64,000 nucleotides of DNA from contig OX597829.1 of NCBI GenBank assembly GCA_951406725.2, positions 24,304,001 to 24,368,000 of the forward strand. Direction: 5' to 3'. This document shows, piece by piece, positions 1-64,000 of this stretch. The notes beneath the pieces were generated by a model. It had not been told where the DNA came from, did not search any database, and saw only the letters and a program-made list of their open reading frames with translations. How positions within the stretch are numbered: position 1 is the stretch's first letter; each line of letters begins with the position of its first letter. Made by a program: the position numbers and the translations under genes. Origin of the DNA: Octopus vulgaris. Its lineage: Eukaryota.

Positions 1-179
1 TAGCCCTGGTCAAACCATCCAACCCATGCCTGCATGGACAACGGACATTAAATGATGATGATGATGATATATTATATGTATTATATGTATGTGGTAATGC
101 TGGACTTGTAAACTATAGGTACAACCCATTTTGTATTAGAGCGTATGTGACTGTGTATATACAGGAATGCACCTTTTAA

Positions 180-402
180 CCATTTTGATAGCATCCCACC
201 TCAGACCACACCTAGTTCTATGATACAAACTTTCAGGTTTTAAAGTGATTGAATTTAGAAATTTCCATTAAAACTTCACATTAATTTATGTCCCTAACAC
301 CTACTTAATAATGACAAAATTATTTTACCAAATTCTTTATGTATTTTCAAAATTAGTTGTAATTAAGCAGGTTGTACTTTAACACAAATATGGCAAAAAA
401 AG
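180..402. mobile_element. TTAA-flanked MITE (piggyBac-like, degenerate)
   Basis: TTAA at 176-179 and 403-406 with degenerate terminal repeats; a related copy lies at about 46520-46683 and ends in TTAA. Confidence 0.4.
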
Positions 403-1360
403 TTAATGTATTTCTCAGGTGCTGTTGTTGTTCTTGTTGTTTAATTAAAGTCTTCTCCATGCTGGCATGGGTTGGGCAGTTAGACAGGAGCTGGCCAACT
501 GGGGAGCTGTCCAGCTGGGGAGCTGGCCAGACTTCAATAGTCTCTTGTAGCAAGGTTTCTATGGTTGGCCGCCCTTCCTAATACCAACCACTTTAAAGGG
601 TGAGATGAGTGCTTTTTTTACATTCCACCTGCACAGTGTAGAGTGGAGGAAGAGGAATAGTGATATAGATGGATGAAAACAAAACTGTTTCACACAGAAG
701 AATTTGAGAGATTGTCAAAGTGAGAAACTGGTGAAAAGCAATAACTGTTGGGGAGATGGAGGTGGTTACAGAATTGAAAACTTGAAAAAGGCAAAGATCT
801 TTTGCAACAGCCATATGATCAGAGATGTTCCAAACATGACCATCCCATCTTTTATTTAGGCACAGTATATCTAGGACTACATTATCTAATGTATAGTATA
901 GTAGTTAGTATTAGTGGCTATAGCTGTTGTTGCTGCTGCTTAAACCCAGGCAGTCTTGATCTTTCAAAACTATGATTAAAGATGTTACATGTGGTTGCAG
1001 TTGATCAGGGAGTGAAAATGTTATTTGTCTAGCAAATGAATCAATAATCAAACGCCTTCCAGACATGCTGTCTTTTCTAATATTAGATATTATACTGGAA
1101 TTTGGTTGCTATTTCTAACACATTAAGTAACTACATACAAGAAGCCTTTTCAATCCAGTGCTAAGCAGAAAAATGTGTAGTGGAGATGTGACATTAAAAT
1201 GCGGACGAAATAACAGTCATAACTACCACCTAAACATATACAAACCTATCTAGCTATCATAAGAACAGTCTAATATACTAACACATACACATCTAATTAA
1301 CTACTATAGACTAAGGGACTAACCCAAACCTATCTAGCTAGCATAGAGTACAACTGCACT

Positions 1361-1397
<37 letters not shown>

Positions 1398-2064
1398 TTC
1401 TAACTACTATAGAAAGCAGCACTAATGTACTTACATAACATCTATCTACTGACTAGTTGTCAAATGTAATAATATACAGCTTTCTACCAACTATAGAGGA
1501 CTAATCAACTAGCATACATACACGACTGTGTAGTGACTATAGTTGTTTAATAATAATGAACTTATTGTGTACTGGTGCTAACACACACACACACACACAC
1601 ACTCATTCACAGAGTCATATTATCAAAGTGATTGCCACAGTTATGAATATACTTCTGACATTTCAAGATTATTTCCCATTCTATAAAATCCAATCTATCA
1701 GTCTGTCTCTCTGTTCATCTGTCTATGTATTTATCTGTCTGTCTCTTTCTATCTCTGTGTGTGTGTATGTGTGTGCAAGTGCGCACGCGTGTGTGTGTAT
1801 TAAATATACAGTTTCCTCTTTCTGTTTTGTCTACCATTACTATAATGGCTTTTGTTCCTTGGAATCAGCTGATCTTGTATCTCCTCCACACAGGTATCCC
1901 TGACCCTCTTATCTTTCCACCTCTCATCCCCTTTGTTGCATCCCCCATAGCTAGCCGTGCTCTTGCAGAATACTGGAAATGACAGACACTGCTTGTATGA
2001 CAGTGACACTCATTTACAACTATCATGTGCTGCCTAGACAAAGGTACACACAAACACACACACA

Positions 2065-2301
2065 TTTTATGAATGAGAGAGACAGAAGACGGAAGATACA
2101 AAAATGCTTATTGATCACTACAATTGCTTTAACCCATCTAGCATCAATCCCTCATGGGTGGGATACTTGAAAACTAGATTAGAAGTATCTGTTGGTGTGG
2201 ATGTTGACTGTTTTGATGTGAGGGATTGATGCTAGATGGGCCAAAACAATCGTAGTGATCAATAAACATTCTCATATCTTCCGTCTCTCTTATCAATAAA
2301 A
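2065..2301. repeat. Inverted repeat (arms about 2065-2154 and 2219-2301), Penelope pseudo-LTR-like
   Basis: ttattgatcactac..cccatctagcatcaatccctca is the reverse complement of tgagggattgatgctagatggg..gtagtgatcaataa; AATAAA in the right arm. Confidence 0.7.
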
Positions 2302-2910
2302 TACCCAACAAACACTGTGAAAGTGAACGTGCTTTACTTGCAAGCTACCAGTTGTATACCATATGATTTATTATCTAATAACATATATATATAAACAAAC
2401 CTGCTACAATTAATTGTATTATAAATAAACATTTTAAAACCACGATTCAATTGTAATACCAGTAGAGGTGATTATAAGACCAGAATTCAATTTGATTTAA
2501 AAAGTAACACTATCACCTTCAACTGAATGCCAATGCAGTCAGCTTGTTTGAATTAGTTCACTTTGGAAATGCCGTATGTGATGGATCCTTGATAAAATTG
2601 CAGCAGCTACAATGCATAATTGCATACAGAGCAATGTGCTGTTGCTACAGTAGAAACATATGTTGGTCATTGTTATATATGCTGTAGGAAACTTTTTAAT
2701 AAAAAAGTTCTGGATGTTTTGGTTTTCAATTATATACTCTACAGAATATTTGCTGTTCTGAATAGGAACAAGGAACTACCCAACAAGTGAAGCTTACAAG
2801 TATCAGTATCTATTTAAGCTTGAATACTATGTAATTGGACTGTTGTGGATAACCAGCATCTGTACCATTTTGTGAGATAATGCAGTATCCAGTAGAATAA
2901 TTTATCCCTT

Positions 2911-2940
<30 letters not shown>

Positions 2941-2943
<3 letters not shown>

Positions 2944-3230
2944 GAAGCTTTATGAAAATAGACAAAAGACGAAGGCAGGTTTACGGAAATAAACAAAAGA
3001 CGAAGGCAGGTGGAATACAAACAAACAATTGTATTAGTATGGCGCTCAGGAAATATAAATAAAACAAGTCTTTAACGTTTCGAGCCTACGCTCTTCAACA
3101 GAAAGATACACAGAGAAAAAACACAGAAAGAAGGAGAGAAAAAAATATGCGTGCAGAGGCTAGCGAATCAACATGGCGATCTGATTTCGGCCAGAAGTCA
3201 AAGATCAAACGTGAGACGCAAGAGCGAAAA
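2941..3230 (-). mobile_element. (TA)n-adjacent Penelope-LTR-like repeat
   Basis: Shares gctcaggaaa..taacgtttcgagc..ctcttc with the 19017-19760 array and with fragments near 44480, 46010 and 61580. Confidence 0.6.
3069..3106 (-). ncRNA. Minimal type I hammerhead-like motif (A6U core variant)
   Basis: Minus strand reads TCTTT CTGTTGA A GAGC gtag GCTC GAAAC GTT AAAGA: stems I and II pair and stem III is the palindrome ACGT. Confidence 0.5.
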
Positions 3231-3315
3231 TATATTTGACATCATAAGAATTTTATGAACTTTCGATAGGGCATAAAATAATGAGGACATAAAATAATTC
3301 TTGTTTGGAATAATT

Positions 3316-3560
3316 GATCTTGAAGCACATATATAAAGTTATAAATAGTAGCATGTGAATATTGGTTGGGAAAATGGGTTGAAAAACCCATTTTGATAGT
3401 AAAATTCAAAGGCTGTCCATGAAACTCAAGCCCACATCTGTAGACATGACAACTGTTCTATTCGAGTCCTACAGGCAGCCTTTCAAAATTTTCACTCCAA
3501 AAGGATTTTTCAACCCAATATTTACATGCTATGATTTATAGCTTTATATGGTTTGAGATC
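3316..3560. mobile_element. Fold-back MITE-like element
   Basis: Left arm gatct..atataaagttataaat..tagcatgtgaatattgg pairs with right arm ccaatatttacatgcta..atttatagctttatat..agatc; inner aaaggctg pairs with cagccttt. Confidence 0.6.
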
Positions 3561-5119
3561 CACTCTGCCAACACACACACAAATATATGATTGGCTTCTT
3601 TCAGCTTCCATCTACCAAATCCATTCACAAGGTTTTGATTAGTCCAGGACTATAGTAGAAAACACCTGCCCAAAGTGATGTGCAGTGAGACGGTTGGGAA
3701 ACAAGCTCCATAACCATACAGCTATGTCTGCACCTATTTATGTAAAAAGTCTATAAATCCTTAATGTATTATCAGTATTTCTCTTTCAATGGTATTCTGT
3801 AATACAGAATATATCAATACATTTTTAGCCATCACTGCATATATAGACAGATATACATGCCTTGACTTAATATACAGCATCTTTGTGGGCAGAGGAAGGG
3901 ATCAGCAGGAATAGTTTCAGTCCTGCTTGGGACTTCAACAATAACTGAGTACTCTCTCCTTTCAAACACTCCACAGAAACACTACATGTAAACCAACTAA
4001 AAACTGGAGTAAATCCATAAAGATATTGAATATACACAGAGAAGGTGTTTACATTTGTCTATTACATCTGCTTTGTAATCTCTCAAGCCTGAGAAAGACA
4101 ATTATGCAATTTCTCGCTGAATGACCAGCACAGACTATAATGTTTATAGCCGTACATTAGATCATTCTCTCCATCAGATCAACATTGCTTGTACAGATGC
4201 AGTATAGTGTGTCATACTTCGGTTGTCAAACTGATTGCAGAGCAACACGAAATAAAATGTTTTGTTTGAGAACAGAATGCACCACCCAGACTGGAAATCA
4301 AAGCCACGATCTTGCCATCATGATTGCAACATCCTAAACCACCAGGCTATGCACCTGTCTATTATTTAATATTGGTTAAAATATACCGCTAGATATTATG
4401 TTGTACAATAAAGCATTGAAACAAAACACCAATAATTTATTACTCAGAGTAATTGTACAAATGAGATGTTTATCCAATCTTTTAATAATTCTGCTAGTCA
4501 CTCCGTTACTTAGCCCGTTTGTAATGCTTCCACATGATTAGTTGAGTAGGGGGAGGAGTCGGTGGGAGGGGAGGAGGAAATGTAAGGGGGAGGGAGAAGT
4601 AGTGGTGAGTGAAATGAGAAAATTTTGTTTTTAACCAAGTTTTATTCCTCCGTTAGATAGCCTGTCTGTAATACTTTTCATGTGATTAATTGATTGAAAG
4701 AAAAGGCGAAGAGCAAAAGAAAAAGGAGAGCGAAAAAGAGGATAAGGCAGATAGTGAGAGAGAAAAAGGGAGAGTGTTAAGTATTAAGTTTATAAAATTG
4801 TGCATAAAGTATATATATATATATAAAGTGCATTAAGCAATCATTGTATTCCAATTTCCTTCACTTTTCAATGATTGGCAGATAAGCAACTATCTTTTGA
4901 TACAGACACAACACAGGCTATGCTTTCAGGTTTTTTGGATAAAGTTTTCAGAAATAACCCAATAAGTTTACCATAAATTCTGTGAAATATTCATAGGTCC
5001 CACTAGTTTACATAACCCCTTCATAACAGTGGGGTTAGTGTGGACACTAAAAGAGTCATTGATAAAGATCTTAGAACAGAAATGAAATCAGTCCTGCCGA
5101 TTCCACTTTATCTGTCTGC

Positions 5120-5333
5120 TACGATACTTGTTTTAGTCATTAGACTGCAACCATACTGGGGCATTGTCTTGAAGGATTTTAGTCGCACTAATCGACCCAA
5201 GCACCTTTTTTCTTTAAACCCTGGCACTTATCCTGTCAGTCTCTTTTGCCAAACCACTAAGTTATAGGGATGTAGACACACCAACACTGGTTGTCAAATG
5301 GACACAAAGACATACACGCACACAGATAAATAC

Positions 5334-5370
<37 letters not shown>

Positions 5371-5541
5371 TATATATGATGGGCTTCTTTTAGTCTCCAT
5401 CTGCCAAATCCACTGACAAGACTTTGGTCAGCCTGAGATTACAGTGAAAGACACTTGGCCAAGGTGCCAAGCAGTGGGATTGAATCCAGAACCATATGGT
5501 TAGGAGGTAAACCTCTTACCAGACAGCTATGCCTGTGCCTG
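5120..5541 (-). mobile_element. tRNA-derived SINE (family of 12428-12832), CpG-decayed
   Basis: Reverse complement of the SINE head and body, with an internal (TA)n tract. Confidence 0.75.
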
Positions 5542-6240
5542 TATTTAAAGATTATAGTATTTATGTCCATGAGTGTTGGCTAAAATCTATAGATATCTTC
5601 TGTAGTATAGTATAGCGCACACAAATACACACATATAATATTAAACATTCTTGGAAATAGATGATGGGTGGTGATAGGAAGGGCATCTGGCTGTAGAAAA
5701 TGTCTCAATGAATTCCAAGAAAATGGACATTAAAACATTGATGATGATGATGATGATGATGATGATGCTGGCATGGCAGTGCAAGGAGAAGTTTCCTTCC
5801 TGATCACATGGCTCCAGGTTCAGTCACAATAATTGGCACCTTGGGCAAATGTCTTCTACTATAGCCTTGACCTGACCAAAGTCTTGTGAATAGATTTGAT
5901 AGCTGGAAACAGAAGAAACCCATCGTGTGTGTGTGTGTGTGTGTGTGTTTTACTGTCTTCTTATCTTGACATTGCATGATAGTTGTAAACAACTATCACA
6001 TCATGCAAATAGTGTACTTTGTTTCCAATCTTCTGTGGAAATATGTCTGGTTGCCTTACTTGGAAAGAGATGACAGTTGGTGATAAGAAGAGCATCTAGA
6101 GTCAACAAATACTGTTTGACCCAAGCAAATATGCATGGAAATGTGATCATTAAAATGATAATGATATATTATATGTATATATATAGAGACACATACAACA
6201 CACACATATAATATAAAATGATGAGTGTGTGAACATATAT

Positions 6241-6490
6241 ATATTATTGGTAAAAATGGTAAGATAACAAAACAAAGAAAGAGACCTCAATATTATGTAA
6301 ATAGAGGAAATTTATCTGTAAAAGTAATATGTGACAATTATTCAATAGCCAAGATAAAACTCTGAGTTTCGGATGTAGCGTTTTTCAGATGGCCAGATAA
6401 CCGAAGAGATGGTGTTGTGGATTTCCACCTCGGCATCCGAAACTCAGAGTTTTATCTTGGCTATTGAATAATTGTCACATATTATTTTAC

Positions 6491-6494
<4 letters not shown>
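6241..6494 (+). mobile_element. (TA)n-embedded Penelope pseudo-LTR-like element with inverted repeat (6313-6375 / 6434-6494)
   Basis: About 60-bp near-perfect inverted arms; contains a hammerhead fold. Confidence 0.65.
6395..6457 (+). ncRNA. Type I hammerhead-like ribozyme (CCGAAGA core)
   Basis: AGATAA CCGAAGA GATG..GTGG attt CCAC..CATC C GAAA CTC a GAG TT TTATCT: 6-bp stem I, extended stem II, quasi-palindromic stem III. Confidence 0.6.
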
Positions 6495-6572
<78 letters not shown>

Positions 6573-6889
6573 GAGACAGAGACGGACAGAGACTGTATAC
6601 ACTTTATAGTCACACACACACACACAAAGACATCTACTGCATTTAAGGATATTTTGTTTAATTGCCTACTAAATTAAATGGCTGACACCCCACTCACAAT
6701 ATCAGCCTGTTCTACCAGGGGAAAAAAATACAAAAAAGAAAAACAAAAAGCTAAACATTGTTTCTTCCAAGCAAACCTATTTCACAGCCAAAGGAATGCC
6801 TGGGAAATCTAGCATTTAAAGAATGTGGCACAAGTGGACACAGTGACATAGTCTTAGACAACATAGTAGTGCAAATAATGATTTCTTTA

Positions 6890-6965
<76 letters not shown>

Positions 6966-6974
6966 GTAGTAGTA

Positions 6975-7034
<60 letters not shown>
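6890..7034. repeat. (TAA)n microsatellite
   Basis: Direct reading. Confidence 0.95.
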
Positions 7035-7039
<5 letters not shown>

Positions 7040-7049
7040 TTAAAAAAAA

Positions 7050-7433
7050 TTAAAAATGCTTTCTAATTGATGTATCAACACCGGCAGATGACAACGTGTC
7101 TCTAAAAGAAATGGAGAAACTTTCAAAATACAAAGACCTGGAAATAGAGGTAATCAGAATGTGGAATCTAAAAACAGAAACAATTCCTATCATAGTAGGT
7201 GCATTAGGCATGATAAAAAAATATTCAGACAAATACATAACAAAAACACCAGGACTTACAAACACATATAACATACAGAAAATTGCACTACTAGGCACTG
7301 CACACATCCTACGCAGAACACTTTCCATACAATAACCATCAGAGCATCACAACAAATCACAGCACATACCCAAGGCACACAGAGCTGCGCTCGGTAGTGA
7401 AGTGAAAGCACGCTATAAAAATAAAACTACTGA
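7050..7433 (+). mobile_element. R4/Dong-clade non-LTR retrotransposon 3' end (restriction-like endonuclease)
   Basis: FLIDVSTPADDNV..KEMEKLSKYKDLEIEVIRMW..TIPIIVGALG..QKIALLGTAHILRRTL; flanked by (TAA)n on both sides. Confidence 0.85.
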
Positions 7434-7879
7434 ATAATAATAATAATAATAATAAAAAGCCCTGATGTAGTACCAGGCAGTGGCTCTCAAGTGATATCAT
7501 GTACATTGTTTTGTCTTGGTTTAAAAGAAGGGCTACAGCAAATATTCTGCTTAATGCCACAGATTTGCTTGTCAGTTGTTTGACCATAACCAGTTGAGCA
7601 TGTCTCTTTGTGGCATCTCTGATCATAAGCAACAGTAGTGGGAGAGCATCATAGCCATGTGTTGAGAGGGATTCTTTGGGGGTTTGAATAATTCACCATT
7701 GGAAACATGGGTGTTTCATTCAACCCTTATTCAAAGACTATTTGAGTGGGATGGGCTACTTGATCTGAAAAAAATTCTAACATGTGCCTGATGCACCCTT
7801 ATCAGATGGGTATACTGGGCTTCATATATTTTATCCCAGTATCACTTTGATGGCATGCACTGCTCTCTCGATAAAAATA

Positions 7880-8100
7880 ATCCTTTCTACTAGAGGCACA
7901 AGGCCTGAAATCTGGGGGAGGGGACTAGTCGATTATATCGACCTCAGTGTTTCACTGGTACTTAATTTATCACCTCCGAAAGGATGAAAGGCAAAGTCAA
8001 CCTTTGTGGAATTTGAAGTCAGAATATGAAGATGGACAAAATGCAGCTTAGCATTTTGCCCAGTGTGCTAACAATTCTGCCATGCCAGCTTGCTGCCTTA
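7880..8100 (-). mobile_element. SINE with Nin/Deu-like central domain (other copies near 8735, 11665, 28600, 47465, 47995, 56420, 62090)
   Basis: Conserved ggtactta.tt.atc..ccc.gaaaggatgaaaggcaaagt..acct...ggaatttgaactcagaa, which includes a B-box-like GAGTTCAAATTC on the minus strand. Confidence 0.65.
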
Positions 8101-8185
8101 ACAATACTACTACTACTACTACTAATAATAATAATAATAATAATGATGATGATGATGATGATGATAATAAACAACAACAACAACG

Positions 8186-8560
8186 GCAAGAGCACTCAGA
8201 GAGTGCAAAACCTCTGCCAAGGCAACACCAACATCCTTTCAATGATTAGCCAGAGATGATTTTTAAAATAAGAATATCTGAAATAAACTCGACTCGACTG
8301 CTCTCACAAATGAAAATACTAAAAATGAACCCGATCACTTTCAAAAATTAAGTAAAAAAGCCAGAAAAATAATCCAGAATCCTTGTCCGGTACCAGATCG
8401 ATCCCAAAATCTAATCACTTAATGCCAGTCACGAGGCCAAACATCCCTGAGAGTTTCATCCGAATCCAACCAGCGGTTCTTGGGATGTCTTGTCCATGGA
8501 CAAACAAACAAATAAATACAACTGGAAACAATACCTCCACCTTCACTAAGGCAGAGGTAA
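8186..8560. mobile_element. Helentron-associated (DINE-1/HINE-like) non-autonomous element
   Basis: Subterminal inverted repeat acctctgcc (8210) / ggcagaggt (8550), 3' hairpin tacctccacctt-cact-aaggcagaggta, 5' hairpin gcactc-aga-gagtgc. Confidence 0.55.
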
Positions 8561-9724
8561 TGATGATGATGAATGATGATGATGCTGATGATAATAATAA
8601 TAATAATAATAATAAAAATAATAATAATAACTAGCAGGACCTGTGAAAAATTCACGGAAAACATAAAAATGAAAGTATCTGTAAACAGTGTACTGGTGCC
8701 ATGAGAAATGTTTGTATATTGTGACCATCTTGTCTATGTTCTGAGTTCAAATTCTGCTGAGGTTGACTTTGCCTTTTGTCTTTTCAGGGTCGATAAATTA
8801 AGTACCAGTTGCGTACTGAGGTCGATCTAATCAACTGCCCCCCCCTCCCCACAAAAATTTCAGGCCTAAAAAAAAAGTATATTGTGACAGTTACAGAATA
8901 TAGAAAATAATGTAACCTCAGTGACTACATGATCCAACCAAAACATCTCAGTTACACAAACGTAGACGGAATTACTATTTAACCTTGAAATACATCGTCC
9001 ATATTCAAAGAACCTTAATGTACAAATTGAAATGAAAAAGGATGAAAAAATAAATGGATATATGAATGAAAGTTTGGTAATTGCATTTATTTCTAGCATG
9101 CAACACTTATTGCAAACATGTTTTAACTAACGTAAACTATACACACACACAAATACATTCATATATATATGTCTCGAGTTGTAGCTGTGATTCAAAGGGG
9201 CCAGAGATGTCATATTCTGTGTGAGGCTGAATCTACCTGAGAACTACATTAATTTTATGCATGTCTGTAGTGTACTCAGCCATATGTGAGTTAATTTTAT
9301 CATCGTGTGGTAATGAAAGTGAAACTGACATCCAATATTTGCTGTGTCTATGTATCTGCGGAGTACTCAGCCATTTGTGAGTTAATTTTATCGTTGTGTC
9401 GGTTTGCTACCAGGGGTTTGTACTGTTTGTCAAGTCACAACCAGGACCTCAGATGAAAGTGAAACTGACATCCAATATTTGTGTGTCTATGTATCTATGT
9501 ATGAACTTTTCTTTCGATTTATGTATCTACTCTCTCTCTCTCTCACACTTTCTCTCGTTCTCTTTCACTTACTTTGTTTCCCTCTTCTCTCCCACTTATG
9601 ATTTAACAATGTGTATATGTATCTGTGTATCTACTTCTCTTGCGATGTGATAAACATTTCAAAACACAAAACGAACATCATCACCACTCACTGTCTTTTT
9701 CACTCTCACTTTTTCTCTCTCTCT

Positions 9725-11163
9725 CACTTTGGAAACCTACTTGCATGCATGTACACCAACAGGCAGCAGAACGGGAGAATTCCCAAGTCTGTGAGCCAAG
9801 GGGTGGTAGCGCTGTTAAGAAAGGACCTAAACAAGGGGGATTTAATTGATAATTTTCGGCCCATCACTCTGCTTAACGCAGAGATGAAGATTTTGGCCAA
9901 GGTCTTAGCAAAAAGGTTGGCACGGGTCGTGGGTGAACTTGTTAGCGAGGCGCAAACCTGTGCCATCACTGGAAGGACCATCCACGACAATCTCCACTTT
10001 CTATGCTATGCCTTAGAAAGGGTAACTAGGATTCCTGGCAAGGGTGGAGCTATGGTCCATTTGGACCAATCTAAAGCGTTTGATAGGGTAGACCATCAGT
10101 ATCTGGTGGCGGTCCTCATGGCGGCTGGCTTCAGCCAGACCTTCCGCGGATGGATCAACGCTTTATACAGCAACAGCGAATCGGTAGTTCGGGTGAACGG
10201 TTTCTTTTCATAGCCGTTTCGCATTGAACGTTTGGTACGTCAAGGGTGCCCTCTCTCCCCGCTTCTCTATGTTTTGGCTCTCGAGCCATTGCTGAGGAGG
10301 TTGGAAACTATGAGGGACGCTCCGCAAGATCTAGGGTGCGGAAAGCCAGCTTCAGCGTATGCGGACGACATCACCGTCATCGTATCCCGGGTCAAGCACT
10401 TACAGTGGGTAGGTGAGGCCTTAAGGGATTACGAAGCGGTGGCAGGAGCAAAAGTCAACCGGGATAAATCAGTCGGCTTGCAACTCGGCACCTGGAGGGG
10501 AAAGTCAATGCCTTCCGACAGCGTCGTAGGACGTTGGACGAAAGGGCCAGTGAAAATGCTTGGAATCTGGTTAGGTCCAGATCTCCAGATAGAGAAGAAT
10601 TGGAGCGAGGTGGCGAGAAAGGTAGCTCTCCTAACTCAGACCTGGTCTGAGTGGAAGCTGTCCTTGAAAAGGAGGGCAGAGGTTGCAGAGGTGTTTATCA
10701 CCTCTGTAATCATTTACCACCTGCCCATCGTGCCTTGCCCCGATTCGTAGCTGAACAAGCTGGAACGCATGCTCTTTCACTTTTTGTGGAGGGGCAGCAG
10801 ACCTCTTGTAAGGCACTCTATCTGCTGCCAAAAGCCGCTGAAGGGTGGGTTAGGGATGCCGTGGCTAAAAATGCACAGACATGCGCTCAGGCTTAAGCAC
10901 CTCTGGCTTTACCTGGACAGTGAGCAGGTGTGGTTTCCGTTCATCAAGCTGTTATTTCCATAGTCCCCATCGTTTACCAAACTGAACCCATGGATCAAGT
11001 GTAGACCGAGGTTGGGTGTGTGGCATGTAGAATGCCATCAGGCACTCGTGCTTCTCTCCCAGTCGGGCAACGCCGGTGGCAGGGGTACTACCTCATTCTT
11101 CTATAGAGGGTTAGTAGAGTTTAAGTGTGACGATGTCCTGGGAGAAACCCTAGGCTTCGAAGG
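9725..11163 (+). pseudogene. Tx1/L1-clade LINE reverse transcriptase fragment
   Basis: NFRPITLLNAEMKILAK, LDQSKAFDRV, VRQGCPLSPLLY, YADD, GGLGMP; in-frame stops at 10211, 10748 and 10961. Confidence 0.92.
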
Positions 11164-11424
11164 TTATCCCTATTGTCATCGGCGCACTGGATTCAATACC
11201 ACCCAATCTGAAGAAACATCTGAAAACTTTAGAAATACCCTATAATCTAGATGTATTGCAAAAGTTGGCATTACTTGGAACTGCACACATATTGGATAAA
11301 GTACTGTCTGTCTGAAGTCCTTTTTGTGACTTGACAGACAGTACAAACCCCTGGTAGACACAATATCTTCAATCAACAACCTCACAATATTGCATACTGT
11401 GTGACGTCTATAATAATAATAATA

Positions 11425-11625
11425 AGCCAAAATATAGACAAATGGCTGAAGGAGTTTGGCCCGGTAGAACTCCCACAAAAAGTTTGCTTCTTAGGGACAG
11501 CAAGGATCATCAGGAGGGTTCTAAGCATTTGAAAGACTACCAAAAATGTGTGGACACCTAAGGTTACAGGTAGTAAGCTGCTATCCACAGAACTCCAACC
11601 AAGAATAAGACCAAACCTGAGCTTT
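11425..11625 (+). mobile_element. R4/Dong-like 3' end fragment (second copy about 51690-51890)
   Basis: IDKWLKEFGPVELPQKVCFLGTARIIRRVL; preceded by (TAA)n. Confidence 0.7.
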
Positions 11626-12388
11626 GTTTTTTTTGTTGTTGTAGTAGTAGTAGTAGTAGTAATCATCCTTTCCACTATAGGTACAAGGCCTGAAATTTCA
11701 AGGAAGAGTGTTAGATTGATTACATTAACCCCAGTACTCAACTGATACTTATTTCATCAACATTGAAAGGATGAAAGGCAAAATCAACTTCAGCAGAATT
11801 TGAACTCAGAACACGAAAACAGCCGATATATTTGCTAGAAATTTTGTCCAGCATACTAACAATTCTGCCAGCTCACCACCTTAAGATAATAATAATAATG
11901 ATATTGTTTTATTCCACAAGGGCAACAACAATCTGAAGGTTTGCTGCAGTGAATCAATTGACCTAGTTTGTGTGTAGACTCAGATGGCCAAACACCTTTC
12001 TCAGCCATCTATCTGTGCTGTTGACAATGGGCTGACTCTCTCTCTCTCTCTCTACTCCCTTCCTTCATCAACAGCTGTTCTTTGCTGTCACCTTTTAAAC
12101 AGCAGTGGAGTTTTGATTCATAGCTGCTGTGCCATCACCTTGGTAACAACATCACCACCATCACAAACTTGATTTGTTGTATCAGCATCTGCAGCTGTGT
12201 CTCCACAAAGCCAGCACAGTCTGTGACTAGCTTTAAAATTACCAGTTTCGCAGAATATCAGCGAAAGATTCCTGTGAATATATCCAAGTCAGGAAATTAA
12301 CATCTTAGAGTAAAAACACAGCAAAAATAAACTGTTCCAAAATAGCAGAGATCTATATTGCAATGGTTTCTTTTATAGATGAGGGGAA

Positions 12389-12427
<39 letters not shown>

Positions 12428-12429
<2 letters not shown>

Positions 12430-12832
12430 GGTGCAGGAGTGGCTGTGTGGTAAGTAGCTTGCTTACCAACCACATGGCTCCGGGTTCAGACCCGCTGCGT
12501 GGCATCTTGGGCAAGTGTCTTCTGCTATAGCCCCGGGCCGACCAATGCCTTGTGACTGGATTTGGTAGACGGAAACTGAAAGAAGCCTGTCGTATATATG
12601 TATATATATATATGTGTGTGTGTGTGTTTCTGTGTCTGTGTTTGTCCCCCTAGCATTGCTTGACAACCGATGCTGGTGTGTTTACGTCCCCGTTACTTAG
12701 CGGTTCGGCAAAATTTACCGATAGAATAAGTACTGGGCTTACAAAGAATAAGTCCCGGGGTCAATTTGCTCAACTAAAGGCGGTGCTCCAGCATGGCCGC
12801 AGTCAAATGACTGAAACAAGTAAAAGAATGAA
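12428..12832 (+). mobile_element. Full-length tRNA-derived SINE
   Basis: A-box-like TGGCTGTGTGG, B-box-like GGTTCAGACCC, CORE-like cttgggcaagtg, internal (TA)/(TG), tail ending tgactgaaacaagtaaaaga. Confidence 0.85.
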
Positions 12833-12833
12833 A

Positions 12834-12872
<39 letters not shown>

Positions 12873-13249
12873 CTTTCTATTGTTTTTTGCTGCATTCTGG
12901 AAGGGTATCCAGCTGTAAAAACTCTGACCTCGTCTGTGGTGGTGCCACGTAAAACACTCAGACCACTCTCCTGGGTGGTTGGTGTTAGGAAAGGCATCCA
13001 GCCATAAAAGCCATGCCAAAACAGACACAGAAATCTGGTGTAGGCTCCTGGCCAGCTCCTGTCAAACCATCCAACCCATGCCAGTATGGAAGGCAGACGT
13101 TAAACAATAATGATGATATATATATATATATACAAGCACACATACACATTTGTATATTTACATACACACACACACACATAATCATCACATATATATATTA
13201 TATAGATGTATATATAATTATATATGCGCGCATCTGTGTAGATAGATAG

Positions 13250-13625
13250 GCACAGGTGTGGCTGTGTGGTAGGAAGCTTGCTTCCCAACCACATGGTTTT
13301 GGGTTCAGTACCAGTGCATGCCACCTTGGGCAAGTGTCTTCTACTATAGACTTGGGCCAACCAAAGACTTGTGAGTGGATTTGGTAGACAAAAACTGAAA
13401 GCCCATCGATATATATATATGTGTATATGTGTGTGTGGTCTTTGTGACTGTGTATCCCCCACCACTGTACGACAACTGGTGTTTGTGTGTTTATATCCCT
13501 GTAAACTAGCAATTTGGCAAAGGAAACTGATAAAGTAAGTATTGGTGTGATTCATTCGATTAAAAATTCTTCAAGGCGGTGCCCTAACAAGGCCACAGTC
13601 TAATGACTGAAACAAGTAAAAGGTA
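13250..13625 (+). mobile_element. tRNA-derived SINE, same family
   Basis: Colinear similarity to 12428-12832. Confidence 0.8.
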
Positions 13626-13879
13626 AGAGACGAAAGAGAGATGCCCACACACAGTCTCCAATGCTGGCATGCAATCTTTCTATTAAAGTCACTAATCTCA
13701 GCAACTAATCTAGGTTTCTACTTAATGAAATAACGATAATAATTATGTTCCATATTTACATCTTACGTATTTCTGTGTCTATTTATAACTTTCTGTGTGG
13801 CCTGACTGCCGACCACCAACACATCTTGTGTCCATTTCCCATGTTCGTGTTCCTGCCTTTAGGCTTTCACTTCATACAC

Positions 13880-14200
13880 GCCAGCTCAATTTGATTCGTT
13901 CTCAATCAGTGAAATTACCTTCGATGAAACATTAAATGCTGTTAAACAGTTCAAAACCAGCAAATTGTGTGGTGTAGATAATGTGCCTCCAAAGGTTCTT
14001 TTGAATCCCAAGTCACTTCTTTTACTGCTTATAATTCTAAATTCTTACATCACTTGTCAAGATCCGTAGGAATTCAAGCAGAACAACATTGTTCCTGTTC
14101 CACAAAAAGGGAGATCTATAAGAATACGGTTTGTATCACAGCATTAGCCTGATGTCAATGCTCTACCTAACTCTTCAACCGTATTATGTTCAATTGCATT
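13880..14200 (+). pseudogene. Old LINE reverse transcriptase remnant
   Basis: DETLNAVKQFKTSKLCGVDNVPPK and IVPVPQKG motifs, frameshifted. Confidence 0.55.
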
Positions 14201-14336
14201 AATTGAAGGAAGGGTTAAAAGCAAACTTCAACACAGCACTATTTGAACTCAGAACTTAAATGAAAATAAAAATTTTGTCTGACACTACACTGAATCTCCC
14301 TCCACTCGGTCTAAGCATTATTTTAAAAAGAAATCT

Positions 14337-14685
14337 ACCAACCACAAGGTTCCGGATTCAGTCCCACTGCGTAGCACCTTAGGCAAGTGTCTTCTACTAT
14401 AGTCTCGGGCCGACCAAAGCCTTTGTGGGTGGATTTGGTAAACGGAAACTGAAAGAAGCCCGTCGTATATGTATGTGTGTGTGTATGTCCCCCCCCACAC
14501 ACACACACACATCGCTTGACAACCGATGCTGGTGTGTTTACGTCCCCGTAACTTGGCAGTTCGGCAAAAGTGACCGATAGAATAAGTACTAGGCTAACAA
14601 GGAATAAGTCCCGGGGTCAATTTATTCGACTAAAGCTGTGCTCCAGCATGGCCGCAGTCAAATGACTGAAACAAGTAAAAGAAAG
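14337..14685 (+). mobile_element. 5'-truncated tRNA-derived SINE, CpGs retained
   Basis: Similar to 12428-12832. Confidence 0.8.
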
Positions 14686-15403
14686 TAAGACAAAGATCAA
14701 TTTGAAGTCAAAGATACGGGTATTGACACGGTACATAGTCATCTAATTCCCACACAACTCCACTACTAAATTATCGTAAAATCAGGTATCCAGAAACACT
14801 GAGAACATACTGCATAACAAAGCAGAAGAAAGCCAATGAATTAACAACGACTGGGAATTGAAACCCAAGTTATAGACTCAGCTCCGTTTTAAGCCATAGA
14901 AAGAAAGACTCTTGGTAAACCTTTCACAAAGGCTCTGTTATAAAGTGTATTCAGAACGAAGTCAATCTGATAAAGTCCAGTGTGAGAGAGAGCAAAAGTA
15001 AGGGACCATTAAAAGTTTAGCTATTGTAAACTTATTTATTTAACAACAAACTGTCAAACAGCAAAATCCAGGGAAGATGGGTGTCAACTATGAAACTGAA
15101 TCAATAACTGATATTTTCATTGGTTTGTACTTAGTTACCCTTGGAATGTTGTCTTGAATGACATGTCATAACACCAAGTTATTGTGTATCTTTCTTTCTT
15201 GTGTGTGAAGAGGGAAGGTTTCTAATTTATACGTCTAAACAACGCAAGGCGCGAAGTAACACAAAAGATTATTCAAAATATACTTTTTACCTATGAAGTG
15301 CAATAGAGAAATATAACTAGATCAATAGCTATACATAAATCTTGAATTCGCCGTCATCTGTTGAAATACAAACACATGAGAAAATGGGAGTTTTTATAAC
15401 TAA

Positions 15404-15918
15404 CTAGCAGTATCGCCCGGCGTTGCTCGGGTTTGTAAGGGAAATAACTATATAAGCATTTTTAGAGAGTTACTTCCCTTATAAATGCCAATTCGGGCTT
15501 TCTTAGCCATTTCTGTTTTGGTGTCTTCAAGCCATGAAGTCGTTGTTCTAAAGGAACGCTGGTCTCCTTGACAACGCTTTACGACGTTGATTTCCTTACA
15601 CTCCCTTCCCCACAGCTTCACGAGGGAGGGAAGAAGGGGGAGAAGCAAACAGGTGCAGGTGTGACCATGGACGCCAACTCCGCCGCCATCGACATACGAT
15701 GCATTTTATGCATTAAAATGGAATAAAAAATGATGTTAAATTATTTTTAAAATCGTAGACTCATCGTAGACGCGCGCTAATAGCCAGACGGGCTCGATAT
15801 GAATCACGACTATAAGATACCCGAATTTGGTTAAACTGCACCGCAAAATGTGGGAGTAGTTAGGAATCTAAATCGAAGGGGACAGACACTCACACAACTA
15901 CAGTTTTATATATAGAGA
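15404..15918 (-). mobile_element. Non-autonomous Helitron
   Basis: Minus strand A|TCTCTATATATAAAACTG ... CCCG agcaacgc CGGG cgatactg CTAG|T: 5' TC, 3' hairpin plus CTAG, AT target, no TSD. Confidence 0.85.
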
Positions 15919-18439
15919 TTTAACTTGATTCCACTTGTACGTATTGAATGAGTTAAAAATAGAACGAATTATAGTCGAAGAAATATTTTGTAAACAGTTT
16001 TTAATCCAGTGGCTTTATTGCTTATTAGCAGAGTCAAATTGAAATATCTTTAGTATGCTGTATAGAGAAGCCTGAACAATTTTCGAACAGGGATTTTCGT
16101 AAGATAAGATGAAAAGATATATAATTTTGTGTATTGTGTACTAAAAAACACACCCCAATTTTTACTTTCGTAATTTTTACCCCACCTCTCCCTCTCTCTC
16201 TTTACATTAGAATAAGTACTAATCAGGCACTAAGTCAATTAATTTAATTGTACCCAATTATCAAAACTGGTTGACTTGCGTCAAGGTTAAAAATCGATCA
16301 TTAATTCGCCCTTAATGACTTGACTTTTATAAAAAAAAAAAAAAATAGACACACTCCTTTCCTAACCGCACCTGTAATGAGTTTAAGACTTTGGTAGTTA
16401 CCTATAAATTTAAATTAATTTCAGAAAAAATTCAAGAGTATGTACTATAAAAATAAGCAGGAAACTAATAGAACTTGAAGAGATAATCAAAAATAAGGGT
16501 CAGAGGTAGTAAGGAAGAAAGAAAATATAATACCTTTGAACTTAATCAATTAGAGAAAAAAAAGAACATTATTTAGAAAATGGAGTGAATTCATGTTTTT
16601 TTTTTTTTTATTATTTTTTCTAGTAGTGTCAAAACAAGGAAGAATAAATAGGGCATTTTTTTACACGTAAGACTGAAACTAAAAATACTTTAAAATAAAA
16701 CAAGAGATTGACCTAAATCCATTCCATATCTATGAGAACCGACGTTGAAAACCTGTCTCGTAAATCTTCCGTTCTCAAGAAATTGCTATTTCATTAGAAT
16801 TATTTCAATTCACAAACGATAAATCTTCCTAGATTCTATTTTAAAAGAGAATTCACACTATCCTATAGCTAAACCTACCAATCTGCAAAATAATCTGGAC
16901 CAACAGTTTGTTTGTGATGTATTTAATAGTGTTTTTTTTTTAAATGTATGTATATATTTGTGTTTGTGCGAACATACACAAAGCCGTTTATAGTGATCAC
17001 TTTGAGACAGAGCCGTTTATAACAGGTTAATAAACATTAAGTGGAATAACATTTTGAATATGTTTAAGGGCCAACTATTTTTTTATAACAAGAGTCGTTT
17101 TGCTAACAGCATTTTCAATTATAATAAGCGGCTCCCGCGTGAATGCATTCATAAATGCAAAGTATTGTTTGCAAGCAATGCATTGTTAAAATGTTATTGG
17201 TGTTTTGCCACAAGTCAGACTAGATCTACTTGGATAATTGATCGAATAAAGACGTTTCAGTTATGAACATTGTTTGTTTGGGTTTTTTTTTTGTTGTTGT
17301 TCTTATTTCATTCACACACAGTGTACCTAGGACTATATCATTCAATATATCATCGCCACCTTCTTTTAGATATGTTATGGTGATATGAAATACATCTGGC
17401 TGCTGTTTCTAGCAGTCTCATACCGCGTACGAGGCTATACTGGGCCTGATATATAAATATCGTTGTTGCTGTTCAAGCCCCTGCTCTCGATCCAGCAGAC
17501 TGTTCCAAGCGTGACGATCCATTTTTCTTTCTTTTTTTTTTTAAATTGAAACAAATACATCTAAAACAATATACTAAATGCCAACGATTTTTAAAGGCAT
17601 TAGAATGTGATTAAAAGGAGGGGCGAAATTTTCATGCACTTCAAGCATAGAAGCTTATTAAGCAGAAATATATTTGTGGTGAATATACAGGCATTTGTGT
17701 ATGTACATATGTGTGTGTGTGTGTGTAAGAAAGAGGGGGAGGGAGAGAAGAGGGAGAAAAAGAGTGAGAAAGAGATAGGGAAGAGGGAGACGGGGGGAAG
17801 TAGGACGGAACATCAGGTATTAAAACATATAATTTGGGTCTCTTAGCAAAAGCCATCAATATTAATGTGATTCGGAAATCTTCACATCAATGGTAGTAGG
17901 GGAGAGTGAGAAACGTCGATATTTTTAATGTCGAGGACATACAATAAACAAAATAAATAAACCAGTAATTTCAATATCGCCTTCTCCTCTTCCGTCTCCC
18001 AACCACCGACACAAATCATTATCTCATGCAAGAAAAGAAAAAAATCAATCACAATTAACATTGTAATTATTTGTTAAACATTAGACGATATACGGAGACA
18101 ATTAAAAAAAAAATAACAATACTTATAAAATAATAACAATAATATATTCATTATTAGCCACAAGGGCGAGAGGTTTCACATGTTACATAGCGTGTATCAT
18201 AATATTGATGTATTCTTTTGATGGGAAAATATGAAAAATTCAGCAAAAGATTTTAAAATATGGAACCATCTGTTCACTCATCCGCCACAATACTACACTC
18301 ATGAATAGTCGTAGATTTTATGCATCCATGCATGCATAGATATATATGTGCATACACGCACATTCATGCGTAGTCATGCATGCATATGTACACACGTTTT
18401 GTGTGTGTGTGTGTGTATACATACACACATATACAGAGA

Positions 18440-18860
18440 GATATGCATACGTATAAATACACATAAATGTATATAAATATACAAATGTATATACGAGGCA
18501 TAGACATACTTGATACACACACACACACATGTATTCATCATCATCATCGTCTTAATGTTCACTTATCCATGCTTACTGGCGAAATCCACTGAGGAAATTT
18601 CCTACAGCCAGATGCCCTTCCTTGTTTCCCAGTACAATGGACATGTTTTCACAGAAAACATGTATATACAAATATAAACAAGGCTTGGCGACAGGAAGAG
18701 CATCCGGCCGTAGGAAATTTCTTCAGTAAGCATATATAAATGAACATGAAGACGATGATGATGATGTACACGTGTGTGTGTGTGTGTATTAAGTATATCT
18801 ATGCCTCGTATATACATTTGTATATTCATATACATTTATGTGTGTTTGTATGTATGCACA
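18440..18860. repeat. Diverged local inverted duplication (about 190-bp arms)
   Basis: ORFs 18374-18562(-) and 18740-18973(+) translate almost identically; arms are reverse complements. Confidence 0.8.
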
Positions 18861-19016
18861 ACTATGTATATATATATATGTGTGTGTGTGTGTATGTATC
18901 CATTTTGGTCAGCCTGAATCTAAGGCCCAAGATGTCACACAGTGAGAAAGGGCCTAGAACCATATGTGACTGAGAAGCAACCACATGACCACATTATATA
19001 TATATATATATATATA

Positions 19017-19546
19017 TAAAGTTAATCCAAACAAGAAAGCACCAAAAAAACACAACGCGAGTACGTGGAACAAATATAGTATTATTGGACGCTCAGGAAA
19101 GAAGGAGGGTTTAACGTTTCGAGCAGAGCTCTTCGTCGGAAACATAGGAGAAGGAAAGATCCAGAGAAGGGAAGACAGAATATATATATATATATAAAGT
19201 TAATCAAACAAGAAAGCACAAAAAAAACACAACAATGCGTGGACGTGGAACAAATATAGTATTATTGGACGCTCAGGAAAGAAGGAGGGTTTAACGTTTC
19301 GAACAGAGCTCTTCGTCGGAAACATAGGAGAAGGAAAGATCCAGAGAAGGGAAGACAGAATATATATATATATATATATATATAAAGTTAATCCAAACAA
19401 GAAAGCACAAAAAAAACACAACAATGCATGGACGTGGAACAAATATAGTATTATTGGACGCTCAGGAAAGAAGGAGGGTTTAACGTTTCGAGCAGAGCTC
19501 TTCATCGGAAACATAGGAGAAGGAAAGATCCAGAGAAGGGAAGACA

Positions 19547-19585
<39 letters not shown>

Positions 19586-19760
19586 TAATCCAAACAAGAA
19601 AGCACAAAAAAAACACAACAATGCGTGGACGTGGAACAAATATAGTATTACTGGACGCTCAGGAAAGAAGGAGGGTTTAACGTTTCAAGCGGAGCTCTTC
19701 ATCGGAAACATAGGAGAAGGAAAGATCCAGAGAGGAGAAGACAGAGGAAAAAAAATCACC
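19017..19760 (-). repeat. Tandem array of four about 165-bp units separated by (TA)n, each with a hammerhead-like motif
   Basis: Units start at about 19017, 19196, 19384 and 19581; motif GTTT CCGAYGA A GAGC tct GCTC GAAAC GTT AAAC (minor stem II variants) at 19109-19143, 19289-19323, 19478-19512 and 19675-19709. Confidence 0.85.
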
Positions 19761-20109
19761 AATGGTACCCATGCGTTTCAGTATACATTCACTAGCTTTT
19801 CCCATTAGCTTAATAACAGCACTGGTGCCTCCAGGACTGAGCGGGCCCCAATGATAATGGTGCAAAACCATGATGATATTTTGGTTCATTGACTGTCGAG
19901 GAAAACTCAACTGCAAATATTCCTTGTGTTGTGAGTTTGTCTTTATTTCCCTGTCCATTAAGTTTTCATCCAGCTTCTTGTTTGCCCTCCTTTCATCTAA
20001 ATTTTTCTCTTTGTTGTGTTCTCTCTGTTCAACCCTTGATACATCCATGTAGCACAACACACACCCTGTTTGTATACATACATTCATGCATACATACATG
20101 GTGAGATCC

Positions 20110-20432
20110 CCTTCGGTCACGACACTGACCATGGGATTGCACCTAGAAAGTTACCCTCCCAGGCACAAGTCTGGGCAAGGTTGTTTATGGAAGACCAGCA
20201 GTCACCCATGCATACCGGCCTCCCCTCTCCATGCCACCAGTGTTATTCAAGGGAAAGGTAAAGGCCGATACAGCTTGGCACCTGTGACGTCACAACTCAT
20301 TTCCATAGCTGAGTTCAACATGAAATAAAGTGTCTTGCTCAAGAACACAACACGCAGCCCGGTCCGGGAATCGAACTAACAAACTCAGCATCGTAAGCTC
20401 GACATTCTAACCACTGAGCCATGCACCTTCAC
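20110..20432 (-). mobile_element. tRNA-derived SINE (second family)
   Basis: Minus strand head gaaggtgcatggctcagtggttagaatg..gttcgattcccgg..gtgttcttgagcaagacac. Confidence 0.75.
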
Positions 20433-20595
20433 CATACATACATACATCCAGCAGTATCAACAAGTTTGTTTTGGCATAAGCACACTTTAAGTTGGTTAAA
20501 ATATGTTTGTGACATATTTCAACTTCTTCAGGTACCTGGAGAAAAAGTTCTCTCTTATGTGTAAAAACTGCCCAACCCAAACTTATATTACATCA

Positions 20596-20717
<122 letters not shown>

Positions 20718-21015
20718 TAAATGATGTAATGTAAATTCAGGTAGGGCAAAACCTGGTGTATTCCTTTTGCAACAATCAGTACTAACTCCTGAAGTATTCT
20801 CATATTAAACCTGGTATTTATGGGAGTCTGACTGGTGCAGGAACTCTTGGTGCTTATCACTGGTATAACTGGAGTGTACCAATTTTGTAGAGTGAAATAT
20901 ATAAAAGACAGGAAGGAAGATGAAGATATCAATGTAGCATAGGTTTCGTATTGATTACAATTTATGTGTGTGTGTATACACACACAGATATATATTTGTA
21001 TATATATATAGACAA

Positions 21016-21200
21016 TACCAGTGGTCTACGACCGCTAGACCACTGGTAACTGAGAATCTTTCTTTCTTGCCAGACCACTGGTAACTGAGAATCTTTCTTT
21101 CTTGCCAGACCACTGGTAACTGAGAATCTTTCTTTCTTGCCAGACCACTGGTAACAGAGAATTTTTATTTCTCGCTAGACTACTGGTAACTGAGAATTTT
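21016..21200. repeat. 13-bp hairpin followed by 35-bp minisatellite (about 4.7 copies)
   Basis: taccagtggtcta-cgaccgc-tagaccactggta; unit agaccactggtaactgagaatctttctttcttgcc at 21037, 21072, 21107, 21142 and 21177. Confidence 0.9.
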
Positions 21201-21249
21201 TCAATGAATATTCTTGCTACCCTAAGATTTTAATTAATGATAAAATATT

Positions 21250-21293
<44 letters not shown>

Positions 21294-23034
21294 TGTATAT
21301 ACATATATATTTGTGAATGGATTTGGTAGATAGAAAGTGTGTGTGTGAGTATGTTTGTGTGTGTGTGTGTGTGAGTATGTTTGTGTGTGTGTGTAAATAT
21401 GCGTGTCTCTTGTCTTTACATCAAGTGATTATTGTAAATGAATGCCATTCATATACAGTATTCTGCGAAAACATATCAGGTCATAGGGAAATATTACCTT
21501 GCTTAGATACAGGTAAGGCATCAAGCAAAAGGAAGAACATCCTATCATAGGAGATCTGCTTTAATAAACTTGGTTTGATTCATGCAAGTATGGAAAAGTG
21601 AGCATTAAAATGATGGTGGTATCAAACATGCTCTCATGGAGGACTATATACCAAATGGTGTCATTTGTCTACAATCTCCCATGTACACATGTCCTGTGAT
21701 TTGGTTGCACTTCTTTGAAGGACTATGAGAAATATTATTTTACATGGAAACAGATAAGAGTTGGTGACAGGAAAAGCATCCAGCCAAAGAAAAAATGTTT
21801 CTACAACTTTTATCTGATCCATGCAAGATGGAAAAGTGAACCTAGGATGGTACTTTGGATAAGTATCTTGTGCTATAGCCCAAGAACAACCACTGCCTTG
21901 TGATAGAATTTGGTAGATTGAAACTGTAGGAAATCCATCATATATGTGCACATGTATGGAAGCTAATTTGCATGAATGTTAATATTCTACACTTATCACA
22001 GTTTGAGCAAAACAGCGATGAAGTTGACATTATGACCAGTCACTCTGTCACCTCCACATTAAAGAAAAATCCCTTACTTTGTAAATAGTTATCAGAGGAG
22101 ACTGAAATGGTATGAGCATGTGAAGTGGACAGAGGATATTAGAAGAAACTGAAGTGAAAAGTAATCTCAAGATGTTAGATATGATGAAGGAAATGACAGT
22201 GTTGACTAGTGAGATACAGTGGTGCAGAAGATCCAACTCCCATACAAGATTCATAAAACACTAGGGCCATACATGCAATCATCTACAGCCTATTGACTAT
22301 TCTATAATCTCTCTTCTCCACACTTTCCCTTCTCTTACTCATTGTATTATGTCGCCTGTAACAGAGAGGAAACCACTCAATCTGTGCATATTGGGCATAC
22401 TCCTCATCCTACATCCACATCTTGCTACTTTCTGGATCATGATGCTTGAGTTGGGAGAAAGGATTTACCCTCAACCAAATCTTCTGACACCACATTCATT
22501 TGGACATGTCACCTTGAGGATATTCTCCAGTTCCTCCTCATCACCTTCATGCACCAGTCTACCTACCCATATATAACACAGGGTAATACTGCCCTCTCCT
22601 ATTCAACCCACTTCACCAACCTTATCATTCTCTGACTCTCTCTCTCTCTCCCTAACCCTAAATGCTACTTTTTTGCTTTCCCTCCTATCACCTTCTTCCC
22701 TAGCACTATCTTTGTAAGTTCATCACCTACAGTCTCTTCCCAACAAAGAAATCTGTCCAACTCCAATAAGAACTGACTTACATCCTGACAAACCATTCAA
22801 TCCATGCAGGCATAGAAAGCAGACATAATGTAATGATGATTATAGTGTGGGGAGGAATTGGTACAATAGAAAAATAGAACTCAAAATATGAATATATGTA
22901 TATTTTTAATATTTAGCAGAAGGAGCAGTGTAATTCAAAGTCCAAGAGTTTCATGCATTGGCACTTACAAAACACACACACACACAAACATATAAATATG
23001 GGGGAACACTAGATACCTACTAGATACCTACTAT

Positions 23035-23233
23035 CCGGGTTGCGGATCCGTGGAACAAGCTGCCAGATGAGATGGTGAAGATGCCGACGACCGCTTTGTT
23101 CAAAGCCTCCCTGGACCTCAAGTGGCCTGAACTCTTTACATGAACACCACCCTGTACTTAACTCCATGTCCCCCTACATGGCCTTGCTATTTGCTTTTGA
23201 GCCAAATTAACTAACTAACTAACTAACTAACTA
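23035..23233 (+). mobile_element. CR1-like LINE 3' end
   Basis: PWNKLPDEMVKMPTTALFKASLDLKW followed by a (CTAA)n tail. Confidence 0.75.
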
Positions 23234-24411
23234 CTTGACCAATCCCATCACTCTTACCTTTAATTACCTCTCTCTTTCACACTTACTCCTAACATTACTC
23301 TTCATTAACTCCCACCTGTCTCCTATATTATCCCCCTCCACCCAACTCTCTTATTTCTCTCCACTACCATCCTCTCACAACAATAAATCTGTTTCTTTCA
23401 TTATATTTTAACCTCTACTGTTGAGTTGTGGAGGCTCTCCTTCATCATGCAAGCTATAAAGTGAATCTCCCTCACCCCCCGATAATGTTGGTACCACAAA
23501 AGAAAGCTTCCAGTTCACTATGTAAGTGGTTGGTGAAGAAAAGCTTACTAGTGTTAGTGTCATGAATAAGTAGTGCTCTAGTACACTTTATAAATTGATT
23601 GGTATTAGGAAGGACATCTAACCATAGAAATGATAACAAAACTGGGATACTAAAGCAAAATTGGTACAACATAGAAAATGAATGTAAAATGATGATGATA
23701 TTGATGATATGTGTGCATCTATTATTTTCCCTTACTTTCCCATTCTATTCACAATAATTTTTTCTACTCTTCCTTTTTAGTTTTCTATACTTTATCTTCT
23801 CTTCTTTCTCTCTCTCTCCCTCACATACACATATAACCTAATATTCTCCCCACTTTTTTTTTCACGTTCCCTTTTGATGGGAATTCAACCCACTTTTTTT
23901 TTTCCTTTCCTTATTCCCAAAAAGAAAAGCTCTACTTTGTATTTTGTTCATTCTGTGTTCAGCCCTGCATGGCCAATAACGAAATCTATCCTCAGACACT
24001 TTCTTCAACCTTCCTACCTTCTCTCCTTCAGACATAGTGTATCGAGGACTACATTATGGAATGAGTAGTTCTTACTGATAATACAATAAGGATATGAGTC
24101 TGCAGTACTGTTAGACAACAAGGGTATGATTCTACAGTACTTTTAGCATGTCAAATGATTGTGCTCAGAAGGTTTCCTTCTCTAACATACTTCTTAATTC
24201 ATCTGATATTCTATATTCTTTCTATAGAAAATGAATTGGCTTTCATCACTTCCTTATTTTGACCAGTATGACAGAGTACTCACCATGTGTATTTCTTGAT
24301 ACATGCATAATACTGAGTAAGGAAATATAACAGGGTTCTAATACCATTAAAGAAATGGCCATGCTCAATATGCAGAAAAGGAGGGGGTAGAAATTGCACA
24401 CAGTATGCCAT

Positions 24412-24468
<57 letters not shown>

Positions 24469-25059
24469 CATTTAATATCCACCTTCCATGCTAGCATTGG
24501 TTGGATGGTTTGACAGAAGCTAGTAACCCAAAGAGCTGTCAAGCTCCACTGTCCGCTTTAGTGTAGCTTTTATGGCTGAATGCCTTTCCTAATGCCAACC
24601 ACCTTATAGAGAGGCCTAGGTGTATTTTATATGGCACCAGTATTGGTGTGGTTACCTAGTTACTTGCAAGACAAAGATCCCTCGAGAGTGAGAAGTGATA
24701 CTGAGGGAAGTGTCTTTGTACCAGGTGATGAGGGGTTTGAGTATGAATAGAGGGACAGAAACAGGTGTCATGCTGTGGAGAAGATGCATAGTTACCCCAG
24801 TCAAAGAGAGAGAGAGAGTGCGAGTGAGAGTAAGAAAGAGTGAGAGATAGCGATGCTCCAGGACATACTCTCAAGGGACAAGGAGATAAATATAAATATA
24901 AATGGCATGGTAGAGAAATGCCTAGGGTGTATGAGCAGGGAATTCAGGACAGTGCAAAGCAAGAGAGGGGAGGGGAAGGAGGAGTGCAATTAGTGGTGAC
25001 ACATGGGTACATGGGGAGGGAGGGGCAACAAGGTATACACAGAAACAATAAGCACTGAG

Positions 25060-25470
25060 GACTTTCTCAAATGTTCAGATGGCTTTCTTGAGGTTGTAAA
25101 TAATTTCTGGTACCGAGGTGACCAGATTAGCAGTGATGGAGGATGATCTGAAAGTATTGTTGCTAGAATAAGAATAGGAAGAAGGAAGTTCAGAGAGCTT
25201 ATTACCTCTGTTAGCAACAAAAGAGTTTTCTCTCTCAGAGTGAAAGGCTGATTGTATGATGCTTGTGTACAAACAGCTGTGCTCCATAGTAGTGAGACAT
25301 GAGCCCTGAATGCTGACAACATGCATAGACTGAAGAGGAATGAAGCTAGTATGCTCCAATGGATATCCAACAGCAGTATGCATGTATGACAAATAGGTTG
25401 AGAGAAAATCTGGGCATAAGAGAATGTGAGAGAGAACTCAACATTGGTTTGGACATGTGATGCATATGAA
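25060..25470 (+). pseudogene. RTE-clade LINE RT C-terminal fragment
   Basis: SESIVARIRIGRRKFREL, LYDACVQTAVLHSSET*ALNADNMHRLKRNEASML, LTLVWTC region; stops and frameshifts. Confidence 0.8.
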
Positions 25471-26622
25471 TAAGGCATCTAAGTAAGATTGTTCTTTATA
25501 TATATATATATATATATATCAAAATAAGCATTGCTTATTTTGATTTTAATCACCTTACTTTGAAATTGTATGGATAATACCGTATTAAATTCTAGTGCCT
25601 CAACTTAAGTACCATATACATCTGAATCTAAATTTTTGATATATATATATATATATTTACATACATATCTCAATACACACACACATACACGTGTGTGTGT
25701 ATGTGTGTGTAAAACAAGAGGAGGGGTGGCTACAAAGCATGCAGTAAGAGAAAGAAATGCTAAAGAGCATCCTAGAGATGTAGGGGTAGATTACAAGATA
25801 AAGTTGGGTGGCAACAGAGGTACAGAAGAGATTGTACTGATTGGAGTACAATCAGATGAGAATAACAAAGGAGATGTGATGGCCAGGTGAGGATGCAAAA
25901 TGAAGGGAAATATGTAAGGTGATAGAGTGATAAGGTAGTCATCTTCCATACACATCACATGTCCATATTAACAAATCCTTCCTCTCTTGTATACTGCATC
26001 TGATTCCTCTTATACCCAGGTTTTCTTTCAGTTCATTTATACTCTGCTATTCATGCACACTAATGTTGCACATCCAGAACATGCTAACTTCCTTTCTTTC
26101 TAGTCTTTGCAAGTTTTCAGTATTCAAGGCCAATGACCATGCAACATTACACACACACACAAATACATATATGTAATTCATCATTATCAATTAACATCCA
26201 CCTGTAAAAAAGCTAGAGAGGAATAAAGCTAGATGTGTAGTGTCAGTTTGTACTGCCGAGTATAAAAGGAATTAGATGTAGTGTGCAAGAGAGAGATTAT
26301 ATTGATATAGTGTATGGATGATAGCAGAGGGATAAAGAAGTGCCAGGATATTTAGAGTAGACATTGACAGAAATAGTTAAAGCTAATGTCCATCAAACCA
26401 ATGCGAGCATAGAAAAGGGAACAGAAAGAGTGTGTGTTTGTGTGTGTGTGTGTGTGTGCGTGAGTATGTGTGTGCATACACTATATACACAACATACACA
26501 CACACACATGGTGTATACAAGGGATTGCAAGTCAAGCTGTGTCTGAAGATTTACAGATGGGGAATGTTCTACATATTTATACACATATGGTATATGTATC
26601 TATTATGATTTTATTATATTTA

Positions 26623-26656
<34 letters not shown>

Positions 26657-27663
26657 ATTTATATTCACAAAACGTATTTTTCTTCTTGTAATGAAACGTG
26701 TACACAGCATTAAAAATGGTGCCACATATTCTGGTCTTTGTTTAGATAGATAGATGGATGGATGGATTTATTATCATCATCATCATTTAACGTCTGTTTT
26801 CCATGTTGACATAAATTGTATGGTTTGACAGGAACTAATTGACCAGAAGACTATGCCAAGCTCTATTGTCTGCTTGGCATGCTTTCTGCAGCTGGATGCC
26901 CCTTCATAATTCCAAACACTTTACAGAGTACACTGGGTGCTTTTAATGTGGCACCAGCACCAGCAGGGTCACCAAGTAACTTGCAAGATAACGACACCAC
27001 AGAGGGGTCCTTGTCTTGCAAGTTACCAAAATAGAGAGTAGTATTGAGGGAGGAGGCTGTTTCCAGTCGATGAGAGATTAATGTATAAATTGAAAGATAG
27101 AGATAGGTGTCTTGCTATTCAGAAGGTACATGGCTACCTCAGTGGGAAAAAAAGAGGACAGAGAGAGAGTGTGTGTGTGTCAACAGGAATGGATAGAAAG
27201 AGATAGTCAGAGAGAGAAAGAGAGACAGAGAAAGGTGGTGATGCTTCAAGACATATTCTCAAGGTATAGTGAATGTATAATATAAAATGCACACATAAAC
27301 GCACACACATGCACACTTCTACATATGTATGCCCATTTTGATACAACGGTTCATATAAATATACATATATATATATATATGCATAAATATAATTATGCAT
27401 ATACACATATGCGCGAACACACATATTTACACTTATATGTAATTACAGATACACTCACACACATATACATACATACACACACATACATTACATACATACA
27501 CACACACACATACATTACATACATACACACACACACACATTACATACATACACACACATACATTTCATATATACACACACACACACACATTTCATACATA
27601 CACACACACACACACACATTTCATACATACACACACACACACACTTCATACATACACACACAT

Positions 27664-27718
<55 letters not shown>

Positions 27719-30700
27719 ACATACATATATACATAACAAATACATACATTCATTCATTTATGCTGATGCTCCAGTATGACAGCAGCCGAATAGCTGAAAC
27801 GTATAAAAGAATACATACACACACATACATGTCAATATATATATATATATATATATATATATCAATGCATACATACATTTATCACACACAGTATGTAGTG
27901 CGAATGAAAATGTATGATATAAAATGTTTACGATGTTTAGATTTAGGTACGTATGTCCTTAATTCAATGAGAGCAGCAACCAGAACGGGGTGGTTCGATC
28001 TGCTAGAAATAGCATCCAAACAACCGTATCATCTTTTAAATAAGACGGGTAAACTTAAGACAATGAAATCCCGATACAGTATCATGGTGGACATTCATAA
28101 CTGGAATACCTTTGATTATAAGCCTGACTGCTTGATCATTACCACCTGGGGGTGGGGTGGGGGCTGAACAAAGAAAAAAAAAACTTTAACAATATTTATT
28201 TTCATCAATTTGTATTCTGCGTTCAAATCCAGCTGGATTCACATCACCTTCCATTCCTCTGGTGTGAGTTGATACAATATACAGCAGTAAAGAACAAGGT
28301 GTGATTGTATGAACGTATATATATATATATATATACAAACACACACACACAGAGGTTTATAACGATGTGTATTAATAGCGGAGAATGAACTGTGTTGTGT
28401 CGTCAGCAATCGACCCATATATATTTCAGAGTAAATATGAGAGGCCCTACACTGTTTATTTTAAAGTGCATGGCAATGACTTTTTTTTTTCCCTTTACAT
28501 GAGGTGTATGTTATGATGGTATGGAAGGAAGTAGAGAGCATTTGCCCGTTCAATGATGATGATGATGATGATAATAATAATAATTACTGCTATAGGGAAA
28601 AATAGATATGAAATTTTAGAAGAGAGGCTAGTCGAGTACATCAACTCCAGAACGCAACTGGTACTTATTTTATCGAGTTCGAAAGGACGAAAGGCAAATT
28701 CAATCTCGGCAGAACTTGAACTCACAACGTAAAGACGGACGAAATACCTATTTCTTTATTACCCACAAGGGGCTAAACACAGAGGGGACAAACAGACATA
28801 GGTATTAAGTCGATTACATCGACCCCAGTGCGTGCTCGAAGAAGTCTTCTTTTTTTTTAATCTAATTTAGGCGCATCGCTAGATTTTTTTTTTTTACAAG
28901 AGAGGGGTTAGACGATTAAATAAAACACAGTATTTGACTAGTTACTTTATTTTATTGACCACGGAAGGATGAAATAATAACGAATTCTTTTACTGACCAC
29001 ACGGGCCCAAGACGTTTGGGGACAGTACAAGGACAAAATGCATAATAAAATAATAATAATAATGTTGTTTCTTTAGTAGACACAAGGCCGTTTGGGGGGA
29101 GAGACAGGTTCGAGTACTCCACTCGTTCTCTTCCCACCAACCTCTGCAAAGTAATCATAATGATTTATTTATATTAGAGCAAGGTCACACATCCGTACAG
29201 AAGTAGTCAACTGAATCAACACCTCATTTTCTTCCCTAGCGCATCACTCCTTATAACACTGATATATATATATATATTTATAATAAATATTTACGTTATA
29301 TAAGTCTCCGTCTTTTCACACACATACAGTGTGTGTATGTATGTGACATGGCATTTTGGGGTTTATGTCGTATTATAACGGTACCATATTGTGATGTGAT
29401 GTTTGTGTTGATATGGTAGTTATGGTACTATTGCTTAAATCTGATTGATCAGATCAATGATCAAAAACATTCCAGCTGATACCATTCCATTTTTTTAGGT
29501 ATATCTAGGAATACATTATCTAAACTCTCTCTCTCTCTCTCTCTCTCTCAAAATGGCATTGTGCGATATGAGGAAGATTTGGCTACTATTGCTATGTTGT
29601 TGTCCTTGGTGATTATAGGTGTGATGTTTATTGCTGCTTCGTTATTCGCGCTCCCTCCCCAATTTTAAATCACATTAATACAAATATTTACGATGGCGAA
29701 TTGAAGGAAGGACAGTATTGGGGGAGTTTTAATTAAACGAATTAAAAAAACATATCAGCACTTGTTGACAGTCTAATGTTGAACACGAAACCGAGATAAA
29801 TATTTGGTGACAAACCATCCTGCAAGTTGTCACATGAGGACAGAGAGAGAGAGAGAGAGAGAGTGTGTGTGTGTGTGTGTGTTTATGTGTGTGCGCGCGC
29901 GCGAACGAGGAAGGTAGACGCAAGAATATAAACAGAAAGGAAAGTAGATAGAATGAAATTAGTGTACACTGTGTGTGTATATATATATATGTATGTATAC
30001 ATATATACACATGCAAGAAACGATTATGTATATTACATATATATACTGCCCGTATGTGTAAATATATGTAGGGGAGAGAAAGAAAATTACATGTGCTTGA
30101 ATACACATGTTGAAACTGCGGGATAACTATATATATATATATATACATACACACACACACAAATCACAAAACAAGTACATATTACGGTAATAAAGGGGTG
30201 GAGAGAGAGGCTGGGATTCGATATATTTTTATCTGTTTATAAAATAAAATATTAAATAACAATATGCATCATCATCATCGAAAATGGCAGGAATATTATG
30301 TAAACTAACATATTTAATAATCTCTACACGAATCGTAAATTGAAAGCAAACAAAATTAGAAATTAATTGATATATGTATGTACATAATTACTTAAATTAG
30401 TGCTGTGATTTACTTCTGAAGAGTAGCAATCCAAATTAAATCAATGACAAGGATGTATATATCAGCAATCTTTCGTAATTGTCATTGATTTAATATATAT
30501 ATATATATATATATATATGAAGAGAGAAAGAGAGATACATAAGGAGGGAATAGTCCTTATAATTAAAAAAAAAAACAGTGGGTATTGAAATCAAAGTGTT
30601 GCCAATTAAAGTACCAGTCAAATACTTGGAGTCCATCTGATATTAATAATATTATAAAACAATAACGAAACATGTCCCCATCATTGCATTATTTATTTTT

Positions 30701-30863
30701 ACAGTTTTACACTAAATTACACTATTACTAACAAATAGTTTTTAGTTTGTATTGCGGCTTTTTAATTTCTTTTTCTTTTTCAAATGTGAAACACGGGTGA
30801 CTTGCTCTCATCTCCATAATATTTCTATTAACTACTTTGCTTAATACCTCTCTCTCTCTCTTC

Positions 30864-30927
<64 letters not shown>

Positions 30928-31939
30928 AATGTGCTAAATTACTATTCAAAAATATTTTAAGGATAAACATTAGATTGTTGTGAATATAACTGTAGAATTA
31001 GTTAGTTCCTGGGCGGGGAATAGTAATTTACCGTTGATTGCAGATTAAAAAAAAAAAGAATTATCAAAAGTTGAAGTCATAAAAATACAAAATGAATAAA
31101 GAAGAAGAAAAAAAAGCAGTGTTTATTATAATTTCTTTAAATATTTCAAAGACAGGGAGTAAATGGAATCAATGAAGAACAAAATAAAAATAAATAAATT
31201 GAAACGGTGTTGGTAAGTGGTTGTGCGGATGAGTAAATATTTTCATTTGACATTCACTTGTTAATTGATTTAACCAACTTGTATACTGAATACAAGAAAC
31301 GGTCGGTCGTAAATTCCACTTTCTAAAATGCATCTTTTAATTTTTAAAAAATTTATCGTAAATTACCTGTAACACTCTATGAGAGGGTGTTGTTTAATTT
31401 AAAATATTTATCATATGCATTCATGCGAATGGTCTTTTTATAAGAGCATCAACAAAAACAAATGCACTAAAGCAACGAGGTCGCTTGTCCTATAAGAAAT
31501 AGCAGACCAAATTTACTTCAAATGCACGCCAAGAGTAATGAAAACAACTTATAAAGAATCAACAGGCTACAGCAAAACCTGGAAACACTTTCTTAAAATG
31601 CTGTTCGCTGATACATGAATATAAATAATTAAACACACAAAAATTAAACACACAAAAATTAAACACACAAATCAGTGTTGAGTATTTATGTATCTGTATG
31701 TGTATGTATGAGTGTCGTGTGTATGTGTCTGTATGTGTATGTATGTATGTATGAGTGTCGTGTGTATGTATGTATGCAAGCATGCATGCATTTGAAGAAT
31801 GAGTGAAAGAAGGAGTATTTTAGCTTGTGTCCCATTGCATCCTCAAATGTATAAAAAAATATTATAAGTATATAAAACAAAGATGAGGATATATATATAT
31901 ATACATATACATAAAAGTATGTATGAATATTTAACTTAC

Positions 31940-32019
31940 TTGTCAGTGCTAGCTCCTGTAGATGTATTAGACAAGGTGCTAGTTGACTTTGGCAGCATGT
32001 TTCGCCTGCCGTAACTCAT
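31940..32019 (-). CDS. Candidate first coding exon of an unidentified host gene
   Basis: ATG..MSYGRRNMLPKSTSTLSNTSTGASTD plus AA, then a consensus donor GTAAGT; unique, CpG-retaining sequence downstream of CCAAT/CRE-like motifs. Confidence 0.5.
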
Positions 32020-32192
32020 AACTATTTGCTTTGGAGATATTAAACTATTGTGAGATCCACTTCTGATACTGTAAAGTTGTAATTAGCAATCCAAACTGTT
32101 TCTGCGACATAAAATCAGTCGTACAGTAACGGTGATCCAGTTGCACTAACTGTAAGGCAATCGCCATGCTTTCCTAGTCGTTCGTTCATCAA

Positions 32193-32230
32193 TTACGTCA
32201 TAAATCTCGGGCTGATTGCTGATTGGCTAC
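32193..32230 (-). promoter_or_regulatory. Candidate promoter: CCAAT box and CRE/ATF-like site
   Basis: Minus strand AGCCAATCAGCAATCAG (NF-Y-like) and TGACGTAA about 180-210 bp upstream of the ATG. Confidence 0.45.
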
Positions 32231-34708
32231 GGTTAATAGCGCCAGTTACAAGCAGTGTGGAGATGATCTTCGTCTCCTTCATACATGCAATATGGCTAAG
32301 GGAAAATACTGTAGAACAGCATTCTAAATATTAAATACAAATTCGATAAGGACTCACACGTGTGATACATTGATTTGAAAAACTTCAATCAACTGGAATT
32401 ATCCATGCAATCAGTAGATTGAACTTTTCTCTACAGCTGTTCAATATAGCCAAAATAATAATCAGGGGAGGTAACTCCAAAAGTTCTAATACAAATGTTT
32501 TAAAAATATAGATATTGCAGTATGAGAGTGGATTTAATCTTTAATGCTAACTGGTGAAAATATTGGATATTTCAGTCTTGTGAAACTTCTTTAGTGAAGT
32601 ATATTCCACACTATTAGTGTCAGACTGCAACTAGTACCAGTATACTAGTACCTCTGTGGTATGCAGTGGAAATCTGAAGCAACCACAACCAAGCAAACAC
32701 AATTTGTGTGTCTAAAAAAATGTGGTGAGGGTGGGAGGATCCTTTTTATTGTTTCCATCCTCTAATCATCGGGAACAAGGGTTTTCAGCAATGTTTACAT
32801 TCAAAATCAAATTTCTCCTAAAGCTTTCAATTGAGAATGATATGAAGGTGTGTCATTCTGAAACTCTGTCAAGAAGTGAGGCATTTATAAAAAAGAACCA
32901 AAATCATCCATCTCATTAAAACATCCTCATCATCATTTAACGTCCATTTTTCCATGCTGGCATTGGACGGTTTAGTAGGAACTGGCAAGCTGAAGAGCTG
33001 CCTAGGTTTCATATCCGTTTTGGCATAATCTCTACAGCTGGATGCCCTTCCTAATGCCAAATATTAATTTTATTTAAATTATTTCTCAGATAGTCACATT
33101 GCCAGAAATTTTGAGGTAGAAAACAGCCAATTAAATTAATCCTGGCACAAGTCTAGTGCTTTATTTGACTGAACCTACAAAGACAAAAGGTAAGGTTGAC
33201 CATGGTGAGATCTAAATGTATTTAAATTAAATCAATAAACAAATATTACTTGTCTATTATTACCTGTTCTACAGTATCCACTCATTCTATGCTGTATTCT
33301 TCTTGTGGATAATCCAACTCTATCATGGACTCTATGAAGAACTCAGATGGCAAAATTAAGATGAATTAATATTTCATTGTCATCATCGTTGTCGTTATCA
33401 TCATCAACATCACCACCACCACCACCACCACAACCATCACTGCCACCGCAGCCACCAAACCAGTACCATCATAATCACCACACCCATAATGATGATGATG
33501 ACGATGACAACTGCCACCACTGTCATTATCATGCAGTAATCATCTTCATCACCATGACCACCACCACCACAACTGCCGCCACCACCACCACCATCATATC
33601 ATCATCATCATCATCAATTTACACCCATTATCCATGCTGGCATGGGTTGGATGAGCATTAGAGTCCAAATAATATCTTATTGAGAACTATTACTCCTGAA
33701 GACTAGTACTCATAGGTGCCATTTGGCTTGGTTCTTACAGCCAGATGCCTTTACTGTTTGCAACCACTTAGCAGAATGTACTGGGTGTATTTTCCCATGG
33801 CACCAACTCTAGAATAATGAGAAAGGGGAGGTAATGACTGCTGAAAAACTAGAAATGGAGGCGATGGGAGTATATGGGTCAGGATTACTCAATAAGCCAG
33901 GTGACCTAGAAGGGGAATTGGGAGAGAAAGAAAGAGGGAATGAAACATTAGAAGGGATAGGAGGGGCAAGAGATTTTGATGGGGAATGTAAGATGGGGAA
34001 CATCAAGGATATTTAAGGGTGGAGTCAACAGAGGAATGATTGGCAATAGCAATCCCACATCACAAATGTAAACTGATGGAGTGAGGAAGGGTCAGTCGCC
34101 AACCTCAATGTAGAGACGTAGGTCATGTTATTTGACCTTATGAGAAAGAAACAGCAAGCAAATAGACATTTCATCTAAATGCCCATCTCCCTGCAGCTAG
34201 GGGTAAGTGGGAGGGGTTATCCATCACCACACCACTAAAAGTTTGTTGATGTACATCGTGTTAGACATGCCTGAATTACATACACATGTACAAGCATACA
34301 TATATAATATACATACAAACGTACATGCATATGTACATACATTCATACTTTCTCTCACACACATATACAGATATATAGATATATACACACATGAATATAT
34401 AAGTAAATCTATAAACATATATACACACACAAATGCACATATATCCATAGATATACATGAAATTCATGTCTATACACACGCACACACACACACATGCACA
34501 TGCGCTGATATATACATACACATACATACACAGGGCCGAACACATATGTGCACACTTGCTATAGCTAAAATTTCACACGTATATATATATATAGATTACT
34601 ACAAGTAAAGACACATGCACACACACACACACACACACACACACTCAAAGACATATTCATACATACAATATACACACCCCAATGATATAAAATAATCAAC
34701 TAACAAGG

Positions 34709-34887
34709 CATAGGAGTGGCTATGTGGCAAATAACTTGCTTACCAACCACATGATTCCAGATTCAGTCCCAATGCATGGCACCATGGGCAAGTGTCTTCT
34801 ACTATAGCCTCAGGCAGACCAAAGCCTTGTGAGTGGATTTGGTAGTCGGAAATTGAAAGAAGCCTATTGGATGTATATATATGTATG

Positions 34888-34943
<56 letters not shown>

Positions 34944-35276
34944 CAAAATAAGCACCTTACTTTGAGTTGTATGGATAATACTGCACTGACCTAGTGGTTC
35001 AACTTAAGTGCCTAATTCAATTGAATCTCAATTATTTCTATATATATATGTATATATAGGTGTGTGTATGTTTGTGTGTCTCTGTTTGTTCCCCCCCCCC
35101 CCATCATCGCTTGACAACCGATGCTGGTGTGTTTACGTTTACTTAGCGGTTCAGCAAAAAAATATAGAATAAGTACTAGGCTTACAAATTATAAGTTCTG
35201 GAGTCGATTTGTTCAACTAAAGGTGGTGCTCTAGCATGGCCACAGTCAAATGACTGAAACAAATAAAAGAATAAAA
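34709..35276 (+). mobile_element. tRNA-derived SINE with a short insert in its (TA)n tract
   Basis: Same family as 12428; the insert at about 34940-35040 also occurs at about 25520-25640. Confidence 0.75.
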
Positions 35277-35347
35277 GTGACTATAATTATCTATATATAC
35301 ATACTTATATATAGACACACATACACATATCCATATACATATATGTA

Positions 35348-35404
<57 letters not shown>

Positions 35405-35412
<8 letters not shown>

Positions 35413-36361
35413 CCCATATGTGGGCCTACCAAATGAACAAAAGGACCACTTTTTTTATGATATTATTCTGCAGGCTACCTCAAAGACAAGTGACAATGAT
35501 CTCATCTTCATGGCTAGTGATTTCAATGGGCATGTCAGACAGCAGCCCAGCATCTACCATGGTGTATATGGGGAGGGGGCATGGAATTGGTTCCCAAAAG
35601 GAAGAGGGGGTAAGGCTACTGGAGCTCTGTAATGCAAATAACTTAATGATCTACAACACCAACTTCAGGAAGATGGCCAGCCACCTGATAACCTACCTAT
35701 CAGGTGACTTTGTTAGCCAGATTGATCACATTCTTACCAGACAGCAAGCTACATGGTCTCTCCTAAATACAAAGACCCTCCCTGGTGAAGAATGTACCCT
35801 GCCTAACATAGACTAGTCACTAGTGACTTTACACTTCAGGTCAGAAGGATGCCAAGAAGCAGACCAATCTGGAAAAAAAGATTTAGAAGCTTAAGGACCC
35901 TCCATATGGTCAGAGATTTAGGGACATCCTAATCGAGAAATTTAATGAGAGGTAGGAGGAGATACAGACTTGTGACATAGAGGGCAACTGGGAATTCTTG
36001 TGGGAAAGCTTGCAGAGAGTCATAGACCATATCTGCAGCTGGTACAAAGTCCCATCAAGACCTAGGGTGATGTGGTCCATTAGAGCAAAGAAACAGGCCT
36101 AGAAGGCCTTGAAGACTGTGAGTGGCGGGGAACTGTATCAGAGAGCAAGAAGGGAAGCTAAGAGACAGGTATGTCTAGCCAAAGGTGGAGCAGAAAAAAA
36201 GTTTGCTTATGTTCAGCAACATGAAGACCAAAGACTTGAATTGTTTCAGATTGCAAGACAGCATGTGAGAGAAAATTGTGATGTCATAGGAGAGAAATGT
36301 ATCAGCATGGATGAGAGTGCACTTGCATTTAATGCTTTTGCAAAGAAAGAGGGTTGGAGAT
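35405..36361 (+). pseudogene. RTE-clade LINE, AP endonuclease and linker region
   Basis: [46 protein letters not shown]; frameshifted. Confidence 0.88.
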
Positions 36362-36641
36362 TGTGGGATGACGTCAGCAGCCGGGTGCGTTGACCGGAAG
36401 CTGGGGCAACCGGAAGGGGTCAGCCATCAGGCGTGCACAGGGAGCGGGGAATTGCGCCCTTTCCAACGTGGGTCGTGGAGGTGACAAGATGTGTGAGGAC
36501 GTCGCTAAGGGTTTGGGCTAGCAGCTGCTATCGTTAGTGTTCGGGTCGGGGCTGTGTGGAAGGACTAGTCACCATTGGAGGGTCTCCGTCACTAAGAAGA
36601 GAAGGTAGGTGCCTCTATATTCAAATCGCGCACACACTACA
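36362..36641 (+). repeat. 5' LTR
   Basis: TGTGGGATGACGTCA...CACACTACA; matches 39943-40236. Confidence 0.95.
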
Positions 36642-36653
36642 AGCTATTTCGGC
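36642..36653 (+). promoter_or_regulatory. Non-canonical primer-binding site complementary to tRNA-Phe nt 1-12
   Basis: AGCTATTTCGGC is the reverse complement of GCCGAAATAGCT, the 5' end of metazoan tRNA-Phe(GAA) as recalled from vertebrate sequences. Confidence 0.7.
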
Positions 36654-36685
36654 CGTTCTTAAACATTTACATTTTTTTCAACACG

Positions 36686-37114
36686 ATGTCTGCAAAAATT
36701 AGGACCGCCAGTGACGTCGTCAGACCTTTTAATGGCGGCGAAGGCGATGTAGTGGCCTGGATTCGCAAAATCAGGCTGGTGGCAAGACTGCAGGGCATAA
36801 GCGACGTGGCGAGTCTTATGGCGCTGTATTTAGAAGGGAGCGCGTTAACGCTCTACCTAGAGATGACGGTGACGGAGGCGCGTAAAGACGGACGACATCC
36901 CAAGAAAGAGGTACAGAAGCTTACCGTGCAACGAGAGCGGCCGTTCTCAGGACGGTGTTTTAGATGCCAGGGACCGCACATGGCGCGGGACTGTACGCAG
37001 CCGGGGCCCGTTTACTATCGATGCAGGCAGACAGGGCACATTGCCCGTGATTGCGACCAGGGAAACGACCGCGGGGAAGTTGCTGCCTCTCGAACTTTCT
37101 CCTCAAACGAGTAG
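36686..37114 (+). CDS. gag: Gag (short, probably internally deleted) with zinc knuckles
   Basis: CFRCQGPHMARDC and YYRCRQTGHIARDC knuckles. Confidence 0.85.
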   Translation: MSAKIRTASDVVRPFNGGEGDVVAWIRKIRLVARLQGISDVASLMALYLEGSALTLYLEMTVTEARKDGRHPKKEVQKLTVQRERPFSGRCFRCQGPHMARDCTQPGPVYYRCRQTGHIARDCDQGNDRGEVAASRTFSSNE

Positions 37115-39764
37115 AGGTGCTATTGGAGTCGCTGCCATTGATTGACGTGGAGGCCAAGGGGGAGACGTTCAAGGCCCTTGTGGATATGGGCTGTACGACC
37201 ACCCTGGTGACTTCGAGGGTGACGAAGGAATGGAACGGGGTGAGTAGTGTCCGGGCGGTCGACGGCAGCGAAATCCGTTGCAGAGGCAGCAGCAAGGTAG
37301 AGATAGTGGTGCGCAGCGCGACGCTAAGGCTGCAGGCAATTGTGGCCGAACGCATGATAGATGGAGTTGATGTGGTGATGGGGATGGACGCCATCAACTG
37401 CCTCGGTGGCGTCAGTGTTGTGGGAAATGAGGTCACGTTCGGAAGCGTGGGGGCGTCGTGCACTGCGAGTCGGGATCGCCAGAGAGAGCAGAGCCCCGCG
37501 AGGGACTGCGCCGCTTACACCATCGAGGACAAAGACTTTCAGGCGGCGTTCGATGGTCAGCGGTGGAAGATAGAGTGGCGATGGAAGGACGAGCTCCTGA
37601 CGCTGGAGAACAGAGTGAGCTGTTACCAGCATACTCTGAAAGGCCACGCCAGGGTCGAGTTTGAAGACGAGGTGGAGAGGTGGATCGAGGAAGGGGTCCT
37701 TGTCCCTTGGAAGGAGGAGGTAGCGGGCAGAGTGCTACCCCTGATGGCGGTGGTGCAGCCTACGAAGGGAAAAGTCAAACCGGTGCTGGACTTCAGGGAG
37801 CTAAACCAGCACATATCATGTCACACGGGAGGTGAGGAGACAGACGTTTGTGGCGAGGCATTACGTAAATGGAGACAGTCGACTGAGGCAGCGACGATTG
37901 TCGACTTGAGATCGGCATACTTGCAGCTCCATGTGAGCGACAAACTGTGGCGATATCAGCTGGTGCGGTACAAGGGCCGGACGTACTGTCTAACCAGGCT
38001 GGGTTTCGGGCTGAATTCCGCTCCGAAGATCATGCGGCAGTGCTTAGGTCCATCCTAGGGAAAGACGGCAAGATTAGAAAGGCCACCAGCTCCTACATTG
38101 ACGACATTTTGGTGGACGAAACTGTAGTGCCAGCCGACGAGGTAGTTAGACATCTGGAGAAGTTCGGACTGATTGCTAAGCCACCGGAGTCGATTGAAGG
38201 GGGAGCCGCGCTGGGGCTGAAGCTGCGAAGAGATGGATCAGGTGAATTGGTGTTCCAGAGAGGAAAGGAAATCCCAGAGCTGAGTTCCAGCGTCAGCAGG
38301 AGAGAGCTGTTCTCGGTGTGTGGGAAGTTGGTCGGTCACTACCCGATCGCTGGATGGCTGCGCACGGCGTGTAGTTACACCAAGAGACGAGCAGAAGGAG
38401 AGAGGTGGGGCGACAAGGTGGGAGAAGGGACGGTGGCGATGATGCAGGAGATCCTAGAGAGGACAAGAGCGGAAGACCCGGTCAGGGGGAACTGGTACGT
38501 GCCCAAGACGAAATGCGGGACTGTCTGGTGTGATGCTAGCGGTATAGCGATAGGGGTGGTGTTGGCAATCGAAGGCACTGCGGTGGAGGACGCGGCCTGG
38601 CTTCGGAAAGCAGATGATTTCAACCACATCAATGTCGCCGAATTAGACGCGCTGCTGAAAGGGGTGAACTTGGCCTTGAAATGGGGGCTGCGCACGATTG
38701 AAATCCGGACGGATTTGGCCACTGTGCTTGGCTGGGTAGGATCGGTGATCACCGGTGACAGGAGAGTGCGGACGAAATGTGCTGCGGAGATGTTAGTGAA
38801 GCGCCATCTAGGAGTTCTAGGTGAATTTATCACCGAGTTCGGACTGAAGCTGAACGTGGTTTTTGTGCCTTCGGAGAAAAACAGGGCGGACGTACTGACC
38901 AGGGTGAAAAGAGCGTGGTTGGAAGAACCGGAGGAGGCCCGGAAGGGGATAGCTGCGGTGTGTCGGTTGGATGACTCTGAACTGAAGAAACTGCATGCTA
39001 TGCATCACCTGGGTGTGGACAGGACCCTGTATCTGGCAAAAAAAAATTGATGCTGACGTCACTAGGAGAAGCGTCTGGAAGGTGGTCGGGAGCTGCGACA
39101 GGTGTCAGTCCATCGACCCTGCTCCGTGTGGGCATGAACAGGAAGCCTTTCCGTGGAGCAGAACTGGAAAAGGCTAGCTGTGGATGTGACACACTACCGT
39201 CAGCGAATGTACCTCTCCATGGTCGACTGCGGGCCGGGCCGGCTGGCCATTTGGAGGGAGTTGAGATCGGGCATTGCTGACGAGATCGCGCAGATCCTGA
39301 ACGGGATATTTTTAGAGAGAGGTCCCGTAGAAGAACTACTGATGGACAACGGGGCGGCGTTTCGTTCGGAAGCATTGAGGACTATGCTTGATCGGTGGAA
39401 TGTGCGACGCTTGTTCAGAGCAGCGTATAGGCCGAGCGGTAACGGGATCGTGGAGAGGCACCATCGGACAGTCAAGGCCATAGCGGAAAGAGGGCACATT
39501 TCGCCGCTTGAAGCAGTTTTTTGGTACAACTTGTCTCCCCGATCCGGACAAGCTGAGGAATCTGTGCCGCAGAGAGCTGTGTTCAAATATGAATGGAGGC
39601 ACCCGAGCAAAGCGCCGGAGGATCACGAGGAAGAGAAGGGACCCATTCGCATGAAAATAGGGGAGGAAGTCTGGGTCAAGCCACCAAAGGCGCGCTGTAC
39701 GTCTCAATGGAGCAGGGGAATGGTGACGGCGATCAATTCCAGAAGCAACGTATCCGTAGAATGA
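37051..39764 (+). pseudogene. pol: Pol polyprotein (protease, RT, RNase H, integrase), frameshifted
   Basis: ALVDMG protease (degenerate D-T/S-G), PVLDFRELN, FGLNSAP, YIDD, WCDASG..AEL, H..H..CDRC, VDV..MDNG..NGIVER; frame changes near 38040, 39047 and 39150. Confidence 0.92.
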
Positions 39765-39942
39765 ATACCACGACACGTCTTGGACCTTCGCAGGATTGTT
39801 GCTTCAACGGACGATGATTCTGGAGAGGGGGAGAACGAGGAGCCCAGCTTGAGAAGATCTCGACGAGCAAGGTGCTCTCCCGGTTGGATGGTGGACTACA
39901 ACATGGAGCGGAGAGATTGTGATCTTTAAGATCAGGGTGGCG

Positions 39943-40236
39943 TGTGGGATGACGTCAGCAGCTGGACGTCAGCAGCCGGGTGCGTTGACCGGAAGCTGGG
40001 GCAACCGGAAGGGGTCAGCCATCAGGTGTGTGCAGGGAGCGGGGAATTGCGCCCTTTCCAACGTGGGTCGTGGAGGTGACAAGATGTGTGAGGACGTCGC
40101 TAAGGGTTTGGGCTAGCAGCTGCTATCATTAGTGTTCGGGTCGGGGCTGTGTGGAAGGACTAGTCACCATTGGAGGGTCTCCGTCACTAAGAAGAGAAGG
40201 TAGGTGCCTCTATATTCAAATCGCGCACACACTACA
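39943..40236 (+). repeat. 3' LTR
   Basis: About 4 substitutions plus a 14-bp tandem duplication relative to the 5' LTR; preceded by a weak purine-rich tract. Confidence 0.95.
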
Positions 40237-40867
40237 GATTTAGAAGCTTAAGGACCCTCCATATGGTCAGAGATTTAGGGACATCCTAATCGAGAAATTT
40301 AATGAGAGGTAGGAGGAGCTACAGACTTGTGACATAGAGGGCAACTGGGAATTCTTGTGGGAAAGCTTGCAGAGAGTCATAGACCATATCTGCAGCTGGT
40401 ACAAAGTCCCATCAAGACCTAGGGTGATGTGGTCCATTAGAGCAAAGAAACAGGCCTAGAAGGCCTTGAAGACTGTGGGTGGCGGGGAACTGTATCAGAT
40501 AGCAAGAAGGGAAGCTAAGAGACAGGTATGTCTAGCCAAAGGCGGAGCAGAAAAAAAGTTTGCTTATGTTCAGCAACATGAAGACCAAAGACTTGAATTG
40601 TTTCAGATTGCAAGACAGCGTGTGAGAGAAAATTGTGATGTCATAGGAGAGAAATGTATCAGCATGGATGAGGGTGCACTTGCATTTAATGCTTTTGCAA
40701 AGAAAGAGGCTTGGAGATGCCATTATGGAAGACTGCTGAATGTGGAGAATGAACAGGTGGCAGAGAGTCTACCAAATATGGACCAAATTGACAGTACCTT
40801 GATAGCTAAAACAATTAAGGGTATGAAGACAGGAAAAGCCCCACACCCATCAGGAGTCACCACAGAG
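40237..40867 (+). pseudogene. RTE LINE continuation; 40237-40718 duplicates 35880-36361
   Basis: Direct alignment at offset 4357; continues AWRCHYGRLLNVEN..MKTGKAPHPSG. Confidence 0.9.
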
Positions 40868-42247
40868 TTAGTATGGTTAAGACTGTAATTTGTGAATGTG
40901 TGTTTAACTGCATGTAGGCATCTAGGTAATTGTTCCATATATCTATTTGTAATACACTCCTTTGTTAACAATATTGAGAGTGAATCTTCAGAACATAGGT
41001 GGCATTTCCAGTATAATGTGTTGTAGGGACTCGCATGTCTGATTGTAGACCAGGTCATATATTGCCTTCGCTTCCTTGAGCCTCCAGATAAAATCAGCCA
41101 GTGATGTTACATGCCATTTATACACCATTTTTGAACATATCTGCTGAGGCTCTGATATATACATAGGGGCTTCCTCTAGTGTTTACAGTGCACTTATATA
41201 TCACATTTTTGGTCATATATTGATTGTCCAAAGGACATTTGGATTTGTCTCTGCATGAGCATAACTGGTTGTTTTTTTGGGTTTTTTTTTTCGTGCTGTG
41301 AGCATTAGGTGAATTGGTTCTGTTCAGTATATTTGCGGTTACTGTTATCCTTTTATTATCTCTATTTCTGGGTGTATTAGTGCTGTTGTTTGAATTGTTG
41401 GTGGTGTGATTTGTTGGCTGGTTATTGTTGATAATGTAGCTGTTTTTTCTCAGTTGGTTGGTATTGTAGTTTGAGTTATTATCACTTTGATGCATTATTA
41501 GTTTGTATTAGCAGTGCCTCTAGGTTGGTTATATGAGTTATGGCCAATTTTTACAGGTTTATTTTGAGTGTAGTCTGTTTATTGTCTCAGTTTACGATTG
41601 CTAATCCTATGGATGTGGTGCTCTATATTTGAGGAATTAGCATAGGACAGTTTTGTAGTGTGACACTTGAATATTTTACTGTACATGCAACCTTTAGGGA
41701 AGCAGCAATCGAGTGCAGTGAAAAATTGCTTTGCAATCTTGGATGAGATGTTTGAACCCCTGATTGGGTCATACCAAGGGACATCATGGTTTTTATATTT
41801 TCTTTTAGGTCTGTTTGTTCAGGTATTTGGAGTAGCATTGAGATTTTGTGGTGTTAGGTGTTTAATTTGTTGTCTGTTACTAGTTTTCTCTAACTCATAG
41901 TCGGTTCCTATGTATCTAGGTATAGTTAGTTTTTCTTACGGTTAGGGATTCTATTGTCTAGGTTTTTAACTTTATGTGTGTAGTTAGTATTGTGTTTGTT
42001 AAGGTTGTTATAATGATTCATAAGGTTGTTATAATTATTCATTGAGTTATTAGAGTTATTATTATTATTATTATTACTACTACTACAAGGGGTGGATTGG
42101 ATTTTCCCATGGTACTCAGCCTTAGATAGGGCTGTGTTATAATAATGTGCGTGTTTCTTGAATATATTTTCGTTGGTGGATAATCTAGATATTCAAGCTG
42201 AGATATTTTTAACTAGCCCACTAATTATTGATGGTGGATGATTAGAT
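40868..42247 (-). pseudogene. Penelope-like element (RT C-terminus, linker, GIY-YIG endonuclease), decayed
   Basis: SNHPPSII..ISRLSTNENIFKKHAHYYNTAL; CSCRDKSKCPLD..NVIYKCTV..YVYI; WSTIRHASPY..CHLC..CLH. Confidence 0.85.
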
Positions 42248-42414
42248 GATTAAACGATGATCTAATGATTAGGTGATTAGACATTAAACGATGGTGATGA
42301 TAATGATATATATATATATCACTATGTGTGACTAAGGATATTCAACTACCTACATTGCTAGAATAAGAGTTAAAATACTCTTAATGCTGCAAGAAGAGTG
42401 CAGATTATAGTAAA

Positions 42415-42781
42415 CTAGCAGTATCGCCCGGCGTTGCTCAGGTTTGTAAGGGAAATAACTATAAAGCATTTTTAGAGAGTTATAGCCAAAAAATAGCAAA
42501 AAAATGGGAAAAAATGATGGTAAATTTTTTTTTGATAGTTAAAAAAGGTGGAGTTGCGTCCCCTACACAGTTTGTGGTTTGTGTTCCTGATTCTCGACCC
42601 CATGTCGAATTTATCGATTTTTTTCAGAACTGGGGGAACTTTTCAAAATTTTCGCTGCGTTAGTTTTGAATTATGACATTGGGCTGTGTGTGTCAAGTTT
42701 CATCAGAATCGGTTGAAAGCCGTGGTCAGGGTGAGGGTACAAGCAAACAGACACACAGAAACACGCACAGACAAACAGAGA
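42415..42781 (-). mobile_element. Non-autonomous Helitron sharing its 3' end with 15404-15918
   Basis: ctagcagtatcgcccggcgttgctc..gtttgtaagggaaataactata shared; minus strand starts A|TC. Confidence 0.8.
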
Positions 42782-42833
42782 TACATATATGCTGGCAGAC
42801 AGAATTAGCCAACCATGAGCCGTTTGAGCAGTC

Positions 42834-42880
42834 ACCACTGATGAAGTCTATGGTATAGACAAAACTAGGCCTTGTCTGGT
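42834..42880 (+). ncRNA. Type I hammerhead ribozyme with G12A lesion
   Basis: ACCA CTGATGA A GTCTA tggta TAGAC AAAAC TAGGCCTT GTC TGGT: canonical CUGAUGA, GUC triplet, near-palindromic stem III. Confidence 0.7.
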
Positions 42881-43214
42881 TGATCCTCGACACAGTCATG
42901 GGGTGTTTACCTCCCCTATCAGCATATATATAAATATCTGCACTTTTCTTACAGCAGTAAGAGTATTTTAACTCTTATTTCTAGCAATGTAGGTGCTTCG
43001 GCACCCTTAGTCCCAGTGATGATTGAATTTTTTCTTTTATGGTATCACATTGTGCCTAGCTGTTATATATATATACACACACACGTGTGTGTGTGGTGTA
43101 TAATTTATTTTAATGAAACTGAAACTTTCAGTTTGTCTAGTGACTTGAGTTTCAAGGCGTTATGATTTTTGGGTGAGTATCTATGTCAATTTAGTCATGA
43201 GTCTACCTGTCTTT

Positions 43215-43282
<68 letters not shown>

Positions 43283-43713
43283 TTATTTATTTATCTATCT
43301 ATAACTATCTATCTGTCTGTCAGTCTGTCTGCCTGTCTGTCTCTCTCTCTCTCTCTCACTCTAGACATGTGTGTGTGTGTGTGTGTGTGTGTATACACAG
43401 AGAAAACCAGCCCTGTGAGTATTTAGTTCTAAGGGGCTGGTCCAAATCATGTTTTACTTTGAATAGTATGTTGTTGGTATATTCTAGAGTGTCTGACAAG
43501 TCGTAAATCCTCTTGGTGTATTATAATCAAATGAATAATAATGCGTAATGGATAATTGTCAGCTCATTACAACTGTTTCCTATGTATCTTTTTAATAGAA
43601 AAATGAGAACATTATTCCAATACAAAAAACTGTAATCATCAGGTGAGACATAACTGTCTGTTGCATTATTCCACACCGATGTTGATTGATGCCTTGATTC
43701 CTCCCTACTCATA

Positions 43714-44223
43714 TTGGGTTGACCGGAAAAGAAAGAAAAAGGTCAATAAATACCTGCCATCACATTTTTAATCAACCAAATATGAACCAGTTTGTTGCAC
43801 AATGCATCTCCATCTTTCCTTTAACTTGAAAATACCCTCTTCCCTGAATTGAGGGGGTTTCATGGCAAAGAATTCATCAAGGAATTGAAATTTTTACCAT
43901 TAAGACTATTCTGCAGAGACTTAAATACGTGGAAATCCGAAGGAGCAACATCTGGTGAATATGGAGGGTGGGGTAACACATCCCAGCCGAGCTGCAGCAA
44001 TTTTTGTCTGGTTCCCAAAGCATCAAGTGCCGAAAATGAACTTGCTTATCTTCCATTTTAAAAGCTTACAGAATTAACACAGGTTATAGGAACATAAGTC
44101 TTCTTCCACAAAAAGATAGCTTAAACTGTACTCTAAATGGAGGTATAGTCAAATCCTATTTTATGAACTATTTAATGAAAGGTAAGCTACTATAAATCGG
44201 CACAAACTTTCCGGACAACCCAA
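43714..44223 (-). mobile_element. Internally deleted mariner transposon
   Basis: TA TSD, TIRs ttgggttgaccggaaa / tttccggacaacccaa, transposase motifs PHPPYSPDVAPSDFHVFKSLQN and ERWRCIVQQTGSY. Confidence 0.9.
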
Positions 44224-44799
44224 TAATTACAAAAGAAGAAAAGGCATTGCAGGAAATTGCTCCAGGGAATGTTGAATTTTCTGCCATAGTAAAACAGTTC
44301 TTTCTGGCTACCTAGGTTAGCATTGGTTAATGACATTTGGAAATTGGTCCTTACAGAATTCTTCTTGCATACTCACACACATAGTACAAAAATAAAAATA
44401 AAGAAAAGAAAAATAGTACAAAAATAAGTGAAGAGAAGGTAAACAAAAAAACAAAGAAACAAACAAGGTGTATTTGGTTGATGCTCAGAAGTACTGGAAG
44501 AAGTCTTTATCGTTTTGAGCATATTCTCTTCTAAATAAAAGATAGATGAGGAAGGAAATACACAGAGAGGAAAGAACAACCGCGTCTCAATTAGACAGTC
44601 ACCACATATGTACAAAGGACTTCTTTCAGTTTCTATCTACCAAACCACATGCAAGTATTGGTTGGCCTGAGGCTATAACAGAAGAAACTTGCCCAAGGTG
44701 CCACGCAGTGGGAATGAACCTAGAACCATGTGGTTGGAAAGCAAGCTTCTTAACCATGCAGCTAAATCCACAGATATGACGATATATATAAAAAAAAAA

Positions 44800-45122
44800 A
44801 GACTCCGCCGGTTACGACGACGAGGGTCCCAGCTGATACGATCAACGGAACAGCTTGCTCGTGAAATTAACGTGCAAATGGCTGAGCATTCCACAGACAC
44901 GTGTACCCTTAACGTAGTTCTCGGGGATAATCAGCGTGACACAGAGAGTGACAAGGCTGACCCTTTGAAATACAAGTACAACTCATTTTTGCCAGCTGAG
45001 TGGACTGGAGCAACGTGAAATAAAGTGTCTTGCTCAAGGACACAACGCGTCACCGGGAATCGAACTCACAACCTTACGATCATGAGTCGAATGCCCTAAC
45101 CACTAAGCCACGCGACCTCACA
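44800..45122 (-). mobile_element. Full-length tRNA-derived SINE (related copies near 47710, 53180, 59835)
   Basis: Head gtggcttagtggttagggc..gagttcgattcccgg with A and B boxes; CpGs retained. Confidence 0.85.
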
Positions 45123-46305
45123 CGATATATATAAAAAGCACAATGTTCATGTTTGGATTTTTTGTTATTAACGTTTTTTTATTATTTCAAATTTCTTCTT
45201 AATGTTTAATTTGGAACACCAACTTTCCTAAATCCATTAATCTAACATTTCAAGACCTTCAAATCTCATTCTTCACGAAAAACTGGCATAAATGTGTGTA
45301 GTTCACATGTCACAGTAACAACAAGGAGCCATGACAACTCACTACGAACAGTACATTAAATATTAAAACTAGATGGAAAATACATCATCTGTTGACGGTT
45401 CTGTAGTTTCATGTAGAATTCCAGAAAATATGAGAAGAATAATCACGAAAGCTCCTCTATAGTGAAATACAAACCTGTTTTTATAGTCTTATAAGTGGAT
45501 TTCCTAGACCAAGGCCACTCTTTCTTTCTAAGAATTCTTGTCTTCCTTGGCATTTTATAGGTCATCTCTTTGCAACTTGACATCACAAAAGAATCAATTA
45601 TCTGTTAAAATGACAAGTCAGTGTTAGTTTCCTTTTTGCATAATTTAGATGACAATTTATTCACTGCACCTTGTATATAAGAGTGAACGGACAAATATTA
45701 GAGGCATTCAACATAATTCTTTCCTTCTTTTATTCTTTCATTTATTTCAGTCATTTGACTGTGGCCATGATGGAGCACTGCTTTGGAGGATTGACCCCAG
45801 GACTTTTTTTTTAAGCCTAGTACTTATTCTATTAGTCTCTTTGCCGAACTGTTAAGTTACAGGGATGTAAACACACCAACATCAGTTGTCAGAGGTGATA
45901 GGGGGACACAGACACTCAAACAGACACACACACACACATATAGTGAGAATTTACAAAAGAACAAAAGACAAAGACAGGTGTGTAAACAACAAACAGATGT
46001 ATTAGTTTAATACTCGGGAAGTGAGAAAGTCTTTTACATTTCAAGCCTATATATGACGGGCTTCTTTCAGTTTCTATCTAAGAAATCTACTCACAAGGCT
46101 TTGTTCAGCTCAAGGCTATAATAGAAGATACTTACCTAAGGTGCCATGCAGTGGGACTGAACCTGAAACCATGTGGTTGGGAAGCAAGCTTCTTACCACA
46201 CAGCCACACTTGTTATTTATTTAATAACTTTTTGATTCAGTTCCATACAACTTAAAGTTTCATGAGCTCAAAAAACGACCCTAGCTTTCCAGGCTTAGAT
46301 AACTA

Positions 46306-46336
<31 letters not shown>

Positions 46337-47317
46337 TGTATGTATGTATGTATGTATGTATGTATGTATGAATGTATGTATGTATGTGACACAAGGCAAC
46401 TAAATTTCTTGATATCATAAATCAGTTTGATTAATTCTGCTTTGTTATGAAGTCTTTTCTGTTATATTCTCTTTCCCTGTCTGTTGGTCACAGCCTACTC
46501 ACCTTCTTTCCCCTAGTTGCTAGTTTTTTAAAGTGATTTAAATCAAAGCTTTCCATCAAAATTTCAAGTTAATTCCTGTTGCAAAAACTGGCTTAATAAT
46601 TACAAAGTTATCTTATTAAATTATTCTTCTTTATTTTAAAAATGAATTGAGACAAAGGCAGTATTTTTCAACAGAAGAGTTAAGTTCTTTTTAGCTCTAA
46701 TCACTGCCCTTTCACACTCAGACAATCGTTTTTGTTTGGTGCAACAAGGAAATAACTTGTGTGAAAGACTGATATTAAACTAGGGCATGACTGCGCCCCT
46801 TTTTTCTCTTGCTCTCTAAATATTTCACCTTTACTTAATCATTCATTATCTATTTCTCATACACACACACACACACACACACACACATGCACCCAAACAT
46901 ACTCATACCCACAGACACACATTCACACAAACACCTGGTCACACGACTGCAAACTTGAATTTGCCAGCAGCAACAGCAGTGACTATTTCTTCCTGATTGT
47001 GTGACCCATCTACAATAATGAGGTTGATCACTGAAAAGGCCAATCCTCGTGAGAAAAAGGCCGAAACAAAGAGAACAAGGAAACATAGGTTTGGTTGTTG
47101 CTATTGTGACTGCTGCTGCTGCTGTTGTTGTTGTTGTTGTTGGCGGTGGTGGTGTGGTTGTTGTTGTTAAGCAACAAGACGGGTAAGGGTGATTAGGTGA
47201 TGGTCTACGGCTTAGAGGCGGGAAACCCCAGACCTTGGAAAAAAAAAACTTTGGTCATCTTGTTGTAGTTGAGGGCTCTTCGTTGACGCCCGACGTCACT
47301 GAGAGGTGGCCCTCGAA

Positions 47318-50794
<3,477 letters not shown>

Positions 50795-50819
50795 TAATAA
50801 TGATAATAATAATAATAAT

Positions 50820-51245
50820 ATTTGCAATCTTAAAAAGGTTGATTGATGGAAATTGAAAGTGACATTACCACCAGAATATGTTATTCAGAGTAGATCAGAA
50901 AAGATTCTATGAAGAAATAAATGGAGGATGTACAGATGAAAAGTTGATACCAGACAACATTGAAAGTCAAAGGTTTTGGAGCAACATCTGGAGCAAAGAC
51001 AAGGGGCACAAGAAGGATGCTGAATGGTTGCAAGAATTGAAACAAACAATAGTCTGTCCAAAACAGGCAGAACTAGTCATTTCAGTTAAGGAAGTGAAAG
51101 AAATCAGCAAAATAATTAGCAACTGGAAGGCCCCAGAACCAAATGGAGTTCAAGGCTACTGAATCAAAACATTTGGTGAATGTCATGCACAAATAGCTGC
51201 ACAACTCAACACCTTGTAAAATGCCAACCAAGCAGCACCAGAGCG
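50820..51245 (+). pseudogene. R4/Dong-like ORF fragment upstream of RT
   Basis: NMLFRVDQKRFYEEIN..FWSNIWS..AEWL..NWKAPEPNGVQGY; follows (TAA)n. Confidence 0.8.
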
Positions 51246-52199
51246 ATTGATTGGAATGTTGAGCGATTACTTGGAAAAAGCATGGCTGACGATATGTGCA
51301 TCTCTGATCATGAGCAGAAGTAGTTGGGGAGCATCATAGCCGTGTGTTGAGAGGAATTCTTGGAAGTTTGGATAATTCACCTTTGGAAACATGGGTGGTT
51401 CGTTCAACATCCTTAAACAATCCTTATTCAGGAACCTCTTGAGAAGGATGGGCTACTCAACCAGAAGAAGATTTTAACTGGACCCCACCTGCAAGGTCAT
51501 GTGCTGTTTATCTTGATATGAGATCACCATGTCGCACACATTTGGTTGTGATGCATGTGCCTGGTGTACCCTTGTAAGACGGGTGGTCATGATAGGTATA
51601 CTGGGCTTCATATATTTTACCCCAGTGTCACTTTGATGGCATGCACTGCTCTCTCACTCAATAACAACAACAACAACAACAATAATAATATAGACAAATG
51701 GCTGAGGGAGATTGAAATAGAATGTCCTGTAGAGCTCCTACAGAAATTTTGTCTCGTCTCTTAGGAACAGCAAGGATTTTCAGGAGGGTTCTAAGAACTT
51801 GAAAGACTGCTGAAAACTTGTGTATACCGAAGGTTACCTGCTATCCACATAATCCCTACCAGGAGTAAGACCAAACCTGAGACAAACCAAAATGATGATA
51901 ATAATGATGATGATTTCTTTATTGAATACAAAGGGTTTACATTAAGAAAAACATTATAGATAATTCAAGACAATATAATGTGTGTGTGTATATGTGTGTG
52001 AGTGTGTCTTGTTGTGAGGGTTTTGTGTGTAAACAAGATTAACATAATGGAGAAAAAAAATTCAACAATGTATCATCCTCAATAGGGAGGAGAGGTTCAA
52101 GGGCTGCTCATGAAAAAAAAACTCATAAAACCATAGGTGCACTCACTTTGGGGCAGGTGCCATTTCTCCTTTCCTTTTCTCCATCTACAGGCATATACT

Positions 52200-52560
52200 C
52201 AGGGCAGACTCAGTCACTCGCACCATTCTCACCACTTTGATCCACCATTCAATAAACTGACCAAAAGGTAACACTCTCTACTCTTATTTTTGTCTTCAAG
52301 TGAAACTTGAAAAAGTTGATCAGGGTTTGGCCAAAGAGAAAAGTGTTTGTCTTCAACCCCTTTAGTCCCATCCATCATACAACCTCTTTCGCCATGGCCA
52401 CCAATCATATAAAGACAGCCTGCCCTTCCTGGTTAAGGGAAGGCTGAAGGGTGACCTTAATAATGGATTCTGTTGACATATGACTGCAGGTGTTCGACAT
52501 AAGCCCACTAGTCTGCAACGCTCAGTCACTGGATGAGTGCATGCAGGACTGTCTAGTCCT
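52200..52560 (-). pseudogene. Old Tx1/L1-like 3' remnant
   Basis: Minus strand LINFFKFHLKTKIRVE..FIEWWIKVVRM resembles Tx1 ORF2 C-termini. Confidence 0.45.
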
Positions 52561-54609
52561 TCATGCATCATGGGCACTGTTAATTTCTGATGAAACAGGT
52601 AGTCTAGTGGCTAGAGAGTTGGGTGTCCTAAACATAAGGTCATAGGTTCAATTCTGGAACCAGGTGGCACAGGTAATTTGTTTCAAATTTCTCCAGTGCA
52701 GTCAGCTTAAAATGAGTACCAGCCAACTGCTTGAACAGCCCCAAGCTTCTCTCTCCAGCCCTAACATACGAAGTCTTTTTAATTTCATGTCTGTTTGTGA
52801 CAACATCAGCACCTAAAACATTTAGTGAAAGTGTAGTACAAGCAATCTGGTCATGTTCACTCAGGAGTGATGGTTATGTCAAACTTTCTGTTAATAGTGA
52901 CAGCACTGTAAAAATGATGAATATTTAGTTCACTGTGCTCATTTGAGCAGATCATGTTGATCATGTGTTCAACAAACCTTCATCATATCACCCCATTAAA
53001 TACTCGTTATTAACATTTTAATAGAGAGCTTTTAATGTTGTTAACAGAATTGCTTGAAATAGTAATAAGATTTCCCTTAAACCACACCTTATTGTCATAT
53101 AAAGTGAGGGACTCATTGAATTATGTAGTCTTAAATACATTATTCCTTAATCAAAAGATGAAATAATAAATAAATAATAAATATGCCCTTTTAAAGCCTA
53201 ACCAGGCTCATGGGCCCAGTTTCCCGGTTTCAATGGCGTATGTGTTCCCCAGCTGGATGGGACGCCCGTCCATCGCAGCATTACTCATTTTTGCCAGCTG
53301 AGTGGACTGGAGCAACATGAAATGAAATGTTTTGCTCAAGAACACAACGCGTCACCCAGTACAGGAATCGAAACCACAATCTTACGATCATGATACTGAC
53401 ACCCTAACCACTAAGCTACGCACCTCCACAATCAAAAGATGGCTGACAATAAACTAAAGCTGGAACAACTTTGATTATAGCTCTATGAAGTCAAGGCTGA
53501 TGTGGAACTAAACAGCAACAACACAATATTTGTGGAAGAAACTACCTGTTCTATGGCGATTGCAAGCAGTAAAAAATGTAATAATAATGATGTATATATT
53601 AGAATTAATGAGTTTATGTAAGCTTTCTGGTTTATTTTAGTCTATTATCCCTCTCTGTCAACCAACACACACCTATTTTATTTTTCTTCAAATAATCTTA
53701 TATTTTCTGTAGTTTTGTAGAGTCCTTTTAATCATAATTCTTTACTGCTAAGATGTTTCTTTCTTTTTCTACAATCACCTTTCTCATTTCTACAATTCTG
53801 TTACTTTGCACCCTAATATCTAACTTTTACCTTGTTCACTAACATCCCCATCCTGTATCCTAACTTCCTCTATCTTAACTCATTCTTATCTCACTTCCTG
53901 TTACCTCATTCCCTCTTACTTAATTCCCTGATACCTACTTCTGTTACCTCATTTATTAAACATGTAATTTCACTTTCTGTTAATTTACTCTCTCTTAATA
54001 TATTCAGCAACACCTACTTCCTGTTAGCACATTTCTGTTATTTTAGCCATTCATTTACATATGATATATAACTTGATTATTATGTGTGAATAACATATTT
54101 TGAACAAAAAGTTGCTATTGTCAAGTACCAAGCCAGGATTCATTGATTACTCTTATACATCAGAAATTTGACCAACACAACTATTTCTTATTAGTCATGT
54201 ATTTAAGACTACATTTTCAATGTGTCTTTTCATTTTTGTAATATTAGAGTTTCATTTGAGGATGCTTTGATTGCTATTTTTAGCAAGTTGATGGAAGAAG
54301 TGAAGATTTCCTTCTTGACACGTACAAATATTCCCTGTTAGCACCACTAAACCAATATGTCCTGAAATTGTCCATATTTCATAATTATGACATAACAGAA
54401 TTTAAGAAAAAATCTGGGCATTAGAATTTCTAGAGTATTTCCATAAATATGCCACTCATAGACTATTGATACTGAGGTAAAAAGATGAACACAATGCAGG
54501 TTTCTGAATCCACAAGGGGGTGGAGATATATATACTCCAAGATAGTTCTCCACACCTTTGCAAAAGTCAGCTCTGAAATTCATTAGTCAAGTAATGCAAC
54601 TGTATATAT

Positions 54610-55020
54610 CAGTGAACTACACTACACTGTGGTACCTACTTACAGCTAAGTAGACTGGACTATTGACAGTTAAATGTGTTGATCTTGGACACAGTACAGT
54701 GAGCTATACCACACTGTGGTACCAACTTACAGCTAGGTAGACTGGACTGTTGACAGTGAAGTGTGTTGGTCATGGACACAGTACAGTGAACTATACCACA
54801 CTGTAGTACCTACTTACAGTTTGATAGACTGAACTGTTAACGGTTAAGTGTGTTGGTCATTGACACAGTACAGTATGCTATATCACACTGCGGTACCTAC
54901 TCATAGTTAAATAGACTGGACTATTGGCAGTTAAGTGTGTTGGTCATGGACAGAGTAAAGTGAACCATACCACACTGTGGTACCTACTTGTAGCCAGGCA
55001 GACTGGACTGTTAACAGTTT
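54610..55020. repeat. 87-bp minisatellite, about 4.7 diverged copies
   Basis: Unit starts at 54610, 54697, 54784, 54871 and 54958. Confidence 0.9.
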
Positions 55021-55411
55021 AGTCAGCAAAGTGAACTGGAGCTGCAGTCCATCTAAAATTATTTATATTCCTTGTGTATTGATTAGTGGTGAAATACACC
55101 ATGCAAACCATATTTAGCCAAGTAATATTTCATCTTAATTGTAACTCAACCCCAATTTTTTATTCCCTAACCCACTACTATCTTACTGTCTTTTATATTT
55201 TCTTATATTTTCTTCTATAATGCTTCCTCACAGTTATGTTCCTCCTGTGTGTTTTTTTTTAATTTCTTACGTTGTTCATGAGAAAATATGGAATATTCCT
55301 CTAGGACTCTTTTCCCCATTGTTTTCATTTGAATACACTTAACCTACCCATTGACCTTTTCTGTTGCACTGTCCTTATCCTCTCTCTCATATTCACCTTG
55401 TACCTTGACCA

Positions 55412-55450
<39 letters not shown>

Positions 55451-56805
55451 TACTCCCCCTCTCACCCCCTCTCTCTCTTCAGCAAGATGCTTGCTTCTGT
55501 CCCTTAGTAATACTTTTATATCCCCCAAAACTATGCCCCACTCAGTTGAAGAGTCTTCTCTTGCAAGTACTTAATGACATCATCAGTCCTGCTGCCATAA
55601 AAAAAAAAGCACCCAGTATGCTTTATGAAGTGGTTGTATTAGGAAGGGCATCAACTAGTAGAAACCTTGCCAAAGCAGTTTTTGGGGCTCAGCATTGCCA
55701 TCTGGTTCATCAATTCACATGAAACCATCCAACCAATGCCAGCATGGAAAAAGGCATGTTAAAGATGATGATGATTAAATGCATTCTTTGTATTTTACTC
55801 ATTTACATCCATTTCTTTTGTTTATTTGCTGTATATTTTCTTTAAACAAATATCTTTTATAATTCAGCTCTGAAACAATTAACTTTTGTGGATTTTCTTA
55901 ATGTGGTGAGCTTATCAAAAACTAATTATAAATAATTAATTGGTAAGGAATAATTGATATTATTTGGTGACTAATTATATTTTGATTATTCCATTATTAT
56001 GAGAGACATCTTCTCTTGTATCAAACTTCATCAGTAAAGTATAAATGGCACTGATATTGCCAAAGCAGTGATCACAGAAATACAAAATTGATATACAATA
56101 TTATACACATGAAGTAAATCATTTCCTATATTATTAGCCTGGAATCAATACCTTAGTCTAGATTTTTCCTATATATCCCATTCTATCATTCTTGGCATTA
56201 GTACAAAGAAATTTATGAGCCAACTGTCATACTTAGGTAAGTTCTATCATTTAACTTAATATCTTTAGGTTAAATTCAGTTCAACAGAGGTAAACTCATT
56301 TACTTTGAATTGTTCTCCAGCCTACTTTCAGTTTTCCAACATATATAAATTGAAACTTCTCTCTAAATATTTTAGGATAGTTAGTTTTCACTTTTAAACA
56401 CCTATAACCAATACAAATATTAGTTTCAAATTTTGGCACAAAGCTAGCAATTTCAGGGCTGGGGTAAGTTGATTACATCACCCTTAATGTTTAACTGGTA
56501 CTTATTTTATCAACCCTGAAAGGGTGAAACAAAGTCAACTCAGAACGTAAAGACAGATGAAACACCACTAAGCATTTTGGGATCTTTACCTTTTGACCTA
56601 CAGATTTAAAAAATAATTTTTTGTAACTAAACACTTTCAAACTTTGGACACTGGTAGAATGTGTCATATAAAATATCTTTTACTCTTAGCATTTTTGAGA
56701 AAAACTTATATTTATGAAGTTATTTCCCGTTAAAGTTCTCGTATTTCGGTAATTTCAACCAATCAATGACGTGTATTCAACTGAATAAAATTCCTGCTGT
56801 TGTTT

Positions 56806-56806
56806 G

Positions 56807-56873
<67 letters not shown>

Positions 56874-56906
56874 GTCTGTCTGTCTGTCTGTCTGTCTATT
56901 TATTTA

Positions 56907-56989
<83 letters not shown>

Positions 56990-57037
56990 GTCTGTCTAGT
57001 ATCTATCTATTTATCTGTGTGTGTGTGTGTGTGTGTG
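56806..57037. repeat. (TATC)n/(TGTC)n/(TG)n compound microsatellite (similar tracts at 20637-20716 and 43217-43390)
   Basis: Direct reading. Confidence 0.95.
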
Positions 57038-60000
57038 TTAATATTTGTGTTTGTCCCTCAAGTGTCTTGTAGTAAAAGAGAAGAGGTAAATGCAGTGAAT
57101 AGTGAACATAGGTAGAGGTGAATATCAATTTTAGTGGGGAGAGGTTAGAAGCAATAAGAGGTAGCATAGTTGATGTGGAGTGTGGGCAGTGTGTGAGAGA
57201 TGCACAGTGCCTGGGACGAGGTCAGAGATACATAAGGGTGGAAATAGTAGGAGATGAACATAAATAATGGGATGGAGGTCACCATTTGCAGAATGAGAAT
57301 GTGTAAAGGGGAAAAGTGAAGTAGAAAATAAGTCAGTAAGAGATGACACTGAGAATATGAGAGGCAAAGCAAGAAGTTCCAGGGAGGGTAAATGGGAGCA
57401 CAAAAAGGTGACAGACAAAATATTTTCAGTTTTACCCTCATATAATTATAGCAGCTGAGTGAACAGTGCTATAGTCAGGAGAGTGATGGAGGGTTTGGTG
57501 TTATATTCAGATTTAGCAGTTGCCACTTCTTTATGCAACTGGTCCTCAACCATATGCATCATGTTGCCAAACAAAAGCAATCTTCTCTCTTGCACATTAC
57601 ATCTGAATTCTCTTTGGCATAATTTTTCTTCCAAATCATTTGCACTTTGTCATGCATGCACAATGCTGTTGCATGTCCAGCAGCAGAGTATACTTGCTTC
57701 TTTCTACCCTTTGCACATCTTCTGTACCCATGTTTCTTTCTTGTTTGTTCCTTCTCGAGCCATGCCTGGCTCATAAGGGCCGGTTTCCCGGTTTCCTTGG
57801 CGTATAGGTTCCCCACCTGGATGGGACGCCAGTCCATCGTGGGTGAGCTGCAAGGGCCCTGTCAAAAGCTTTCTCTGTCAACAAATGCCAAGTACACAGA
57901 GATTTATTTTGGCTAAATATTTCTTCTGTAATAACCTTTTGGTGATTCTTCTAGGTACAAAGCAAGACTACATCTCATCTAGGTTAACTCTCTTCCTAAT
58001 TACTTGAGATATAACTCTTTTAATAACTTTTAACACCTAGGCCAGCAATTTGACGTATTTGCAATTATATTACTCTAAGGAATCTCTTTTACCCTTTTAA
58101 AGTCATTAGGTATGATACCTTCCTAGACAACCTAATTAACTAAACAAGTGGCTAGATCATATTCCACTCAGATATTTTAAGCAACTAAGTGGTAAGTCAT
58201 GATGGATCAGGAGCTTTCACTGTTTTCATATCTTTAATTGTTTTATCTATCACACTGTGGTCAACTCAGACAGCTATGTGTGAGTGTGTGTTTGTATGTA
58301 TGTATGTATGTATGTATGTATGTATGTATGTATGTATGTCTTGCACGGCTTGTATAGTGAATGGGTAAAGCTCGGTCTGCAATGTTTGCAGTCGTGTATG
58401 CTTGTCAAGAGCAGGGCTCATTAGCCACCAATGGAGCACAATGTTCCTGAAGGTCGGCAATGGTCTTCCTCGGTCACAAGTGGATGGCCATCATCATCAT
58501 GTCTTGTGTCAGGTCACTTTTGAGTTCTACTGGTAACATGTAACCCAGTACAACCTGTTGCATGGTCGGGTCGTCGGTGACTAAACCGGCAACCCCACCA
58601 AGCTTGCTTGGTGAGGAGGGTGTTTATTGGACACCCTGCGGGATGAAAAATAAAACCCGTCAAAGGGCAGAGGAACTCTTGAGAGTCAACGGCCATCCAA
58701 TAAATGTCTTAAGGCTGTATCATGCACAGGGACATAGAAATAATCGGACTGAATACCCGATCGCACGGTTAAACCATTGGGTGTGAAGGACTCCTAGCCT
58801 TTGTTAGGGCATCCTTCTAGGAGAAAGTAACTCAGGTAACTGGGATAATTCCGACATAAAACCTGCAGCTCAGTGGTTACCAATGATGTTGACTTGGTCT
58901 TCTTCTCGGATTATGGCTACTGTTGCTTAGTGAGTGGGATTGACTCAGTGCACAGCCTTTCTTCATTTAAAAAAAATCTTCTTGCACAGGCATTGCACGA
59001 TAACAACATTGATTAAGCTTCGTGCAATGGCCATAATCGATAACTAGGGGGCAGCCACCATGTATGTATGTATGTATGAATGTATGTATGTATGTATATA
59101 TGTATGTATGTAAGTATGTATATATGTATGTATATATATATATATATATACCATACCTTGCCTGTGCTGGTGCCACGTAAAATGCACCCAGTCCACTCTG
59201 TTGGGTGGTCAGTGTTAGGAAAGAAATCCAGCTGTAAAAACCATGTCAAGACAGACACAGTAGACTGGTGTAGTCTTCTACCTGGCCGCCTCCTGTCAAA
59301 CTGTCCAACCCATGCCAGCATGTCAGGCAGACATTAAATGATGATGATGGTGATATATATATACATGTACACACACACACACATGCATATATAACATATA
59401 CATGCACATTCATATAAAAAATCTTTGTGGTATGGTATTTGTGTGACCAGTGTTAATGTTATTCAAATACATAACACAGGGCACTTGGAGTTACTTCTCT
59501 TAGCTAGTTTTTGATTAAATGATTCAAATTACCTTAGCTATAAATGGTTTCCACTCTGTTTTTTTATAAGTCTAAGTTCTTTGGTTAATGGCAATGATGT
59601 TGGATAGTTATGTTACTTTGAAGGACTTTGATCTAGAAACATGTTTATGAATGTCCTCCTATCTCCAGACAACAAGCCTGTTCTTTTCCCTTAATGACAC
59701 ATCACCTTTGGAGAATTCTTGATTTATGAGATTATCTCCCCTTATCAAGTGGAGCTGGTCATAATTGCTATTTCATTATAAAACATCTTCTAGACATGGA
59801 GATAATTTTAATAGATCAACAATTTATGTTGTTTATATTTGACATACCTGTAGTTGAAGGCACATGGTTTGTAGTTAGGGTAATTGGCTCATGATCGTAA
59901 GGTCGTGAATTCAATTCCTGTTGGTACATTGTGTCTTTGAGCAAGAAACTTTATTTCATAATGTTCCAGTCCACTCAACAGGCAATAAAGTGTTGTACCA

Positions 60001-60389
60001 ATGTTTCAAAGGGCCAGCCTTATCGCAATCTGTGTCTTGCTGAATCTCCCTGATAACTACATTAAGAGTACACATGTCTGTGGAGTCCTCAGCCACTTGT
60101 ATGTTAATTTCACAATCAGGCTGTTCCATTGATTGGATCAACTGGAATCTTCATCATCAAAACCGATGGAGTGCCTATTATCTGCATTATTCTCTCTCTC
60201 TCTCTCTCTTTCTCTCTCCATATATATATATATATGATGATTTCATTTGAATGAAACAGTTCTAGTCCTGTAGAAGCTCCTTCTATAAAATAAATATATA
60301 TATGTGTGTGTGTGTGTGTGCATGTGTGTGTGTGTGTGTGTGCATGTGTGTGTGTGTGTGTGCATGTGTGTGTGTGTGTGTGTGTGTAA

Positions 60390-61345
60390 TGTCAGTGTGC
60401 ATACTCGATAGAGTGTAAGTACCTTGAGAGAAAAGTTGGACCTAAGAAGCATCAGATCTGGTGTGCAAGAGAGACGACTGTGCTGGTATGGTCATGTGGC
60501 GAGAATGGATTAGGATAGGTGTGTGAAAAAGTGCCACACCCTAGCGGGTGAGGGAACCTGTGGAAGAGGTAGACCCAGGAAGACCTGGGATGAAGTGGTG
60601 AAGCACAACCTTCGAACATTAGGCCTCACCAAGGAAATGACTAGCGACCGAGACTTTTGGAAATATGCTGTGCTTGAGAAGACCCGGCAAGCCAAATGAG
60701 ACCATAACCTGTGGCCTATGCCAGGCGCGTAACCAGCCCGTTTATGCATACCTTTTCCTTCTTTGGACACTAAAACTCTGCTTGCGAAGACCTGTTGAGG
60801 CAAATGAAATCAAAATCAAATTTGATGACTGGCATCCGTGCTAGCGGGGTGCAAAGAGCACCATACAAGTGTGATCGTTGACAGAGCGGATAACCAGCTT
60901 CCGTGCAAGTGGCACATAATAGGCACCATTCGAGTGTGATCGTTACCAGCGTCGCCTTACTGGCACTTGTGCCCATGCTAGTAGGGTGCCAAGAGCACCA
61001 TCCAAGCATGATTGTTGCCAGAGCAGCCAACAGGCTTCTCTGCTGGTGGCACATAAAAGGGCACCATTCGAGTGTGATTGTTACCAACGTCGCCTTACTG
61101 GTACCTGTGCCGGTGGCATGTGTAAAAAGATTCGAGCAAGGTCATTGCCAGTACCGCCTGACTGGCACGTAAAAAGCACCCACTACACTCTTGGAGTAGT
61201 TGGCATTAGGAATGGCATCCAGCTGTAGAAACTCTGCCAGATCAAGATTGGAGCCTGGTGCAGCCCTCAGTCAAAATCGTCCTTCCCATGCTAGCATGGA
61301 AAGCGGACGTTAAACGATGATGATGATGATGATGATAATGATGAT
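60390..61345 (+). mobile_element. RTE LINE 3' end with long, internally repeated 3' UTR and (GAT)n tail
   Basis: LREKLDLRSIRSGVQERRLCWYGHVARM..EGTCGRGRPRKTWDEVVK; tail catggaaagcggacgttaaacgatgatg shared by many short copies in the window. Confidence 0.85.
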
Positions 61346-61366
61346 ATATATATATAAAAATATATA

Positions 61367-61398
<32 letters not shown>

Positions 61399-61428
61399 CA
61401 TACATACATTCATACATACATGCATACA

Positions 61429-61496
<68 letters not shown>

Positions 61497-61854
61497 TATA
61501 TATATATATTAGTTGAAACTTACAGAAAAGCAACAGGTGAAGACAGGTGTATGAACAACAAGCAGGTGTATTAGTCTGATGCTCAGGAAAGTGAGAAAGT
61601 CATTTAATTTTCGAGCCTACTCATATACATGTATAAATTCACATACATATATACCTGTATACATTGTTTCTATTTCCACCAAACAACCTTTGTCAAACTG
61701 TGCTGATTTGTTTACTTCCCTGTAACTAAACAGTTTGGCAAAAGAGACCAATAGAATAGGTACCATGGTCGATGTGTTTGACTTACTCTACAAGGCTGTG
61801 TTTCAACTTCTTAGCCACCCCCCCAATGACTGAAACAAGAAAAAGAATATTTTG

Positions 61855-61993
<139 letters not shown>

Positions 61994-62323
61994 ATCTGTG
62001 TATATTGATCACTCTAGGCATTGTCAATTGTGTAGAATATATATATATATATATTTTTTTTCCATGAGATTTCATAATTATTTCTAATTCTCAAGGCCAG
62101 TAATTTTGAACGGAGGATAGTTGATAGTTGATATCATTGATCTACATATATGACTGGTACTTTGTTTTATTGAACCTGGAAGGATGAAAGGCAAAGTTGT
62201 CCTTGGCAGGATTAAAACTCAGAAATATAAAAGTCTAGAACAAATACTGCAAGGCATTTTATCTGTCATTTCAATTCTCAGTCCTTGAGGAGTTTTAATA
62301 AGGCTGTAACATTTCTGCTAGTG

Positions 62324-62617
62324 GAGGCACATGGCCGAGTGGTTAGAGCAGCGAACTCGTGGTCGAGGGATCGCAGGTTCGAATCTCAGACAAAGCGATG
62401 TATGTGTTTATGAGCAAAACATTTACACTCCATGCTGCTCCAGCAGAAGGTAATAGCGAACTTCTGCTTACTCTTTCACCACAACTTTCTCTCACTCTTT
62501 CCTCTTGCATCTAGCAGCTCACCTGCGACGGACCAGTGTCCCATCCAGGTGGGGAACCAATGAAACTGGGAAACCAGCCCTTATGAGCCAGGCATGGCTT
62601 GAGAAGGAACAAACAAC
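62324..62617 (+). mobile_element. tRNA-derived SINE (third head type)
   Basis: tggccgagtggttagagc A box and ggttcgaatc B box; tail shared with about 57745-57850 (-). Confidence 0.7.
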
Positions 62618-63356
62618 ATGTCTGCTACTTTCACAGATGACTTTATAATAGACAATATCCACTCCTATGCTATAATATTCATATTGTAGAAATATTTCGG
62701 TCGGCTGGTCTTGTTGGAGTTACCTTCTTGTTTGCTCCTTTGTTTTTTGGTTTTTTTTAGATTTTAAAAACTCCTTGAGTGAGTTTTCATCTTCTTACTC
62801 TGTCAAATGTAATGCTTATTTATTCATTTTGCTTTGAATTAATCATATGAGGGAGAAGGCAAAGGGGTTGATGTAAAGAGGGAACAGGTTGCAAGAAGGC
62901 AAAAAGTTAAAAATCAGAAGGGATTTGGAGTTGGAGGGAGTCAGTTAGAAAGAAGAGGTGAGGGATCATGACAAAGGTAAGAGCAAAAAAAAAAATAAGC
63001 ACCCCCCCCAAAAAAAAATGGTAACTATAACGAGGAAACAATAAACTTGTGTAGCTGAAACTAGTTTGTCTGTTGTTGGATGCCCTTTCTCTAACCATAC
63101 TGGACACCTGGAGTGGAGAGTGGACCTTAATATTGAGCCCTAACTTTCAGCTCCTAGAGTGAGTTTCTTATTCCATGGATAGTGTCAGTGAATGAAAGAT
63201 TTTTCACCTCATTGTATTACATATGTAAAACATAGCTATTTTTGTGTATTTAATATACAGAACACCTCCTCACCTCAGGTATTTTCAGTTAGCTATATTG
63301 TTGTTCGTTATTGTTTTCAGTGTGTGAGTGAGTGAGTATGTGTTTGTGTGTGCACA

Positions 63357-63404
<48 letters not shown>

Positions 63405-63415
63405 TACACACACAG

Positions 63416-63452
<37 letters not shown>

Positions 63453-63736
63453 GTGTTTTATTCATCTATATCAACATGTATATTCTCACACTTTTTTATG
63501 TTCACACAAATTTATGAGTCGGCTTGACAAGCAGGATGTCTCTAAATGAGTGGCCTATACTACCACAACCAGCAGCAACAGTAGCACCACCACCACCACC
63601 ACCACCACCACAACCACCACTGCTACCACCGGTACCACTACTGCCACTACCATTGCAGCTGTCACCATGACAACTGTCACTGTCACTACCAGCACTGCCA
63701 ACACTACTACTACTACTAATAGTAATAATAATAATA

Positions 63737-63780
<44 letters not shown>

Positions 63781-64000
63781 AATAGTTCCAACCGTCTTTT
63801 ATATAGAACATTCTTCAGCTGCTCTAATATCTAGATGCAACTTTTCCTCTGCACTTCCTCGTTGTCTCCCACACTTCTTCCCACTTGTCTTGACCTCTAA
63901 CTTGGCCTTACTTTCTTTCTTACACTTCTCTCCTTTTTACTAAAGAAATCTTTTCATTTTTTTTTCTCATGAATACCTTCTTTTTTATTGAAATATATTT

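Follow-up and report, generated by a model that had tools for sequence, protein, structure and literature searches.

The accessible text of PMC6317226 recognises three types of primer for LTR elements: an entire tRNA, half of one that has been cut within its anticodon arm, or a self-primer. Retroviruses, Ty1, Ty3 and most Gypsy and BEL elements use canonical 3'-CCA priming, in which a host tRNA acts as primer and the primer-binding site, or PBS, is restored from that tRNA. Copia, Ty5, Osser, Bryco, Bianca and fungal Copia/Helenus elements instead use a 3'-truncated tRNA, that is, a 5' piece, and a PBS without TGG that pairs with the anticodon arm; the available portions of the reports place this half-tRNA priming in Copia lineages only (PMC6317226, PMC10886601), with anticodon-loop priming extending to fungal Copia (PMC10886601). 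Tf1/sushi elements (Tf1, Tf2, Tj1, Tcn1 and TAR) are described as self-primed: the very 5' end of the element's transcript pairs with an 11–12-nt PBS beside the LTR, and a cut is needed at the duplex end (PMC7175516, PMC4600332, PMC6317226).

Here we describe an LTR retrotransposon at positions 36362–40236 of a 64,000-nucleotide stretch (hereafter the window) of the repeat-rich 2.8 Gb genome of Octopus vulgaris. Its PBS, AGCTATTTCGGC (36642–36653), is the exact complement of nt 1–12 of host tRNA-Phe(GAA). The element resembles canonical systems in its predicted use of a host tRNA, from which the PBS would be rebuilt, but the opposite tRNA end is involved, TGG is absent and a free 3'-OH must first be made. 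Half-tRNA priming is alike in that the primer is a 5' tRNA piece (inferred here from the PBS borders and from dead-end copies) and the PBS lacks TGG. However, a scan of the host tRNA-Phe showed that the site complements nt 1–12 and not the anticodon arm, and RT-RNase H precedes integrase, whereas in copia integrase precedes RT. The pairing of an RNA's very 5' end with a short PBS beside the LTR recalls Tf1/sushi, but the predicted primer is a host tRNA acting in trans, and a search of the LTR for the complement expected of a self-primer found none.

Our literature search, which had Repbase reports and subscription journals outside its scope, turned up no PBS that pairs with the 5' end of a tRNA. 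As an exact string, the 12-mer occurred in the searchable text of only three papers on tRNA modification or methyltransferases, and the accessible parts of PMC12471100, PMC12859917, PMC6238403, PMC6934838, PMC3587641, PMC4600332 and PMC8556966 contain no matching PBS. We conclude that a PBS directed at a tRNA 5' end is real and lineage-wide and represents an apparently undescribed, new form of tRNA-fragment priming, in which the target is firm and the cut inferred. PBS finders limited to tRNA 3' ends would miss such a site, which marks a large, divergent retroelement lineage with hundreds of copies in the host genome.

Organisation of the element

All parts of the element lie on the forward strand. 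LTR-pair and target-duplication analysis delimited a 280-bp 5' LTR with TG...CA ends (36362–36641) and a 294-bp 3' LTR (39943–40236); the two are 98.5% identical, and inside the 3' LTR lies a 14-nt duplication for which the family is polymorphic. The PBS follows the 5' LTR with zero spacer. Downstream lie a gag with CCHC knuckles (36686–37114), shorter than the gag of relatives, and a pol (37051–39764) encoding protease, RT (YIDD), DUF7047, RNase H and integrase. By Pfam the order is PR-RT-RH-IN, with matches to the CCHC knuckles, a protease, DUF7047, an RNase H-like domain and an integrase. The pol of the window copy is broken into three open frames (37051–38058, 37887–39050 and 39138–39764), and the copy is ~280 bp shorter than a 4150-bp copy. 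Within the gag–pol overlap, a GGGAAAC heptamer (37060–37066) is a likely −1 frameshift site; the heptamer is visible by eye in many relatives and, across the lineage, precedes a likely stem at this overlap, a candidate −1 frameshift signal. A TGATC-loop-GATCA hairpin and then a G-rich polypurine tract (39920–39942) adjoin the 3' LTR. This hairpin motif precedes the polypurine tract in 27/77 relatives from metagenomes, and another of these loci, L088, carries a different stem at the corresponding position.

The position of the LTR end was fixed by the family. Among 30 LTR loci, 5-bp target duplications flank the LTR ends in 13/13 solo LTRs and 5/5 paired full elements. This fixes the LTR boundary exactly and puts the first base of the 12-mer at +1. 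In the window copy, a direct duplication of 482 bp takes the place of the 5-bp one: a flank that by eye is a LINE-like fragment (35880–36361) is repeated 3' of the 3' LTR (40237–40718), with 7/482 differences between its copies. Because this divergence equals that between the LTRs (~1.5%), the duplication likely arose at insertion, by aberrant integration.

The site complements the mature 5' end of host tRNA-Phe

A preliminary description of this locus had noted that no TGG follows the 5' LTR, and had predicted from the start of metazoan tRNA-Phe(GAA) that the next 12 bases are a complement ending exactly at tRNA-Phe nucleotide 1. Both points hold in the host genome. The 12-mer lies directly 3' of the LTR end and its complement matches host tRNA-Phe(GAA) nt 1–12 at 12/12 positions. 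Extended by three bases, this complement occurs 94 times in the genome against 0 for a control, and every one of the 22 loci inspected among them is a tRNA-Phe(GAA) gene starting with that sequence. The duplex comprises nt 1–12 exactly because the following tRNA bases are unable to pair with the LTR's final CA. Longer primers were also considered; further 15-mer matches were tRNA genes without an adjoining LTR (10/10). One tandem array (G000:C18:30147732-30157146) holds ~46 matches to the tRNA-Phe start at 200-bp spacing.

Two other host tRNAs, tRNA-Lys(UUU) and tRNA-Thr(UGU), share nt 1–3 and 7–12 with tRNA-Phe and differ at nt 4–6. A search with wildcards at these three positions returned 400 host sites versus 54 for a control. 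The first 100 sites carried the Phe triplet in 74 cases, its CpG-decay form TTT in 7 and the Lys or Thr form in none, and we rejected tRNA-Lys and tRNA-Thr as partners in this host. The match also stops at the mature end of the tRNA. Across 60 host sites, base 13 is A, G, T or C in 35, 10, 10 and 5 cases, while tRNA nt −1 is A in 12/12 genes; a variable base facing a constant one means that the match is to the mature 5' end and rules out pairing with the 5' leader. Annealing of the PBS to folded tRNA-Phe is predicted to gain 9–15 kcal/mol, a value computed on a modelled fold that departs from the true cloverleaf. In 14 elements bearing the Phe triplet (TTC), nt 1–12 is the sole stretch of host tRNA-Phe with a complement at a fixed place. 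A second, Ty3-like binding site was rejected, as only scattered 8–9-nt matches to nt 33–41 occur, in 5/14 elements.

The site is kept while flanking sequences diverge

CA followed by the 12-mer occurs at 287 sites in the host genome versus 14 for a control. Among 30 close copies, the window's own included, the 12-mer is exact in 27 and has one change in 3. To keep the motif from guiding the choice, we searched with a distant gag and viewed the upstream sequence of 30 loci from 150 matches; the 12-mer was exact in 25, changed at one base in 4 and absent from 1 (L250). When 60 host sites were fetched, the gag of this clade followed in 55, and the upstream DNA fell into 8 LTR groups.

Distant relatives carry the same site. 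We fetched 77 metagenome loci by Pol alignment (31–57% identical to the query) and found AGCTAT-NNN-GGC on the sense strand of 38 (37 after CA) and on the antisense strand of none, with ~1 expected per strand; many loci without the motif are partial contigs. Where a gag start and upstream DNA were both present, the motif occurred in 37/39 loci, a set for which some gag queries came from motif-bearing loci. Gag identity among motif-bearing relatives falls as low as 23%. Information drops to ~0.4 bit at base 13 of the metagenome sites; the last conserved base is base 12, which faces tRNA nt 1. The two exceptions are L108, which is cut inside the site, and L126, which has two changes. The changes in L126 (L126:1169 region) fall in the otherwise fixed half of the site, and this element might use another tRNA. 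The preliminary description had suggested testing whether the 12-mer persists while its flanks diverge, as it does in gag-picked family copies (25/30 exact) and in distant relatives (37/39); a canonical TGG PBS was sought in both sets and none was seen.

The 12-nt length and zero spacer resemble Tf1 (PMC7175516) and would fit self-priming of the Tf1 type or a primer supplied by the 3' end of the element itself. In one of eight elements (L089), the LTR does pair with the PBS better than most shuffled sequences (11/200 as good). In the other seven, however, the best LTR–PBS duplex is no better than shuffles (92–190/200 as good), and these duplexes reach −6 to −10 kcal/mol versus −19 to −20 kcal/mol for the full complement. 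No antisense copy of the motif exists in the 77 metagenome loci, and the site is constant while the LTRs are unrelated. On the shuffle comparison and the missing antisense copies we rejected both forms of self-pairing, which we regard as extremely improbable. As the preliminary description had remarked in arguing against Tf1-type self-priming, the LTR contains no complement of the 12-mer.

A variable triplet faces the acceptor stem

Only the bases facing tRNA nt 4–6, in the acceptor stem, vary among the metagenome relatives. The triplet in 32 distinct sites is TTC (14), CTA (7), CGC (6), CAC (3) or CCC (2). Acceptor-stem nt 4–6 are likewise not uniform among eukaryotic tRNA-Phe genes. A Gag tree was built from 35 rows, with 13 others excluded because their frames were short; on it the triplet changes no fewer than 8 times, where the minimum would be 4, although it is more clustered than in shuffles. 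Sister elements L089 (TTC) and L111 (CGC) differ in triplet at 72% Gag identity, yet TTC elements with Gag identity as low as 23% have the same one. Pairs of elements in the same record agree in 7/8 cases. A CTA element, L107, is present in annelid metagenome runs, and its site shows no alternative letter in four runs from four studies. This pattern fits a site that tracks the tRNA of its host, with the host match itself seen in one host. Scanning 53 metagenome loci for tRNA genes and searching viral contigs for relatives returned none of either, and a text search for tRNA starts of the variant kinds yielded no useful match.

Dead-end copies stop at the far border of the site

Five integrated dead-end copies (L227/L326, L329, L334/L356, L338/L357 and L360) contain an LTR end and exactly the 12 bases, followed by antisense element sequence. 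L227/L326 was one of 74 fetched motif sites, and the other four came from searches that used first its junction and later the one in L334. The donor in four copies corresponds to window position 38637, at the best internal look-alike of tRNA nt 1–12 (9/12; 38637–38648, within the region for RNase H); for L329 the donor is a U3 site of only weak likeness. As their LTR ends differ, the copies are likely separate events. L356 starts with a whole LTR and PBS, and TG..CA ends with 5-bp target duplications delimit both L356 and L326, so the rearrangement preceded integration. The simplest reading is a mis-annealing to element RNA of plus-strand strong-stop DNA, whose 3' end complements tRNA nt 1. 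Four of the five copies are joined inside a 6-base homology, which limits the proof to no carry-over past base 12, and such a terminus fits any primer beginning at that base.

The site might instead bind tRNA-Phe for packaging, dimer bridging or translation control, with priming elsewhere or at a shorter 3' end (nt 10–11, with AG trimmed by integrase). Such a role is compatible with the sequence, and the conserved hairpin before the polypurine tract could be counted in its favour. We consider it distinctly improbable: the site adjoins the LTR precisely where a primer must end, the dead-end copies stop at its far border, and the 14 elements scanned share no further tRNA-Phe complement at a constant position.

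A 5' fragment of tRNA-Phe as the probable primer

Beyond the observed complementarity, its borders at the LTR end and tRNA nt 1, its conservation and the dead-end stops at that border, the sequences argue that a 5' part of the tRNA is very probably the primer by some route. We lean towards a specific version, in which a 12-nt 5' piece of tRNA-Phe would prime minus-strand DNA after a cut by the element's own RNase H. Mature tRNA-Phe would open within the particle and anneal through its nt 1–12 to the PBS, at the expense of the acceptor and D stems. The tRNA would then be cut between nt 12 and 13, at the duplex end, and RT would extend the resulting 3'-OH directly into the LTR's terminal A. Plus-strand strong-stop DNA would copy the entire primer and run off at nt 1, by which the 12-nt PBS would be rebuilt, and rewritten to the host's tRNA, in every cycle. 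A 5' tRNA-Phe fragment as minus-strand primer is one of the routes that the preliminary description had proposed, next to priming from an internal 2'-OH; the proposal gains support from family copies without a TGG PBS, a conserved 12-mer and a host tRNA-Phe with the predicted 5' end.

As for the cut, we give the element's RNase H slightly better than an even chance. It is favoured by the precedent of Tf1, whose RNase H cuts its own RNA between nt 11 and 12 of the equivalent duplex according to the accessible text of PMC7175516, by the same border in unrelated hosts, and by D-E-D-D residues that are invariant in 42/42 homologues. Conservation of these residues would be needed anyway and is no proof of RNA–RNA cutting. 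The Tf1 cut requires additional RNA structure, and no conserved structure like it was found in the elements examined.

A host nuclease could alternatively make the 12-nt fragment, before packaging or after annealing, which would then be used as the primer. This fits all of the DNA evidence equally well, and copia-type half-tRNA primers are also 5' tRNA pieces (PMC6317226, PMC10886601). But the tRNA fragments covered in the accessible part of one review measure 16–35 nt (PMC7515703), the nt 12/13 position lies in the D stem, and the same border in very different hosts suggests that the cut is set by the duplex. We therefore hold a host nuclease to be possible but rather unlikely. For copia-type half-tRNA primers, RNase P has been proposed as the maker.

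Finally, there may be no cut: intact tRNA-Phe would anneal and RT would prime from the 2'-OH of nt 12, yielding branched RNA–DNA as in retrons. The same 12-nt PBS and plus-strand end would be expected, and the RT is very divergent. Its fold, however, is that of a retroviral/LTR-type RT-RNase H, and 2'-OH priming is, to our knowledge, confined to retron RTs, leaving this route improbable.

If priming by a cut 5' fragment is correct, it would be a fourth primer type for LTR elements, combining features of half-tRNA priming and self-priming, and could plausibly connect tRNA priming with self-priming in evolution. Predicted from it are a new activity that cuts the tRNA D stem on an RNA–RNA duplex, and a 12-nt RNA on strong-stop DNA.

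Lineage placement

The preliminary description had called the element Gypsy, a label that our comparisons did not bear out. Likenesses to Ty3/Gypsy (Metaviridae) include gag-pol, TG..CA LTRs, a 5-bp duplication, a CX2CX4HX4C knuckle and a related integrase (~65 bits), and the element has the PR-RT-RH-IN order between TG..CA LTRs with 4–6 bp duplications by which Ty3/Gypsy is recognised. Its RT and RNase H lie at a great distance from those of conventional Ty3/Gypsy. Of 42 homologues, none matches PF17917/PF17919, the Gypsy models for RT-RNase H (RVT_1 matches weakly), and the GPY/F motif is absent from the integrase of all 42. On 29 host Gypsy loci, the clade's RT profile scores 22–28 bits, its RNase H profile gives no score and its integrase profile reaches 67 bits. 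In a small RT tree (31 rows, 5 left out), 16 DUF7047 RTs fall on one side (SH-aLRT 93) and 14 conventional RTs on the other (94), with one broken BEL row and a long-branch warning. When solved structures were searched by profile, retroviral integrases came first and no Ty3 RT appeared among the top 60. The Gypsy label is therefore doubtful, the DUF7047-bearing Pol appearing to lie outside the sampled Gypsy RTs.

PF05380 (Peptidase_A17) matches 0/42 homologues, and the profile search that scored the host Gypsy loci gives no score for the two host BEL relics; BEL is represented by a single row in the RT tree. Fold searches retrieved only retroviral and caulimoviral RTs at 10–19% identity, which does not place the lineage. 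The atlas look-alikes of the RT-RNase H region of P0001 (residues 160–625) are unnamed Euglenozoa clusters and RVT_1-only clusters, not Gypsy, which offers no more than a lead, and its RNase H motifs by eye recall DIRS and BEL. Troyka/Kuafuorterviruses, as far as the excerpts of PMC12440569 and PMC11673190 describe them, are likewise a divergent LTR lineage of aquatic animals with the same domain order and no GPY/F. They differ in having CG..CG ends, 3-bp duplications, CX2CX8-10HX4C and xADD, whereas we find TG..CA, 5 bp, CX2CX4HX4C and YIDD. Troyka had been suggested by a 3-base match at the window's flanks and is excluded by the TG..CA ends and 5-bp duplications. The accessible text of mollusc and annelid surveys (PMC6238403, PMC8556966) yielded no MolGy or PolGy name matching the clade.

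Named homologues come from molluscs and crustaceans, the closest being from Argonauta; the names recorded are Argonauta, Petrolisthes, Oratosquilla, Aplysia, Trinorchestia and Sycon. A sister group with DUF7047 in a longer single frame (~1400 aa; P0215, P0218, P0223, P0225, P0232 and P0270) has named members from the sponge Sycon. The broadest formulation, which we put forward tentatively and as somewhat short of probable, is of an unrecognised lineage outside Gypsy, BEL, Copia and Troyka that spans sponges to cephalopods, annelids and crustaceans and has a primer of a fourth type: the first 12 nt of host tRNA-Phe would be cut off by its RNase H, and the site would be rewritten per host in each cycle.

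Two minor observations concern the host genome. The 3' LTRs of L045 (G000:C15:19332596) and L047 (G000:C15:19371898) lie 39 kb apart and have a common right flank, which suggests a segmental duplication that took in an element. In the window, ARAGORN calls a tRNA-Met on the reverse strand (45046–45118) that overlaps a dispersed repeat and is probably SINE-derived.
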